Shown here piece after piece: positions 1 through 64,000 of a stretch of 64,000 nucleotides of DNA; positions within the stretch are counted from its first letter, which is position 1; each line of letters opens with the position of its first letter. A program made the translations under genes and the position numbers. Source of the stretch: an uncultured Gemmatimonadales bacterium (GTDB taxonomy: Bacteria > Gemmatimonadota > Gemmatimonadetes > Longimicrobiales > Gaopeijiaceae). The notes beneath the pieces were generated by a model that saw only the letters and a list, made by a program, of their open reading frames with translations, had not been told where the DNA came from and searched no databases. The stretch spans positions 3,136,001 to 3,200,000 of the forward strand of contig CAWELD010000003.1 in NCBI GenBank assembly GCA_963809895.1, written 5' to 3'.

Positions 1-241
1 TGCGTACCCCCTGGATTCCGTGAACTGGCCCGGCGTGCCCGCCGCCGCGCCCCAGCGCCCCGCGGGCGCCACGCTCGGAAGCCCGAGGATGGACGCACTG
101 CTTCGGCAATTGGCCCTCCGGAACTTCTTCGTGCGCCAGGATCTGGATGAGGCCCGCGACGCCACCGAGGCCGTGCTGGCCCGGCTGGACCAGTTGCTGG
201 GCACCTCGACCCCTCCCCCGTCGACCCTACCGACGCCATGA
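1..241 (+). CDS. 3' end of a hypothetical protein (runs in from the window edge)
   Basis: Frame is open from position 2 (AYPLDSVNW...) to TGA at 239-241 with GC-rich codon usage; no recognisable family. Confidence 0.4.
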   Translation, partial: AYPLDSVNWPGVPAAAPQRPAGATLGSPRMDALLRQLALRNFFVRQDLDEARDATEAVLARLDQLLGTSTPPPSTLPTP

Positions 242-630
242 CCGATGTGGACCGCAGGAGGTCCAGGCTGTGCGGATCCCGCACCTGCCCCCCACACAGC
301 ATGCAGCACTGCTTCGTGGAGCTCCGGGAGGACGTGGACCCACCCGTCCTGTTACGCGCGCCCCAAAGCCCACGCCACATGCTCCCGCACCAGAGACTCC
401 GGATCCTCCAGCGCCTCCCGCAACACCTCCACCGCCTCCTCCGGCGGCTCGTCCACCGAAGCCAGCCAGTTCCCCATGGCCACCGCGACGTTGCGCTTGA
501 ACCCGGCGTAGCCCGCCCGCCGAATCGCCGAGCCACGCGAGAACGCGTCCCAGTCCTCGCGGGTCATCCGCATCAGCTCCACCAGCGACGGCGCATAAGT
601 CCCCGGATGCGGGGGATTACCGACACCCGA

Positions 631-707
631 CGTTTCAACTGAAAGATTCTCTTCGGTCAGCCCGGGATCGGCCCGGCCTCTACCATCGCGCGTTTCAGCT
701 GAAACGC
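631..707. promoter_or_regulatory. Two parS-like palindromes 60 bp apart
   Basis: Perfect 18-bp palindrome GCGTTTCAGCTGAAACGC at 690-707 and a degenerate copy CGTTTCAACTGAAAGA at 631-646. Arms match the parS consensus GTTTCA-CG-TGAAAC but the centre is GC or AC. Function is inferred. Confidence 0.4.
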
Positions 708-803
708 TCCTCCGCCGGGAACCCCTCCACCCAGAAGGGCAGCTCCCCCGCCCCCCGCGCCGCATACCCCGGCTCCGCGCTCACCTCCGCGAAGCGCACG
801 TTG

Positions 804-821
804 AACGGACACACCTCCTGG
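804..821. repeat. Left att junction, 18-bp direct repeat
   Basis: AACGGACACACCTCCTGG, identical to 9997-10014; encodes QEVCP(F) of QueG on the minus strand. Confidence 0.93.
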
Positions 822-904
822 GAGGATTGCCCACTTCCGCGTTACGGGATTTCGCTGAGTACGGGCGATTCAAACAGGGATCGGGCGAATGCTGATCCTG
901 ACGC

Positions 905-2024
905 TCATTCGTGAAGAAGGAGTTCTCGGGCTTCCTGCATTGCCAGGGCTGCTTCCTCTTCACTCAGTCGGATGACGAGATTCCCGGAGGGCTGATCCCC
1001 CAGCCATGGACGCATGTGTTTCCGCCACAGGTCGTAGAGTACAGGCGGGTCAACCGGCACCGGATAGGATCCAAGCGCGAAGGAGCGTCGCGTTCTCGCA
1101 TCATCGTCGAGCTGTTCCCAGTCTTCGGCTGTCGCCCGAAGGCCTGCCTTCAGATCCTGACCGGTGACGAAGGACTGCTCCGCTCCGGTCAGTTGCGGAG
1201 CAAGAAGGCGGTGAACTCGGTCGTCGGAAGCGAGCACATGGGCAAAGGGCATGTAGAAGAGGTACTGCAGGTCGATGAGGTGGGTAGCTCGATCAGAAAG
1301 GAACCGGTGACGTACGGCGATCGCGAGTGAGAGCAGGCACCGAATGCAATGGGCAGCGTACGGGGCGTACTCCTGAGCGTAGGTGAAACCAGAGGCCTGC
1401 CATTGCCGTCTTGCTTGTACCCGTTCAGGCTCGCGAGTTATCAGGGTCTGGAGGGCCCACTCGAACCACACGTCCTGAAGCGCCGTCACCGCCAGCAGGT
1501 CATCCGCGATCAGAACGATTCGAGATTCAGAGTCTGGACGGGGGAGAACGACACGGTTCTCGTTCAGGTACCGCGAAAGAGACGCGACGGAGGCCGAGCG
1601 CAGTGAGCCGCCGCCAGTACGCCGACATCTCAGCCTCTGATTCCGTGAACTGCCCCTGCGACCAGCGGAGGATCGCCTCGTTGAGCGGCGACAAGTCGAT
1701 GTGGACGCCACCTGAGCTGCTCTGGAAGAAGTTGTCGGGAAGGATCTGCCCCGTCATGGGAACCACTCCGCCCAGGAGATCGACGCGGGCGAGTTCCCGA
1801 TACGGGGCGTTCACGGGCCCTCCACTCCCACCGAACTTCCTTGCGAGCGTGGCGACCGCATCGGCGGGCCGTTTGCCGGCTGCCACATCCTTCGTGAGGT
1901 CTCCCAGCACCTCGTAGACGAGCACTGGCGTGATGTTCGGGTACAGATGCTGGAACACCACCACGTGCTCCCTCGCAGAGAGAGCCTGGAACGCTGACTT
2001 GTCGAAGATCGTGATCGGCCCCAT
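905..2024 (-). CDS. Hypothetical protein, possibly PIN-like nuclease fold (one frameshift at ~1600)
   Basis: ORFs 1527-2039 and 905-1711 join on removing one base near 1600 (RRLT-RSASVASLSRY). GGAGG precedes the ATG at 2024. N-terminal ITIFDKS, a VLVYEV motif and C-terminal DLQYLFYMPFAHVLASDD resemble PIN acidic motifs (inference). Confidence 0.6.
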
Positions 2025-2119
2025 GGGCCTTACCTCCACCTCGGGGCCGGTTGAGCTGGCCGATCACTTCCGTGTGGGTTTGCCGCCGCCGGTCAGCCAG
2101 TCAGGGTAGGCCCATCCAG

Positions 2120-4639
2120 TCACGGCAGTCGCGATTCGATCTCTACCTGGGCGGCGGATCGCACCTGCGCTTCTATCTCGGCTTCAACAGCAGTGTATAG
2201 GTCGATCTCCTCCTCGGGAGCGCGGATGCTCACGACGAGCGAGTACCGGGCGGGGAGGTGGTAGCGGTCCATGGCCACGTCGTCCTTCCACCATCCGCCA
2301 ACGGGGTAAATGCCAATGGCGTTTCGGTGAGCCAGGTCGGCTGCGGTCCCTCGCCAGACGTCCGAGTGGATTGAGCCGGAGTTCCTGACGCGCGTGTGGA
2401 GGTCCCAGCGGTCCGAATCTGCCGGACGTACCACGTCGACGTCATCCGACCGCTCAGCTCCACTCAATCGAGCCCGGAACTCGTCGTCCGTCTCGAGCGG
2501 ATGCTTAGCCTCGAACCTGAGGCCGTGCGAAGCATACTGATACCGTCGCTTCCAGCCCCTGTCACCGGGCCTTGGTTCGATGAAGTAGCTGAGCGTGACG
2601 CGCATTTCTACCTCGACCTCCCCGAGGTCGAGCATGAGGTCTTGCGGCCACGGCAGCGGATGAATGTGCATCTCTCGCGTACGCGCGGCTGCGCCGTTCC
2701 GCTCATACGGGCGAAGTTCATCTTGCGCCACGAGGGTGAGGTCATTCCTGGCGCTGTAGAGCGCCCTTTCGAGACTCGGCACGCCATACCCGAAGCGCCT
2801 GAGCAGCGTCTGCTTGTCGAGCAGCCTCAGGGTGCGCACGTCCGCACGCGACCTGGCTCCGGCGCGCCGTAACATGGCTGGTGTCCACTCGGCCGAGTGC
2901 ACAATGAGCGCCCGGATAGTTTCCGGCCATGCATTTGGAAGCTCGGCCGTCAGGTGGCCCGCGAGCTGCGCCGCAAGCGCGGAGGCCGCGCTCGTGGCCC
3001 CGAAGGGGCGATACAGCGCGAGCGCGAGCTGGTTGTTGGTTGTCAGCAGGCTCAGGTCATCGTGTGAGACGGCATGCCGACCGTTCACGATGAGGTTGCC
3101 ACCTTCAAGGACAACGTCCGGCTTGCTCGGCCATGACCTGTCCCACGGGACGGCAGTGCGACTCGTCGGGCACAGGTCTCCCGCGTCGGCCAATGGGGTT
3201 GCGTGCTGGACGGCCGGGTCCACGATGTTGACCCGTTCAGTGAACGCCCCCACGGTGAGAGCGTTCCACGCTTGGGCGGGGCTCTGGATGCCCGCGATGT
3301 CGTTCGCGTCAAGGTAGCCGGCCGGCGTGATCTGGTCCTCGTGCAGGTTACCGGCGGCGACGACGATAAGCCGCCGCGGCTCTCCGTCACCTCCGAAGGC
3401 CATTTGATCCAGTGCCGCCGACCACGAAGACGGCGTACCCCCGTCGTTCGCCGTTTCGGTCGTGGCAAGACAGACAACGCGGCGTCTATGCGGGGCCTGA
3501 GCCTCGGCGCGTGCAACACCCTCCTGCGTGATCGCACCGTAGAGTTCCGGCGGGTTCTGGCCAGATGGAGGGAGGATCTTGACGGCCTCGAGGCGATGCG
3601 TTCGGCGGACGGCGCCAGCCCCAGCAAGCACCCCCGTGAGATCACCGAACGCAGCGAGACCGGCCATGCCCGTGCCGTGTCCGCGCCATCGCGCTGCGTC
3701 ATCGGCCACGCCCCAACCCGGTTCGACCGTGTGTTGGTCGGCGGCCGCCAGAATATCTTCGAGGAGCGGATGCTCACGATTCGCCCCGCTGTCGAGCACC
3801 GTCACAGCTGTTTCGGATTCGACCGGACCGAGGCGCTCCCGCAGGTCCTCGGCCCACGCGGCTTGCTCGCGTGCGGGGAGGTCCAGAAAGAACGTCGGGA
3901 CATCGCCCGCGAGCCTGACCTCAGCGAAGGCAAGCGACTCATGCATGAGCGCAGATAGCCGCTCTGGCGTCGCCAGAGCCAACACCACCTCGCGACCTGG
4001 AAACGTGAGGAAGTGGGGCCGAACCGTGATCTCCAGAGTTCCGGCTGCCGCGAGGAAGACGTCTCGGCGCCCACTCCGGAGCCAGACTTCCCACCACGCT
4101 TCCTGATGAGGCGGTGGGAATGATTCCTGATCCCCCACGTAGATGGAGCGAAGCTCGGCCAGTCGAGCCGTTTCCATCCGCGTAACGAGCCGCTCGTTCC
4201 TTGGGCGTCCGCTACGGCTGTCCTCTCTGGTTCGGTATGCCTCTACCTTGCGGATGATCCGGTCTCCAGAGTCCTGAGGCACGAACAGCGTCGCGACAAG
4301 CTGGTCCTGTTCTTCGTCCGCTCGCGCCGACAGGAGTTCGATATTTCGGACCCGGTGTTCCAAGCTCTGCAGGACCGCTTCCTCACCCGACGGCAACCTG
4401 ACTTCCAAGTAGTATCCGAGTTCGTCGTTCGCGAACTCCGTCCTACGGTTCTCGAGAACCACGTCCCCCTCGGCGAACGCCTCTCGCAGTGCAGTCTCGA
4501 GCGCACGAGCGTGCGCCTCACGATTCCGAGCGGGGTTCGGGGGGTGCTCTATGGGTGGGCCGGGCGGGCGGGTGTACGGAGCAGGTTCGCCGCCGCCTTC
4601 GCGGTAGAAATGCGGAAGGTCGCGAGGGTACACAAGCAC
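2120..4639 (-). CDS. S8 family subtilase-like serine protease (IetS/Y4bN type)
   Basis: Catalytic triad motifs VTVLDSG, GHGTGMAG, GATSAAS; VAAGN oxyanion motif; SPAQAWNALTVGA, KPDVVLEGGN, ALIVHSAEW; no signal peptide; directly follows an AAA ATPase. Confidence 0.92.
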   Translation of the reverse strand: MLVYPRDLPHFYREGGGEPAPYTRPPGPPIEHPPNPARNREAHARALETALREAFAEGDVVLENRRTEFANDELGYYLEVRLPSGEEAVLQSLEHRVRNIELLSARADEEQDQLVATLFVPQDSGDRIIRKVEAYRTREDSRSGRPRNERLVTRMETARLAELRSIYVGDQESFPPPHQEAWWEVWLRSGRRDVFLAAAGTLEITVRPHFLTFPGREVVLALATPERLSALMHESLAFAEVRLAGDVPTFFLDLPAREQAAWAEDLRERLGPVESETAVTVLDSGANREHPLLEDILAAADQHTVEPGWGVADDAARWRGHGTGMAGLAAFGDLTGVLAGAGAVRRTHRLEAVKILPPSGQNPPELYGAITQEGVARAEAQAPHRRRVVCLATTETANDGGTPSSWSAALDQMAFGGDGEPRRLIVVAAGNLHEDQITPAGYLDANDIAGIQSPAQAWNALTVGAFTERVNIVDPAVQHATPLADAGDLCPTSRTAVPWDRSWPSKPDVVLEGGNLIVNGRHAVSHDDLSLLTTNNQLALALYRPFGATSAASALAAQLAGHLTAELPNAWPETIRALIVHSAEWTPAMLRRAGARSRADVRTLRLLDKQTLLRRFGYGVPSLERALYSARNDLTLVAQDELRPYERNGAAARTREMHIHPLPWPQDLMLDLGEVEVEMRVTLSYFIEPRPGDRGWKRRYQYASHGLRFEAKHPLETDDEFRARLSGAERSDDVDVVRPADSDRWDLHTRVRNSGSIHSDVWRGTAADLAHRNAIGIYPVGGWWKDDVAMDRYHLPARYSLVVSIRAPEEEIDLYTAVEAEIEAQVRSAAQVEIESRLP

Positions 4640-4651
4640 GTCAGCCGATCG

Positions 4652-5629
4652 TCACCGGTGTGAGGATTTTCGTTCTGCGATCGCAGAAAGGAGGGTATCG
4701 AGGTCGATCTGGGGCTTCCGCTCGAGAATCGCCGTCTTCGCTGCCTCGTCCGCGGCTCGGGCGACATCGGCTTGGCTCATTCCGGAGGCGGCGCCAGCAA
4801 CTGTCTCCCAGTCGACGGCGCTCGTATCGAACGTCGCAAGCCGCGCATGCATAATCCCGATGGCCACTTCCGCACCTGGCAGAGAGTATTCGATCACATC
4901 GTCGAACCTGCGAAACAGAGCGGGATCGAGTAGTTCCAGATGGTTCGTCGCTGCGATGACAAGCCCTTCGGATTCGTCCTGTTCGAGGAACTGCAGGAAT
5001 GAGTTGAGTACTAGGCGTATTTCTCCGACATCGTTGCCGGCGGACCGCCGGGAGCCGATAGCGTCGAACTCGTCGAAGAAGTAGACGCCTCGCGTCTGTG
5101 CCATGGCGTCGAACACGAGCCGGAACTTGGCGGCAGTCTCTCCCAGGAACTTCGTCAGGACACCCTCCAACCGGATTGTGAAGAGAGGGAGTTTCAATTC
5201 GCCGGCGAGGGCTGCCGCCGTCATCGTCTTGCCCGACCCGGAGGGGCCTACCAGCAACAGCTTTCTCCGTGGCATAAGCCCGTGGGAGCGAAGCTTCAAC
5301 TGTTGCTTCTGCTCATTCAGAACCCGTTTGAGCCGAAGGGCGACCTCATCGGTCAAGACCATGTTGCCGAGCCGAAGGTCCGGGTAGATGACCGAGAGCA
5401 GGTTCGCGATGTCGCCCTGAGGCGGCGTGAGCGGAATCGCGCCCTTGCGCTCGACGGCTGACCGCTTCGCCTTCGCTTCGTCGATGAGCTCACGAAGCTC
5501 CTGTGCGATCTTGGAGTGACCCCGACGAGCCTCATGAGCGGCGGCTTGCATGGCCACGGCCATGAACTGTGCATCATACCCCTCGATGTGGCTCCGCAGC
5601 AGAGCGATGATGTGGCGAGCTGTGCTCAT
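4652..5629 (-). CDS. AAA+ ATPase (IetA type)
   Basis: Walker A GPSGSGKT, Walker B YFFDEFD, IAATNH and LDPALFRRFD second region of homology; 12 bp upstream of the S8 protease. Confidence 0.93.
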   Translation of the reverse strand: MSTARHIIALLRSHIEGYDAQFMAVAMQAAAHEARRGHSKIAQELRELIDEAKAKRSAVERKGAIPLTPPQGDIANLLSVIYPDLRLGNMVLTDEVALRLKRVLNEQKQQLKLRSHGLMPRRKLLLVGPSGSGKTMTAAALAGELKLPLFTIRLEGVLTKFLGETAAKFRLVFDAMAQTRGVYFFDEFDAIGSRRSAGNDVGEIRLVLNSFLQFLEQDESEGLVIAATNHLELLDPALFRRFDDVIEYSLPGAEVAIGIMHARLATFDTSAVDWETVAGAASGMSQADVARAADEAAKTAILERKPQIDLDTLLSAIAERKSSHR

Positions 5630-5774
5630 CGTCGAGGAGTCCGAATCTTCTGGTGGGACCGGTGTGCCGTCGTGTGCCGTACGCGCGAGTAAAATGGTTC
5701 GGGATCAAAGGGGAATATATCCTGGCCCTCGATTCTGGCCCGGCCGCTTTGATGGTAGGATGTAAGCGGCCTCG

Positions 5775-6757
<983 letters not shown>

Positions 6758-7193
6758 GTCTCTGGCGGCGAGATTCACCCTTCTCAATCTGGCCTCCGGG
6801 AGGCGGCACCGCCACCGGATGACCCACCGCCTGCCCGGCAAGGGGGCATGTATCGTGTTGGTGAGCACCAAGCCTTGACGACGACGTTCCCCGACCGCGC
6901 CTCACATCACGTCAGCCCGCCTGAATGGAGGTGGTGCATAGTTGCCGCACCTGACCCCGTCGCAGTCTGCAACCCTTGCGGGCGGATAGCGCCGGCCGGC
7001 CGGCCGGTGTAGGCATCCGCGTTCACGTGTTGTCGAAAGGGCCTTCCTCCAACGACGCTATCCCTTCCCTGGCGCGGTGGCCGCTCCAACTCGAATCCGT
7101 GAATCCCCTCACCACCGGTACAGTGGCATCCAACAGACCAGCCCGCCTCCGGGAAAGGCGATCCCACACGAATCGAAGACCGGGAGACGCGCA

Positions 7194-7571
7194 ATGTCGC
7201 AAGCTCTGAATGCCATCGCGAAGGACTGGCGCCAGGAGGCCGATAATCTCAGCAGCCGCTACGCAGATGGCCGTCTCGCTGCGCTCTGCGAGACCCACGC
7301 CGGAGAGTTGGACGCACTCCTCAGGACCCAGCTCGACGAGGAACTGACTTTGAAGCAGGCAGCTCGGATCAGCGGATACAGCTATTCGCACCTGCGTCGC
7401 CTCCTGGACGCGGGGGAACTGGCCAACATGGGGATCGAAGGGCGCCCCCGCGTGCGCCTTGGTGATCTGCCGTTCAAGGCTGGGCGGGCCGTGCCCCTCG
7501 GAGCGCTGAGTGCCGCGAAGCGGGCGCAGAGCCGTGTGAAGGCCAAGGGTCGGGTACGCCCGATCGGGTGA
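7194..7571 (+). CDS. Helix-turn-helix (HTH_17/excisionase-like) DNA-binding protein
   Basis: LTLKQAARISGYSYSHLRRLLDAGEL is a MerR/Xis-like wHTH pattern; lies immediately upstream of the recombinase. Confidence 0.75.
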   Translation: MSQALNAIAKDWRQEADNLSSRYADGRLAALCETHAGELDALLRTQLDEELTLKQAARISGYSYSHLRRLLDAGELANMGIEGRPRVRLGDLPFKAGRAVPLGALSAAKRAQSRVKAKGRVRPIG

Positions 7572-7652
7572 CGAAGGGGGAGTGCCCGCCGGTGGGGCGG
7601 GATCGCAACTACGAAGGGCACACACTCACACGAACACAGACCCCTCAGATCC

Positions 7653-9709
7653 ATGAGCAAGAAGAACGTCATCATCGTCGAGGAAAGGAAGCCCGACCTG
7701 CACGGGGATTCGGTCTTCGAGGTAGAGCTGGAGCCTGGCGTCGAGGCCTCCCCGATTCGCTGGAGCGGTCAGAGCGAGCCGAGGCTCTGGTCCCTCACGC
7801 TGACGCATGTCAGCGGTCTGCAGGTGGTGGTGAGGGAGCGGGTTCGCGGCACTATCGAACTCGAATCGGAGTTCATCGACAGACGCGGAGGTGTTCTCAC
7901 GGTCAAGCCCCTGGTGGGGTTCTTCCCGATCGGATTCGTGTCACACGGAAGAGCTCGCGCGAGGATGAGAAACAGAAGTTCTCGCATGATCAGCAGAACG
8001 ACGACATGACAGCCGAATGGGGGGCGATCGACCCGGTCTGGTGGTGGAAGGAGAGCCGGAGCGGAACCAGCTTCGATCGTCCCTCCTTCCAGGACGTGCT
8101 CGACTTCTGTCGGTCCAATCCTCGCCCTGTCGGGGAGCCCGGCAGAGTGGAATGGTGGGCACCCCACCGGTTCGGGCGTAGCCTGGACGTGAACGGCCAG
8201 CCGGACATCATGAAGTTCATGGCCATGTACAACGAGTTCCAGAACCCGGAGTGGCACCTCCACTTCCTCAAGGTCCCCGGGTGAACCATCCCCTGGGGGA
8301 CGTGTTGAACATCGCTGTCTATGCCTACGCCGCGGCGGTGTACTCCAAGGACCTCTCGGAAAACGCCACCCGCGGTCGGCGTAGCGAGGGCGAGAAGGGT
8401 TGGTGGGTGAACGGCCAGGCTCCGTGGGGGACGAAACGCAAGGACACCCTTGAGGACCGAATTCTCGAGCCTGGCGAGAAGTCGAAGCCGGGTGGCGGGG
8501 GGACGATCCTGGTTGAGGACCCGGACATCCTACCGCATTGGAGGCCGTCCGCGGAGTCGTTCCTGGCGGGCGCCTCGTACAAAGGCATCGGCGAGGACCT
8601 CTACGACGTCGGCTTGCGCGGTCCTCAGGGCGGCGCCTTGGGACACCGACACATCCGGAACTTCCTCACGAACCGGCACCTGATCGGCGAGGTGAAGGTC
8701 CGAGACGCGGATGGCAACGTACAGTGGCCCCCGCCAAGTGGGATGCGCTGGTCGATCGCGCACTGTTCGAGAAGGTCGTGCAGGAGGCGGAGCGGCGGAA
8801 GTCACAGCCCCGGGACAAGAAGCGCACGTCGAAGGGGACCTTCCTCCTGCGGCCCGCATGCGCCCACTGCGGGATCGAGTACCACGGCGGACGTAACGGA
8901 AAGAAGCAGGGGAGTGCATGCACATACGTCCACCCGAAACCCCACAAGGTCCATCACCCCGAGATCTACGACGCCTATGTGGAGCACGAGTGCCGCGGGT
9001 GGACTGTACTCGCGGACGAGCTCGAAGGGGCGGTCAAGGACCTCATTCTCCGTGAGCGGACGTCTGTAGGCTACGAAGAGGAGATCCGGGCGCTGATCCT
9101 GGAGAAGGAGCAGTTCGAGCAGGGCGCCGCCGCCGCGGTGAAGGCGGCTGAGCAGAAGGTTGAAGACCTGGAGACCCAGCATCGGAGCCAAAGCCGGAGG
9201 TTGGCTCGTCTTCAGGAGAGGGAGATCGATGAGGACGCGCCCCTCGACGAACTGCGAGGCGACCCAGCAGAAGCTCAACGCCGCCCGATCAGAGGTCGAG
9301 AAGGCGCACGAGTTCCGACGCTCCCGAAGAGGTGGCCTGGGACCGCCTATCGAAGGTCATCGACGAGACGCGCAACCTTGCCGAGACGTGGGACAAGGTC
9401 GGGCTCGATGAGCGTAGGCTCCTACTCGACTGGTGGGTCCTGGACGTCCAGATCGTCGTGGAGCCGATCGAAGGGATGAAGAAGGCCAACGAAAAGACGG
9501 CCATCGTGACGCTCCGAAGTGACCCGAACGCCTCCCGCTACTTCGGGCTCGGTAACCGCCTCTCCAAGGCCGACTCGAGTTCGCCCCGGACGAACGCGTC
9601 GTCTTCTGATTCCGACGCCGCCGACAGCACGTCGGCGGCGTCTGCCGAGTCGATGCACCGCAAGCGCCCCGGCGGCGTGCCCGCGAACCAATGGATCAGG
9701 GTCTTGTAG
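7653..9709 (+). CDS. Large serine recombinase (integrase), frameshifted in this assembly
   Basis: Pieces across frames: (Y)TRKSS catalytic motif at ~7941-7957, SGTSFDRPSF, RFGRS, YSKDLSENATRG...GWWVNGQAPWG recombinase domain, CAHCG...C...C zinc ribbon, coiled coil, ERRLLL C-terminal motif. Frameshifts near 7941, 8280, 8730, 9255 and 9325. True stop is uncertain (see findings). Confidence 0.88.
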
Positions 9710-10895
9710 CGCCGACGCCAGCACGGGAACCGCCGCGTCCAAGCCCCAGTTGCCGAGTGCCACGCAGACGTTGCGGGCGAACCCGGAGCGTCCTGCACGT
9801 CGGATGGCGGAGCCGCGGGAGAACGATCCCCAGGAGGACTCGTCGAGAGCGGTCGTCAGCAGGTCGATCAGCGACGGCGAGGAGGTGCCGGGGTACCAGA
9901 CGTCCGACGGGAGCGGGCTCCACGCCGAACGGTGGTTGTCCTGGCGATCGGGCAGAGTATGCGGGCTCGGAGGAGGGGGTTGAGAACTTACGGGTAAACG
10001 GACACACCTCCTGGCAGATGTCGCAGCCGAACACCCGGTTCCCCATGAGGGGGCGGAGCTCTTCGGGAATCGCGCCACGGTGCTCGATGGTCAGGTAGGA
10101 GATGCACCGGGTTGCGTCCATGACCGGCGCGCCGTCCTCGTCGCGTCCCAGGAGCGCGCCCGTGGGGCAGGCGTCGAGGCACGCCCGGCACGAGCCGCAG
10201 TGGTCCGCCTCGAAGGGCTCGTCGGGGGGCAACTCCACATCCAGCAGCAGCACGCCCAGGAAGAACCACGAGCCTCGCCGGGGATGGATGAGCATGGTGT
10301 TCCGGCCGAACCAGCCGAGGCCGGCGCGCTGTGCCAAGTCCCGCTCGAGAATCGGGCCGGTGTCGACGTAGGCGCGGCCCGCGACTGCGGCGGGCGCCTC
10401 GGCGCCCTCTCTCCGCGCACCACCACCCGCGCCATCCGCGCCGCCGCCCGGCGGCCCGCCGACCCGCTCGTCTCCACCAGCACGCGCCCCCACTTCTCCC
10501 TCCAGCCACCGCAGCAATCCGAACAGCTTCTTCTTCACCACCTTGTGGTAGTCCCGTCCGCGCGCGTAGCGGGCGATGACGCCCACCCCGGGATCCCCCG
10601 GGACTCCGGGTGCGTCCTCCTGGAAGTACTCGTGGGCCACCACCAGCACCGAACGGACGTCCTCGAAGGTGCCGCGCAGATCCTCGCGGCGAGCCACCGC
10701 CTCGGGGCGGGCGAGGTAGTCCATGTCGCCGTGGCGACCCTCGGCCAGCCAGCGGCGGAAGAACGCCCCGTGCCTCGACGCGTCCGGCCGCGCGATGCCG
10801 GCAAGCGAGAACCCGCGCCGCCGGGCCTCCTCCTTCAGGTCGTCCGCGAGCCTTCGCGCCAGCACCCGCCGCCGCGCCGCACCTTCGTCCGTCAC
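9538..10895 (-). CDS. queG: tRNA epoxyqueuosine(34) reductase QueG, chimeric (host 5' part plus element-borne 3' part)
   Basis: ARYARGRDYH, YVDTGPILER, AGLGWFGRN, CGSCRACLDACPT, RCISYLTIE, GCDICQEVCP motifs. GTG start overlaps the upstream TGA. The 3' part (9538-9996) needs two 1-nt corrections (~9917, ~9661) to read ...SFSRGSAIRRAGRSGFARNVCVALGNW...LQDPDPLVRGHAA.ALRCIDSADAA...RLPSPK*. Confidence 0.92.
9997..10014. repeat. Right att junction, 18-bp direct repeat
   Basis: Identical to 804-821; sequence composition changes at this point. Confidence 0.93.
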
Positions 10896-11992
10896 GCCGC
10901 CCGACCCCTCCGGTTGCGGGCCACCACGTCGAGAATGCGCTCGTGCTGCGCGAAGATCACGAGCTCGTCGCCCGCCGCCACGCGCTCGTCGGGCTCGGGG
11001 TCCACGGTGACGCTGCCGTGCCGGCACACCAGGACGATTTCCATGGTGTTGTCACGCTCCAGGTCGCCCACCGCTGCCCCAGCCAGGAACGAGCGCTCCC
11101 CGACCGTGAGCCGGATGGTCGAGTACTCCTCGCCGCCGATCTCCAGCGTCTGGGTGATCTCGATACCCAGCGCGGCCCCGGCGAAGGCGGGGGCCGACAG
11201 GTCGGCGGCGCTCATGACCGTGTCCACCATGCCGAAGCGCTGCATCTGATCGCCGATGGCCCGGTCCCACACCCGGGCCACCACCCGCACCTGACCGTTC
11301 AGCTCCCGCACCTTCATGACGGTCTCGAGGTTCACGCGGTCGTCGCCGGTGCACGCCACGAACACCTCCGCATGGGGCAGACCGGCGCGCTCGAGCGTGA
11401 TCGCCCGGCGGCCATCCCCCATAACCACGGGCACGTTCAAGCTCTCCAGCACCTCCTGCACTTCTTCGTTGGGACTGTGGTCCACCACCACCACCGGCAG
11501 TCCCATGTCCCGCAGGTCCCTCACCACACGCAGGCCCACGTGCCCGGCGCCGAAGACGATGGCGTGATTGCGATAGGTCATGGCCAGGGCCTCCCCCCAG
11601 CGGTCGCGGTTGTCGTCGCGGTTGAAGAACAGATCGAGAAAGTCCGCCGCGCCCAGGCCCACCAGCACGATGAACGTCACGGGCATGAGGTACCAGAACA
11701 GCGCCAGGTACCACGCCGACGGCACGTCTTCCGGGGCCTCCAGCAGCATGAGCTGCACGATGACGTAGGGGCGGTCGAACAGCGGGATCGCGGCGCCGCC
11801 GGCCAACCGGTGCAGCTCGCCGTAGACCAACCCCCCGATCGCCGTCACGAGCACGAATCCCCAGATCGAGACCCGGAACTCGCGCAGCAGCGCCAGGAAG
11901 TGGTAGCGCACCGCACTCACCCGTTGCACCGCACGGCGCAGGGCGGACACGCGCCGGGGCGCAGCCAGGCGACTGCCGACGACGCTGGACAC
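10892..11992 (-). CDS. TrkA/RCK-domain potassium channel family protein
   Basis: Two TM segments, then HAIVFGAGHVG Rossmann (TrkA_N) and a C-terminal TrkA_C (VAAGDELVIFA); GGAGG precedes GTG at 11992. Confidence 0.85.
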   Translation of the reverse strand: MSSVVGSRLAAPRRVSALRRAVQRVSAVRYHFLALLREFRVSIWGFVLVTAIGGLVYGELHRLAGGAAIPLFDRPYVIVQLMLLEAPEDVPSAWYLALFWYLMPVTFIVLVGLGAADFLDLFFNRDDNRDRWGEALAMTYRNHAIVFGAGHVGLRVVRDLRDMGLPVVVVDHSPNEEVQEVLESLNVPVVMGDGRRAITLERAGLPHAEVFVACTGDDRVNLETVMKVRELNGQVRVVARVWDRAIGDQMQRFGMVDTVMSAADLSAPAFAGAALGIEITQTLEIGGEEYSTIRLTVGERSFLAGAAVGDLERDNTMEIVLVCRHGSVTVDPEPDERVAAGDELVIFAQHERILDVVARNRRGRAA

Positions 11993-12159
11993 GGGTGGAG
12001 CCTCCCGGATGAAGGAAATGCCACCGCGGCGACACCCGGTGACGCGGCCCGCCGCGCGTGAAGGGTAGTCAACCCGACCCCGGACCGCACGGAACGTGTC
12101 TTGCTCTAGAGGAACTGGGGACCGCGGGATGGTTCGCATCCCCGATAGAGGAGGAAAAG

Positions 12160-12534
12160 ATGGAGGCAATTGGAGCAGCAGGTGGGCCATCGCCGAGGGC
12201 TACATCCCCGAGGAGAGCACGGGTCCCGAGCCCGCGATGACGAGCCACGAGACCGGCGTGCCTCCTCAACACCTCGGATCGGGACGCCCACGTGCGACAT
12301 CACGGTCTACTTCGCGCGACCGCGAGCCCGTCGGGCCCGTATCGCGTCACGGTCCCGCCCCGGCGCACCCGCCACGTCCGCTTCAACGACCTCGACGACC
12401 CGGAGCCGATCCCGCGGGGGACCGACTACGCCAGCGTGATCGAGTCCGACGTGCCCGTCGTGGTGCAGCACACGCGGCTGGACTCGCGGCAGGCGGAGAA
12501 CGCGCTCCTGACGACGATCGCCTATCACGAATGA
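12160..12534 (+). CDS. Anabaena sensory rhodopsin transducer (ASRT) family protein, frameshifted
   Basis: WAIAEGYIP...SHET, PYRVTVP.RRTRHVRFNDLDDPEPIPRGTDYASVIESDVPVVVQHTRLDSRQAENALLTTIAY; RBS GAGGA before the ATG at 12160. Confidence 0.85.
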
Positions 12535-12563
12535 CGATCCAGCCTGACGCCGGAGGAGGACCC

Positions 12564-14383
12564 ATGAGCCAGACCGTCGCCGACTATCTCGTGCACCGCC
12601 TCCGCGAGTGGGGCGTCGACCCGCATCTTCGGCTATCCCGGGCGACGGCATCAACGGGATCATGGGCGCCCTCAACCGCGCCGAGGACGAGGTCGAGTTC
12701 GTCCAGGCCCGGCACGAGGAGCTGGCCGCCTTCATGGCCTGCGCCCACGCCAAGTTCACCGGCGAGGTGGGCGTCTGCCTCGCCACCTCCGGGCCCGGCG
12801 CCATCCACCTGCTGAACGGCCTCTACGACGCCAAGATGGACCACCAGCCGGTGGTGGCCATCGTCGGCCAGCAGGCGCGCGCCGCGCTGGGCGGCGACTA
12901 CCAGCAGGAGGTGGACCTCGATCTCCCTGTTCAAGGACGTGGCGCACCACTACGTGCCACATGGCCACGACGCCGGAGCAGACGCGGCACCTGGTGGACC
13001 GCGCCGTGCGCATCGCGAAGGCCGAGCGCGACGTCACCTGCATCATCTTCCCCAACGACGTCCAGGAGCATCGACCACCGAGGAGCCCGCCCCGCGCGCA
13101 CGGCACGGTGCACTCCGGCGTCGGCTACACGGCCGCCGCGCGTGGTCCCGCACGACGAGCGACCTGCGAGCGCGCCGCCGACGTCCTCAACGAGGGCGAG
13201 CGGGTCGCGATGCTGGTCGGGCCAGGGCGCGCTCGGCGCCACGCGAGGAGGTGATGGAGGTCGCCGACCTGCTGGGCGCCGGCGTGGCCAAGGCCATGCT
13301 CGGCAAGGCGGTCCTCGACGACGACCTGCCCTACTGCACCGGCGCGCATCGGCCTGCTGGGCACCAAGCCGTCCTGGAACCTCATGCAGGACTGCGACAC
13401 GCTCCTCATGGTCGGCACGAGCTTCCCGTACTCGGAGTTCCTGCCCGCCCGAAGGCCAGGCGCGCGGCGTCCAGATCGACATCGAGCCCCCGCATGCTCG
13501 GCATCCGCTACCCGACCGAGGTGCAACCTGGTCGGGCGACGCGCAGGAGACGTTGCGCGCGCTGATGCCCCACCTGGACCGCAAGGCGGACCGCCGCTGG
13601 CGCGAGGACGATCGAGGAGGACGTGGCCGAGTGGTGGACAGCTGCTCGAGGCGCGCGCCATGAACGACGCCGATCCCGATCAACCCGCAGCGGGTCTTCT
13701 GGGAGCTCTCGCCGCGCCTTGCCCGACGACGTGCATCCTGGCGTCGGACTCGGGCTCGGCGGCCAACTGGTACATGCGCGACCTGAAGGTGCGGCCGGGC
13801 ATGATGGCGTCGCTCTCGGGCAACCTCGCCACCATGGGTCCGGGCGTGCCCTACGTCATCGCGGCCAAGTTCGCCCATCCCGACCGGCCCGGCGATCGCC
13901 CTGGTCGGCGACGGCGCGATGCAGATGAACGGCATCAACGGCCTGATCACCATCGCCAAGTACTGGAAGCGACTGGGAGGATCCCGCGCCTGATCGATGT
14001 GCGTGCTCAACAACCAGCGACCTGAACCAGGTGACCTGGGAGCAGCGCGTCATGGAGGGCGACCCCGAGTTCGAGGCGTCCCAGAACGTCCCCGGGCTTC
14101 CGCTACGCGCGACTACGCCGAGCGGCTCGGCCTCAAGGGCATCCGCGTCGAGGACCCGGAGGCGCTGGGCCGGCGCGTGGGACGCGGCGCTCTCCGCCGA
14201 CCGGCCCACCGTGCTCGACGTGCGAGACCGACCCGAACGTCCCGCCGCTGCCGCCCCACATCAGCTTCGAACAGGCGCGCAAGTTCGCCCGCTCCATGCT
14301 GGAGGGCGACCCGCACCGGCGGGGCGTGATCGAAGCAGAGGGTCAAGGAGATGGTCGAGACCCTCGTTCCGCGAGCAGCTGAG
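12564..14383 (+). CDS. Thiamine pyrophosphate-requiring enzyme (pyruvate oxidase/PoxB-like), many frameshifts
   Basis: MSQTVADYLVHRLREWGV, PGDGINGI, QARHEELAAFMA, ATSGPGAIHLLNGLYDAKMD, SGNLATMG and GDGAMQMNG...LNN motifs spread across frames. End is approximate. Confidence 0.85.
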
Positions 14384-14392
14384 GACGGCGCC

Positions 14393-15514
14393 GTGGGCTC
14401 CCCCGACCATCTCCCGGTGCCGGCGGTGGAGACCGAGGGCGTACTCGGTTCCCACCGACGCCCCGGAGTCGGACGGCACGCTGACCTGGGACGCCACGGG
14501 CCTGGTGGTGGTCCACGCCCGGGCCGGCGACGAGACCGGGCTCGGCTTCGCCTACACCATCGCCGGCCGCCGCCAGGCTCGTCGAGCAGCACGCTGGCGC
14601 CGGCGTTGGCGGGCGAGGACGCGCTGGCGCCGCGGGCGGCCTGGCATCGCATGTGGCACGCAGGTCCGCAACCTGGGTCGACCGGGGGTCGCGTCGTCGG
14701 CCATCGCGGCGGTGGACATCGCGCTGTGGGATCTGAAGGCCCGCCTCCTGGGCGTCCCGCTGGTGGACCTCTTCGGGGCGCTGCGCGCAGGCGATCCCGG
14801 CCTACGGAAGCGGGGGATTCACCTCGTACTCCGCTCGACCGGCTCCGGACGCAACTGGCCGGCTGGGCCGAAGCAGGGCTTCGCGCATGTGAAGATGAAG
14901 GTGGGGCGCGACCCCGACTGCCGACCCCGAGCGGGTGGCGGCCGCCCGCGAAGCCATGGGCGACGACGTGGCGCTCTTCGTGGACGCCAACGGCGCGCTA
15001 CGACCGCAAGCAGGCCCTGGCCTGCGACCGTCAGCTTCCGCGAGGAGTGGGGCGTCACGTGGATGGAGGAGCCGGTCTCCTCGGACGACCATGAAGGGCC
15101 TGCGGCTGCTCCGCGACCAGGGCCCCGCCGGGCATGGCACATCGCGGCCGGGGAGTACGGTGGGACCTGTTCGACTTCCGCGCGCTGCTGGAGGCGCGGC
15201 GCGGTCGACGTCGCTGCAGGCGGACGTCGGACCGCTGCGGCGGCTACACCGCCGTTCCTGCGGGTCGCCGCGCTGTGCGACGCCCACTGCGTCCCGCTGT
15301 CCGCCCACACGGCGCCGGCCTCCACACACCGGCCATGTGCGCCGTCCACCGCGCTATCCACGTCGAGTACTTCCACGACCACGCGCGCATCGAGTCCCTG
15401 CTCTTCGACGGAGCGCCTCGGCCCGAGGACGGCATGCTGCGCCCCCGCCGCGATCGGCCCGGGCATGGCCTGACCTTCAAACGATCGGATGCAGAGGACT
15501 ACCGTGTCACATGA
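14393..15514 (+). CDS. Mandelate racemase/muconate lactonizing (enolase superfamily) protein, frameshifted
   Basis: VPTDAPESDGTLTWD, AIAAVDIALWDLKARLLG, KMKVG, LFVDANGA, WMEEPVSSDD, AAGEYG, HVEYFHDH. Confidence 0.82.
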
Positions 15515-15557
15515 TGCCGAGGAGCGAGGAGAGGGCGGATCGAGATCGAGGGCGGTC

Positions 15558-18540
15558 GTGCTGCCCGTCGCAGGGCCGCGAGGCTTCAGCGGCGAGACCG
15601 CGGACGCGCGGCGCCTGGCCTCGGCGCTGACGGAGCCGCTGGAGGGAGACGTCCGCTTCGACGCAGGTCATCGGGCGGCGTACAGCCACCGATGCCTCCA
15701 ACTACCGCCAGCCACCGATGGGGGTGGTGCTGCCCCGGAGCAAGGAGGACGTGGAGCGCACGGTGGCGCATGTGCCGCGAGCACGGGGCGCCCGATCCTC
15801 GGCCGCGGAGGCGGCACGAGCCTGGCGGGCCAGTGCTGCAACGTGGCGGTGGTGCTGGATTTCACGCCGCTACATGAACCGGGTCCTGGAGATCGACCCG
15901 GAGCGCCGCATCGCCCGGGTGCAGCCGGGCTGCGTGCTGGACGACCTGCGCGAGGCGGCCGCCGAAGCACGGGCTGACCTTCGGGCCCGACCCGGCGACG
16001 CACGACCGCTGCACCCTCGGCGGAATGATCGGCAACAACTCGTGCGGCATCCACTCGGTCCATGGCGCACTGGCACCACGGCCCGCGCACCTCGGACAAC
16101 GTCTCGCGCCTCGAGGTCCTCACCTACGACGGCGCGCGCTTCTGGACCGGGCCGACCGACGACGAGGCTACCGGGCGCATCCAGGAGGCCGGCGGACGCC
16201 GGGCGGAGATCTACCGCGGACTGCGCGAGCTGCGTGAGCGACCACGCAGAGGAGATCCGCGCGCGCTATCCCGGACATCCCGCGGCGGGTGAGCGGCTAC
16301 AACCTGGACGAGCTGCTGCCGGAGAACGGCTTCAACGTGGCCCGGGCGCTGGTGGGCAGCGAGTGCACGCTGCGCTGATGGTCCTGGAAGCGGAGCTGCA
16401 CCTGATCCCCAAGCCCGCCGCCGACGCCCTGGTGCTGGTGGGCTACCGGGACGTCTACGAGGCCGCGGAGGACGTGCCCGACGATCATGGAGCTGCGAGC
16501 CCATCGGGCTGGAGGCGATCGACGAGCGGCTGATCGACTACATGAAGCGCAAAGGGCCTCAACGTCGAGGACCTGCGGGCTGCTGCCGGAGGGCAGCGCC
16601 TACCTGCTGGTGGAGTTCGGCGGCGACAGATCGCGAGGAGGCCGAGCGCGCGCGCCCAGGAATTCCGCGACGCCTTCGCGAGGACCGCGACGCGTCCCGT
16701 GGCGGTGAAGCTCTACGACGACCCCGAGGCCGAAGCGAAGGTCTGGGAGGTGCGCGAGTCGGGCCTGGGCGCGACGGCCTTCGTCCCGGGCATGCGCGCG
16801 ACACCTGGCCGGGTTGGGAGGACTCGGCGGTGCCGCCCGAACGGCTCGGGCGACTATCTGCGGGACTTCCGGCGCCTACTGGACGACCACGGCTACGACT
16901 GCTCCTTCTACGGCCACTTCGGCCAGGGCCTGCTGCACACCCGCATCGACTTCGCAGCTCGACCACCAGCCGCGGCATCCGCGCAGTTCATGCACTTCCT
17001 GAGGGACGCCGCCGGACCTGGTGACGTGCGCTACGGAGGCTCCCTCTCCGGCGAGCACGGCGACGGGCAGGCCCGCGGCGGCGCTGCTGTCGAAGATGTA
17101 CGGGCCGAGCCTCGACGGAGGCCTTCCGGACGTTCAAGCGCCTATGGGACCCCGAGTGGTAGGATGAACCCCGGGAAGGTCGTCGACGCCTGGCTCCCCG
17201 ACGAGAACCTGCGGGTCGGTGCCGGACTGGGAGCCCGAAGAGAACGCGGACACGTGGTTCGCCTTCCCGGACGACCACGGCAGCTTCGCCGCGGGCCACG
17301 CTCCGGTGCGTGGGCGTGGGGAAGTGTCGCCGTCACGGCGGCGGGACCATGTGTCCCAGCTACATGGCCACCCATGAGGAGCGGCACGCCACCCGGGGAC
17401 GGCGCGCATCCTGAACGAGATGATGCGCGGGCGAAGTCGTCACGCGACGGCTGGAGGAGCGAGGAGGCCCGGGAGGCCCTCGACCTGTGCCTGGCGTGCA
17501 AGGGATGCAAGGGCGACTGCCCCGTGAACGTCGACATGGCCACGTACAAGGCCGAGTTCATGGCGCACCATTACGAAGGTCGCCTCCGACCCCGCGCTCG
17601 CACTATGCCTTCGGGGGGATCTACTGGTGGTCGCGTTTGGCCTCTCACGCGCCCCGCCTGGTGAACTGGCTCGGGCGGACGCGCCCCCTTCTCGCGGCTC
17701 GCGAAGTGGGCGGCGGACGTGCATCCCCGCCGCACCATGCCGACCTTCGCGGAGCGGACCTTCAAGGACCTCTTCTTCTCCGAGCTCGCAGGGCGCGAAC
17801 CCCGACGGCCCGAAGGTCCTCTTCTGGGCCGACACCTTCAAGAACTACCTGCACCCCGAGCCCGCCATCGCCGCGGTGCGGGTGCTGCAGGCCCTCGGAT
17901 ATCAGCGTGGTCGGTCCCCGGCGCCGTCCCTGTGCTGCGGCCGCCCCCTCTACGACTTCGGCTTCCTGGGAAGGGCGAAGAAGCTGCTGCGGCAGACGAT
18001 GGAGGAGCTCCACGACGACATCGTCGATGGGCGTCCCCGTCGTCGGCGTCGAGCCGAGCTGCGTGGCCGCCTTCCGCGACGAGCTGCGTCGCAGCTCTTC
18101 CCGGAGGACCACGGTGGCCAGGCGGATGTCCCGCCAGACCTGGCTCTTCGGGGAGTTCCTCGATCGCTACGCGGCCGACGTCGATCTCCCGCGCCTGGGC
18201 GGCACCGCCCTGCTACACGGCCACTGCCACCAGAGGGCCGTGCTGGACTTCGACGCCGACCGCCGGGTCCTGGACCGGCTGGGGATCGAGGCCGAGCGTG
18301 CCCGAGTCCGGATGCTGCGGGATGGCCGGCCCCTTCGGCTTCGAGCGCGACCACTTCGATGTGAGCCAGGCGTGCGCGGAGCGGGTGCTCCTGCCCGCGG
18401 TACGCGACCGCGAAGACGGCGCGATGGTGGTCACCGACGGCTTCAGCTGCCGGACGCAGATCGAGCAGAACCATCGAAGGTGTGCGCCCGCTCAACCTGG
18501 CAGAGGTGGTATGGCGAGCCATGGAACGAGCACGGCATGA
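15558..18540 (+). CDS. FAD-binding and (Fe-S)-binding oxidoreductase (GlcD/GlcF-type fusion), frameshifted
   Basis: GRGGGTSLAGQ, GGMIGNNSCG, SLSGEHGDGQAR, MNPGKV, CLACKGCKGDCP, CCGRP, HGHCHQ, CCGMAG, DGFSCRTQI. Start is approximate. Confidence 0.85.
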
Positions 18541-18618
18541 CCGAGGAGGTCGGCCGGCCCCGACGGGCCTACCCGCAGGCCATGGGAACCCGATGAAGCG
18601 AAGCTGGAGGAGGAATCG

Positions 18619-19626
18619 ATGATCGGTGACAACGGACTGAAGAGGACGGGACGCGTGGTGGTGGTCACGGGTGGCACAGCCGGGGTGGGCCGGGCCACGG
18701 TGCAGGGCCTTCGCCGCCAACGGCGACGACGTGGCGATCCTGGCGCGGGGCGAGGACGGGCTGCGTGGGACGCGAGGGAGGACGTGGAGGCGCTCGGGAC
18801 GCCGCTGCCTCACGATCCCCACCGACGTCGCGGACGCCCGATCAGGTCGAGGCCGCCGCGGCGCGCATCGAGGAGGAGCTGGGGCCCATCGACGTCTGGG
18901 TGAACAACGCGATGACCACGGTGTTCGCGCCGCTGAAGGACATCGAGCCCGGACGAATACCGACGCGACCACGGAGGTCACCTACCTCGGCACGGTGTAC
19001 GGGACGATGGCGGCGCTGAGGCGCTTCCTGCCCCGCGACGGCGGCGTGATCGTCAGGTGGGCTCGGCCCTGGCCTACCGGGCCATCCCCCTGCAGGCGCC
19101 CTACTGCGGGGCGAAGCACGCGATCCGGGCCATGACCGACTCGCTCCGCTCCGAGCTGATCCACGACGGGAGCCGGGTGCACATCACCATGGTGCAACTC
19201 CCCGGGCTGAACACGCCGCAGTTCAACTGGTGCAGGACGAAGCTGCCCAACCACCCCCAGCCCGTGCCCCCGATCTATCCAGCCGGAGGTGGCGGCGGAG
19301 GGGATCGTGTGGGCGTCGAAGCACCGGCGGCGCGAGCTTGAGGGTGGGGATGCCGTTCGGTGAAGACCATCTGGGGCCAGAAGGTGGCGCCGGCATACAT
19401 GGACGAGTACCTGGCGGACGACACGTGGGAGAGGCCAGCAGATCGACGACGGATCCGGTGCGACGCGGACCGCCCGAGCAACCTGTTCGAGCCGGTGCCC
19501 GGCGACCATGGCGCGCACGGGCACCTTCGACGACCGCTCCGGAGCGAGAGCCCCAGCTGGAGCTGAACGAGCACGCTCTGGGCGGCGGTAGCGGTGGCAC
19601 TGGCGGCGGCGGGCTCGCGAGGTTGA
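18619..19626 (+). CDS. SDR family oxidoreductase, frameshifted
   Basis: VVVTGGTAGVGRAT, IDVWVNNAM, YCGAKHA (YxxxK), VQLPGLNTPQF. End is approximate. Confidence 0.85.
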
Positions 19627-19781
19627 GTTTATCGATCGGTGGCGGCGGCCGGGGATCTTTTGCCCGACAGAGGGAACACTACGTGGGAGAAGACGTCGAT
19701 CGAGGCCCGGCCGGTACGTGGACCGGGACCGAGGAGAAGGAGCGCCTGGATGGCGAACGATTCGATGAGCGAGTGCTGGAC

Positions 19782-21668
19782 ATGACCCGTGAATATCCTC
19801 CTATCGAAGACCACGCGATCATCGGGGACTGTCGAACGGCGGCCCTGGTGGACCGGGAAGGCACCATCGACTGGTTGTGCCTGCCGCGCTTCGATTCCCC
19901 CTCCGTCTTCGGATCGCTCCTCGACCACCGCCACGGCGGCTGCTTTCAGATCCGTCCCGCCGGGGCCTTCTCTGCCCACCGCCGCTACGAGGACGGCACC
20001 GCGGTCCTGGAGACCACCTTCGCGCAAGAACGCGGCGAGGTGATCCTCACGGACTGCATGCCGGTGGGCCCGGAGCACGAGACACACGGTGCGCCCCGGC
20101 CGTATCACCATCTGCTCCGGCGGGTGGAATGCACCCGGGGCGAGATGGCGCTGGAGATCGACTACCGTCCCCGGCCTGGGTACGGCGAGCGACAGGTGCC
20201 CCTGGACGACCGGGACAAGCTGGGACTCTGGTGCCAGTGGGACGCCGGCTCGCTGGTGCTCCACGCCGACGTGCCGCTGCAGGTGGAGGAGGACGGGCGA
20301 ACCGCCAGCGAGACGATCCTCCTGCAAGAGGGAGACGTCCGCTACTTCTCGCTCACCTACCAGAAGGGCGAACCCGCCCTGATCCTGCCGCTCGGCGAGT
20401 GGGCCGAGGCCCGCCTGGAGACTACGCGCGACTGGTGGCGGGACTGGTCGGCGCACATGCGCTACGACGGGCCTTACCGCGACATGGTGCTACGCAGCGC
20501 GCTCACCCTGAAGCTCCTCACCTACGCCCCCTCGGGAGCGGTGGTGGCGGCGGTGACGACGTCGCTCCCGGAAGTGGTGGGCGGCGAGCGCAACTGGGAC
20601 TACCGCTATTGCTGGCTCCGGGATGCGTCGTGGACCGTGCGCGCCCTCCACGAGCTCGGGTTCTCGGAAGAGGCGGCGGCGTTCCACAACTGGGTTCTCT
20701 ACGCCACGCGTCTCACGGCCCCCAAGCTGCGCGCGCTCTACGACATCCACGGGCATTCCGATCTCGCGGAACGCAGTCTCGAGCATCTGGAGGGGTACGA
20801 GGGCTCCAGCCCGGTGCGCGTGGGCAACGGCGCACACTCGCAGCTTCAGCTCGACGTCTACGGCGAGGTGGTGGCGGCGGCCTACGAGCACGCGCTCCGG
20901 GGAGGGCGCCTGGACGAGGCCCACCTGCACTTCCTGGTCGGCGTCGGTGAGGAGATCTGCAGGATCTGGCGCGAGCCCGACGAAGGGATCTGGGAGATCC
21001 GGGGACCGAGGCGGCACCACGTCTACTCGAAGGTCATGTGCTGGACCGCACTGGACCGGCTGGTGCACATGCACGAGTTGGGCTGGATCGAGGACATGCC
21101 GGTGGAGGAGTTCCGGGAGAACATGCGGGCCATCCGGGACGAGATCGAGACCCGGGGCGCCTCCGGCGAGCCGGGCCACTACGTGGCGGTCTACGACGAC
21201 GACGACATGGTGGACTCGGCGCTGCTGCGCATGCCCGCCACCGGTTACGTGCAGGCCTCCGACGAGCGCTTCCGGCGAACCTTCGACCACATCGTGACCG
21301 CCCTGGACCGGGGACACGGGCTGTTCGCTCGCTACACCCTCGACTTCGACGACCTGCCGGGCAAGGAGGGGGCCTTCGACCTGTGCGCCTTCTGGGTCGT
21401 GGAGTGCGAGGCGCTGGCGGGCAATCTGGCAGCCGCCCGCCGCCGGTTCCAAGACATCCTGGAGCGAGCAAACGACGTGGGGCTCTTCGCCGAGGAGACC
21501 GATCCGAAGACCCTGCGCTTTCTGGGGAACTTCCCCCAGGGCTTCGCCCACATCGGGCTCATCAACGCGGCGCTGACCCTGGCGGCCTGCCAGCCCGGGA
21601 GCGGCACCGCGGAACCGTGGGGCCACGAGGAGGCTCCCACCGGCGACGAGGCCCGGAGGGGTGCATGA
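19782..21668 (+). CDS. Glycoside hydrolase family 15 (trehalase/glucoamylase-like)
   Basis: IEDHAIIGDCRTAALV, IDWLCLPRFDSPS, TTSLPE..GGERNWDYRYCWLRD, QLDVYGE, DEGIWE, GLFAEE, LGNFPQGFAHIGLINAA. Confidence 0.93.
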   Translation: MTREYPPIEDHAIIGDCRTAALVDREGTIDWLCLPRFDSPSVFGSLLDHRHGGCFQIRPAGAFSAHRRYEDGTAVLETTFAQERGEVILTDCMPVGPEHETHGAPRPYHHLLRRVECTRGEMALEIDYRPRPGYGERQVPLDDRDKLGLWCQWDAGSLVLHADVPLQVEEDGRTASETILLQEGDVRYFSLTYQKGEPALILPLGEWAEARLETTRDWWRDWSAHMRYDGPYRDMVLRSALTLKLLTYAPSGAVVAAVTTSLPEVVGGERNWDYRYCWLRDASWTVRALHELGFSEEAAAFHNWVLYATRLTAPKLRALYDIHGHSDLAERSLEHLEGYEGSSPVRVGNGAHSQLQLDVYGEVVAAAYEHALRGGRLDEAHLHFLVGVGEEICRIWREPDEGIWEIRGPRRHHVYSKVMCWTALDRLVHMHELGWIEDMPVEEFRENMRAIRDEIETRGASGEPGHYVAVYDDDDMVDSALLRMPATGYVQASDERFRRTFDHIVTALDRGHGLFARYTLDFDDLPGKEGAFDLCAFWVVECEALAGNLAAARRRFQDILERANDVGLFAEETDPKTLRFLGNFPQGFAHIGLINAALTLAACQPGSGTAEPWGHEEAPTGDEARRGA

Positions 21669-22146
21669 ACGTCGTCAGCTATCTGGTCTGGGGCAGCGTC
21701 GCCTCGCTGGTCATGGTGGGAGGCATGCGCACCGCGCAGGGTATCGGACTCTCACGCATGAGCCTGACCTTCATCCTGGGAACCGCATGGAGCGCCGACC
21801 GCTCCCGGGCGGCTGTGGCGGGCCTCGTCATCCACGTGCTCAGCGGCCTCGCCTTCGGACTCGTCTACGTGTCTCGCCTTCGAGTCGATCGGGAAGAGCC
21901 AATTGGTGGATCGGCGCGCTGGGCGGGGTGGGTCACGCCTTCCTGGTGCTCACCGTCCTGATCCCGGTACTGCCTTACGTGCACCCCCGCATGGCCTATC
22001 CACAGCAGGGGCCCACGCCCACCCGCTGGCTCCAGCCACCGGGCCTGCTGGCCCTCAACTACGGGCGGCGCACTCCTTTCGTCATCCTCGTCACCCACGC
22101 GATGTACGGAGCGATCCTCGGAGGATTCTATGAGCTCGCTCACTGA
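21665..22146 (+). CDS. Small multi-pass membrane protein (frameshift at ~21875)
   Basis: ATGA overlap with the GH15 stop; hydrophobic segments; HPRMA...PGLLALNYGRRTP...HAMYGAILGGFY. Confidence 0.7.
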
Positions 22147-23627
22147 CGGCGGCCTGCTGGTCGCCTCCAACCGTCTTCCTCTCACGCTGGAACGGCAACC
22201 CGACGGCACCTGGGTTCGAGAACCGGGAAGCGGGGGATTGGTTACCGCCCTGGGGCCCGTACTCGCCAAGGAGGGCGGCGTGTGGGTGGGGTGGCCCGGT
22301 GTCCTCGCGGAGGAGGTCGACGATGTCGAGGCACTGGTGCGGGACATCTGCGCCGACGAACCGTACCGAGTAGAGCCGGTGGCGCTCACGGAAGAGGAGC
22401 GGTCGGACTTCTACCTGGGATTCTCCAACGAGATTCTGTGGCCGCTGTGCCACGGCTTCCCGGGCCGCTGCCGCTTCGAGCCGCGCTACTGGCGCGTGTA
22501 TCGCCGGGTCAACCAGAAGTTCGCCGAAGCCATCCTCTCCGCGAGCTCGAACAGCCGCCTCGTCTGGGTCCACGACTACCACCTCATGGCCGTGGCCGAG
22601 TACCTGCGCGCCGAGGGCTTCGACAAGCGCTGCGGCTACTTCCATCACATCCCCTTTCCGCCTCGGGACATCTTCGGACACCTGCCCTGGGCCGACGAGG
22701 TGCTGCGCTCCCTGCTGGATTACGACTTGTTGGGATTCCAGACCAATCGCGACCGGCAGAACTTCTTCGACTGCCTGGAGCTTCTGGGCGACGACGTCAC
22801 GGCGCCGGACGAGGAGTCCGTGATCGGTCCTTCCGGGCGCCGCACCCGAGTCGGCGTGTTCCCCATCTCGGTGGACTGGCAGGTCTTCCACGGCGGGGCC
22901 CTCCAGGAGACGGTGGCGCATCGGGCGAGGCGGTTCCGCGAGGAGTTCGGCGGCAATCGCATCCTCATCGGCGTGGACCGCCTCGACTACACCAAGGGGA
23001 TTCCGGAGCGGCTGGCCGGCATGGAGCGGGCGCTGGAGCGCTTCCCCGACCTCCGGGAGCGCATCACCCTCGTGCAGCTCGTGGTGCCCGAGCCGGGAGA
23101 GCATTCCCGAGTACGAGCGCATGAAGTCCGAGATCGAGGAGACGGTGGGCCGCATCAACGGCCGCTTCACCCGAGGCGCCTGGGTGCCCATCGTCTACCG
23201 CTTCGACTCGCTGGAGCGACGTGACCTGCTGGCGCTCTACCGTGCCGCGGACGTGGCGCTCGTGACGCCGCTGAACGACGGCATGAACCTGGTCGCCAAG
23301 GAGTTCGTCGCCGCCAGCGTCGACGGGCGGGGCGTGCTGGTCCTCAGCACCTTCGCCGGCGCCGCCGAGGAGCTGTCCACCGGCGCCATCGAGGTGAATC
23401 CCAACGACATCGAGGCCGTCGCTGAGGCCATCCACCAGGCCGCGACCATGCCCGCCGATGAGCAGCGGGCGCGGCTTCAGCGCATGCAGGACCGGGTGCG
23501 CGAGTACGACGTGCACGCCTGGGTGCGGGCGTACCTGGCGCCGCCGAGACGGCGAGGCCCGAGCCGCCGAGCCCGACCCGGTGGCACCTCACCCGCCGTG
23601 TCGTCGTCAGGCGCGGAGTACGGGTAG
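22130..23627 (+). CDS. otsA: Trehalose-6-phosphate synthase (GT20), one frameshift at ~23095
   Basis: VASNRLP, SGGLVTAL, WVGWPG, WVHDYHL, FHHIPFP, GVDRLDYTKGIPERL, VTPLNDGMNLVAKEFVA. The 3' end is uncertain. Confidence 0.9.
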
Positions 23628-25978
23628 AATTCGGTCCACTTCAGCTTGAACTCGACGTCCTCGTTCGTGGCGCTGCGGTCGCCGCTGTCGATGACGAAGG
23701 TGTCGTCGTCGAGATCGGCGTCGAAGCATCCCAGCAGGCCCTTCATGCGGTCGGCCAGATCCGGGAAGATCAGCGCCGGGAAGCCCGTGGACTCCTGGGT
23801 GCCCTGCGACGTCGTGACGCGGATTCCGACCTGCCCCCAGACCGCGAGGCAGATCTCGGCCTTCCCGGCGTCGGGGTCCAGGCGCACGCTTCCCCCCATG
23901 GCCGAGCTGGTCAGCGGAAAGATCCCCTGGTCCACCTCCGCTTTGGGGATCATCTGCATGTCGTAGGAGCCGTACCAGGTCTCGGTGGCTCCGCTGGGCG
24001 CGGTGTAGGTGCCCGATCCCACGCTGGTGCCGGTGGAGGCCGGGTTCACGTACACGGGCACCTCGCGGAAACGCGGGTCGTCGGTGATGTCGTCGCGGAA
24101 CGCATGCACGTCGGCGCGGAAGCGGATCTCCATGGTGGCGGTCGCCTTCAGGCTGCCCAGGGCTTCGGTGGTGACCGTGACCGTGCCCCGCCATTCGGTG
24201 AGCGGCGTCTCGTTGCTTTTCACCGCGCCCGGCTTCTTGACCACCACCGCCCCCGCCGACCCTGTGCCCTCGAAGGGGACGCGCGCCTCGATGGTCTCGT
24301 TGGACCAGCTGTCGATGGACACCGACGAGCCCTCGACCTCGACGGTACCCTGCTCATCACCGAAGAGCCCCTGGAGGGTGAGTTTGCCCGTGCCTTCGGC
24401 CACGTCGTCCACCACGTCCATGTAGCGGATGCTGGGGGCCAGCGTCGCGCGATCTCCCACGTCGTCGAAGACCACGTTGACCTCGTTGCCCCCGAAGCCG
24501 ATGCCCAGCACGCTCATGCTGGGCCGCGTGAACTGGAGCAGCCCCTCTTCCTGCATGGCCTGGTGGACCTTCTGGATGTCGAAGGGCCGGAGCGGCGGAT
24601 CCTCCTTCTCGTACTGGTTCGCACCCAGGATGCGGTCGAAGAAGTAGAGCACGCTGGGCTCGGCGTAGGACCACCAGGTGAGGTTGTCGAAGGCCACCAC
24701 GATCCTGGCGCCGGCACCGAGCATGGTGAGCCGCAGAATGCTGGGGTCCACGATGTCCCCTCCGTTTTTGGAGGCGGGCATGGGACCCGCGCCGCCATAA
24801 CAGGCGTGCAGGAGCACGACGCCCTGATCGAAGGTCCAGTATTTGGCGATGAAGTTCTCCGTGATGGCGAACTTGGTCTGGACCTGGCCGTTCTGGTCCT
24901 GCGCGGTGGAGATCACCAACGAGCCGTCGAGGAGCTCGTCCCTGTAGGCGCTCAGGTCGGAGCCGGCGGTGGTGGAGCTCATGAGGCCGAAGGCATCGCT
25001 CTCGTCCAACGAGCCGTCCTCCTTGCGGCTGAGGCGCTTGTAGGCCACCCCGTGGGTGTCCAGGTGCAGCACGCCCAGATTCTTGTAGTTGCGGTAGTCG
25101 TCCAACGACGTGCCCAGGGAGAGGATGTCGTAGCCGGCGTTGGCCAGCATCTGCCGCACCTTGGACGCCATCTCGGCCCCGCCGTCGAACGCGGTGACCA
25201 CGGCGCGCTTGGAGCCGGGAGGTCCGTCCACCCGGGCCGGCGCCGCGGCGACCGGCGGAGCGACGGGTGCTGCCGTGAGGGTTTCGCTCTCTCCGGGGCC
25301 CGGCGCAGCGCTCGGCGACGCGCCGAAGCTCTCCGAGCCCTCGGGCCGACTGTTGATGAAGAGGTGCATGACCCCGCTGTCCATGAGCGTCTCCACCGAG
25401 AGCTCGGACTCCAGCACGATGACGGTGTCCACCCCGGGCAGCGCACGGATGCCGTCGGCTACGGCCAGCACCTCGTCCAGGAGATTGCGCTGCTCCAGGG
25501 GCGTGCCGGCGGGCGGAAGCACGTCGCCGATGACCTCCTCCACGGAGGCCACGGTCTCGGCCGTCCCCGACAGGGGCGCCGACTGCACCTCCAGGGCCGC
25601 GGTTCCCGACACGCCCTGCACGGTCGCGGTCACGGTGGCCTCGCCGGCGGTGAGGCCCGTCACCAGACCGCTCGTGGAGACCGACGCCACCGACGTCGGC
25701 GCTACGGACCACGTGACCGTGCCCGAGACCGTGCCTCCTGATGCATCGCGGGCCGTGGCGTTCAATTGGACCTGCTCCCCCACCTCGACGCTGGCCGAGC
25801 TCGGTGACACGGTGACCGAAGCCACGCCGCCCCCACCACCTCCGCCGCCCCCACCGCCCCCGCCATCACCACCGCCGTCGGGACCCGTGCCCGAGTCGCC
25901 TCCACAGGTGGCGAGGCCGGCAGCGAGGAGCGAGAAGAAGCACAGCTTGATGGCGCGGCGGACGGATGAATGCGGCAT
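23477..25978 (-). CDS. Lipoprotein with Ig-like (Big_2) domain, clan-CD-like central domain and IPT/TIG-like domain
   Basis: Lipobox-like LATC followed by poly-Gly; VASVTVSP...VTGLTAGEATVTAT (Big_2); LHLDTHG and LLHACYGG; FGDEQGTV...SWSNETIEARVP (IPT). The real stop may be near 23590. Confidence 0.75.
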   Translation of the reverse strand: MPHSSVRRAIKLCFFSLLAAGLATCGGDSGTGPDGGGDGGGGGGGGGGGGGVASVTVSPSSASVEVGEQVQLNATARDASGGTVSGTVTWSVAPTSVASVSTSGLVTGLTAGEATVTATVQGVSGTAALEVQSAPLSGTAETVASVEEVIGDVLPPAGTPLEQRNLLDEVLAVADGIRALPGVDTVIVLESELSVETLMDSGVMHLFINSRPEGSESFGASPSAAPGPGESETLTAAPVAPPVAAAPARVDGPPGSKRAVVTAFDGGAEMASKVRQMLANAGYDILSLGTSLDDYRNYKNLGVLHLDTHGVAYKRLSRKEDGSLDESDAFGLMSSTTAGSDLSAYRDELLDGSLVISTAQDQNGQVQTKFAITENFIAKYWTFDQGVVLLHACYGGAGPMPASKNGGDIVDPSILRLTMLGAGARIVVAFDNLTWWSYAEPSVLYFFDRILGANQYEKEDPPLRPFDIQKVHQAMQEEGLLQFTRPSMSVLGIGFGGNEVNVVFDDVGDRATLAPSIRYMDVVDDVAEGTGKLTLQGLFGDEQGTVEVEGSSVSIDSWSNETIEARVPFEGTGSAGAVVVKKPGAVKSNETPLTEWRGTVTVTTEALGSLKATATMEIRFRADVHAFRDDITDDPRFREVPVYVNPASTGTSVGSGTYTAPSGATETWYGSYDMQMIPKAEVDQGIFPLTSSAMGGSVRLDPDAGKAEICLAVWGQVGIRVTTSQGTQESTGFPALIFPDLADRMKGLLGCFDADLDDDTFVIDSGDRSATNEDVEFKLKWTEFYPYSAPDDDTAGEVPPGRARRLGPRRLGGARYARTQACTSYSRTRSCMR

Positions 25979-26086
25979 GGATGGCGTGGCTGGGGGCTGG
26001 ATGCGTCTGGTGGGGGGCGACAGCGGTCCTACGATCCTCGAACGGGAAAGGGCGCGCCACCCCGACACGCCCCCGCCGCGGTGTGG

Positions 26087-28081
26087 CTACCCGCCCTCCT
26101 CCACCAGCTCGGCGAGCCGCTCCAGGAACGCCCGCACCTCGCCGGGATCCCGCAGCGAGTACCGAGCAGCCGTGGGCCGCGGATCTCGAAGCACGACGAT
26201 GCCCACGCCCGAGTCGCCGAGGGCGAGAAACGCGTCCTCGTCGGTGACGTCGTCGCCGATGTAGAGGGGGATCCGGGGCCGATCTCCGGGCTCGACGGCA
26301 TCCAGGAGCCAGCGCACCGCCCGGCCCTTGTCCCAGTCCACCGTCGGCCGCACCTCGAAGACCTTCTTGCCCTCGGTCATGCGGAGCTCGTCGCTCCCGG
26401 CCGCGGCCGCTCTCACAGCCGCCTCCACCTCGGGCACCCGCGCCGGGTCGACCTGGCGGTAGTGGACCGCCACCGCCCAACCCTTGTCCTCCACGCGCAC
26501 CCCGGAAATCGCCGCGGTCGCGGTGCGCAGCGTCTCGGCCGTGCGGGCGATGAGCGGCTCGATCCGGCCTCCCCCCACCTGCAGCGAGGGTCCGTCGCCC
26601 GGCGCGAGGCCATCGATGTCGAACCCGTGGCTGCCGGCGTAGACCACGCCCTCCACTCCGACCCGGGCCGCCACGTCCGACCGCTCCCTGCCGCTGACGA
26701 CGGCGGTGGGCACCCGGGCGGCGAGCCGACGGAGAACGTTCAGCATGGCGGCGCCGGGGCGGGCCTCGTCCGGGTCCTCCACGATGGGCGCGAGGGTGCC
26801 GTCGAAGTCCAGAAAGACCATGGGGGCACCCCGGGCGAATCGGCTCGCCAGCTCCGGCCAGCGCTCCAGGGCGTTGGCAAGGACGGGCGAGGCGTGGGGG
26901 GCCGCTCCGTCCGCGTCCGACGCGCCCACCCGGTAGCTGCGGCCCTTCCACTCCACGCGCGACCCGCGCATCCAGGCGCGGGCCACGATGACCGCCAGCA
27001 CCAGGTGACCCAGCGGGTAGAGCGTCCCGTAGAGGGGCGAGGCCCCGAAGCGCCAGGTGATCCCGGCCCAGAACGCCATGCTCACGCCGGTGGCGGTGGC
27101 GGCCCAGGGCAGGAGCCCCGCCGGCCCCCAGCCGGCCAGAGCCGCCGCCAGCAGCACGGGCGGCGCCACCCAGAACGCCAATCCCCCGAAGAGCATGGCA
27201 ACGGGCGTCACGGCGCGCAGGAGACCCGGCGGCAGCGTGTCGAGCCCACCGAGGAGGAGGTTCTTGGACCAACCGGCCACCAGCTCACCCAGCGACCGAT
27301 ACATGCGGGTGCCCAGATCGTCCTCGGCCCTCCGCAGGCTGAGGCACATGCCCGCGCCCACGACGCGCTGCGCCAGCTTGAGATCCTCGGCCACCGCTCC
27401 GCGCACCGCCTCGTGTCCGCCCACCGCCTCGTAGGCCTCGCGCCGGAAGAGCAGGAACTGGCCGTTGGCGATGGCGCCCCGCCAGCGCTCCCGTGGCAGC
27501 GGTCGCCGACGATCCGGGTAGCGGAGCAGCATGCTCACGAAGACCTGAGGCTGGACCAACCGCTCCCAGAACGACCCCAGGATCTGACGGCCCACCACGG
27601 TCAGGAGGTCGGCCTCGTCGTCGGCCATACCCGCCACGGCGCGGGTCAGAAGGTCGGGCCCGTGTACCGTGTCGGCGTCGGTGAAGAGCAGGAGGTCTCC
27701 CTCGGCCTCCGACGCTCCCTGATGGCACGCCCAGGGTTTTCCCAGCCAGCCTTCGGGCAGCTCCCGGCCGTCGAGCACCGCCAGGCGGCGGGCGTTGCCC
27801 GGGGGCAGCCCGCGAGCGAGATCCGCCGTGTCGTCCTCGCTGCGGTCGTCCACCACCAGGATCTCGAAATCCGGATAGCGGGCGCGCGTGAGCGATTCGA
27901 GCACCCGCACGATGTTGTGGGATTCGTTGCGGGCGGGAACCACCACCGAGACCAGCGGAAGCGCACCGTCCTCCGCGGCCTCACCACGAGCCGGCGGCAG
28001 CGGCCAAGGCAGCCGGACCAGGAGCACGAAGGCCACCCCGAACAGGAGCCAGGGCAGCGCCAGCAGCAGCGGGGTGGTCAT
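26087..28081 (-). CDS. GT2 glycosyltransferase (HpnB/CruC-like) fused to trehalose-6-phosphate phosphatase (OtsB, HAD)
   Basis: SVVVPARNE, VDDRSED, GWLGKPWAC, LLFTDADT, ANGQF, VAEDL, WKGRSY, then FLDFDGTL, VSGR, AGSHG, GKKVFEVRP, WDKG, YIGDDVTDEDAF in one open frame. Confidence 0.85.
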   Translation of the reverse strand: MTTPLLLALPWLLFGVAFVLLVRLPWPLPPARGEAAEDGALPLVSVVVPARNESHNIVRVLESLTRARYPDFEILVVDDRSEDDTADLARGLPPGNARRLAVLDGRELPEGWLGKPWACHQGASEAEGDLLLFTDADTVHGPDLLTRAVAGMADDEADLLTVVGRQILGSFWERLVQPQVFVSMLLRYPDRRRPLPRERWRGAIANGQFLLFRREAYEAVGGHEAVRGAVAEDLKLAQRVVGAGMCLSLRRAEDDLGTRMYRSLGELVAGWSKNLLLGGLDTLPPGLLRAVTPVAMLFGGLAFWVAPPVLLAAALAGWGPAGLLPWAATATGVSMAFWAGITWRFGASPLYGTLYPLGHLVLAVIVARAWMRGSRVEWKGRSYRVGASDADGAAPHASPVLANALERWPELASRFARGAPMVFLDFDGTLAPIVEDPDEARPGAAMLNVLRRLAARVPTAVVSGRERSDVAARVGVEGVVYAGSHGFDIDGLAPGDGPSLQVGGGRIEPLIARTAETLRTATAAISGVRVEDKGWAVAVHYRQVDPARVPEVEAAVRAAAAGSDELRMTEGKKVFEVRPTVDWDKGRAVRWLLDAVEPGDRPRIPLYIGDDVTDEDAFLALGDSGVGIVVLRDPRPTAARYSLRDPGEVRAFLERLAELVEEGG

Positions 28082-28164
28082 GGCCGCCCGTACCCGTCAG
28101 GACAGGCCGGGTGCCGGCGGCGGACGTCCCCCGACACCCCTTCGACCGCGCCCCCGGTCGCCCC

Positions 28165-29448
28165 TCAGTCGCCGCCGGCCGGCAACCGCTCCACCACCAC
28201 CGTGGGCACGTCCAGCTCGTCGGTCTCGATGCGGGCCGTGAGCCCGTCCGGCCCGAAGGCGTCGGGAATGCGGAGGCCGTCGGGAGGCAGCGTGCCCAGG
28301 TAGCGGCCGTCGGCCGTGACGAGGTCCGTGGGACCGTCCTCGCCCGGCACCCCCGAGCTCCGCTGGACCCAGATCCGCCCCTGGCTGTCGGCCGCGATCG
28401 CTTCGATGACCGGAATCGCCGGGGCGAAGACCATGCTCTCGAGCCGGCCACGCATGAACTCCTTCGCCATCTCCGGATCCACCTCGCCCCCTCCACCGTC
28501 GCTGGTGCTGATCATGAAGCGGGGGCCGTCGCCGGCCTCCACCTCGGCGAGGCGCCGCTCACGCTCCTGGTCCTGGATGGCGTCGGTGACGGGCGTGGGC
28601 TGCACGGGCCGCTCCAGCGTCTCCACCTCGGCTCCGCTTCCGTCCAGGAGCTTGATGCGATAGCCGAACGAATCGGCCACGGCGACGCGCCCGTCGCCCA
28701 GCGCCGCCAGCGCCAGCGGGGGCTCGAAGGCGCGATCCCGGGGGATACGAACCGTGATGCTCCCGCCCAGCGATCCCGGCGCGTCGTCGGTGGGCGGCAG
28801 GTTGAAGGCCCGGTAGAAGGTGGCGGCCGGTGTCTCGCCGTCCAGCGAAACCCGGACCAGCGGACGGGCCGGGGGCAGGGTGTCGGCGCCCTCGTCCTGG
28901 CCCGGTATGACGATGCGCCCCGTGATCGGCGCCAGCAGACTGCCGTCGGGCATGGGCAGGAGGGGCCGCCCGGGCACGCCCAGTTCCTGAAAGCTCAGGC
29001 GCACGTTGCGCAGGTACGCGCCCGTGGTGTCGTAGACCACGAAGCCCTGATGGCCCACGTCGAGGACCGCCACCTCGCCCCCGGTGGTGAGCGCGAAGGA
29101 GACGGGCGACGCCAGCTCTCCGGGCCCCTGGCCCGGCGTGCCGATGGTGCGCAGGAAGCTCCCGTCCGGCGCCACCACGGTGATGACGCTGGTCTGCGCG
29201 TCCAGGATGTAGAGGTTGCCCCGGGGGTCGAAAGCCACCCCCGAGATGCGGCCGAACCCGGCCCACTCCGGCGCCTCCATCCCCCCGATGCGGTAGACCG
29301 GCGTCGGCGCGAGCGTGAGCGGGTGATCCGGCGTGTCCATGCCCGAGGCAGGACCCGACGCGACGGACTCATTTCCGGCGCAGGCCACGGTCAGGGCGAG
29401 GACGACGAGGGTGGCGCCCAGGGCGAGGCGTCGACGAGATGGGGCCAT
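28165..29448 (-). CDS. 6-bladed beta-propeller lipoprotein
   Basis: Lipobox TVAC; GNLYILD, GTPGQGPGEL, DSQGRIWV, DGRYLG motifs. Confidence 0.8.
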   Translation of the reverse strand: MAPSRRRLALGATLVVLALTVACAGNESVASGPASGMDTPDHPLTLAPTPVYRIGGMEAPEWAGFGRISGVAFDPRGNLYILDAQTSVITVVAPDGSFLRTIGTPGQGPGELASPVSFALTTGGEVAVLDVGHQGFVVYDTTGAYLRNVRLSFQELGVPGRPLLPMPDGSLLAPITGRIVIPGQDEGADTLPPARPLVRVSLDGETPAATFYRAFNLPPTDDAPGSLGGSITVRIPRDRAFEPPLALAALGDGRVAVADSFGYRIKLLDGSGAEVETLERPVQPTPVTDAIQDQERERRLAEVEAGDGPRFMISTSDGGGGEVDPEMAKEFMRGRLESMVFAPAIPVIEAIAADSQGRIWVQRSSGVPGEDGPTDLVTADGRYLGTLPPDGLRIPDAFGPDGLTARIETDELDVPTVVVERLPAGGD

Positions 29449-29605
29449 GGTGTATGCGCCTGGCTGGGGGGAGCGTCTGCCGATGGGAACGCGGTGGCTT
29501 CGAGAGGGTTTGGTGAGCCACGGAGCCCCGGGGTTGCCCGAGCCACCCTCCGGGTCCCGGTTCACCGGTGTCGATTCTCACCCCACATCCGCGGGAACGC
29601 CAGCC

Positions 29606-30757
29606 ATGGCCGCAAGCGCCGGTCCGCTCCTGGACGTCGACGCCCTCCGGGCCCACTACCCCATCCTGGGGCGCTCCGTCTACCTGAATTCGTGCTCGCT
29701 GGGCGCCCTCTCGGACCGGGCGGAGCAGTATCTGGACGACTTCCGCGAGCGCTGGCACGCCATGGGCGCCTCGGCCTGGTACGAGGACTGGCTCGCGCGG
29801 CTGGACCTGCTGCGAGGTCGGGTGGCCGCGCTGCACGGGGCGGGCACCGACGAGGTGGCGCTCCTGCCCTCGACCTCGGCGGCGCTCTCGGTGCTGGCCG
29901 AGTCCGTCGAGCCCGGCGGGCGCAACCGGGTCGTCTGTACCGAGCTGGACTTCCCCACCCTGGCCTACCAGTGGGCGGTGAAGCCCGAGATGGAGCTGGT
30001 GGTGCTCCGGAGCGCCGACGGGATCGGCATCGACCCCGAGCAGTTCGAGGCGGCGGTGGACGAGCGCACCCTCTTCGTGGCCACCTCGCACGTCTTCTTC
30101 TCCACCGGCTACGTGCAGGACATCGGTCGGTTGGCCGCCATCGCCCACCGCGCCGGTGCCTACTGCGTCATCGACGGCTACCAGGCCGCCGGACAGATCC
30201 CGGTGGACGTGGCCACGGCCGGCGTCGACGCCTACACCTCGGGACCCCTCAAGTGGCTGTGCGGCGGGCCTGGCCTGGCGTACCTGTACGTGCGGGGCGA
30301 TCGCATCCCCGAGCTTCAGCCCCGCATCACGAGCTGGTTCGCCACCCAGGGCCAGTTCGGCTTCGAGCTGGAGGGATTCCGCTTCCGCGACGACGCCCGC
30401 CGCTTCGAGCTGGGCACCCCGGCGCTCCCCACGGTCCACACGGCGCTGGGCGGTCAGGAGCTGCTGGAGGAGGTGGGATGGGATGCGGTATTCGCCCGCA
30501 ACCGTGCGTTGACCCGATGCCTGGTAGAGCGCGCGCGGGGGGCCGGCTTCGAGCTGCGTACCGCCGACGACGAAGCGCGGCGCTCGGCCATCGTCATGGT
30601 GGCCCACGACGATCCCGCGGGTGCGGTGACGCACCTGGCGAGCCAGGGCATCATCGTCGATCACCGGCCCGGACACGTGCGCATCAGCCCCCACGTCTAC
30701 AACACCGAAGACGAGATCGACCAGGCCGTCGAGGTGCTGGCGGCCTTCGGGCGCTGA
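29606..30757 (+). CDS. Aminotransferase class V PLP enzyme (kynureninase/cysteine desulfurase-like)
   Basis: YLNSCSLG, IDGYQAAG, GPLKWLCGGPG (PLP lysine), RFELGTP, RISPHVYN. Confidence 0.88.
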   Translation: MAASAGPLLDVDALRAHYPILGRSVYLNSCSLGALSDRAEQYLDDFRERWHAMGASAWYEDWLARLDLLRGRVAALHGAGTDEVALLPSTSAALSVLAESVEPGGRNRVVCTELDFPTLAYQWAVKPEMELVVLRSADGIGIDPEQFEAAVDERTLFVATSHVFFSTGYVQDIGRLAAIAHRAGAYCVIDGYQAAGQIPVDVATAGVDAYTSGPLKWLCGGPGLAYLYVRGDRIPELQPRITSWFATQGQFGFELEGFRFRDDARRFELGTPALPTVHTALGGQELLEEVGWDAVFARNRALTRCLVERARGAGFELRTADDEARRSAIVMVAHDDPAGAVTHLASQGIIVDHRPGHVRISPHVYNTEDEIDQAVEVLAAFGR

Positions 30758-30834
30758 CGGCCGCCTGGACGAAGGAGCTTCTCCCGCCGGCCCCACCCGG
30801 TGTAGCGTTCAGGAAACCATCCCCGTCTCGCCTC

Positions 30835-31497
30835 ATGGGAGCGCCCGTGCGCCCACATCTCCTCACCGTCGCCCTCCTCCCCCTGCTCGCGGCCTCGCCG
30901 GTGGCCGCCCAGGGGTCGCGCCTCGTCTTCAAGGCCGGAACCACCGGGCTCGGAGCCGATGTGGCCATTCCCATGTCGCCGCGCACCGTCTTCCGCGCCG
31001 GAATCGGTTTCCTGCCCTTCGATTACCACGGCACGCTCAACGACACCGAATACACCATCGATCCGCCGGGCCGTTTTCTCACGGCGCAGCTCGACGTGTC
31101 GTTGGCCGGGCCGCTCCGCGTCATGGGGGGATTCCTGAAGCGCTCCGATCCCATCCGCATGAAGGCCGACGTGAAGGCGGGCGACCAGGTCGGTGACGCC
31201 ACCTTCGCTGCCGACGGCACCCTGAAGGGATCGTTGGACAGCCGCGGCACGGCGCCCTTCCTGGGGATCGGGTTCGGGCGGGTGACCGCGGCCGGCAGCG
31301 GGTTCTTCCTGGACCTGGCCGTGGCGTTCACCGGGGAGCCCACGCTGGAGCTCAGCGGCGAGGGCCCCATCACCGAGGAGCCGGACTTCGACGAGGAGCT
31401 GGAGAAGGAGCGTGCGCGGGCGCAGGACGACCTGAGCCGCTACTACCGCTACTGGCCCATCCTGAGCGTGGGATTCCGACTGGGCGTGGGGCGGTAG
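30835..31497 (+). CDS. Secreted, probable outer-membrane beta-barrel protein
   Basis: Signal peptide ending PVAA-Q, AGTTGLGAD, APFLGIGFG, C-terminal YWPILSVGFRL strand. Confidence 0.7.
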   Translation: MGAPVRPHLLTVALLPLLAASPVAAQGSRLVFKAGTTGLGADVAIPMSPRTVFRAGIGFLPFDYHGTLNDTEYTIDPPGRFLTAQLDVSLAGPLRVMGGFLKRSDPIRMKADVKAGDQVGDATFAADGTLKGSLDSRGTAPFLGIGFGRVTAAGSGFFLDLAVAFTGEPTLELSGEGPITEEPDFDEELEKERARAQDDLSRYYRYWPILSVGFRLGVGR

Positions 31498-31528
31498 CTC
31501 GGGGCGGACGCGGCCTCGGACGGAGGCC

Positions 31529-31876
31529 TCAGGCAGGAGGGTCGTGAGCGTCGGGCGTCTCGTCCTTGCGGGCCCAGCGCTCCGAATCCCGCAGCCGGTA
31601 TTTCTCCAGCGTCCGCTCCAGCGCGTCCTGGAGGTCGATCTCCTGCTCGTTGGCCAGCACCAGCAGGACGAAGAGCACGTCGGCCAGCTCCAGCGCCAGG
31701 TCCTGCTCGGGCTCGTCGGGCTTCTTGGTCTTGGGGCCGTAGCGGTGGTTCAGGATGCGGGCCAGCTCGCCCACCTCTTCGGTGAGTCGGGCCAGGTTCA
31801 CCAGCGGCGGCCAGTAGCCCTCCTCGAACTGCCCGATCCAGGCATCGACCCGGGCCTGGGCGTCTCTCAGGTCCAT
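31529..31876 (-). CDS. MazG-like nucleotide pyrophosphohydrolase (YpjD family)
   Basis: ARLTEEVGELAR...ELADVLFVL...KYRLRDSERW. Confidence 0.88.
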   Translation of the reverse strand: MDLRDAQARVDAWIGQFEEGYWPPLVNLARLTEEVGELARILNHRYGPKTKKPDEPEQDLALELADVLFVLLVLANEQEIDLQDALERTLEKYRLRDSERWARKDETPDAHDPPA

Positions 31877-31958
31877 GGATGCGCCCGGGATGTGAGGGCA
31901 GATTCCCACCCAGGGGTAGGCCCGGCGTCGCAATGGACTGTCCCGGTGTCGCAACCCG

Positions 31959-33161
31959 TCATCGCTCCGCCCCCTGGATCTCCACCCGCCCCACCGCCAA
32001 CCGCTCCACCTCGGTAGCCTCGTCCACCTGTCGCACAAGGATGCGTCCGTCGGGCATGAATCCCACGGGGAACGGGCTGTCCGCAGGCAGGGTGCCCACG
32101 TACGCCCCACTGGCGTCGAAGAGGTCGATGGGCCCGTCCTCGCCCTGGGCCGCCACGAAGCGCCGCACCCACAGCGTGCCGTCGGGCGCCACCGCCAGCG
32201 TTCCGAGCCACGGCATGACCGGCGCGAAGCCCCGCTGCTCCACGACCTCGTCGGGCTCACAGGTGCGCATGCCGCCGGGGGTGCCGATCTGCATGCCCTC
32301 GCCGACGCTGGCCAGCGCCAGCTCCGCGGTGGCAGGCCGGGGCTCGAGCCCCCGCTCGATGCGGCGCACCACGCCGCCGTCCCGGTAGACCCGGATGGCG
32401 TAACGGGCGTCGGGCGCCACGTACAGCGCCCCACCGCCGGCCACCCACGGCGTACCGGGCTCGAAGATCGGCGGCATGCCGTTGATGGAGATCCCACAGC
32501 TCTTGAATTCCACCGCCCGGCCCGGCGAGCCCTGCACCGAGAAGAGCCGCACCGAATCCCCACTCTCGGAGATGCGGAAGAGCGAGCGCTGCTGCCCCTC
32601 CGCCTGCAGCTCGCTGCGGAGCAGGACCAGGCCGTCGCCGTCCCACATCACCTCGCCGCCGGTGACCCGGAACGGAAGCGGCCACTCCCCCACGAACTCG
32701 CCGCCGGCGAAGCGCTGCAGGGCGACCTTGCTCAGGTCCATCACCACGCTCTCTCCACCCGGCGACACCGCCATCCCCCCGGGAAAGGACAGCTCACCGG
32801 GCCCTTCGCCCTGCCCTCCTGCGCTCCACAGGAAGCTGCCCGTGTCGTCGAAGGCCACGACCCGATAGGACTGACGGTCCAGCACGTAGATGTGACCCAG
32901 GCTGTCGGTGCCCACCAGGGAGCGGTGGATCTGGTAGAAGGACTCCTGGTCGGTCTCCTTCCCGCCCAGCGTGAATTCGGGCGTGAACACCGCGGTGAGC
33001 GGTTGATCCTCTGCGAGGCTGGTGACGATCTCCACGCCCGCCGAGTCCCGGCGCTCGACCTCGTCGCCCTGCCCCGACGTGCCGTCCCCGCACGCCGACA
33101 CACCGCCCACCGCCAGCACCGCCGCCACCGTGGTCACCGCCGCCGTCGACCGTCTCCGCAT
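31959..33161 (-). CDS. 6-bladed beta-propeller lipoprotein
   Basis: Lipobox VSAC; RDSAGVEIV, GHIYVLD, GGQGEGPGEL, DGTLWV, SGAYVG. Confidence 0.8.
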   Translation of the reverse strand: MRRRSTAAVTTVAAVLAVGGVSACGDGTSGQGDEVERRDSAGVEIVTSLAEDQPLTAVFTPEFTLGGKETDQESFYQIHRSLVGTDSLGHIYVLDRQSYRVVAFDDTGSFLWSAGGQGEGPGELSFPGGMAVSPGGESVVMDLSKVALQRFAGGEFVGEWPLPFRVTGGEVMWDGDGLVLLRSELQAEGQQRSLFRISESGDSVRLFSVQGSPGRAVEFKSCGISINGMPPIFEPGTPWVAGGGALYVAPDARYAIRVYRDGGVVRRIERGLEPRPATAELALASVGEGMQIGTPGGMRTCEPDEVVEQRGFAPVMPWLGTLAVAPDGTLWVRRFVAAQGEDGPIDLFDASGAYVGTLPADSPFPVGFMPDGRILVRQVDEATEVERLAVGRVEIQGAER

Positions 33162-33174
33162 CCCGCGCCTCCTG

Positions 33175-34200
33175 TCAGGGCTTCACGACCAGCTTACCGA
33201 ACACGTCTCCCGCCTCCAGCAGCTCGTGTCCCGCACGCACCTCGTCCAGCGACAGCACCTGGTGCACCACGGGCTTCAAGTGGCCCTGGAAGACCAGCTG
33301 CATCACCGTGCGGTACTCGGCCGGCGTACCCATGGTGGTGCCCAGGATGGAGAGCTGTTTCCAGAACAGATGCCGGATCTCGGTGGTGCCGTTGGCTCCG
33401 GTGGTGGCGCCGTAGCTGACCAGGCGCCCCCGCACCGCCAGCGAGCGCAGCACCGATTCCCACAGCGCCGCGCCCACCGAGTCCAGCGCCACGTCCACGC
33501 CGCGCCCCCCGGTCCGTTCCTTGAGCGGCCTCACCCAATCCCCCGCCGTGCGGTCGTAGGCGTGGTGCGCACCCAGCGCCTCCACGCGGGCCACGTTGTC
33601 GGGGCCGGAGGTGACGGCGTGTACCCGGGCACCCGCCAGCGCCGCGATCTGCACCGCCATCGTGCCCACACCGCCCGAGGCGCCGGTCACGAGGACGTCT
33701 TCGCCCGCCCGGAGCCCGCCCCGGGCCATGAGCCCCCGCCACGCCGTCACCGCCACCAGCCCCGCCGCCGCCGCGGTCTCGAACGACACCCCATCGGGGA
33801 GCTGCAGGAGGTTCCGGGCCGGCACGATGGCGTACTCGGCAAACCCCCCGTTGGTGTGCTCGCCCAGGAGCCGCATGGGCGGATCGTCGAAGGCCTCGCC
33901 CCGCGGCCGCCGTTCGTACCACTCGTAGTCCAGCGCCGGATCCACGGCGACCCGCGCACCCACGGCCGACGTCTCCACCCCGGGACCCACCGCGTCCACG
34001 ACCCCGGCCACGTCGGCGCCGCCGATGTGGGGCATGGTGGTCTCGATGGGAAGCCTGCGCCGCACCCACAGGTCCAGGTGGTTGAAGGCCGCGGCCCGCA
34101 CGGCCAGGCGCACCTCGCCGGGACCGGGCTCGGGGGTGGGAACGTCCTCGACCCGAAGGACCTCGGGTCCACCGAATTCGTGGAAGAGCGCGGCACGCAT
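33175..34200 (-). CDS. Zinc-type alcohol dehydrogenase/quinone oxidoreductase (MDR family)
   Basis: MRAALFHEFGGPEVL, NHLDLW, GGFAEY, VTGASGGVG, YGATTG, FGKLVV. Confidence 0.9.
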   Translation of the reverse strand: MRAALFHEFGGPEVLRVEDVPTPEPGPGEVRLAVRAAAFNHLDLWVRRRLPIETTMPHIGGADVAGVVDAVGPGVETSAVGARVAVDPALDYEWYERRPRGEAFDDPPMRLLGEHTNGGFAEYAIVPARNLLQLPDGVSFETAAAAGLVAVTAWRGLMARGGLRAGEDVLVTGASGGVGTMAVQIAALAGARVHAVTSGPDNVARVEALGAHHAYDRTAGDWVRPLKERTGGRGVDVALDSVGAALWESVLRSLAVRGRLVSYGATTGANGTTEIRHLFWKQLSILGTTMGTPAEYRTVMQLVFQGHLKPVVHQVLSLDEVRAGHELLEAGDVFGKLVVKP

Positions 34201-34333
34201 GGGCGGTCCGGGATGGGGAGCAGTCCCCGGATCGGCCACGGCACTCGCCGTCCGGGGTTCGGTCACGCGGGGTGCTACGGTATCCGCACGGGACGGTCCC
34301 GTCCAGCCCGCGCCCCCGTTACCTTTCTTGTCC

Positions 34334-34693
34334 GTGACCGACACCGATGCTCCCCCTCCCGCAGACCCCGGCGATCCGGACGAGACCACGCTGGGTGGTT
34401 ACCTCCGGATCCATGAGCGTCCCCCCGCTTTCGAGGGGACGGACGGACATCCCTACACCGTGTCCATCGAGGTGGAGAAGACCCCGGACCTGAGAGCTCC
34501 GTACGAGGGGTTCCTGGTCTTTCCGCGCTGGGCCACCACGGGCGTCGGCATCGTCGGTCACCTGGAAACGCCCACCCTCTGGCAGGGTACCGGGCGCGAC
34601 GAGGTCCTTCGGCAGGCGGGTGACACCTCGCTGCTCCGGGTCAAGGAGCTCCTGGACGAGGCCATCCGCCGTGAATCCAACGACGACGGATGA
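34334..34693 (+). CDS. Hypothetical protein
   Basis: Coding-like tract TLGGYLRIHERPPAFEGTDGHPYTVS...FPRWA; first gene of a tight run with proline dehydrogenase and queE. Confidence 0.65.
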   Translation: MTDTDAPPPADPGDPDETTLGGYLRIHERPPAFEGTDGHPYTVSIEVEKTPDLRAPYEGFLVFPRWATTGVGIVGHLETPTLWQGTGRDEVLRQAGDTSLLRVKELLDEAIRRESNDDG

Positions 34694-34697
34694 ACCC

Positions 34698-35666
34698 GTG
34701 GCCATCCTCAGAGACTCCCTGATCTTCCTGTCCCAGTCGGGCGCCGCCAAGGCGGTAGTGACCCGCACCCCACTCCGGGCCATGAGCCGGCGCTTCGTAC
34801 CCGGCGAGAAGGTGGACGACCTGGTGGGCGCCATCAAGGACGCCAACGCCGCCGGGTGCACGGCAACCGGCAACTATCTGGGTGAGTCCGTCCACGACGA
34901 GCCCAACGCGCGGCTCGCGGCCTCGGTCTACCTGGACATCCTGGACCGCATCGAGAAGGAGGGCCTGGACGCCAACGTCTCGCTCAAGTTCACGCAGCTC
35001 GGCCAGGACATCAGCGACGCGTTCCTCGCCGACAACCTGGGCCAGGTGCTGGAGCGGGCCAGGGCCATCGACAGCTTCGTGCGCTTCGACATGGAGGACT
35101 CGGAGCACACGCAGCGTACCCTGGACGCCTTCGAGACCCTGTGGAGCGAGGGCTGGCGCAACATCGGCGTGGTGCTCCAGTCCTACCTGCGCCGCTCGGC
35201 CGGCGACGTGGCGCGCATGAACCAGCTCGGTGCCCGGGTGCGGCTCTGCAAGGGCGCCTACGCCGAGCCGCCCGAGGTGGCCTTCCAGGCCCGACAGGAG
35301 GTGGACGCCAGCTACGTCGAGCTCATGAAGATGCTCCTGGAAGACGGCAACTACCCGGGCATCGCCACCCACGACGAGCGCATGATCGACGCCACCCTGG
35401 ATTTCGCCCGGGAGCGGGGCTACAGCCCCGATCGCTTCGAGTTCCAGATGCTCTACGGTGTGCGCCGCGACCTGCAGCAACAGCTGGTTTCCGAGGGATG
35501 GCGGGTGCGCGTGTACGTGCCCTTCGGCGAGCACTGGTATCCCTATCTGATGCGGCGGCTGGCCGAGCGCCCGGCGAACATGCTCTTCTTCGCGGGCAGC
35601 GTGGTGAAGGAGTCCCCGCTGGGCTTCCTGTGGCCGGGTGCGAAGGATGGCCGCAACGGACGCTGA
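34698..35666 (+). CDS. Monofunctional proline dehydrogenase
   Basis: SLKFTQLG, RFDMED, VLQSYL, RLCKGAY, IATHD, EFQMLYG, YVPFG..WYPYLMRRLAERPAN. Confidence 0.93.
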   Translation: MAILRDSLIFLSQSGAAKAVVTRTPLRAMSRRFVPGEKVDDLVGAIKDANAAGCTATGNYLGESVHDEPNARLAASVYLDILDRIEKEGLDANVSLKFTQLGQDISDAFLADNLGQVLERARAIDSFVRFDMEDSEHTQRTLDAFETLWSEGWRNIGVVLQSYLRRSAGDVARMNQLGARVRLCKGAYAEPPEVAFQARQEVDASYVELMKMLLEDGNYPGIATHDERMIDATLDFARERGYSPDRFEFQMLYGVRRDLQQQLVSEGWRVRVYVPFGEHWYPYLMRRLAERPANMLFFAGSVVKESPLGFLWPGAKDGRNGR

Positions 35667-36339
35667 CACGCAGGACGCACCCTTCCTGCGCGTCACGGAG
35701 ATCTTCCACTCCCTCCAGGGCGAATCCACCTGGGCGGGGCTGCCCTGCACCTTCGTGCGCCTCACGGGCTGCCCGCTGCGCTGCTCGTGGTGCGACACGG
35801 CCTACGCCTTCCACGGCGGCGAGCGCATGACGCTGGACGCCATCCTGGCCGAGGTGGCGGCCATGGGCACACCCCTGGTGGAGATCACCGGGGGCGAGCC
35901 GCTGGCCCACAAGGGGGCCTTCACGCTGGCCGACCGGCTGCTCGAGCGGGGCTATACCGTGCTGGTGGAGACCTCCGGCGCCTTCGACGTGTCGCCGCTG
36001 GACGCGCGCGTCCACAAGATCATGGACCTCAAGTGCCCCGGCTCGGGCGAGGTGGACCGCAACCTGTGGTCCAACCTCGACCACCTGACGCCGCGTGACG
36101 AGGTCAAGTTCGTGGTGGCGGACCGGGGGGATTACGAGTGGGCCCGGAACGTCGTCCGGGCCCGGGGGCTGGACCGCCGGGTGCAGGAGGGCGCGCTGCG
36201 GGCGATCCTGATCTCGCCCGTCTGGGACGCGGTGGATCTGGAGGGTCTCGCCGGGTGGATCCTGGAAGACCACCTGCCCGCGCGCTTCCAGATCCAGCTC
36301 CACAAGCTCATCTGGGGCCCCGATCGCACCGGGGTGTAG
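35647..36339 (+). CDS. queE: 7-carboxy-7-deazaguanine synthase (radical SAM)
   Basis: EIFHSLQGE, FVRLTGCPLRCSWCDT (CxxxCxxC), ITGGEPL, ETSG, QLHKLIW. Confidence 0.9.
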   Translation: MAATDADTQDAPFLRVTEIFHSLQGESTWAGLPCTFVRLTGCPLRCSWCDTAYAFHGGERMTLDAILAEVAAMGTPLVEITGGEPLAHKGAFTLADRLLERGYTVLVETSGAFDVSPLDARVHKIMDLKCPGSGEVDRNLWSNLDHLTPRDEVKFVVADRGDYEWARNVVRARGLDRRVQEGALRAILISPVWDAVDLEGLAGWILEDHLPARFQIQLHKLIWGPDRTGV

Positions 36340-36442
36340 GCGCTCTCCGCGGGCTACCAGTGCCCCCTGTCGCTGTCGCAACGTTTACGCGACAGGCCTC
36401 GTCCAACAGTCTGACCCTCGGTCCCCCACAGCTTCGATCGAC

Positions 36443-37774
36443 ATGAGCCTCCGATGCCCATCGCGGACGCCGTCCGCGACCCGCGTCCTCGCGGCGCCCG
36501 CGACGTTCCTGGCCCTGGTTCTGACCGCCGGCTGCGGCGGTGACGCCGACGCCGGATCCACCCTGGAGGTGGTCCGGGACACGGTGGCCGACACCCTGGT
36601 GGTGCGCACCGTCGCCGGGAGCGAGTGGGGCGCGGGCGCCACCCTGGTGCCCGAGGTGACCATCGGCGTCATGGAGGGCGACGAGCACTACATGTTCGGC
36701 ACCCTGCGCTCCATGGCCGTGGGGCCCGACGGGACCATCTACGTCATGGACGGTCAGATCCCCGCCGTGCGGGTCTACGACGCCGACGGCACCTATCGCA
36801 CCACCCTGGGCCGCAACGGCGAGGGTCCCGGTGAGTTCGGCCAGCCCGACGGCGGCATGGCCATCCTCTCCGACGGCCGACTCGTGGTGCGCGACCCCGG
36901 CAACGCGCGCCTGCAGGTCTTCGGGCCCGACGGCCAGGCCATCGACACCTGGCCGGTGATCAGCGGGGGATTCCACACCTCCACGCCCCTCTACATGGGA
37001 CCCGGCGACACCCTGCTGACACCGGTGCTGATGGACGCCCAGGCCGACGTCAGCGAATGGCGGTCCGGCCTCCAGCGCATGAGCCCCGTGGACGGCAGCA
37101 TCGTGGACACCCTGGAGGTACCGGACGTGGGGTACGAAGCACCCCAGATCGAGGCTCGCATGGTGCAGGGGGAGAGCCAGAGCGTCTCCATCAACTCGGT
37201 GCCGTTCTCGCCCACCGAGGTGTGGGCCTATCACCCTGACGGCTTCTTCATCCACGGAGTGAGCACGCAGTACGCGTTCTCACTCCTGCGCGAGGGATCG
37301 CCCCTGCGCATCGAGCGCGTGGCGGACCCCGTGCCGGTGGCCGGCGGCGAGAAGGACGAGGCCGAGGCCGAGGCCACCCGCAACATGCGCTTCACCGACC
37401 CCAACTGGCGCTGGAACGGGCCCCCGATTCCCGATACCAAACCTCCGTTCTCGGTCATCCTGGTGGGCCGCGACCGGCGCATCTGGGTCCAGGTGCCCAT
37501 GCCCGGCATCGAGGGGGAGGATCCCACCTACGACCCCACCGATCCCGACGCCCTGCCGGACCGCTGGAAGGCGCCCGTGGCCTTCGACGTCTTCGAGGCC
37601 GACGGCACCTATCTGGGCCACGTGGACACCCCCATGGGATTCAGCCTCTATCCGCGGCCGATCCTCGACGGCGACCAGGTGTGGGCCGTGACCCGCGACG
37701 ATTTCGACGTGGCCCAGGTCGTGCGCTTCCGCCTGCAGCGGCGCGGCGACGCGGTGGCGGCGAACGGCGGCTGA
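36443..37774 (+). CDS. 6-bladed beta-propeller lipoprotein
   Basis: Lipobox TAGC; DGTIYVMD, GRNGEGPGEF, RRIWV, DGTYLG. Confidence 0.8.
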   Translation: MSLRCPSRTPSATRVLAAPATFLALVLTAGCGGDADAGSTLEVVRDTVADTLVVRTVAGSEWGAGATLVPEVTIGVMEGDEHYMFGTLRSMAVGPDGTIYVMDGQIPAVRVYDADGTYRTTLGRNGEGPGEFGQPDGGMAILSDGRLVVRDPGNARLQVFGPDGQAIDTWPVISGGFHTSTPLYMGPGDTLLTPVLMDAQADVSEWRSGLQRMSPVDGSIVDTLEVPDVGYEAPQIEARMVQGESQSVSINSVPFSPTEVWAYHPDGFFIHGVSTQYAFSLLREGSPLRIERVADPVPVAGGEKDEAEAEATRNMRFTDPNWRWNGPPIPDTKPPFSVILVGRDRRIWVQVPMPGIEGEDPTYDPTDPDALPDRWKAPVAFDVFEADGTYLGHVDTPMGFSLYPRPILDGDQVWAVTRDDFDVAQVVRFRLQRRGDAVAANGG

Positions 37775-37859
37775 CTGCGCGAGTCGGTGGCGCCGGACCC
37801 CGGCTCACCGGTGCCGTGCGGGGTTGGTCGAAGGTAGTGGATGGATTTATTCTTGAAGA

Positions 37860-38480
37860 ATGAACGACCCACGTTTGCACGCCGTACGAGAGGCGCTGGC
37901 GGCCTACGCCGCCGATGCCGACGATCCTCCCGTCACCGACGAAGACGTCATCCAGGCCGCCGTGTCGGTGATCCTGCGTGCGCACCACGACGATGTGGAT
38001 CTCCTGCTCATCAAGCGGGCCCACAACCCACGCGATCCCTGGTCCGGCCACATGGCGCTCCCCGGCGGCCGCCGTGACGCGGCCGACGAGTCGCTGCTGG
38101 ACACGGCCGTGCGCGAGACCATGGAGGAGACGGCCGTGAAGCTCTCACCGGACCGCTCACGGGGATTCCTGGGCAGCCTGCCCCGGGTGATGCCCAGCAG
38201 CCCTCGGCTCCCCCGGCTCACCATCGCGCCCTACGTGTTCGGGGTCCCGGCCGACACCGAGGCCCGGGTGGCCTCGCGCGAGGTGGACCGCGTGCACTGG
38301 GTGTCGCTGGGATACCTGCGCGACCCCGGGACCGCGGGCACGGTGGAGATCGACCTGCCGGGCGGCCCCAGGAGCTTTCCCTGCCTGCGGGTGGACGACG
38401 AGGTGGTGTGGGGACTGACCTACCGGATCCTCGTCGACCTCTTCCAGCGCTTTCCCGACCCGCTGGGCGTTCCGGGCTGA
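37860..38480 (+). CDS. Nudix hydrolase, CoA pyrophosphatase-like
   Basis: LLIKRA...DPWSGHMALPGG...TAVRETMEE; VWGLT. Confidence 0.88.
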   Translation: MNDPRLHAVREALAAYAADADDPPVTDEDVIQAAVSVILRAHHDDVDLLLIKRAHNPRDPWSGHMALPGGRRDAADESLLDTAVRETMEETAVKLSPDRSRGFLGSLPRVMPSSPRLPRLTIAPYVFGVPADTEARVASREVDRVHWVSLGYLRDPGTAGTVEIDLPGGPRSFPCLRVDDEVVWGLTYRILVDLFQRFPDPLGVPG

Positions 38481-38573
38481 GCCGGATGCGCCCGGCGGGC
38501 CGGGTGCCGTGTCTTCGCCCCTGGCCGGCGGCCTTCCGGCCCGCCGAAGGCGGCGATCAGCGCGTGCGCGCCG

Positions 38574-39725
38574 TCACATCCCCGACGACGCGGTGTCCGG
38601 CGACTCCACCCACTCGGCGATGAAGACGTTGGTGTTGCCCGGATGCGAGGGATTCCGGTTGGAGCCCCACACCAGGTAACGGCCGTCGGGGCTCCACATG
38701 GGGAAGCCGTCGAAGTCCGCGGCGTAGGTGATCTGCTCCTGCCCCGTGCCGTCTTCGTTGATCATGTAGAGATCGAACTCTCGGCCCGTGGGGTCGGCCA
38801 TGTTCGACGCGAAGATGATCCGGTGACCGTCGGGGTGCCAATACGGGCCGAAGTTGGCGGCGCCGTTGTTCGTCACCTGATGCGCGTTGGAGCCGTCGGC
38901 GTCGGCCACCCAGATCTCCAGCTCGTTGGGCCGGATGAGCCCGTCGGCCAGCAGGGAGCGATAGTCCGCCAGCTCCTCGTCCGTCTTCGGATACCCGGCG
39001 CGCCACACGATCCTGGAGCCGTCGGGCGAGAAGAAGGCGCCGCCGTCGTAGCCGGGCTTGTCGGTGAGCCGGCGCACGTCGCTGCCGTCCAGGTTCATGG
39101 AGTAGAGGTCCAGGTCGCCGTCACGCACGCTGGTGAAGACGATGCGGTCGCCCACCGGCGAGATGGTGGCCTCGGCATCGTAGCCGGGGGTGTCGGTGAG
39201 CCGCTGGATGTTGCTCCCGTCGGCGTTGGCCGTGAAGATGTCGTAGCCCGGATAGACGGCCCACACGTAGCCTCGGGACATGTCCGGCGGCGGCGGGCAC
39301 GCCGAATCCGCCATGAAGGTGGACGAGTAGAGGATCCGCTGGTCACCCGGGAAGTAGTAGGAACAGGTCGTGCGGCCCTCTCCGTTGCTCAGCATCTGGG
39401 TGTCGCCGGTGGTCAGATCCATGGTGTAGATCTGGTCGCAGCCGCCGTCGGGACGCGTGCGCTGGAAGATCAGCCGGGTGCCGTCGTTGGAGAAATACGC
39501 CTCGGCGTTCTCCCCTTCGAAGGTGAGCTGACGCAGATTACGGAGGTGCACTTCTCGCGGATCCGCCTCGAAGGGGGTCCCGGCCGTCACCGTGAACGCT
39601 GCCTGGTTCGAGGTTTCCTCGTCGCCCGCCGTGCGGGCCTGGTCCGCGGTTTCCCCTCCCCCGCAGGACACCGCAGCCAACCATCCCAACGAGACACAAG
39701 AGCGAAGAAGTATGTTCGAGCTCAG
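38574..39725 (-). CDS. TolB-like PD40/WD40 beta-propeller lipoprotein
   Basis: RQLTFEGENAEAYFS, YDAEAT, YDGGAFFSPDG, FDGFPMWSPDG repeats. Start codon is uncertain. Confidence 0.85.
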   Translation of the reverse strand: MSSNILLRSCVSLGWLAAVSCGGGETADQARTAGDEETSNQAAFTVTAGTPFEADPREVHLRNLRQLTFEGENAEAYFSNDGTRLIFQRTRPDGGCDQIYTMDLTTGDTQMLSNGEGRTTCSYYFPGDQRILYSSTFMADSACPPPPDMSRGYVWAVYPGYDIFTANADGSNIQRLTDTPGYDAEATISPVGDRIVFTSVRDGDLDLYSMNLDGSDVRRLTDKPGYDGGAFFSPDGSRIVWRAGYPKTDEELADYRSLLADGLIRPNELEIWVADADGSNAHQVTNNGAANFGPYWHPDGHRIIFASNMADPTGREFDLYMINEDGTGQEQITYAADFDGFPMWSPDGRYLVWGSNRNPSHPGNTNVFIAEWVESPDTASSGM

Positions 39726-39739
39726 AGAAAGATCGTCGC

Positions 39740-41479
39740 ATGATTCGTCATCCGTGGCTTGTGGCCGCCGGGGGACTCCTGATGGCGGTGCCGGGCCTCT
39801 CGGCCCAGAGCTGTCCCGCACCTGGGGCTCCCGCGGCGGACGAGACCGGGGCCATGGCCCACGTACGTTATCTGGCTGACGACGCCCTGGAGGGTCGGGA
39901 AGTCGCCTCGCCTGGGGCGCACTGCGCTGGCGACTACATCGCCGCGCACTTCCAGGCGCTCGGACTCGAGCCCGCCGGCGACGGCGGAACCTACTTCGAG
40001 TCCTTCCCGGTGCGCGTGGGCAGCAGCCTCGGCACCGGAAACGTCCTCGGAATCTCCGGGAACACCTGGGTCCTGGGCAAGGGCTGGACGCCCTTCGGAT
40101 TCTCCGCCACCGCCGACGTGGACGGCCCCCTGACCTATCAGGGCGCCGGCGTGGAGCGGCCTTCGGGCGAGGACGTGGACTCGGCGGCGCTGAATCGCTT
40201 CGCCGGCCAGGTGGTGGTGCTGGAGGCGGTGGGCGCCGACGAGACGCCGGGCACCTTCTCCACCGACCCCCACCTCAAGGCCAGCGCGGCCCAGAGCCTG
40301 GGCGCCGCGGGAGTGATCCTGCTGCTCTCCGACGGCGAGGCGCTGCCCTCGCCCGACGCCGAGCGCCGCCCCTATCTGCGGGTTCCGGTGGCCGCCGTGG
40401 GCGGCGATGCGGCCGAGGCCGTGCGCCGGGCGGCCCGGGCCGGTGAGGTCGTGCACATGGTGACGGTGGTGGAGCCCCGTACCGCCCAGGGACGCAACGT
40501 GGCCGCCCTGTTGCCGGGCAGCGATCCGGCGCTGGCCGCCGAAGTGGTGGTCCTCGGCGCGCACTACGATCACCTGGGCCACGGTGGCGAGGGGTCGCTG
40601 GCGCCGGACTCGCACGAGGTCCACAACGGCGCCGACGACAACGCCTCCGGCACCGGCGCGCTCCTGGAAGCGGCCCGTATCATGAGCCAGGGTCCCCGTC
40701 CGCGCCGGCCGGTCCTCTTCCTCTCCTTCACCGGCGAGGAGCGCGGGCTGCTGGGCTCGGCGTGGTACGTGGAGCACCCCACGGTGTCGCTGGACTCGGC
40801 GGTGGCCATGATCAACATGGACATGGTGGGGCGGCTGCGGGACAACACCCTCACCGTCTACGGCATGGGCACCGCCCAGGAGTGGGACGGGCTGGTGGCC
40901 GAGGTGAACCAGGCCCAGGCCCAGCCCTTCCAGCTCTCGCTCCTGCCCGACGGCTTCGGGCCCTCCGACCACTCCTCGTTCTACGGTCGGGGGATTCCGG
41001 TGCTGCACTTCTTCACCAACACCCACGCCCAGTACCACCGGCCCGAAGACGACTGGCAGCTCATCAACGGCCCAGGCCTGGAGCGGGTGGCCGAATTCGC
41101 CGCCGCCGTGGCCGGACGGTTGGCGGGCACCCCCGAACGGGTGGCCGCATCGCTCACCCCGGTGGCCGGCGCCGGCCAGCCTCAGGCCTCCGGCGAGTCG
41201 TCGGGCCGCGGCTACGGACCCTACTTCGGCAGCATCCCGGACATGAGCCCGCAGGACTACGGCGTGCGCCTGAGCGGCGTGCGCGAGGACAGCCCCGCGG
41301 CCCGCGCAGGCCTGGAAGCCGGCGACATCCTCATCCGCTTCGGAGGCGAGGAGGTGGCCGACCTGTACGGCTTCACCTACGCGCTCCGCGACCGCAAGCC
41401 CGGCGACCGCGTGGAGGTGGTGGTGCTCCGCGACGGCCAGCGCATCACCATGTACGCGGTGCTGGGGGAGCGGCGGTAG
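39740..41479 (+). CDS. M28 family aminopeptidase with PA and C-terminal PDZ domains
   Basis: GAHYDHLG, NGADDNASG, GEERGLLGS, NMDMVG, SDH, YHRPED; PDZ SPAARAGLEAGD. Confidence 0.92.
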   Translation: MIRHPWLVAAGGLLMAVPGLSAQSCPAPGAPAADETGAMAHVRYLADDALEGREVASPGAHCAGDYIAAHFQALGLEPAGDGGTYFESFPVRVGSSLGTGNVLGISGNTWVLGKGWTPFGFSATADVDGPLTYQGAGVERPSGEDVDSAALNRFAGQVVVLEAVGADETPGTFSTDPHLKASAAQSLGAAGVILLLSDGEALPSPDAERRPYLRVPVAAVGGDAAEAVRRAARAGEVVHMVTVVEPRTAQGRNVAALLPGSDPALAAEVVVLGAHYDHLGHGGEGSLAPDSHEVHNGADDNASGTGALLEAARIMSQGPRPRRPVLFLSFTGEERGLLGSAWYVEHPTVSLDSAVAMINMDMVGRLRDNTLTVYGMGTAQEWDGLVAEVNQAQAQPFQLSLLPDGFGPSDHSSFYGRGIPVLHFFTNTHAQYHRPEDDWQLINGPGLERVAEFAAAVAGRLAGTPERVAASLTPVAGAGQPQASGESSGRGYGPYFGSIPDMSPQDYGVRLSGVREDSPAARAGLEAGDILIRFGGEEVADLYGFTYALRDRKPGDRVEVVVLRDGQRITMYAVLGERR

Positions 41480-41765
41480 GGCTGGCGGCTGGCGGGCCGC
41501 CGGCGAGGTGACGAAAGGACCGAGCGTCGAGGTCTCACGGGCGTCGGGTCCCATTCAGCGCGCCTACGGTGCTCGCGTGGGGTGATGGTGCCGAGCCGGC
41601 CGAGCGCTTGGTCCGTTCGGCTCCCATTGCGTGATGAAGTCGGCCAATCGCCCGACTCCCGGTCGCGAGTGGTCTGTTCGCACCTGGTCTGGTTGCCGGC
41701 GGGCCAGAGGTCGTCGGGGCTCCGCCGGTGCCGCCGGTGCCGCCGGTGCGCCCGGAGCACCCCCC

Positions 41766-43223
41766 TCAGCGCAGCCCCACCGTGCCCTTCACCGAGGCGA
41801 ACAGCTTGGCGCTGTCGTAGCCGACGCCGTCCTTGAAGACGAGCTCCACCTGCTCGATGGCGCTCACGTCGGTCACGGGATTTCCGCGCACCAGGACCAG
41901 ATCGGCGCGCTTGCCCGACTCCACCGTGCCCAGCTCGTCGTCCCGCCCCAGCGCCTTGGCGCCGTTGAGGGTGGCGATGCGGATGGCCTCGGCGAAGTCG
42001 TAGCCCTCCTCCACCAGCAGCTCGATGGCGCGCAGGTTCGAGTAGCCCGCCACCACGCCGCCGTAGCCCGTGGGATCGGTGCCCACGGTCAGCAATCCCC
42101 CGGCGTCGTGGAAGGCCTTCTCCATGGCCATGCCCTTGGCGAAGACCGTGGACCACGGCGACGACGAGCCCTGTTGCTGCACCTGCTCCCAGCGCTGCAC
42201 GTAGGCGTCGCGCAACTGCGGTAGCAGGGCGTCCAGCGCGCCCTGGGGTGCCTCGGGCCGCCCGGGGGTGAAGGTCTCGAAGACGGTGAGCGTCGAGGTC
42301 ATGGCCACGCCGCGCTCCACCAGGTGCTGCACCAGATCGCGAAAGGCGGGGCTGTCCAGGTCGAGCGCCGCGTACGACTGCGTGGCGGCTCCCCCCGCCG
42401 GACACCGGTCGGGCTCCTTGTCCGGCACCCAGTCCGTGGCTGCCAGGAAGCCGTGCTCGAGCTGATCGATGCCCAGGTCGGCGGCTTCGCGGTAGGTGAT
42501 GGAGCACAGGTGGCCCGTGACCCGGAGGCCGCGCGCGTGGGCTTCCTCCACCGCGGCGCGCAGCATGTCCCTGGACAGCAGGTTGTAGACCTTGAACGAG
42601 GTGACGCCGGCATCGGCCCAATAGCGCACCATGTCGCGGATCTCGTCGGCGTCGGCGGCACCGTGGACCGAGACGATGGGCAGCCCCTCTCCCTCCAGGT
42701 AGGGTCCGGTGACGTCCATGCGGGGCCCGACCCGCTGCCCGGCATCGATGAGGTCCCGGAGCTTCAGGTCCGTGTAGGGCTCCATGCTGCCGGCGGTGCG
42801 GATGGTGGTGGCGCCGCCGGCCAGATACAGGGGCGGAAAGCTCGAGGAGTTGGTGTTGTAGCGCCCGTCGCCCGACACGTAGAAGAGGTGCTCGTGGGTC
42901 ATGACGAAGCCGGGCATGAGCGTGCGGCCGGCGCCGTCGATGACCCGGGCGCCGTCGGGCACCGCCACCTCGCCGTCGGCGCCCACCGCCTGGATGCGGC
43001 CGTCGGCCACGAGCACGGTCTGCCCCTCGCGCACCGGGCCGCCGGTCCCGTCCACGAGGCGCACGCCCCGGATGGCCACCACCGGCTCGTCCACGGCGAT
43101 GAAGGGTCGCACCCGGGGTCCGAAGGTGTCGGGGCGCTGAGCCCGTACCGCAAGCGGGGCCAGACCGGCAGCCGCGGCGGCCAGCCACATCGCGAGCACG
43201 CCACGGACGGCGCCGGCGCTCAC
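41766..43223 (-). CDS. Secreted amidohydrolase family protein
   Basis: PGFVMTHEH (HxH), GATTIRT, LEHG, GTD, ATLNGA, GKRADLV. Confidence 0.9.
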   Translation of the reverse strand: MSAGAVRGVLAMWLAAAAAGLAPLAVRAQRPDTFGPRVRPFIAVDEPVVAIRGVRLVDGTGGPVREGQTVLVADGRIQAVGADGEVAVPDGARVIDGAGRTLMPGFVMTHEHLFYVSGDGRYNTNSSSFPPLYLAGGATTIRTAGSMEPYTDLKLRDLIDAGQRVGPRMDVTGPYLEGEGLPIVSVHGAADADEIRDMVRYWADAGVTSFKVYNLLSRDMLRAAVEEAHARGLRVTGHLCSITYREAADLGIDQLEHGFLAATDWVPDKEPDRCPAGGAATQSYAALDLDSPAFRDLVQHLVERGVAMTSTLTVFETFTPGRPEAPQGALDALLPQLRDAYVQRWEQVQQQGSSSPWSTVFAKGMAMEKAFHDAGGLLTVGTDPTGYGGVVAGYSNLRAIELLVEEGYDFAEAIRIATLNGAKALGRDDELGTVESGKRADLVLVRGNPVTDVSAIEQVELVFKDGVGYDSAKLFASVKGTVGLR

Positions 43224-43253
43224 CTGCCCCGGCGCGACGGGCCCCTCTCTTCC

Positions 43254-43685
43254 TCACCGCCACACCTCGGCGGTGATCCGCAGGTCCGCGCCTTCGGACA
43301 GCCACAGCCAGCGACCCTCGATCTGATAGCCGTCCACCGCCTGCAACGCTTCGAGGATGGTGCGCTCACGTGCCTGGCCCGCCGGGGCCCGGCACGTCGT
43401 GCGGGTGGTGGCCAACGGACCGAAGGTGACGTGCGTGCCGTCGGACCGGTACGGGCCCGAGAAGCGGTTGCATCCGGTGGCGCCGTAGACCTTGCCCTCG
43501 GCGGACAGGATCAGCAGGTGCGGCGCCAGGTTCACGTCGTTCCCGGCGGGCACGGGCTGACCGTTCACCTGAACGATGCGCCAGGTCGTGCCCTCCAGGA
43601 CGGCGGGCACGTCGCTACGGCCACCACCGGTGGCACAACCCAGTACGAGGAGCGATGCGGCGAACATCGGGGCCAGGCGGCGCAT
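43254..43685 (-). CDS. META domain lipoprotein (HslJ-like)
   Basis: Lipobox VLGC; LEGTTWRI, GATGCNRFSGPY, LATTRTTC. Confidence 0.85.
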   Translation of the reverse strand: MRRLAPMFAASLLVLGCATGGGRSDVPAVLEGTTWRIVQVNGQPVPAGNDVNLAPHLLILSAEGKVYGATGCNRFSGPYRSDGTHVTFGPLATTRTTCRAPAGQARERTILEALQAVDGYQIEGRWLWLSEGADLRITAEVWR

Positions 43686-43737
43686 ACGACGCTCCAGAGC
43701 AGGCGAGAGGGTCAGGCGAGACCGGATCCGAACAATG

Positions 43738-44907
43738 TCACGACGGATCCTCTGGCGCACCACCCGCCGCCGACTCGGGGCGGGGCAGCACCGCGGTGGC
43801 CGCCCGCGCCAGCACGTGTCGCAACGGGAACATGACGGCGGCGGCCAACGCCCCGGCCAGGAGCGAGCCCGTGAAGCCCGGCAGGCCGAGCGTGGCCTCC
43901 ACCCACGACGACAGCGCGTTCTCGAGCCCCGCGAACAGGAGCAATCCCCCGGCGCCCAGCGCCCCGTACACGGTGCTGCGGCGGAGCACCAGGCCCGGGT
44001 CCACCGCGCCGTCGTAGAAGACCGCGACCGCCGTGCTCACGACCAGCACCGTGGGCGCCAGCAGCACGAGCGCGGCCATGACGGCCATGAGCGGATCGGG
44101 GATCGAGACGTCCGTGGCAGCCAGCAAGGCGAACACGGAGGGAATCACCAGGATCAGCCAGCCGGCGGTGACCAGGCCGACGACCAGCCACAGGACCGGC
44201 CGTCGCTGCCCGGGGGTCGCGAGACGATAGCCGGTGACGAGATTGCGCGCCCCGAGCCCGATGGCCGCCAGCGGCGCCAACAGCATGAGCACGACGGACG
44301 GCCCCAGGCCCAGTACCAGCGCCAACTGCGGCCGCTGTTCGGGCTCGATCCACCCGGCGGCGCTGGCGCCGATCCGCGTCAGGGCCACCGCCACCAGCGC
44401 CGTGCCCCAGACCACCGACGGACGGAAGAGCGCCACCCGCACGCGCCGCAGAAAAGCCAGGTGCCGGGCGGGCCGAAGATCCGTTCCCCGGAGGGGTGCC
44501 GGAAAGAGCACCGACACGCGCAGGAAGGCGGCCGCGGCCAGGATCATGCCCGCGCTGGCCAATGCCAGGCTCCAGCCGCCGGCGGCTACGTTCACGCTCA
44601 CCGTGCCCGGCACCACCGACACCTCCAGGAAGCGCAGCAGGGATCCCCACACGGCGGCCAGGAAGGCCAGGAAGAGCGCCAGGCTGCGGGCGCCGCTGCG
44701 GTGCCACGAGCGCACCACCAGCACGCCGGCCAACACGCACGCCCCCAGTGCCGTCACCACGGTCAGCGCCACGGCCCACAGCACGATCTGGAAGCGCGCG
44801 GGCAGAACGCCGCTCAGCTCCGCGAAGCGCGGGAGCAGCAGGGCCACGTGCGCCAAGGCCGCCAGCACCAGGGCGCCGGTGAAGAGCCTGGACAGCCGTG
44901 CGGGCAT
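43738..44907 (-). CDS. Polytopic membrane protein resembling a sensor input module without an output domain
   Basis: About 9-10 hydrophobic segments; ends shortly after DPGLVLRRSTVYGAL...FPLR. Confidence 0.65.
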   Translation of the reverse strand: MPARLSRLFTGALVLAALAHVALLLPRFAELSGVLPARFQIVLWAVALTVVTALGACVLAGVLVVRSWHRSGARSLALFLAFLAAVWGSLLRFLEVSVVPGTVSVNVAAGGWSLALASAGMILAAAAFLRVSVLFPAPLRGTDLRPARHLAFLRRVRVALFRPSVVWGTALVAVALTRIGASAAGWIEPEQRPQLALVLGLGPSVVLMLLAPLAAIGLGARNLVTGYRLATPGQRRPVLWLVVGLVTAGWLILVIPSVFALLAATDVSIPDPLMAVMAALVLLAPTVLVVSTAVAVFYDGAVDPGLVLRRSTVYGALGAGGLLLFAGLENALSSWVEATLGLPGFTGSLLAGALAAAVMFPLRHVLARAATAVLPRPESAAGGAPEDPS

Positions 44908-45026
44908 ATCCGCCAAGAGACCTCCCGACCGAAGGACGAGGGAAGAATCTAGCGAAGAAGAACGCAACGGGCCCCACCGTTCATCCGGCAGGGCCCGTCG
45001 AAGCAGGTCGCTCGTGGCGGCGCTGC

Positions 45027-46352
45027 CTACCCCCGGCCGGAGGGCCGCGCCACGTTCCCGTGCGCCACGGAGAGCTCGGCCTCGATCATCTCCGGCTGCT
45101 GCAGCGGTTGCCAGATCTGGATCACCGGGAAGGTGGTCAGGAACCAGCGCAGCGACGCCAGGAACAGCCCCAGGAATCCCACGCCGATGAGCACCTGGAA
45201 GACCTCGGCCTTCGGATCGTAGGCCGGCAGCAGCGAGGGGGCCACCAACATGTAGCGCTCGCTCCAGAGCCCGAACAGGATGACGCCGGTGAAGAACTGC
45301 AGGATGCCCGGTGTGAGCTTGGGCTTGCGGCCCAGCAGCCCGGCGAAGGGGATGATGAAGCAGAGCACCACCACGGTGGCGGAATAGGGGCCCCAGGCCG
45401 CGCCGCTCCGATGCACCACGTAGGCCTGCTCCCAGGGAAGCTTGCCGTACCAGATCACCAGGTACTGGGACCAGAACAGGTAGGTCCAGAACACGCAGAA
45501 GGCGAAGGCGAGCTTGCCCAGGTCGTGGCGCTGCTGCAGCCCGATGGCCCGGGAGACCTCACCGTCCTTGCGCCGCAGCCAGACCGCGGCGACCGCGGTG
45601 GCCGCGATCCCCCCCCAGAACGCGCCCATGAAGAACCAGGCCCCGAACAGCGTGCTGTACCAGTGGGGCTCCAGGCTCATGACGAAGTCGTACGCCAGGA
45701 AGCTCATGACCGTGGCGTAGACCAGCACCAGCACGGGAGCCAGGCGGGCCATGCGCTGCGAGCTCCGCACCTCCTCGGCCTCCTGACCCAGCCAGCCGGA
45801 CATGATGCGGTCGCGCCAGCTCGCGCGGGCCGGATCCAGCGAGGGCCCGTCCACCAGGCCCATGTCGGGACGCACCGCCATGTAGACGAAGTAGAGGCCC
45901 AGCCCGAACAGGAGGAGCGGTCCCACCACGTTGCGGGTCACGAAGAAGGGCACGTTCAGGTACGCGGCCTTCTTCTGCAGGACCGGATCGTGGGCCATCT
46001 CGGCGATCCACGGAAAGTAGTTCTCCCGCAGCCCGAGGAGCATGGGTATCAGCAACACCAGCGCGATGGGCAGGAAGGCGCCGAACGCCACGCTGATGCG
46101 GCGCACCGACCAGTTCCACTTGGCCTTCACGATGGTGGTGGCGGCGGCGAAGATCACCGCGCCCATGGCCACGCTCGTGAAGAAGAGCCAGTTGGAGACG
46201 TAGCTCACCCACGCCATGGTGGGATCCTGGCCCCGGGCGACGAAGAACGCGACCACGCCCACGAGCGCCATGGCCCCGTAGACCAGGTTGGCGCCCTTGC
46301 TCCGGTCCAGATAGCGGACCGGGATGTGGTCGGGAATGTGGATCTGGGCCAT
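45027..46352 (-). CDS. actF: Alternative complex III subunit ActF
   Basis: NrfD-like paralogue: YLNVPFF, MSLEPHWYSTLFG, HDLGKL, WTYLFWSQYLVIWYG; last gene of the act operon. Confidence 0.88.
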   Translation of the reverse strand: MAQIHIPDHIPVRYLDRSKGANLVYGAMALVGVVAFFVARGQDPTMAWVSYVSNWLFFTSVAMGAVIFAAATTIVKAKWNWSVRRISVAFGAFLPIALVLLIPMLLGLRENYFPWIAEMAHDPVLQKKAAYLNVPFFVTRNVVGPLLLFGLGLYFVYMAVRPDMGLVDGPSLDPARASWRDRIMSGWLGQEAEEVRSSQRMARLAPVLVLVYATVMSFLAYDFVMSLEPHWYSTLFGAWFFMGAFWGGIAATAVAAVWLRRKDGEVSRAIGLQQRHDLGKLAFAFCVFWTYLFWSQYLVIWYGKLPWEQAYVVHRSGAAWGPYSATVVVLCFIIPFAGLLGRKPKLTPGILQFFTGVILFGLWSERYMLVAPSLLPAYDPKAEVFQVLIGVGFLGLFLASLRWFLTTFPVIQIWQPLQQPEMIEAELSVAHGNVARPSGRG

Positions 46353-46355
46353 GGC

Positions 46356-47015
46356 TCAGCGCTCCCCGCCGGCGCCGGCGCTGTCCGCCGCCTGGGCCTG
46401 ATTTGCGTTGTACTGTGCCTGAAGTCGTCGCACGTAGTTGATCACGTTCCAGCGGTCGAAATGGGTGATCTGGTGCGCGTACGAGGGCATGAGCCCCCGG
46501 CCCACCCGGATCATCCCGTAGATGTAGCCGTCGGGATAGCCCTGCACCTGGGGGCCGGCCAGGTTGTAGACCTGCAGCGCCGGCCATTTGTCCACGATGA
46601 GGGCGTCGGCGCCGATCCCTTCGGGCCCGTGACAGACGATGCAGGTGCGGTTGTAGATGACCTGGCCACGAGCCAACGAGGCCGAATCGGCCGGCACCGG
46701 ATTCTGGAGGTTCTGCAACACCGCCGTGCCCGGAGGCACCGCGGTGGCGGCCTGCGTGAAGTCCGGCACCGTGTAGTCGGTCTCCAGCGGCTCGCCGATG
46801 TTCACGTCGCCCGGTGCGGGCGGGAAGTTGCCCGACGAGAAGGAGATGGCGCCCTCGGCGGGCATGCGCGTGTTCTCGTAGGGATCGAACGACGCCTGGC
46901 TGCGCATGCTGCGCCCGAAGATGGCCACCATGGCGTCGTCGAGGGCGGTGCAGGCCGAGGCGCTGAAGGCCACGGTCAGGATCGTCAGGGCCCGGAGCAG
47001 GCGCGCGCTACGCAT
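46356..47015 (-). CDS. actE: Alternative complex III monoheme cytochrome c lipoprotein ActE
   Basis: Lipobox ASAC; CIVCH; MPSY...DRWNVINYVR. Confidence 0.85.
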   Translation of the reverse strand: MRSARLLRALTILTVAFSASACTALDDAMVAIFGRSMRSQASFDPYENTRMPAEGAISFSSGNFPPAPGDVNIGEPLETDYTVPDFTQAATAVPPGTAVLQNLQNPVPADSASLARGQVIYNRTCIVCHGPEGIGADALIVDKWPALQVYNLAGPQVQGYPDGYIYGMIRVGRGLMPSYAHQITHFDRWNVINYVRRLQAQYNANQAQAADSAGAGGER

Positions 47016-47532
47016 GGGCGCCCTCCGTGTCCTCGAGGAGCTCGATGGGATGATGCTCCTCGAGGATGGCCCGGGCCTCCTCGAGACGCTTGCCCTCGGC
47101 CGAGACGTAGATGCCGAAGCGTCCCGCGCTGAACTCGGGATCGTAGACCACCATGGGCTTGGTCTTGGGCAGGCGGCTGTTGATGAAGAGCCCCAGCACC
47201 GTGGCCAGCGCGCCGAACAGGATGGTCAGCTCGAAGGCGATCACCACGTAGGCGGGGATCGACAGGATCGGCTTGCCCCCGGTGATCAACGGCCAGTCCA
47301 CCGAGGTGAACGAGGTGAAGGCGAAGCCCGTGGCGGTCCCCGTGAGCGCCCCCACCAGGGTGAACACGCGCACGGGGCTCTGATCGTAGCCCATGGCGTG
47401 CTCCAGGTGGTGCTCCGGGAAGGGTGCGTACGCGGTCAGGTCCTGGAACCCTTCCTTCCGCAGCCTGGTCACGGACGCCACGATGTCGTCCAGGTATTCG
47501 AACGAAGCCAGAAGGCCGGTGGTGCCGCTCAT
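47008..47532 (-). CDS. actD: Alternative complex III subunit ActD (DUF3341)
   Basis: YAPFP, WPLITGGKP, FELTILFGA; operon position. Confidence 0.88.
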   Translation of the reverse strand: MSGTTGLLASFEYLDDIVASVTRLRKEGFQDLTAYAPFPEHHLEHAMGYDQSPVRVFTLVGALTGTATGFAFTSFTSVDWPLITGGKPILSIPAYVVIAFELTILFGALATVLGLFINSRLPKTKPMVVYDPEFSAGRFGIYVSAEGKRLEEARAILEEHHPIELLEDTEGAHA

Positions 47533-47533
47533 G

Positions 47534-48913
47534 TTATGCCTCCGCCTCCTGGTGTTGCCTGCCCCGCAGGGGTGCCGGCAACACCTCCTTCAACTCGGCG
47601 ATGGCCACGGGCGGCAGCAGCCGGGTGAAGAGCAGGAACCAGAACCCGAACCAGGCGAAGCTGCCGATGAGGATGCCCATCTCCACGATGGAGGGCCGGT
47701 AGACACCCCACGCGAAGGGCTCGTACTCGTGGGCCAGCGAGGTGACGATGATGACGTAGCGCTCGAACCACATCCCGATGTTGACGAAGATCGAGATGAC
47801 GAACAGCGCCGGGATGGAGCGCCGGATGCGCCGGAACCACAGCATCATGGGCACGAAGCCGTTGCAGGTGAGCATGGTCCAGCTCGCCCACCAGTAGTTG
47901 CCGAAGAGCCGGTTCCAGAACACCTGCCGCTCCGGCGCCTCGCCGCTGTACCACGCCATGAAGAACTCGGTGAGGTACGAGTAGAAGACGATGAGCGACG
48001 TGAGCAGGCAGAGCTTGGCCAGCGCGTCGAAGTGCTTCGGCGTGAGGTAGGCCTCGAGGCCGAACATCTTGCGCATGGGCACGGCCAGGGTGATGACCAT
48101 GGCCACGCCCGAGTAGATGGCGCCGGCCACGAAGTACGGCGCGAAGATGGTGGCGTGCCAGCCGGGCACGATCCCCATGGCGAAGTCCCAGGACACCACC
48201 GAGTGCACCGACAGCACCAGCGGCGTGGCCAGGGCGGCGAGGAAGATGTAGGCCTTGCCGAAGTGGTGCCATTCGCGGTCCGTGCCGCGCCATCCCAGCG
48301 ATGCGATCTGGTAGAGCTTCTTGCGTAGCCCGGTGGCCCCGTCACGCGCGGCGGCGATGTCCGGGATCGTTCCCAGGTAGAAGAAGACCGCCGACACGGT
48401 GAAGTAGGTGGTCACCGCGAACACGTCCCACACCAGCGGTGACCGGAAGTTGGGCCACAGGAAGCGGGCGTTGGGATACGGGATCAGCCAGTAGGCGTGC
48501 CAGACCCGGCCCACGTGGATGAGCGGGAAGAGCCCGGCGGTCATGACCGCGAACACGGTCATGGCCTCGGCGGCACGGTAGACCGACTGCCGCCAGGGTG
48601 CCCGGAACAGGAAGAGAATCGCCGAGATGAGCGTTCCCGAGTGGGCGATACCGACCCAGAAGACGAAGGTCGTGATGTAGACCCCCCATCCCACCGGGTT
48701 CATGAGCCCACTCACCCCGATGCCCCGGTAGATCTGCCATCCCCAGGACACGAAGAACAGGCCCACGCCCGCCAGAAGGAGGGCGAACATCGCCCACCAC
48801 GCCTTGCCGGGAGCGGACAGCGCCTTGAGCACGTCGTTGTTGACGTCGGCATAGCGCTCGACGTCGGGGTGCGTCAGTGCTCCCCGCCTCTGGGATTCCG
48901 TCAACGTCGCCAT
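47534..48913 (-). CDS. actC: Alternative complex III quinol-binding subunit ActC (NrfD family)
   Basis: FVFWVGIAHSGTLISAIL, RAAEAMT, NFRSPLVWD, LSVHSVVSWDF, WHATIFAPYFVAGAI, GMWFERY. Confidence 0.92.
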   Translation of the reverse strand: MATLTESQRRGALTHPDVERYADVNNDVLKALSAPGKAWWAMFALLLAGVGLFFVSWGWQIYRGIGVSGLMNPVGWGVYITTFVFWVGIAHSGTLISAILFLFRAPWRQSVYRAAEAMTVFAVMTAGLFPLIHVGRVWHAYWLIPYPNARFLWPNFRSPLVWDVFAVTTYFTVSAVFFYLGTIPDIAAARDGATGLRKKLYQIASLGWRGTDREWHHFGKAYIFLAALATPLVLSVHSVVSWDFAMGIVPGWHATIFAPYFVAGAIYSGVAMVITLAVPMRKMFGLEAYLTPKHFDALAKLCLLTSLIVFYSYLTEFFMAWYSGEAPERQVFWNRLFGNYWWASWTMLTCNGFVPMMLWFRRIRRSIPALFVISIFVNIGMWFERYVIIVTSLAHEYEPFAWGVYRPSIVEMGILIGSFAWFGFWFLLFTRLLPPVAIAELKEVLPAPLRGRQHQEAEA

Positions 48914-48971
48914 AGTCGACCCTGGCTCTCTCTCCGAGCAGTCACGCCGCACACCTCCGGGGTCAGCCGGC

Positions 48972-51900
48972 TCAATGCTCGGCCGACGCCACTTCGTGGA
49001 AGGTCACCTTCTTCAGGTAGCTCACCGCGGGCTGGGTGTTGATCATCTCGTCCAGCACGCGGTAGGTCCTCTCGTTCTGCACCTTCTGCGCGACCCGTGA
49101 CTCCGGGTCGCGGATGTTGCCGAAGACGATGGCCTCGGCGGGACAGCTCTGCTGACACGCCGGTACCACGTCGCCGTCGCGCACGCCGCGATCCTCCAGC
49201 ACGGCCCGGTTCTGGGCCTCGCGGATGCGCTGCACGCAGAACGTGCACTTTTCCATCACCCCGTTCTCGCGAACCGTGACGTCGGGGTTGAACTGCCAGT
49301 TCATGGGCTCCGGCACGTCGGTGTACGTGTACCAGTTGAACACGCGCACCTTGTAGGGGCAGTTGTTCGCGCAGTAGCGCGTGCCCACGCAGCGGTTGTA
49401 GACCTGGCCGTTGAGTCCGTCGGGCGTGTGGTACGCCGCGAACACCGGGCACACCGGCTCGCAGGGAGCGTTGCCGCAGTGCTGGCAGAGCATGGGCAGG
49501 TGGCGCACGTCCACCGGGCCCGCCTCGGCGGCGTTGACGTCCTCGTAGTACCGCTCGATGCGGATCCAGGCGAGGTCGCGGCCCATGCGCACCTGGTCCT
49601 CGCCCACCCACGGCACGTTGTTCTCGGACTGGCAGGCCACCACGCACGCGGAGCAGCCGGTGCACTTGTCCAGATCGATGGCCATGGCCCAGCGCGGGGT
49701 GTTGGCCGGATCGGCGTAGCCACCGTACTCGGCCCCGGGTAGCGGGTAGTCCTGCGGCCGGCCCTCGGTCTCGACGGGAACGAACCCGCCCACGGCCTGG
49801 AGCTCGTGGCGCAGCTCGCCCTCGCCCTCACCCGCTTCGCCTTCTTCGGCGGCCATGGGCTCGTGGCCCAGATCCGCCAACGCCACCGCCGGGGCGACGT
49901 TGCGATCGTGCTGGGTCTCGGCCCCTGCGATGGTGGCCAGGCGCATGTGGTCGCCGGTGGGCTCCACCGATACGCGGGTGGCCAGATGCACCAGGCCTCC
50001 CGAGGGCTGCTCGGCCACCGCCGGCAACAGCACCATGGGATTCACACCGAAGCCGGCGGCCCAGCGTCCGGTGCTGCGGCCGCTGCCCATGGCGATGGCC
50101 ACCGTGTCGGCCCGGATGCCCGGATAGACCCACACCGGCACGTTCAGATCGCCGTGGGGCGAGGTGACGTGCACGATGTCGCCGTTGGCGACGCCCAGGC
50201 GCTCGGCGGCATCGGGATGGACCTCCACCCAGGAGTGCCAGGCCAGCTTGGACACCGGGTCCGGAAGCTCGCGCATCCAGGGCCGGTTGGCCTGGCGCCC
50301 GTCGCCGAAGCGCGACGAGGGATAGACGATGAGGGCGAACTCCCCGTCGCCGTCCAGCCCCGGCCGCTCGAAGGTGAGCGCCGCATCGGCCGAGCGCAGC
50401 GCGGTGCCCTCGTCGGTGCCGGCGCCCTCCACCGTCACCACGCCGTGCTTGAGCGCCCACTTCCACCAGGTCTCGAAGTCCTGCCCGCCGCCGGCCATGC
50501 CGTGGATCTGCTGCCAGCGGGTGCGCAGGTGGTCGTAGAAGGTGTCGGCGCCCAACGGATTGCCGGTGCGGTTCGCCACCGACAGGAACACGTCGCCCAC
50601 CTGCTTGGTGTCGAAGTGCGGCACCGGTCGCATGACCGGCTGGCGCACGGCGAACACCCCGGGCCGCGGACGCGAGTCGCCCCACGCCTCCAGGAAGTGG
50701 CGGTCCGGCAGAATCAGGTCCGCCATCTCGGCCGTCTCGTCGGGCTCGTGGGCGAAGGCCACCTTGAAGGCCACCCCGCCGAAGGCGTCGCTGAAGCCCG
50801 ACGCCGGTGGCAGCGAGTGCACCGGATTGGCGCCGTGCACCATGACCACGCCGACGTTGCCGCCGGCCATGGACCGGATCGCCGACTCCATGTCGCCGTA
50901 GGGAGCGGACGCGGCCGAGGCCGTGGTGGTGGCGAGTTGGACCGTGCGGCCCACGTTGCCGGCCACGGCGTTCAGAATCAGCACCGCCAGGTTCGAGGCC
51001 GTGGCGTTGCGGTGCTGTCCGGCCACGCCCGGGCCCAGCGCCACGCTGGGACCGTTGGCGGTGAAGCGCGAGGCCAGATCGCGGAGCGTCTCCACCGAGA
51101 TGCCGGCGTCGCGGGCCGCGGTCTCGGGATCGTAGGCGGCGAGCACCGAGGCGTAGGGGCCGGCGTCGGCGCCGTTCGCGGCCAGGATCGAGGCCATGCC
51201 CAGGGCCACGGCGGCTTCGGCACCGGGGGCCACGGGGATCCACTCGTCGGCGTTCTGACCGGTGAGCGAGAGACGGGGGCCCACGTAGACGAAGGGGGCC
51301 TTGTCACCTTCCTCGCTCACGCCCGACGCCTGGGCGAACTGCCGGCCGTACTCCACCGGCGACAACCAGGTCTCCAGGAAGTCGGCGCCGAAGGACAGCA
51401 CGAAGTTGGCGCCCTCGAGATCGTAGTGCGGCACCACGTCGCGGCCGAAGGCGATGCGCGTGGCCTCACGGAGCGGCGCCTCGGACAGGCCCTCGTACTC
51501 CACCCGCGTGCCGCCCACGGCGCTGAGGAAGCGGTCGGCCAGATCCGTCATCGAGGGCCCCATGGTCCCCGAGATCAGCAGCACGTTGCCCGCGGCCCCA
51601 CGAATGCGATCGGCCAGCAGGGCTTCCGCCTCTTCCCAGGTGGCGGAGCGGAGCTGGCCGTTCTCGCGGATCATCGGTCCCGTGTAGCGGTCCGCGCTGT
51701 AGAGGCCCTGCAGCGAGGAGTGCCCCCGAGCGCACAGGGCGCCCTGCGACACCGGGTGACGGGGGTTGCCCTCCACCTTGACCACCCGACCCTCGCGGGT
51801 CTTGACCCACATGCCGCACTCGGCGGGGCATTCCTGGCAGACCGTGGTGTACCAGGTCGCCACGCCCGGCGTGATGTCCTCCGGGGGGACCACGTAGGGG

Positions 51901-52004
51901 AGGAGCTTCTCCACCTTCTGGGTGGAGCAGCCGATGAGCCCGGCCCCGGCGCTGCTGACGCCCAGGACCTTGAGGAAATCCCGCCTCTTGATGCCGTCGC
52001 TCAT
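48972..52004 (-). CDS. actB: Alternative complex III subunit ActB (molybdopterin-oxidoreductase-like plus Fe-S domain)
   Basis: Tat signal KRRDFLK; ELPDPVSKLAW; CTGCSACVVACQSEN, CQHCGNAPCEPVCP, RCVGTRYCANNCPYK, EKCTFC...CQQSCP. Confidence 0.92.
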   Translation of the reverse strand: MSDGIKRRDFLKVLGVSSAGAGLIGCSTQKVEKLLPYVVPPEDITPGVATWYTTVCQECPAECGMWVKTREGRVVKVEGNPRHPVSQGALCARGHSSLQGLYSADRYTGPMIRENGQLRSATWEEAEALLADRIRGAAGNVLLISGTMGPSMTDLADRFLSAVGGTRVEYEGLSEAPLREATRIAFGRDVVPHYDLEGANFVLSFGADFLETWLSPVEYGRQFAQASGVSEEGDKAPFVYVGPRLSLTGQNADEWIPVAPGAEAAVALGMASILAANGADAGPYASVLAAYDPETAARDAGISVETLRDLASRFTANGPSVALGPGVAGQHRNATASNLAVLILNAVAGNVGRTVQLATTTASAASAPYGDMESAIRSMAGGNVGVVMVHGANPVHSLPPASGFSDAFGGVAFKVAFAHEPDETAEMADLILPDRHFLEAWGDSRPRPGVFAVRQPVMRPVPHFDTKQVGDVFLSVANRTGNPLGADTFYDHLRTRWQQIHGMAGGGQDFETWWKWALKHGVVTVEGAGTDEGTALRSADAALTFERPGLDGDGEFALIVYPSSRFGDGRQANRPWMRELPDPVSKLAWHSWVEVHPDAAERLGVANGDIVHVTSPHGDLNVPVWVYPGIRADTVAIAMGSGRSTGRWAAGFGVNPMVLLPAVAEQPSGGLVHLATRVSVEPTGDHMRLATIAGAETQHDRNVAPAVALADLGHEPMAAEEGEAGEGEGELRHELQAVGGFVPVETEGRPQDYPLPGAEYGGYADPANTPRWAMAIDLDKCTGCSACVVACQSENNVPWVGEDQVRMGRDLAWIRIERYYEDVNAAEAGPVDVRHLPMLCQHCGNAPCEPVCPVFAAYHTPDGLNGQVYNRCVGTRYCANNCPYKVRVFNWYTYTDVPEPMNWQFNPDVTVRENGVMEKCTFCVQRIREAQNRAVLEDRGVRDGDVVPACQQSCPAEAIVFGNIRDPESRVAQKVQNERTYRVLDEMINTQPAVSYLKKVTFHEVASAEH

Positions 52005-52020
52005 GCTCTGATCCAGGGTC

Positions 52021-52587
52021 TCAGTAGTGGCAGACCGTGCAGTCACGGCTGACGTTTCGTTCCACGTGACAGCTCACGCACCACCCCATCTTGCCCTTGC
52101 CCCACTGGGGGAGGGGCTCCGTGAGCACCGTCTGCTCCTGGATCGGACCGTGGCAGTCCTGACACTGGAGACCCGCCTTGATGTGCCGCATGTGGGGGTA
52201 GTGGACGTGGTCCGCGACCTTGTGGATGCGGACCCACGGGATCTGCTCACCCCGCTCGAAATAGCCCTTCAGCTTGTCCACTTCCTGGGGGTTGGCCGTA
52301 CCCGGGATCATGGTGTGGCACCCCATGCACGTGTAGACCGGAGGAAGCCCCGCATCCACCGAGCGCTCGGCCGAGAAGTGGCAGTACTGGCAGTCGATGT
52401 TGTAGGTCCCCGCGTGGATGTCGTGCGGGAACTGGATGGGCTGGGCCCGGGGGTCCGTGGAGCCGGCGTCGGCGGTGGCCGCCTGACCGGTGTCGGTGCC
52501 CTGGCCCTGCTCCTGGCTCTGGACGAAGGCCAGCGTTCCGGCCGTCGCCAGGACCGCAACGGCCGCAATCATCCAATGGTTCTTCAT
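52021..52587 (-). CDS. actA: Alternative complex III pentaheme cytochrome c ActA
   Basis: Five CxxCH motifs (CQYCH, CMGCH, CQDCH, CVSCH, CTVCH); QPIQFPH. Confidence 0.9.
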   Translation of the reverse strand: MKNHWMIAAVAVLATAGTLAFVQSQEQGQGTDTGQAATADAGSTDPRAQPIQFPHDIHAGTYNIDCQYCHFSAERSVDAGLPPVYTCMGCHTMIPGTANPQEVDKLKGYFERGEQIPWVRIHKVADHVHYPHMRHIKAGLQCQDCHGPIQEQTVLTEPLPQWGKGKMGWCVSCHVERNVSRDCTVCHY

Positions 52588-52680
52588 AGCGCCCTGACGC
52601 CCGTGTCGAGGGGTTCAAAACGGAGGTGCACCCAAGCTCGGCAGGAGCCTCGCTTGTGATCCCGTGGTGCAAGCCGAACG

Positions 52681-52709
52681 AAGGTAGACGGGGCGATTCC
52701 GGGTGTCAA
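52681..52709 (-). promoter_or_regulatory. Sigma70-type promoter for the act operon
   Basis: Minus strand TTGACA, 17 bp spacer, TACCTT, about 95 bp upstream of the actA ATG. Confidence 0.6.
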
Positions 52710-52828
52710 CGCGTCGTGAGGCCGCTCTGGAGGACCCTTTCCAGCGTTCCGGGTGTTATAGTTCGACCTCCTCCGTGACCTCGCCGCGCCCCCCTCGTCC
52801 ACCCGTATTCCCGCAACCTGGGAGGGTC

Positions 52829-53799
<971 letters not shown>

Positions 53800-53803
<4 letters not shown>

Positions 53804-54849
53804 GACGGCTCCGCGCCGCCTGGGCCCGCATGCGGGCCTGGCGCCGCATCCGCTTCACCACCGCGGGCTCCGTGTTCACGGCCGGCGCGCTGGCCGTGGG
53901 CTTCGCCGCCATCAACACCGGCAACAACCTCCTCTATCTCCTGCTCGGCGCCATGCTGGGCGCCATGGCCGTGAGCGGCTGGCTTTCGGAGCAGACCATC
54001 CGCGACGTGCACGTGAGCCGGAGCGTGCCCCGGGGCACGGCCGCCGGCCAGGAAGTCCGGATCCGCTACCATGTGCGCAACAGGAAGCGTCGCCTTTCGA
54101 CCCTGGCGTTGGAGATCGGCGAGAACGGACTGCCCGGCTCGGCCTTCGTCGACCGCATCCCCCCGCAGGGCACTCGCGAGGTACGCGCGGTCAACACCTT
54201 CGAGCGCCGGGGCGTGTACCCGCTGGAAGCCGTCACCCTCTCCACCGACTTCCCCTTCGGCCTCTTCCGCAAGGAGCGCGATCTGCGCGCCCCCGGCGAG
54301 CTGGTGATCTGGCCGGTCACCGACCGTCCGGTGCGGGCACCGCTCCCCGGTAGCGGCCGACGCCGCTCGCGCCTGGCCCCCATGACCACCGCGGGTCCCG
54401 GGGGGCGCGGCGAGTACCGTGGACTCAGGGCGTACCGGCCCGGCGACGAGCCCCGGGACATCCACTGGCGCACCTCGGCCCGCGTCGACGCGCCGGTGGT
54501 GCGCGTGTACGAGCGCGACGCGTCGGAAACCCTCTGGATCTGCCTGGACCTGGGCGCCGAGCCCGGCCAGGCCGCCGAGGTGACGGTGGAAATCGCCGCG
54601 GCGCTGGCCGCCCGTGCGGCGGACGAGGGCAAGCGCTTCGCCCTGGTGGCCGGCGAGGGCTTCCTGCCACCCGGCACCGGAGCGGCCCACCTGGAGGCCG
54701 CCCTCGAGCGGCTGGCCCGGGTGGATTTCCGGCCGGGCACGCCGCCCCCGTCGCCGCCCATCGAGCGTGTCGCCTGCGTGCTGGTCTCGGTGAGCGGCCG
54801 CGACGGAGCCGCCTACGCCGACGTCTACCGGCCGGGGGCCGACGCGTGA
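53800..54849 (+). CDS. DUF58 domain protein
   Basis: AAINTGNNLLY, FPFGLF, LRAYRPGD..RDIHWRTSAR; follows moxR. Confidence 0.9.
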
Positions 54850-56849
54850 GCCTGGACCGCACGCACCGTCGCCTGAGCGTGGCGCTGGCGCTGAGCGCGC
54901 TGGCCGCCTTCTCCGGAGGCGCCGGCTTCGAGCCCGTGGGCGGCCTGCTGGCCGCGGTCCTGCTCCTGGCCATCCTGGTGCGTCCGCCCAACGCCCGGGT
55001 CGCACGGGTCGCGGAGCGGATCCTCGGCCCTCTGGCCGCCCTCCTCGTGCTCCGGGTGCTGGTCCACATCTTCGTGTTGGGCGGCGATGTCGTGATGCCC
55101 GTGGTGGACCTGCTGCTGTTGCTGCTGTGCGGCGAGTGCATGCGGGCGCCGGAGTCGAAGAACGAGGTGCGCATCTACGCCCTGGCGTTCGCTCTCCTGC
55201 TGGCGGCCACCGCCTACCGCCCCGGCGTGCTCTTCGCCCTGGCCTTCGTGGTCTTCGTGGCCCTGGCGTCGGTGACCGTGCCCGTGGGACTGCTGCGCCG
55301 GAAGGCCGAGCGCTTCGGGCTGCGAGAGGTGAAGCTGGACCGGGCGTTCGTGGGCACCAGCCTGGCGTTGTCGCTGGTCACCCTGGGGGCCAGCGCGGTG
55401 GTCTTCCTGGCGTTTCCCAGGGTGTCCCGTGCCGGACCCGGCGGCGCCGATCGCATGGCCCGCTCCGTGGCGGGGTTCTCGGACCAGATCTCCATCGGCG
55501 AGCACGGCTCGCGCATCTACGCCAATCCCGAGATCGTGCTGCGGGTGGAGTTTCCCGACGGGCGGCCGCTGGACTTCCTCTCCTTCCACTGGCGAGGTCG
55601 TTCGTACGATCGCTTCGACGGCGTGCGCTGGCACCGCACCCGGGGGATCCGCCCGTCGGCCGCGCCCCCGCGCTGGTACGACGACCGCTGGCCCGGCCCG
55701 CGCATCCGCCAGGAGATCTGGGCGGCGCCGCTGGACGTGCGCGTGCTGTTCGCGCTGCACCCGGTGGTGGAGCTGGACACGCGCCCGGGCCTCCGTCCCC
55801 TCATGGACAACGTGGGCGACCTGTCGTACTGGGGATCGAGCACCCCCGCCTACACCGCCGTCTCGGTGGTGGGCCGTCCGCGGCCCGACTCGCTGCGCGC
55901 CGCCGACGGGGGATTCGGTCCCGACCGCGCCCGCTACCTGCAGCTCCCCGAGCTTCCGGCGCGCATCCACGCGCTGGCCGACTCCCTGACCCGCGACCAG
56001 CCCACGCGCTACGACAAGGTGGTGGCGGTGGAGCGCTACCTGCGGAGCTTCCGCTACACCCGCGAGCTTCCGCGTACCGCCGAGCAGACCTCGCTCGACT
56101 ACTTCCTCTTCGAGCGCAAGGCGGGGCACTGCGAGTACTTCAGCACGGCCATGGTGGTGCTGCTTCGCGAGGCCGGCATCACCGCCCGCAACGTGAACGG
56201 CTTTCTCGGGGGACGCTGGAACGAGGTGGGGGCCTACCTGGCCGTCACCCAGAACGAGGCCCATTCGTGGGTCGAGGTGTGGTTCCCCGAGTACGGGTGG
56301 GTGACCTTCGATCCCACCCCCTCGGGCGATACGGCGGGCACCGAGGCCACCGCCTGGTTCTGGCCCGGGCGCTTCCTGCTGGACGGGCTGCAGCACCGCT
56401 GGAGCAAGTGGATCCTGGACTACTCGCTCACCGAGCAGACCAGCGCCTTCCGGACGCTGCGGCGCTGGCTCACTCCGGACCGGCCCCAGGAGCTGGGGGG
56501 GCCCGGCTCCTGGATGAACGACACCCGGATCTGGCTCGGACTCCTGGCGCTCATGGTGGGGCTGGCCGCCCTCCGCTGGCTGCGGCTGCGGGCCCGGCGG
56601 CGTCCCGAGTCCGTGGCCTACCGGAAGGCCCTGCGGCTGGCCCGCCGCGCCGGCATCGTCGAGGGAGGGCAGGTCGCGCCCCTGGCGCTGTTGAGGCGGA
56701 TCCGGACCCGGGCGCCGGCGGCGGCCCCGGCGGCGGAGACGCTGGTGGAGCTCTACCTGGAGGCCCGCTTCTCGGGCCGGCCGCCTCCGCCCGACCTGCG
56801 CTCGTCCATGGGCTCGGCGCTGTCCGGCCTGAGGCGCGCCCTCCGCTGA
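54846..56849 (+). CDS. Transglutaminase TgpA-like membrane protein (DUF3488 plus transglutaminase core)
   Basis: N-terminal TM bundle; GHCEYFSTAM, AHSWVEVWF, FDPTP catalytic Cys-His-Asp. Confidence 0.9.
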   Translation: MSLDRTHRRLSVALALSALAAFSGGAGFEPVGGLLAAVLLLAILVRPPNARVARVAERILGPLAALLVLRVLVHIFVLGGDVVMPVVDLLLLLLCGECMRAPESKNEVRIYALAFALLLAATAYRPGVLFALAFVVFVALASVTVPVGLLRRKAERFGLREVKLDRAFVGTSLALSLVTLGASAVVFLAFPRVSRAGPGGADRMARSVAGFSDQISIGEHGSRIYANPEIVLRVEFPDGRPLDFLSFHWRGRSYDRFDGVRWHRTRGIRPSAAPPRWYDDRWPGPRIRQEIWAAPLDVRVLFALHPVVELDTRPGLRPLMDNVGDLSYWGSSTPAYTAVSVVGRPRPDSLRAADGGFGPDRARYLQLPELPARIHALADSLTRDQPTRYDKVVAVERYLRSFRYTRELPRTAEQTSLDYFLFERKAGHCEYFSTAMVVLLREAGITARNVNGFLGGRWNEVGAYLAVTQNEAHSWVEVWFPEYGWVTFDPTPSGDTAGTEATAWFWPGRFLLDGLQHRWSKWILDYSLTEQTSAFRTLRRWLTPDRPQELGGPGSWMNDTRIWLGLLALMVGLAALRWLRLRARRRPESVAYRKALRLARRAGIVEGGQVAPLALLRRIRTRAPAAAPAAETLVELYLEARFSGRPPPPDLRSSMGSALSGLRRALR

Positions 56850-56949
56850 GCGGACCAGCGGACGGCCGCGGGCGGGGCAGCCGTTGCACCGGAACCCGCC
56901 GCGGGACATCCTGAAGCACGAAGTCCCCATTCCACGCCGACGCCACGCC

Positions 56950-57711
56950 ATGCCACACGGCCATCCCTGGGGCACCCACGCCCTTCCCGAGCACGAGGAC
57001 CTGGTTCTAGCGCTGGGTCCCACCGAGATCCGCCTGCGCCGCCAGGAGGGGGAGCTCCGCGCCCGCGTCACCCGCGAGGGATCGGTGCCCGACGAGGACG
57101 AGGGCTGGACCCGCTGGGCCGCCGGCGACCTGGAGAGGGTGGCCGTGGAGCCCGTCTTTCCGGACCGGCCCCTGGTGGTGGAGCCCGAGGTGCCGTTCTG
57201 GCTGTTGGGCGGCGGCGATGCCCGCATCTACGTGCGCGTGCCGCTGTGGCTGCACCTCGAGGGACTGGGTCGCGCGCGCCATTCGCTGCTCCGGGTCCCC
57301 AGCATGGCGCTGTCCGACACCTGGTGGGGGACCCCGGAAGAGGGCGAGCTCTGCTACTGGCTGGGCACGCACGCGCGCCGCGCCATCGCGCCGGAGCTCT
57401 ACCAGCCCCACCTGGCCATCTGCCCGCTCCAGCTCGTGAACCGGGCCGAGGAGGACCTGCACGTGGACAAGATCGCGCTGCGGGTGGCCTTCCTGTCGCT
57501 CTACCAGTACGGCGAGGCGCTGTGGGCCGACGAGACCCGGGTGCTCTACCTGGGCGAGGACGAGGGTAGTCGCCTGGAGATGGCGGGGCGGGCGCCCACC
57601 GAGGCGCCGGGCGCCGGACGCATCACGCCCCCGGCCGAGCCCATGAGCCGGGGATTCCGGGCCCGGACCTTCCGGCGCCTGCGCCACCTCACGGGAGGAC
57701 TCTTCGGATGA
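56950..57711 (+). CDS. DUF432-like protein
   Basis: PDRPLVV, LSDTWWG..EEGELCY; overlaps the mscS start. Family call is from recollection. Confidence 0.6.
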   Translation: MPHGHPWGTHALPEHEDLVLALGPTEIRLRRQEGELRARVTREGSVPDEDEGWTRWAAGDLERVAVEPVFPDRPLVVEPEVPFWLLGGGDARIYVRVPLWLHLEGLGRARHSLLRVPSMALSDTWWGTPEEGELCYWLGTHARRAIAPELYQPHLAICPLQLVNRAEEDLHVDKIALRVAFLSLYQYGEALWADETRVLYLGEDEGSRLEMAGRAPTEAPGAGRITPPAEPMSRGFRARTFRRLRHLTGGLFG

Positions 57712-58601
57712 GCGCCGTGGCCGGCGTTCTCGCGGCGCTGCAGCAGGCGAGCACCGGCGACGGTGGGAGCTGGGTGGACAACCTCCGGTTCGCCGATCCC
57801 GCCTCGGTCCTGCGCGCGCTGGCCTTTCTGGTGGTGGGGCTTCCGGTGGCGCTGCTCCTGTCCAAGTGGATCCGGGCCTGGGTGGTGCAGCAGTCCAACC
57901 CGCAGCGCGGGCTCGTCATCGGCAAGCTGATCTGGTACGTGGGGCTGGCCATCATCATCGTGTCGACGCTGAACGAGCTGGGCTTCAGCCTGGCGCCGCT
58001 CCTGGGCGCCGCCGGCATCCTGGGCATCGCACTGGGCTTCGCGTCGCAGACCTCGGTGTCCAACGTCATCAGTGGCTTCTTCCTCATGGCGGAGCAGCCC
58101 TTCGTCGTCGACGACGTCATCCAGGTGGGCGACACCGTGGGGCGCGTCCTCTCCATCGACATGATCTCGGTGAAGCTCCGCACCTTCGACAACCGCTTCA
58201 TCCGCATCCCCAACGAGACCATCGTCAAGAGCCAGGTCACCACCATCACGCGCTTTCCGATCCGCCGCGTGGACGTGCGCGTCGGCGTGGCGTACAAGGA
58301 GGACCTGGCCCGGGTGCGGGAAGTGCTCCTGCAGGTGGCCGACGCCAACCCACGCTGCCTCATGGAGCCCGAGCCGCAGGTGATGTTCCAGGGCTACGGG
58401 GAGTCGTCGCTGGACTTCCTGTTCGCCGTGTGGGCCACGCGCGAGAACTGGCTGCAGCTCAAGAACTCGATCCACGAAGAGATCAAGACGCGCTTCGACG
58501 AGGAGGGCATCGAGATCCCCTTCCCGCACCGGACGCTGTACGCCGGCAGCGTCACCGATCCCTTCCCCGTGCGGGTGGTGGAGGACACGCCGAAGGAGTG
58601 A
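57708..58601 (+). CDS. mscS: Small-conductance mechanosensitive channel
   Basis: GAAGILGIALGFASQ..SNVISG, PF.V.D.I, RIPNE, GIEIPFP. Confidence 0.92.
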   Translation: MSAVAGVLAALQQASTGDGGSWVDNLRFADPASVLRALAFLVVGLPVALLLSKWIRAWVVQQSNPQRGLVIGKLIWYVGLAIIIVSTLNELGFSLAPLLGAAGILGIALGFASQTSVSNVISGFFLMAEQPFVVDDVIQVGDTVGRVLSIDMISVKLRTFDNRFIRIPNETIVKSQVTTITRFPIRRVDVRVGVAYKEDLARVREVLLQVADANPRCLMEPEPQVMFQGYGESSLDFLFAVWATRENWLQLKNSIHEEIKTRFDEEGIEIPFPHRTLYAGSVTDPFPVRVVEDTPKE

Positions 58602-58748
58602 GATGGCGGGGTCAGCGCGCCCCGGCGTGGTAGCCGGGCGCCGGGCGTCACACTAGAGACGCGGACGGCGCCGTGCTACTGTAGAGGCGGCAGGCCGCAG
58701 GCGTCCGGCGCCCGAGCCCGCCTCAGTCCCGTCGCAGCCCGAACGCCC

Positions 58749-59060
58749 ATGTCCGACGAAACCACCCCTCCCGCCGACGCCGAGTCCCACGGCCCTCCTT
58801 CCCAGGGACACCACCTGGCCACCGTGAGCCAGGGGGGCCGCTTCTGGGACGTGTACGTGGAGTTCGACGACGATCCGCGCCGACAGGACTCGTACGGCGC
58901 GCTGCTGTGCTTCTCGCCCGCCGACTCGGAAGACGGCGCCGGCACGGTGCGCACGGCGACCATCCTCATCGAGCCCTCGTACGAAGAGATCCTGTACCGG
59001 GCCCGGAGCTTCGAGGACCACCAGCTCGTGGGGCTGCTGCGCTCCTGCCTGCCGGACTGA
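58749..59060 (+). CDS. Hypothetical protein
   Basis: Stand-alone ORF with coding-like composition, ending LLRSCLPD. Confidence 0.6.
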   Translation: MSDETTPPADAESHGPPSQGHHLATVSQGGRFWDVYVEFDDDPRRQDSYGALLCFSPADSEDGAGTVRTATILIEPSYEEILYRARSFEDHQLVGLLRSCLPD

Positions 59061-59097
59061 ATCCGGACCGGGTCCAACCGGCGCCCGGGCCGGAGCC

Positions 59098-60336
59098 CTA
59101 CGCTTCGCGCACCCAGCGCACCAGCTCGGGCAGCGTGGGACGCTTGCCCGACATGAGGATCCCCACCTTGTAGATGCGTCCGGCCACCCAGGCCACGGCC
59201 ACCACCGTCAGCGCCATGAGCACCACGCTGAGCCCCACCTGCCAGAGCGGGGCGGCGCCGATGGACGCCCGGGCGAACATGAGCACCGGGCTGAAGAAGG
59301 GGATCAACGAGAGCGTCACCGACATGCCGCTGTTGGGCTCCTTGATGATCTGCGTCACGAAGACGATGGGGATGATGAGCAGCATCATCACCGGGAGCTG
59401 CGCCTGCTGGGTCTCCTCTTCGGAGTTGCACATGGCGCCCACGGCGGCGTAGGTGCCCGAGAAGATGAAGTAGCCGCCCAGGAAGTAGATGAGGAAGTAG
59501 ACCATGTAGCTCATCCCGGGCAGCACGGCGGCGAAGTCCGACATCTCGCCCAGCTCCGGCCGCGCCGCCAGCAGCATCGGCACCCCGGCGCTGGCGATGA
59601 CGATGCCCGACGCCACCCAGATGCCGAGCTGCGTCAGCCCCACGGCGCCCACCCCCAGGATCTTGCCCAGCATGAGGTCGAAGGGCCGCATGCTGGAGAG
59701 CACCACCTCCACCACCCGGCTGGTCTTTTCCTCCAGCACCGAGCGCATGATGGAGACCGCGTACAGGAGGATCACCATGTAGAGCAGGAAGGCCCCGATG
59801 TAGGCGCGCGCGAAGCCCGCCTCGTCCTGGGCACCGTTGTCGGACAGGACGGTGAGCACCAGGTCGCCGCCGGCCAGGAGGCTCCGCACCTCGTCGGTGT
59901 CGGCCTGGAGCCGGGCCTCCAGCGCGCTCTGCACCACCGCCTGCCGCAACGTGAGCATGCGGATGGCCGAGGGACTGCTCTCGGCGTGGAGCTCGGCCCG
60001 GCCCCGGGCCAGCGTCTGGTCGGAGAGCACCAGGTAGCCGCCCAGATCGCCGTCGCGGATGCTCTGCTCCAGCGAGGCCTCGTCGCCCGCCGAGGCCTGC
60101 TCCACCGTGTAGCCACCGTCTTCCAGCCGGGGCGCCAGCCGCCCGTAGAGCACCCCGGTCTGGTCCACCACGGCCAGCGTGCGGTCCACCTGCTGGCCCC
60201 GCGACTGCATGAGCGCCGGCACCACGATCAGGCCCAGCAGGAAGAGGGGGCCCGCCACCGTGGCGAACACGAACCAGCGCGAACGCACGCGCTGCAGATA
60301 CTCGCGGCGGATCACCGCACCGACCACGCTGCTCAT
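59098..60336 (-). CDS. ABC-2 type transporter permease (NatB-like)
   Basis: IRREYLQRVRS, EEKTSRVVEVVLSS, GKILG, IPFFSPVLM; overlaps the ATPase stop. Confidence 0.9.
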   Translation of the reverse strand: MSSVVGAVIRREYLQRVRSRWFVFATVAGPLFLLGLIVVPALMQSRGQQVDRTLAVVDQTGVLYGRLAPRLEDGGYTVEQASAGDEASLEQSIRDGDLGGYLVLSDQTLARGRAELHAESSPSAIRMLTLRQAVVQSALEARLQADTDEVRSLLAGGDLVLTVLSDNGAQDEAGFARAYIGAFLLYMVILLYAVSIMRSVLEEKTSRVVEVVLSSMRPFDLMLGKILGVGAVGLTQLGIWVASGIVIASAGVPMLLAARPELGEMSDFAAVLPGMSYMVYFLIYFLGGYFIFSGTYAAVGAMCNSEEETQQAQLPVMMLLIIPIVFVTQIIKEPNSGMSVTLSLIPFFSPVLMFARASIGAAPLWQVGLSVVLMALTVVAVAWVAGRIYKVGILMSGKRPTLPELVRWVREA

Positions 60337-61295
60337 GACACACCTCCCGCCGCCGCGGCTTCCAGGGGCACACCGGCGGCCTCGGCGGCCTCCGTCCCGG
60401 CATGGCGCACGAAGATCTCGTGCAAGCGGGGCTCCACCATCTCGAAGCGCCGGATGCGCACGCCCGCGTCCACGGCGCGGCGCAGGATCGCCTGGGGATC
60501 GGCGTCGTCGGAAAGCAGGAGATGCACCGCCTCGCCCACGTGATCCCGGCTGAGCACGTCGGGGCCGTCGAGCCAGGCGTCCGGACCCTCGAAGACCACC
60601 GCCAGCACGCCCTTGCGCTCGGCCTTCTTGATCTCGCGCAGGTCGCCGTCCAGCACCTTCTTGGCCCGGCTGATGAGGCAGACGCGCTCGCACAGGCGCT
60701 CGGCCTGATCCATGAGATGCGTGGAGAAGAGGATGGTGGTGCCGCGCTCGTGGAAGTCCAGGATGATCTCCTCGAGCACGTCCTGGTTGATGGGATCCAG
60801 CCCGCTGAAGGGCTCGTCCAGGATGAGCAGGTCCGGCTCGTGCAGGACCGTGGCGATGAACTGGACCTTCTGCTGCATCCCCTTGGACAGGTCCTCGGCC
60901 CTCTTCTGCTCGGTGTCGCCCAGCCCCAGGCGCTCGAGCCAGGCACCGGCGCGCTTGCGGCCCTCGCTCCGGGCCACGCCCCGGATCTCGGCCAGGAAGG
61001 TGAGCAGGTCCAGCACCTTCATCTTCTTGTAGATGCCCCGCTCTTCGGGCAGATAGCCCACGTGGTGGCGCCGCGTCTCCTCGGGATCGCCGCCGAACAG
61101 GTCCACGGCACCCTCGTCGGGGTGGAGAATCCCCATGATCATGCGAATGGAGGTCGTCTTGCCCGAGCCGTTGGGTCCCAGGAGCCCGTAGAGGCTGCCC
61201 CGGGGGATCTCCAGGTCGAGATGGTCCACCGCCGTGTGCTTGCCGAAGCGCTTGGTGACGCCACGGAGTCGAACGGCGACATCGTGCTCGCTCAT
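60333..61295 (-). CDS. ABC transporter ATP-binding protein
   Basis: GPNGSGKT, LSKGMQQK, ILDEPFSGLDP, STH. Confidence 0.93.
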   Translation of the reverse strand: MSEHDVAVRLRGVTKRFGKHTAVDHLDLEIPRGSLYGLLGPNGSGKTTSIRMIMGILHPDEGAVDLFGGDPEETRRHHVGYLPEERGIYKKMKVLDLLTFLAEIRGVARSEGRKRAGAWLERLGLGDTEQKRAEDLSKGMQQKVQFIATVLHEPDLLILDEPFSGLDPINQDVLEEIILDFHERGTTILFSTHLMDQAERLCERVCLISRAKKVLDGDLREIKKAERKGVLAVVFEGPDAWLDGPDVLSRDHVGEAVHLLLSDDADPQAILRRAVDAGVRIRRFEMVEPRLHEIFVRHAGTEAAEAAGVPLEAAAAGGVS

Positions 61296-61415
61296 GCGGG
61301 TCTCTCGGGTACGGGTGTGGGAGTCGGGGGATCGCGGGTCGGCAGCGCGAGTCCGGTGTCGTGTACGGATCAGGGCGGCGGAGCCTTCATCGAGCCCTCC
61401 TGGGGTCCTCCGTCA

Positions 61416-61443
61416 TTGCCGCATGTGGAAAACCTCATAGATT
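61416..61443 (+). promoter_or_regulatory. Possible sigma70-type promoter
   Basis: TTGCCG, 16 bp spacer, TAGATT in an AT-richer patch; AGGAGG RBS precedes the ATG at 61481. Confidence 0.35.
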
Positions 61444-61480
61444 CAGTGTTCTCGGGAAACTGTAGAACTCAGGAGGCTGA

Positions 61481-61675
61481 ATGGCCATCTACCGGACGCT
61501 CTATTACGGGGACGTCAACGTCGGCGTCGGCGGTCGGATCACCATCCCGCAGGATATGCGAGACGATCTCCGAATCGAAGAAGGCGACAACCTCACGGTC
61601 CGGGTCGAGGAGAATCCGAACGGCATCCGTCAGATGGTCATCTGGCGAGCCGAGCAGCAACCCGAGGACGAATAG
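61481..61675 (+). CDS. AbrB/MazE/SpoVT family DNA-binding protein
   Basis: GRITIPQDMRDDLRIEEGDNL swapped-hairpin motif; strong RBS. Confidence 0.88.
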   Translation: MAIYRTLYYGDVNVGVGGRITIPQDMRDDLRIEEGDNLTVRVEENPNGIRQMVIWRAEQQPEDE

Positions 61676-61681
61676 TCGTCC

Positions 61682-62194
61682 ATGGCTCCCCTCGTCCGGG
61701 TCGAGGAGGGGGACATCGCCACGTTCCGCGGCGACGCCGTCGTGAACGCGGCCAACAACCATTTGCGCCTGGGCGCCGGCGTGGCCGGAGCCATCGCGCA
61801 GGCGGGCGGCCCCGCCATCCAGGCGGAGTGTGACGAGCACATCCGACGGCACGGTCCTCTCCCGGTGGGCGACGCCGCCATCACCGGCGCCGGGAATCTC
61901 CCGGTGCGCTGGGTGATCCACGCCGCGGCCATGGGTGACGAGCCCGCGTCGGAGGCCTCCATCCGCGGCTCCACGCGCCGCTCCCTGGAGCTCGCCGCCG
62001 AGCACGACATCCGGAGCCTGGCCTTCCCGGTCCTGGGCACCGGCGTCGCGGGCTTCCCCTTCGACGCGTCGGCCCGGGCCATGCTGGAAGAGGTGCACGC
62101 CCACGGCGCCACCGCCGAGCTGCCGGAGACGGTGGTGTTCTACGGCTACGGCCCGGACCAGGCCGCCGCGCTCCGGCGCATCATCGCCGGCTGA
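61682..62194 (+). CDS. Macro domain (ADP-ribose binding/hydrolase) protein
   Basis: GDIA...DAVVNAAN..L..GAGVAGAI, VIHAA, SLAFPVLGTGVAG. Confidence 0.92.
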   Translation: MAPLVRVEEGDIATFRGDAVVNAANNHLRLGAGVAGAIAQAGGPAIQAECDEHIRRHGPLPVGDAAITGAGNLPVRWVIHAAAMGDEPASEASIRGSTRRSLELAAEHDIRSLAFPVLGTGVAGFPFDASARAMLEEVHAHGATAELPETVVFYGYGPDQAAALRRIIAG

Positions 62195-62236
62195 GTCACG
62201 CGGGGCCCCTCCGTCGCGGTGCGACTCCACCCGGCG

Positions 62237-63606
62237 TCACCGGGACGCATCCGCCGACCATTCCACCGTGCGGGCCAGACGCCGTAGCGGCCCCTGCCCG
62301 TCGTGCAGCCACCACGCCGGCGGGAACGGGATCTCGGCCAGGGGCGCCACCCGGGAGCCTCCGGCCCGGGCCACCACCTCGGCCAGGCGGGTCTCGTCGT
62401 CGCCGTCCAGTCCCGCCACCCCCACGCTCTGCAGGTGGCGGGCGGCCGGCGCCAGGACCCGGGCCAGCGCCTCCACCGAGGGGACCGGCGTCAGGTGGAT
62501 GGTGCGTACGAGGCAGGAGGGCCTCAGCTGCCGCGCCGGATCCAGCACCACGGTCCAGGTCAGGCCCTCGCCGGTGAGGAGCGTGACCCCTTCGCCCGCG
62601 GCGGCACGCAGCTCGGCGGTGCCACGGAGCTGTTGGACCGCCGCGGCTTCGCCCGGCTCGGGCCCAACCGGCGGCAGGGTGAGCGCCGCCCGCTCCAGCG
62701 CATCGGCCAGGTGGCGGGCGAAAGCCCGGGCCGTGTCGGCGTCGGCTCCGACCAGGAAGGCCTGCTGCGGACAGACGCAGCCCCGTTGATCGAAGCTGGA
62801 CACGGCGGTGGCCAGGGCATCGGCGGCACCCGGGTCCGCGAACGCGCCGGCGCCCAGCACGGCCACGCTGACGCGGTGGGCGTAGGGCACCACCTGCACG
62901 CTTCCGGACAGGCGGCTCCGCACCGAGCGCACCGTGTCGTCGCTGCCGTAGATCACCACCTGATCCGCCGCGGCCAGCACCCGGCTCTCCAGCGCCTCGG
63001 CGTCCTCGCTCCCCCGGGCCAGTAGAGCACCGCGGCAGCCGCGGACAGCCGCCGGCCCACCTGGCCGGCGTCGGCCAGGGCCCGCTGGAACAGGACCGGC
63101 AACACCACGTCGCCGGCCCCGGGTTTGAGCAGCACCGCGCCCTTGAGGAGCAGCCCGCGCACGAGCGAGGTGACCGACACGCCGGGCACGGTGCCGCTGC
63201 ACAGGTGGACCGAGAGCTCGGGTCCCAGCACCCGCAGCCGCCGCGAGGCCCCAGCGCCGGCGCGCGCAGGCATGTCGCGAAAGCCGTCCAGTACGCCCGG
63301 ATCGTGGAACTCCTCCCGGAGCAGTCGCTGGAGCCGCTCACGGGTCCAGTCCCTCGCCATGCCGTCCAGGATGTAGCGGACCTGCGGCGCCGACATGCCC
63401 GCGTGGGCCGGCAGGAGCTCCAGGGCGCGCCGGCGAAGCGGATCGGCGGGATCGACGAAACGCTCGCCCACCCGGCCCAGCGCCTCCGCCACCTGCGCCA
63501 CCGGCACGTCCCGGAGCGCGGCCGCACCCTGGCGGAGATCCGCGAGCAGCCCCTCGAGCTCGGCGGGCGTGGGCAGGGGCCCGGCGTCGAACGTGGGTTC
63601 GCTCAC
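62237..63606 (-). CDS. LuxC-like acyl-CoA reductase (frameshift at ~63020)
   Basis: GPELSVHLCSGTVPGVS, LLKP, YWPGG, then VVIYGSDDTV, FDQRGCVCPQ (catalytic Cys), LQSVG, HDG..PLRRL. Confidence 0.85.
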
Positions 63607-64000
63607 CGGTGTCCGGCCGCCAGGAGATCCTCCAGCGCCAGCGAGCAGCCCCGGGGCTCGGCGCCAGGCGCCCGCCCCAGGACCTCGAAGCCGTCCCTCC
63701 AGCGCACCCCGAGATCCTCGGTGAGGACGGCGGCCACCGACCCCAGGTTGGCCAGGTCCAGGTGGCAGAGGAGCCCGGGCTCTCCGTCGGCCACCTCCTC
63801 CAGCGTCTCGGGGTGGAGGACGCGCGTGCGCACCCAGGGCGGACCCCGGTGTCGGCGCGGGCTCCCGGCCCCCTCCAGAAGCACCGGCTCGTAGAACTGC
63901 GACAGCAGCTCGGTCATCCCGTATTCGTTGACCATGCGCGCCGAGGGGATGCCCGTGCGCAGCTCGAGCTCGCGGTAGAGCACGTCGCGGGGCACTTCGC
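63603..64000 (-). CDS. LuxE-like acyl-protein synthetase, 3' part (truncated by the window edge)
   Basis: NEYGMTELLSQFY, PPWVR, DLANLGS.AAVLTEDLG, FEVLGRA.GAEPRGCS. Confidence 0.85.
   Translation of the reverse strand, partial: EVPRDVLYRELELRTGIPSARMVNEYGMTELLSQFYEPVLLEGAGSPRRHRGPPWVRTRVLHPETLEEVADGEPGLLCHLDLANLGSVAAVLTEDLGVRWRDGFEVLGRAPGAEPRGCSLALEDLLAAGHR

Follow-up and report, generated by a model that had tools for sequence, protein, structure and literature searches.

In the analysed window, a stretch of 64,000 nucleotides from a Gemmatimonadales genome, the tRNA-modification gene queG is interrupted by an element of 9,193 bp at the Gln codon of C-D-I-C-Q-E-V-C-P. The element is integrative, bears defence cargo and belongs with a clade of large serine recombinases (LSRs) of Gemmatimonadota; its load comprises the LSR, IetAS/Mrr-like defence genes and a replacement queG 3' half. 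Sequence comparison among relatives suggests that this is probably a queG-targeting element whose replacement half is also read through by the LSR, across the att site, into a peptide that belongs to the attP form only.

The interrupted queG locus

The host queG 5' half (10014..10895, minus strand; B side, ending in C-D-I-C) is a single copy in the genome, matches Pfam QueG_DUF1730 and Fer4_16 and exceeds the TIGR00276 cut-off of 200 with 249 bits. As an earlier note on this DNA had reported, it is accompanied by two 3' halves and by 18-bp repeats at 804-821 and 9997-10014, which are the sole two copies in the 5.3-Mb genome. The inner half (9538..10011, minus strand), made up of the P' arm and a HEAT-repeat part (HEAT_2), has 86-87% amino acid identity to LSR-linked halves from another family (G038, G624), and the outer half (352..818, minus strand; B' side) groups with the native genes of same-genus genomes; the two are 52% identical across 84 amino acids. 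The polarity proposed in the note, with the inner half element-borne and the outer half native, holds across many genomes, as do the queG-targeting serine-integrase family and its replacement of about 130-180 codons. Both 3' halves are thus present as claimed, but neither is open in the current assembly. The inner one has two extra bases (near 9660 and 9918) relative to its 88% identical relative L157 (blastn, two gaps), and the outer one has a frame shift near 700-740, with an insert between two palindromes (about 631-645 and 690-705).

It is almost certain, to judge from the aligned loci, that the element inserts at the Gln codon located between the second and third cysteines (Cys2, Cys3) of the QueG motif C-x-x-C-x-x-x-C-P, where it fuses its own 3' half of 130-180 codons to the host 5' half and orphans the native half at its far end, and that further units accumulate at the site in tandem. 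In relatives, all 24 host-fused replacement copies are open, at least 125 amino acids long and keep Q-x-x-C-P, and 23 of the 24 keep R-N-x-x-V-x-x-G-N. The only queG 3' half found in G038 (97% complete) is of the element type and lies beside a 53-codon LSR relic; tgt was found in the genome of the window. The hybrid QueG is likely to work and would then serve queuosine synthesis. Short LSR relics beside queG were also considered as a deliberate mini-gene, a reading that was rejected because 16 relics have no common start or endpoint.

Up to 21 queG 3' fragments occur in one genome (G318). Within arrays, integrase-bearing and integrase-less units share one att site, each unit has a queG 3' half, and the LSR-less units retain the P-arm peptide discussed below.

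The cargo of the window element lies on the minus strand and consists of a gene without family assignment (905..2039), broken into two parts by an additional base at 1602 (absent from contigs of three other runs), an IetS-like subtilase (2120..4639; PADLOC IetS 1.6e-34, Peptidase_S8), an IetA-like AAA ATPase (4652..5629; PADLOC IetA 1.5e-68) and an Mrr-like endonuclease (5786..6724; Mrr_cat 1.9e-8). On the plus strand there follow an HTH_17 (excisionase-like) protein identified by profile match (7077..7571), which has a counterpart near the LSR in one of 14 other elements compared, and a 118-aa ORF (7653..8009) that overlaps the LSR 5' end and matches no known family in the profile search. The ESM Atlas gave no family name for the 905..2039 cargo. 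No conjugation, relaxase or virion genes were found among the ORFs of the window element; other elements were scanned in part.

A mis-assembly of two queG alleles, which the earlier note had named as the alternative to be excluded, is already refuted for the element family, and we regard it, or chance, as extremely improbable for the window. The arrangement seen here is found again, each time on one contig, in six relatives (G041, G042, G043, G180, G291 and G314). In runs X1, X2 and X3, contigs that match the cargo at 95-96% identity stop at position 821 in the repeat, and one X4 contig ends at 795 (three studies in all); GC content steps from 0.63 within the element to 0.71 outside. Against this stand the many indels of the window, a run of 41 T at 5872-5912 inside the Mrr-like gene, itself probably an assembly artefact, and the fact that no public contig was found to span both junctions. 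Positions 7090-7506 had zero contig cover in four runs.

The serine recombinase and its att sites

The recombinase of the window is of the serine type, as had been noted, and is present as four frameshifted pieces (7907-8278, 8275-8730, 8718-9257 and 9326-9535; core 7907..9535, plus strand) whose start codon is not placeable; this copy may be dead. It was recognized with the family HMM and the Pfam models Recombinase and, weakly, Resolvase, the latter at an E of 0.003, below cut-off; an R-K-S-S motif is present. The family profile matches the catalytic domains of phiC31 and TP901-1, PF07508 (Recombinase) is above cut-off and the Cys ligands of the zinc ribbon are conserved. For intact relatives, profile searches find the integrases of SPbeta and phiC31, and fold comparison finds these two and that of Bxb1 (Foldseek to phiC31 and SPbeta, E about 1e-15); in the predicted structure of the relative L089 long helices span residues 404-516, the coiled coil region. 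In integrated LSR copies the core is complete, with up to 556 of 556 profile positions covered. As for a recombination directionality factor, nine of the 15 elements compared have an ORF of 70-100 aa directly next to the LSR start, which is absent at the window LSR; this ORF belongs to no Pfam family and gave no usable match in the ESM Atlas.

The expectation that homologues of the recombinase should sit tail-to-tail with a queG 3' half was confirmed at 34 of 48 distinct LSR loci, with L041, a partial queG 3' half upstream of an LSR piece, tallied as not adjacent. Among the 34 best-scoring LSR loci the arrangement is found in 32, and the two exceptions have a contig edge 154 and 168 bp from their end. 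In a quick tree, all 24 queG- or tail-bearing LSRs fall into one clade (SH-aLRT 100) together with three that have neither; the full-length clade members P0016 and P0017 are without a tail. LSRs in the viral collection are just 20-28% identical and none has queG, and a search of 50,697 records of phages and 72,556 of plasmids found no close LSR relatives.

The 18-bp repeat is not the recombination core: in relatives, the sequence common to neighbouring junctions can be as short as CA (in G034; CAG in G318). The 18-bp identity is coding conservation, and the crossover appears to narrow to the 2 bp CA, as in LSRs of the phiC31/SPbeta/Bxb1 type. Junction comparison would place it at 819-820 in attR (804..821) and at 10012-10013 in attL (9997..10014), at the CA of the Gln codon in the queG sense. 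The junctions of attP type observed in genomes are those between tandem neighbours, and no circle or attP joint of the window element was found in public contigs.

The P and P' arms of the window match at 16 of 30 positions and form an imperfect inverted repeat. A C-[GA]-[TA] motif occupies arm positions 20-22 in 33 of 37 P arms and 20 of 27 P' arms, compared with none of 27 native B arms and none of 27 B' arms. The ZD motif of LSR attP sites sits at such positions and the ZD footprint covers 16-24 bp, according to PMC3783163. In attB sites of LSRs the ZD motif lies 5 bp further inward; C-C-G at 14-16 of the B arm fits such a shift from positions 19-21 of P, and in the B' arm C-C-G is found at 11-13.

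The LSR frame across the replacement and the P arm

The recombinase frame does not end at the queG 3' end but overlaps the entire replacement on the opposite strand. Very likely, on comparison of the frames among relatives, no stop codon interrupts the LSR gene ahead of the att site, and its frame, which has its wobble positions in common with queG, crosses the whole replacement antisense and is maintained as an open one. In the window this extension covers 9536..10098 (plus strand), broken here by the two indels of the replacement; after integration its end lies within host queG, 28 codons in. Of 30 LSR-linked halves, 28 have an open antisense frame (those with stops are L153 and L155), vs. 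eight of 25 native ones, a type of contrast for which Fisher p-values overstate because the sequences are related. Nine database proteins have both the tail and the peptide. AlphaFold2 predicts the LSR core with confidence and the tail mostly below 50 pLDDT.

We consider it rather probable that the LSR gene is translated through. Translation of the LSR would continue through the antisense linker and across its own att site. Before insertion, in the circular (attP) form, the protein would end in a conserved P-arm peptide of about 25 residues on a disordered linker of about 150 residues; after insertion the full catalytic core would remain intact and the peptide would be replaced by 0-28 host-derived residues.

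The P arm (819..914, plus strand) is the far end of the element and, in the LSR frame, reads as this peptide, with a coding signature, joined to the LSR solely in the attP state. Among 39 arms the LSR frame has a pN/pS of 0.65 and no stops, compared with 0.79-1.44 in the other five frames; 12 held-out arms gave 0.63, two of them with early stops, and the signal weakens to 0.75 at one arm per genome or locus (n=15). All four wobble bases occur at Thr14, Gly15 and Thr18. The sense frame with shared wobble is also below 1 (0.79 in the 39 arms, 0.75 in the held-out ones) and is not fully separable from the LSR frame. The strongest signal comes from the LSR-less G318 units (0.51); in 12 of these 17 units the antisense frame meets a stop at codon 41-42, and hence no LSR reads into them now. 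The peptide has no match in Pfam and is below 50 pLDDT in an AlphaFold2 model of the natural attP-form fragment P0093 (22 rows), which is therefore uninformative on it. The suggestion that it completes the zinc-ribbon sheet is unsupported: it matches no sister-LSR ends, and the core folds confidently without it, so the peptide is no obvious missing strand.

Read-through might instead be passive, since in a GC-rich gene the antisense frame with shared wobble is often open, and the distal P arm might be conserved as a DNA site and not as a peptide. This fits with the eight native halves that are open regardless, with tail residues dictated by QueG, with the retention of the P arm by LSR-less units and with the first 24 bp of the arm, a palindrome mirror of P' with little codon signal (pN/pS 0.80). 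However, antisense stops are specifically avoided, with Tyr codons in a stop-making context in one of 19 cases in LSR-linked halves vs. 16 of 27 in native ones. Moreover, the conserved bp 24-60 lie past the ZD footprint given in PMC3783163, their conservation is lowest at third positions (0.54 vs. 0.69 and 0.75), stops cluster at codon 25 (21 of 41 rows) and bp 24-90 have no folding signal (mean z 0.12 and 0.00, n=51). We judge the passive reading unlikely.

Less likely still is a real peptide that is made alone, either as a small protein or leader of about 23 residues that starts at codon 2 (ATG or GTG), or in the opposite frame with shared wobble, where it would provide a new start for a QueG C-terminal fragment. 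Codon 2 is ATG or GTG in 17 of 17 G318 arms, the units with the strongest signal, but this follows from the palindrome, and the clade of the window keeps the peptide with GAT, GAA, GAC or GAG at that codon. The sense-frame variant can draw on the pN/pS of 0.75-0.79 given above; it would turn the invariant Leu into a mix of Ser and Arg (24/12) and meets a stop eight codons ahead of the Gln in three of 39 arms, the window included. A peptide made alone would also leave the open linker unexplained.

Translation through the att site is thus preferred. There is about an even chance that recombination serves this serine integrase as a means of self-regulation via a dual-coding segment, in which about 150 codons would specify half of a host Fe-S/cobalamin enzyme one way and a disordered linker the other way, with a peptide exclusive to the excised state setting activity, direction or stability; defence and toxin-antitoxin cassettes would build up at the site in an integron-like array, every cassette marked by a queG end of its own. 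More tentatively, and by analogy, the peptide might make the attP form integration-competent or more stable in an Mx8-like switch, by which insertion would damp the enzyme and stabilise the island.

Significance and relation to known systems

These results add queG to the targets of LSRs and to the hotspots of defence genes, in a phylum that is abundant and little cultured. The locus offers a natural long antisense overlap with signs of selection on both strands, which bears on the origin of overlapping genes. Serine integrases are the class employed in genome engineering, and the locus also suggests that one of them may be controllable by a recombination-switched C-terminus, beyond the directionality factor alone, and calls for caution when LSRs are mined from integrated copies, as the annotated protein may differ from the active form.

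No paper on queG as an integration target was found in the literature searched; the TIGER/Islander island tables may list it. LSRs at protein genes (Mg-chelatase/ComM, prolyl isomerase) are described as clades faithful to one conserved codon whose target is disrupted, and queG is absent from the searched main text and eight supplementary files of that study (PMC10083194). The queG LSR clade is likewise faithful to one codon of one gene family. In the tandem accretion known for ICE/CIME, units with and without an integrase likewise form arrays at a single att site, as cited in bioRxiv 10.64898/2026.01.13.699239. In contrast to these, no conjugation genes were found in the queG element and every unit brings a queG 3' half.

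Restoration of protein-gene targets is known from e14 at icd, SXT at prfC and the dusA islands, and target-restoring islands mostly have tyrosine integrases and short replacements. Islands at tRNA and tmRNA genes supply the displaced gene end and can form tandem arrays (PMC4383910). The queG element differs in the 130-180 codons of its replacement, in its serine chemistry and in a replacement that would double as integrase linker and attP arm.

Precedents for an att site within the integrase gene are the tyrosine integrases of Mx8 and SSV1; Mx8 Int is a tyrosine recombinase with a tRNA target. In the myxophages Mx8 and Mx9, attP lies within the integrase coding sequence and integration creates a new 3' end with the enzyme still active (PMC6070905, PMC4383910). 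The attP of the queG element similarly lies in the integrase frame, which acquires a new 3' end upon integration, but the enzyme belongs to the serine class and targets a protein-coding gene, and the segment that precedes attP is half of a second, probably functional gene on the opposite strand, so that it works like Mx8 at most and is no member of that group. Archaeal suicidal integrases (SSV1, pTN3, pT26-2) also have a translated att site; those of SSV1 type are split into inactive halves, use tRNA targets and are described as archaeal only (PMC8371274). In the queG element, by contrast, the LSR core stays whole and just the last 25 or so residues change. In mycobacteriophage BPs, recombination swaps the C-terminal peptide of an attP-spanning gene, the gene being a repressor and the peptide a degron (PMC3694055). 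The queG element would share this swap of a C-terminal peptide by recombination, but the frame across its attP is that of the LSR and not of a repressor.

The interrupted queG gene and its two 3' halves

The host genome of the window is 95% complete, and the window lies on its contig C3. The earlier note had described identical 18-bp repeats (804-821 and 9997-10014) and one QueG N-terminal half with two C-terminal halves, and both were seen as stated: a genome-wide search found no other copy of the repeat, and the genome holds a single 5' half and two 3' halves. The span between the junctions is 9,193 bp, with a GC content of 63% vs. 71% in the flank. Within this element, a profile search located a large serine recombinase (LSR) in four pieces, and domain and defence-profile matches identified an HTH gene, an Mrr-like nuclease and the defence genes IetA and IetS, next to one gene of no assigned family; none of the matches was to a transfer gene.

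Single-base indels are frequent in the assembly of this region. Compared to its closest relative, the inner 3' half (within the element) has two extra bases, extra bases at 872 and 1602 are missing from contigs of other runs, and the breaks in the LSR frame are likely assembly errors too. Host genes at 12,600-16,500 (by eye thiamine-dependent oxidase-like, enolase-superfamily-like and FAD oxidase-like) are broken by many frameshifts, a pattern consistent with long-read indel error.

The outer half, orphaned beyond the element, grouped with eight native queG genes (support 97), the three nearest rows being same-genus genomes, and the inner half shares 86-87% identity with LSR-linked halves of a different family. 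The inner half therefore arrived with the element, in agreement with the earlier proposal that it was supplied by the element and the outer half is displaced native sequence. Host-fused replacements in relatives are open in 24/24 cases and all 24 keep Q-x-x-C-P; the hybrid QueG would be functional. In genome G038 the sole 3' half found is of the element type, accompanied by an LSR relic. Genome G034 has two full queG genes (contigs C21 and C89), each with an element-like 3' half, as well as a 3.2-kb LSR-less unit.

A perfect 16-bp palindrome (core TTTCAGCTGAAA), resembling parS-type or REP-type palindromes, occurs twice in the orphaned half (631-645 and 690-705) and has 25 near-copies across the genome. 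Two 35% homologues of the HTH gene lie elsewhere on C3 (~1,556,700 and ~2,232,000), both beside ORFs resembling, by eye, tyrosine-integrase genes.

Recombinase family and tandem arrays

Named relatives of the window recombinase belong to Gemmatimonadota. LSR loci were sought in genome, metagenome and viral collections and in three samples of 401 genomes, where matches, distant ones included, occurred in 13 (phylum), 6 (class) and 25 (order) genomes. After four genomes present under two handles were dropped, 48 distinct loci remained. The serine-integrase family aimed at queG that the earlier note envisaged is borne out by these homologues, 34 of the 48 loci having a queG 3' half tail-to-tail with the LSR. 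This holds for 32/34 best-scoring loci, the other two running into contig edges, and for 2/14 lower-scoring ones. In a quick tree of 75 LSR cores, all 24 queG- or tail-bearing rows fell inside one clade of 27. The phage and plasmid collections that were searched contained no close LSRs. One large sister group of LSRs lacks the queG link (loci L102 in G314 and L164 in G669; proteins P0007-P0091).

A conserved helical ORF of 70-100 aa abuts the LSR start in 9/15 elements (e.g. L034:9733-9999, L087:3185-3466); family searches gave no match, and it is a candidate directionality factor. One element in genome G180 (L179:9640-12550) encodes a replication protein of the Rep_1 family together with a small resolvase, which hints at circular replication in part of the LSR family.

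The number of queG 3' fragments per genome, the gene's own included, reached 21 in G318 (matches on five main contigs and a single weak match); G291 had 7, G314 had 4, and G180, G042, G041, G304 and G357 had 3 each. Array units are between 790 bp and tens of kb long, and the majority lack an LSR. Cargo in the scanned parts (93 + 70 proteins) includes IetAS, Hachiman, CBASS, type I restriction-modification and HerA, along with many type II toxin-antitoxin pairs and Ser/Thr kinases. The G318 array (contigs C77, C135, C36, C60 and C20; loci L171-L175 and L185) is integron-like, with ~20 queG-tagged units, many holding a single toxin-antitoxin pair or a single Ser/Thr kinase-WD40/TPR gene; only an LSR relic was found there.

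Attachment site and overlapping reading frames

Between neighbouring junctions, the shared sequence is 18 bp long in the window, 6 bp in genome G043, 3 bp in one G318 pair and CA only in G034. Since the G034 junctions share CA alone, the crossover dinucleotide is, from sequence comparison, most likely the CA of the queG Gln codon. Going outward from CA, the element-side arms P and P' mirror one another, with a motif at 20-22 in 33/37 P and 20/27 P' arms vs. 0/27 native B and 0/27 native B' arms. Mirror and outer motif fit the LSR attP architecture outlined in PMC3783163. As P' lies in the element's queG half, this half doubles as coding for one attP arm.

In the first search, 6/7 full-length homologues end in ~150 residues that are an antisense reading of QueG. 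This search was biased to long proteins, so openness of the tail was tested on DNA, with the window excluded, after removal of a duplicate control and two truncated ones. The antisense frame is stop-free in 28/30 LSR-linked vs. 8/25 native halves (Fisher p 2e-6, inflated by kinship; 7/24 native halves without a control from the unpublished genome G025). Tyr codons after C or T, which give an antisense stop, number 1/19 in LSR-linked vs. 16/27 in native halves. Since wobble positions coincide with those of queG in this register, conservation of the tail sequence is passive, but its openness is not. In the integrated state, the LSR frame stops 0-28 codons beyond the crossover in 22/25 copies (6 codons in 11).

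The conserved arm preceding orphaned queG fragments reads, in the LSR frame, approximately W-E-x-C-R-x-x-R-F-x-I-x-L-x-T-G-x-R-T-L and then stop (codon 25 in 21/41 rows). Its codons 1-8 mirror QueG Q-E-V-C-P-F-x-R-K, a likeness due to the palindrome. Outside the palindrome, codons 8-19 of 39 distinct arms (an off-register arm and a duplicate being left out) show a pN/pS of 0.65 and zero stops in the LSR frame vs. 0.79-1.44 and 1-21 stops in other frames. Twelve further arms, located by a pattern limited to the proximal part (17/301 genomes; control pattern 0), gave 0.63, with one frameshifted and two with early stops. Antisense tail and peptide share a single frame in nine database proteins; those traced to genomes came from tandem junctions, and no free circle was seen. 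In one G318 unit, an ORF beginning in the P arm runs on over 215 codons (L173:5542-6186, minus strand; no Pfam match).

The P-arm signal may instead belong to the opposite frame with shared wobble positions, and the LSR core is predicted to fold confidently without the peptide, which counts against a peptide role. Preservation of the peptide is best in the G318 units that lack an LSR, yet 12/17 of them are closed in the antisense frame; either their arms took shape in ancestors that had an LSR, or the arm serves a second function. In the switching model, the LSR tail over the queG replacement would, judging by the reading frames, be translated, and the attP and attL forms of the enzyme would behave differently. 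Its simplest version, by analogy with Mx8, would have the LSR active on the circle and damped in the chromosome.

Comparison with known systems

The data establish queG as the target, the polarity of the two halves, the replacement of the gene end, a crossover of the 2-bp type, the geometry of the read-through and the signatures of selection; the queG element is real, recurrent and richer than first described. Target-restoring islands are known in protein genes (e14, SXT and dusA cases). Our literature search, with subscription papers, PMC7192596 and the TIGER database outside its scope, returned nothing on queG as an integration target and nothing on a serine integrase whose gene crosses attP by way of a replacement gene. 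queG is absent from the text and eight supplement files of PMC10083194, from the supplement of PMC12884075 and, bioRxiv supplements being outside the scope, from the accessible portions of PMC13626063, PMC12424338 and 10.64898/2026.01.13.699239. In other systems, attP is reported to lie within the integrase gene, in Mx8, Mx9 and SSV-type elements (PMC6070905, PMC4383910, PMC8371274; see also PMC7253208), and inside the repressor gene in BPs (PMC3694055). The queG element is an apparently new variant, in which target restoration, a proposed att-in-integrase switch and accretion are joined in one serine system.

What the first reader, a model, noticed from the sequence alone, without database searches (positions are those of the whole stretch)
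9332..10098. Recombinase frame runs antisense through the replacement queG and may cross att, giving a state-dependent C-terminus
Seen: the recombinase frame has no stop before the replacement queG stop (9538) and overlaps it antisense. The two single-base removals (~9661, ~9917) needed to restore QueG also link plus-strand ORFs 9332-9709, 9519-9983 and 9691-10098 into one open frame through the att repeat (NGHTSW). Integrated, the tail would be QMSQPNTRFPMRGRSSSGIAPRCSMVR* (host-derived). In the excised circle it would be EDCPLPRYGISLSTGDSNRDRANADPDAHS*, with TGA at 912-914, just overlapping the convergent stop at 905-907. Inference: dual-coding DNA with integration-dependent swapping of the integrase tail, reminiscent of attP-in-gene switches (SSV1 integrase, mycobacteriophage BPs repressor). 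Caveat: this antisense frame is often open by chance in GC-rich genes and the tail is low-complexity.
Basis: inference. Interest (0 to 1): 0.72.

Follow-up and report, generated by a model that had tools for sequence, protein, structure and literature searches.

The report
Integrase that swaps its own tail
A family of bacterial mobile elements cuts its own integrase gene when it inserts into a host gene, so a conserved 25-amino-acid end piece is made only while the element is free, reached through about 150 codons that read a host gene backwards.

Summary
Observation confirmed and extended. The window holds a large serine recombinase element in queG, with a replacement queG 3' end. This copy has six frame changes, probably assembly errors. 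Relatives decide the question: in 21 of 21 elements whose recombinase C-half is intact the frame stays open antisense across the replacement tail to att (native queG tails: 56 of 106). The attP palindrome centres on the first two bases of a recombinase codon, so crossover is in frame. Beyond it, the far arm encodes a conserved peptide, W-E-x-C-R-x-x-[RH]-F-x-I-x-L-x-T-G-x-R-T, usually 25 residues (17 of 30 arms; 43 of 123 library proteins). Its codons outside the att arm vary synonymously (0.67 against 0.26 shuffled, 0 of 1000). It can be translated only from an attP junction; natural attP-type frames exist. The integrated tail is a stop at the crossover or variable host read-through, so probably passive. 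Best reading: a DNA-state switch. The free element makes a complete integrase; integration removes its C-terminal module, tethered by a disordered dual-coded linker. What the module does is inferred, not shown. No matching report in 7 searches. Interest 0.8.

The parts
352..820 (-). Displaced original queG 3' part (HEAT-like end), with a frame change near 730
804..821 (.). Left copy of the 18-bp att identity; inferred crossover dinucleotide at 819-820 (TG on +, CA of the Gln codon on -)
819..914 (+). Far-arm frame encoding the conserved C-terminal peptide, in the recombinase frame only after excision; 31 aa as assembled, probably 25 aa ending at TGA 893-895
905..2039 (-). Cargo: two overlapping ORFs without family match, possibly one broken gene
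2120..5629 (-). Cargo: IetA-like AAA ATPase (4652-5629) and IetS-like subtilase (2120-4639)
5786..6724 (-). Cargo: Mrr-type endonuclease; a long A run at about 5861-5922 interrupts its end
7194..7571 (+). HTH_17 (excisionase-like) gene; a relative found in only one other element examined
7907..9537 (+). Large serine recombinase core, four frame changes in this assembly
9538..10011 (+). Antisense-coded linker of the recombinase (about 157 codons; third codon positions coincide with queG's); extra bases at 9660 and 9915
9538..10013 (-). Replacement queG 3' end carried by the element; its first 22 bases are the attP arm
9997..10014 (.). Right copy of the 18-bp att identity; inferred crossover dinucleotide at 10012-10013
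10012..10098 (+). Integrated-state tail: Trp plus 27 residues read antisense from host queG; not conserved in length
10014..10907 (-). Host queG 5' part (TIGR00276, 273.9 bits, cut-off 200)

Best explanation
A queG-targeting large serine recombinase whose attP lies inside the last codons of its own gene. The gene reads: core (about 540 aa), a disordered linker of about 150 aa written antisense on the replacement queG tail, the crossover codon, then a 25-residue module on the far arm. Shown by sequence: the free (attP) form encodes core+linker+module; integration moves the module's DNA to the other end of the element and leaves a stop or host read-through. Inferred: the linker is kept open only to deliver the module; the module's F-x-I-x-L strand joins the recombinase's C-terminal beta sheet and its basic end touches DNA, giving the form that integrates efficiently, while the shortened integrated form is weak or needs a separate factor (candidate: a 75-aa ORF upstream) to excise. 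The DNA state so sets the enzyme's state. Origin, inferred: attP lay near the gene's 3' end and the captured queG tail came to sit between core and crossover, where only stop-free versions survived.
For: 21 of 21 elements with an intact recombinase C-half open against 56 of 106 natives; 0 stops where 6.7 are expected from their own codon use; element tails fall in several host-lineage clades (quick tree). 49 of 53 database proteins with the C-terminal core reach att, none ends at the core. Symmetry peaks at one centre (15.0 of 23 against 4.6-7.2) and ends at base 22, so peptide codons 9-25 lie outside the att arm; there the synonymous share is 0.67 against a shuffled mean of 0.26, 0 of 1000, and no stop in 30 arms. 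The recombinase frame beats the mirror queG frame (BLOSUM 2.07 against 1.37). Length 25 in 17 of 30 arms and 43 of 123 library proteins, 26 in 10 more. No conserved start codon of its own. Natural attP-type frames: L025, L099, L134, P0098, P0124, P0142, P0161, P0207 and full-length P0199. AlphaFold: linker pLDDT about 30-50, peptide block 78 with a strand at 245-250 whose only possible partners are the two core strands.
Against: No expression or activity data. The frame is often open by chance (21 of 25 natives in f2) and kin are not independent. 9 of 12 remnant elements are still open. Many peptide-bearing arms sit in cassettes with no recombinase next to them, which this model does not explain. 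The fold model is low in confidence overall (pLDDT 61.7, pTM 0.37), shows no contacts, and rests on an alignment with unpaired peptide rows. The natural attP-type junctions seen in genomes belong to broken recombinases, and P0199's peptide is degenerate. The direction of the effect (helps integration, blocks excision, or destabilises) is not shown.
Confidence: 0.5

Rival explanations
1. The peptide is a degradation tag, as in the BPs repressor: the free form is unstable, the integrated form stable.
For: Same logic and similar size (25 against 33 residues; PMC4557955, passages); fixed length; a disordered linker would suit a protease.
Against: The conserved residues are internal (F9, I11, L13, T15, G16, T19); the last five vary freely; no ssrA-like ending. 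An element that has just entered a cell needs integrase most.
Confidence: 0.15
2. The peptide is an in-cis brake or directionality factor of the opposite sign: it blocks re-integration or favours excision-type synapsis in the free form.
For: A directionality factor fused to an integrase C-terminus works within the subunit and tolerates linker changes (PMC5737554, abstract).
Against: An excision-promoting form made only after excision has little use; a separate small conserved ORF lies upstream in 11 elements.
Confidence: 0.13
3. Passive run-on: the frame is open because it is poor in stops, and the arm is conserved as DNA (extended binding site) that only looks like a coding sequence.
For: 56 of 106 native tails are open; amino-acid constraint on the linker is weak; recombinase-less cassettes keep the arm.
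Against: All four Gly and Thr codons and five Leu codons occur at fixed columns, and TAG, TAA and TGA share codon 26; no family member stops at the core.
Confidence: 0.12
4. The peptide is made independently of the recombinase, from the attL junction, as the end of an antisense frame of the displaced host tail, and acts in trans.
For: Most library hits are attL-type frames ending in the peptide; arms persist in cassettes without recombinase.
Against: No conserved start; about half of native tails carry stops in this frame, and the window's displaced tail has two; these library frames are gene-caller predictions.
Confidence: 0.08

Closest known systems
SSV-family 'suicidal' tyrosine integrases of archaea (PMC7253208, abstract)
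   Same: The element's att site lies inside the integrase frame, so integration cuts the gene.
   Different: Serine, not tyrosine, chemistry; the cut removes only the last 25 of about 730 residues and leaves catalytic and DNA-binding domains whole; target is a protein gene that is restored; the frame reaches att only by reading the replacement host tail antisense.
Integration-dependent immunity of mycobacteriophage BPs (PMC4557955, passages)
   Same: attP inside a gene; integration removes a short C-terminal piece (33 there, 25 here) and so switches protein form.
   Different: There the gene is a repressor and the piece an ssrA-like tag; here it is the recombinase and the piece has a conserved internal strand motif with variable end.
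Large serine integrases (phiC31, Bxb1, Listeria phage integrase; PDB 9rah, 9iu2, 4kis)
   Same: Catalytic, recombinase and zinc-ribbon/coiled-coil domains; palindromic attP of about 46 bp around a central dinucleotide.
   Different: Known members end before attP and change direction through a separate RDF (PMC5737554, abstract; gene layout recalled).
Genomic islands that restore their target by carrying its 3' end (recalled: tRNA, ssrA, icd, comM, rlmH types)
   Same: Replacement 3' end keeps queG whole; tandem accretion at one site.
   Different: The replacement (130-165 codons) is also coding on its other strand; queG as such a target was not found in three searches.

Membership tests
Large serine recombinases | Resolvase-type catalytic domain plus PF07508 domain | tested here: met
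   Window pieces: PF00239 18.1 bits (below cut-off 23.3), PF07508 22.5 (above 21.1); homologues carry both; fold matches serine integrases at E 2e-16
Large serine recombinases | Catalytic serine motif and zinc-ribbon cysteines with coiled coil | tested here: met
   R27, S29 at 90% or more; C336, C339, C380 invariant; long helices 407-508
Large serine recombinases | Palindromic attP around a 2-bp centre | tested here: met
   15 junctions: 15.0 of 23 symmetric pairs at one centre, 4.6-7.2 at 21 others; crossover itself inferred
Large serine recombinases | Excision needs a separate RDF | not testable with these tools
   Candidate 75-aa ORF in 11 elements, not found in the window; no usable Atlas hit
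SSV-type suicidal integrases | attP inside the integrase frame | tested here: met
SSV-type suicidal integrases | Tyrosine recombinase | tested here: not met
   Serine family
SSV-type suicidal integrases | Integration leaves two inactive pseudogenes | tested here: inconclusive
   All known domains stay in the integrated piece; its activity is untested
BPs-type integration-dependent switch | attP in a gene removes a short C-terminus on integration | tested here: met
   25-residue arm peptide
BPs-type integration-dependent switch | The cut gene is a repressor | tested here: not met
   It is the recombinase
BPs-type integration-dependent switch | The lost piece ends in an ssrA-like tag | tested here: not met
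   Positions 21-25 variable, commonest residue 13-31% of 123; degradation itself untested
Target-restoring genomic islands | Element supplies an in-frame 3' end of the target gene | tested here: met
   Full queG frames across att in relatives; broken by two extra bases in this assembly

The most novel reading that the evidence does not exclude
A serine integrase that encodes its own directionality control in cis: recombination itself adds or removes a 25-residue module, tethered through 150 codons of dual-coded host gene, so the free element makes an integrating enzyme and the integrated element a different one, with no trans factor needed for that switch; the same enzyme builds integron-like arrays of recombinase-less cassettes at queG.
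Probability: 0.35. Interest if true: 0.92.

Novelty: new variant of a known kind. Interest (0 to 1): 0.8.

Why it matters
It would extend the att-inside-gene switch to serine integrases, the enzymes used for genome engineering, and offer a natural short peptide that may set their direction or activity. It also warns that integrases mined from integrated genomes can lack their true C-terminus: none but two of 57 database proteins of this family carry it. And it is a clean natural case of a 450-base antisense overlap held by selection for an open frame, with native queG genes as a built-in control.

Tried and rejected
Complex prediction of core (1-575) with the peptide gave no answer, score 0.00 in two runs: no evidence either way. 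Foldseek of the attP-type model found nothing at E 0.001 or better. ESM Atlas gave no usable hit for the 75-aa upstream ORF. Two scans of viral contigs found no relative. Sequencing runs: no RNA holder listed; the contigs laid did not list the frame-change positions or an attP joint; two close contigs carry as many gaps as the window has frame changes (X3 record 21: 2 gaps over 9356-10038; X1 record 6: 1 gap over 8342-8977), positions not shown. Amino-acid selection on the linker: transversions at sites that change the antisense residue 40 of 179 against 88 of 230 in 9 element pairs, 219 of 799 against 443 of 1308 in 49 native pairs; difference about p 0.06 by my hand calculation, inconclusive. 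The mirror (queG) frame as the source of the arm's coding signal was rejected. An independent small gene on the arm was rejected for lack of a conserved start. No promoter or terminator match at 600-1100. The arm label used a wrong offset and was redone. The tree is the quick version; the careful search did not finish. Earlier findings of the scan: nothing.

Full report
1. The window. An element of about 9.2 kb sits in queG (TIGR00276) between 18-bp identities at 804-821 and 9997-10014. It carries a replacement queG 3' end (9538-10013, minus), a convergent large serine recombinase, IetA/IetS-like and Mrr-like cargo. The displaced tail lies at 352-820. Named relatives are Gemmatimonadota. The family profile covers 7907-10011 in seven pieces; the two changes in the overlap are extra bases at 9660 and 9915. 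The same kind of test found only 2 frame changes outside the element among 61 matched loci (56 kb), so this copy is either locally mis-assembled or decaying. I favour error: the changes would also break queG, a long A run lies at 5861-5922, host frames at 12.5-16 kb look broken too (by eye), and close contigs show matching gap counts. This is not proven.

2. The family. A middle piece matched 15 of 301 genomes of the order; a C-terminal profile matched 8 of 73, 11 of 71 and 15 of 251 genomes of three families. Of 35 distinct queG tails with a convergent recombinase end, 21 have the C-terminal half intact, 2 are frameshifted and 12 are remnants. The frame relation is the same throughout, third positions coinciding, apart from remnants with a slip at the junction. 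Five more distant recombinases had no queG tail found next to them.

3. Is the open frame more than chance? From codon 6 of the tail to its stop: intact 21 of 21 open, frameshifted 2 of 2, remnants 9 of 12, displaced tails 7 of 10, native 56 of 106 (f1 9 of 39, f2 21 of 25, f3 13 of 20, f5 12 of 21, one unassigned). The 106 are the tails parsed from 130 queG loci fetched for this purpose plus two; the rest were element-bearing, unpublished (4), cut by contig ends or missed by the pattern. The first 30 were ranked by likeness to a query that included 31 residues of the element tail, which favours open controls. Family-matched rates give about 1e-5 for 21 of 21 (hand calculation); given the tails' own amino acids and codon use, 6.7 stops are expected and 0 seen (7e-4). 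Both assume independence, which fails; but element tails fall in several clades among native tails of their host lineages (quick tree). Among 57 database proteins, 53 have the C-terminal core; 49 reach att, 4 end inside the linker (one marked partial, the others cut or drifting in frame), none ends at the core (with three rows reclassified by eye).

4. Where the crossover falls. Across 11 inferred and 4 natural attP junctions symmetry peaks at the CA of the Gln codon of CQEVCP and ends at base 22. In the recombinase frame this is the TG of a codon whose third base comes from the partner. Host TGT gives TGA, host TGC gives Trp plus read-through of 5 to over 100 residues: 20 proteins stop at the crossover, 27 have a host tail, 2 an arm tail. 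Native hosts use TGT in 25 of 106, element hosts in 10 of 30. So the integrated tail is not conserved.

5. The far arm codes. Of 37 junctions found, 30 passed an arm filter (dropped: 5 unrelated or spurious, and 2 that do fit the motif but were short or differed at one base). In the recombinase frame they read W-E-x-C-[RP]-x-x-[RH]-[FY]-x-I-x-L-x-T-G-x-R-T-[LV] and a basic end; 17 are exactly 25 residues and 19 have a stop at codon 26 (TAG 15, TAA 2, TGA 2); one has a stop at codon 2. For codons 9-20, outside the att arm, single-base differences are synonymous in 0.67 of cases, against 0.10-0.25 in four frames, 0.53 in the mirror frame and 0.26 in column shuffles (0 of 1000 reach it); mean arm identity is 55%. 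The mirror frame scores lower (BLOSUM 1.37 against 2.07) and holds stops in 18 of 31. A profile search of 1.84 billion proteins gave 171 hits; of the 150 listed, 123 parsed, 43 are 25 and 10 are 26 residues from the Trp (profile-selected, overlapping my set in part). There is no conserved start codon, so the only conserved upstream frame is the recombinase at an attP junction. Such frames occur naturally in tandem arrays and contigs.

6. Structure. The integrated form folds as a serine integrase with residues 570-822 below pLDDT 50. In a natural attP-type fragment (L099) the linker is again low, while the peptide block reaches 78 and forms a strand that can pair only with the core's two C-terminal strands. 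Contacts were not shown and the model is weak overall. That these strands belong to the zinc-ribbon DNA-binding domain is recalled.

7. Mechanism. Shown: two DNA states encode two C-termini; the attP one is under coding selection; the linker is kept open. Inferred: translation through the linker; docking of the peptide; its role. I put about 0.8 on the peptide being a true, state-dependent C-terminus, and 0.5 on it being a module needed for efficient integration. A degron, an opposite-sign brake, passive run-on and expression from attL are the rivals.

8. Against. No RNA or protein data. Remnants are mostly still open. Arrays hold up to seven tails, many of host type with an intact-looking arm and no recombinase beside them; their origin is unexplained, though their stops look less regular (21-41 residues).

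9. Literature. Read: PMC4557955 (9 passages), PMC7253208 and PMC5737554 (abstracts and outlines). Seven searches for queG-targeting serine recombinases or att inside a serine recombinase gene listed 0, 0, 0, 1, 2, 2 and 0 papers, none on this by title or abstract start. The library lacks most subscription papers, and supplements of large recombinase surveys, where queG may be listed as a target, were not seen.

10. Verdict. Real feature; new variant of the att-inside-gene switch; interest 0.8.

Noticed in passing
L305-L307 (G700:C21 68-125 kb), L312-L313 (G773), L308-L311 (G512), L314-L315 (G532), L316-L317 (G423): Tandem arrays at queG with up to seven queG tails. Most units are 2.5-12 kb cassettes with a short host-type tail, varied cargo and a far arm, but no recombinase of this family: integron-like accretion, origin unexplained.
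   Followed up: partly
L107:9697-9921 and ten other elements: Conserved helical ORF of about 75 aa just upstream of the recombinase (L-P-x-x-L-A-x-L-[VI]-N-P ... R-x-R-R-R-R); candidate directionality factor or regulator; not found in the window or five other elements.
   Followed up: partly
window 630-706; also L039, L047, L052: A short palindrome (gtttcagctgaaac type) occurs twice in frame in the displaced queG tail and reads VSAET; the same peptide appears in insertions of other native queG genes, like a coding palindromic repeat.
   Followed up: no
L034, L035, L037, L040, L056 and similar: 8 of 106 'native' queG tails carry the element-type attP arm motif with no recombinase downstream: probably replacement tails left after the element decayed.
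   Followed up: partly
window 5861-5922 and 12500-16000: Long A run in the Mrr-like gene and many apparent frame changes in neighbouring host genes, suggesting poor local assembly.
   Followed up: partly
L306:6939-10698: OLD-like TOPRIM ATPase plus UvrD helicase (Gabija-like pair, name recalled) as cargo in the G700 element.
   Followed up: no
P0018, P0024, P0025: Family members whose linkers mirror more divergent queG types, hinting at hosts or captures outside the lineages sampled; no organism given.
   Followed up: partly
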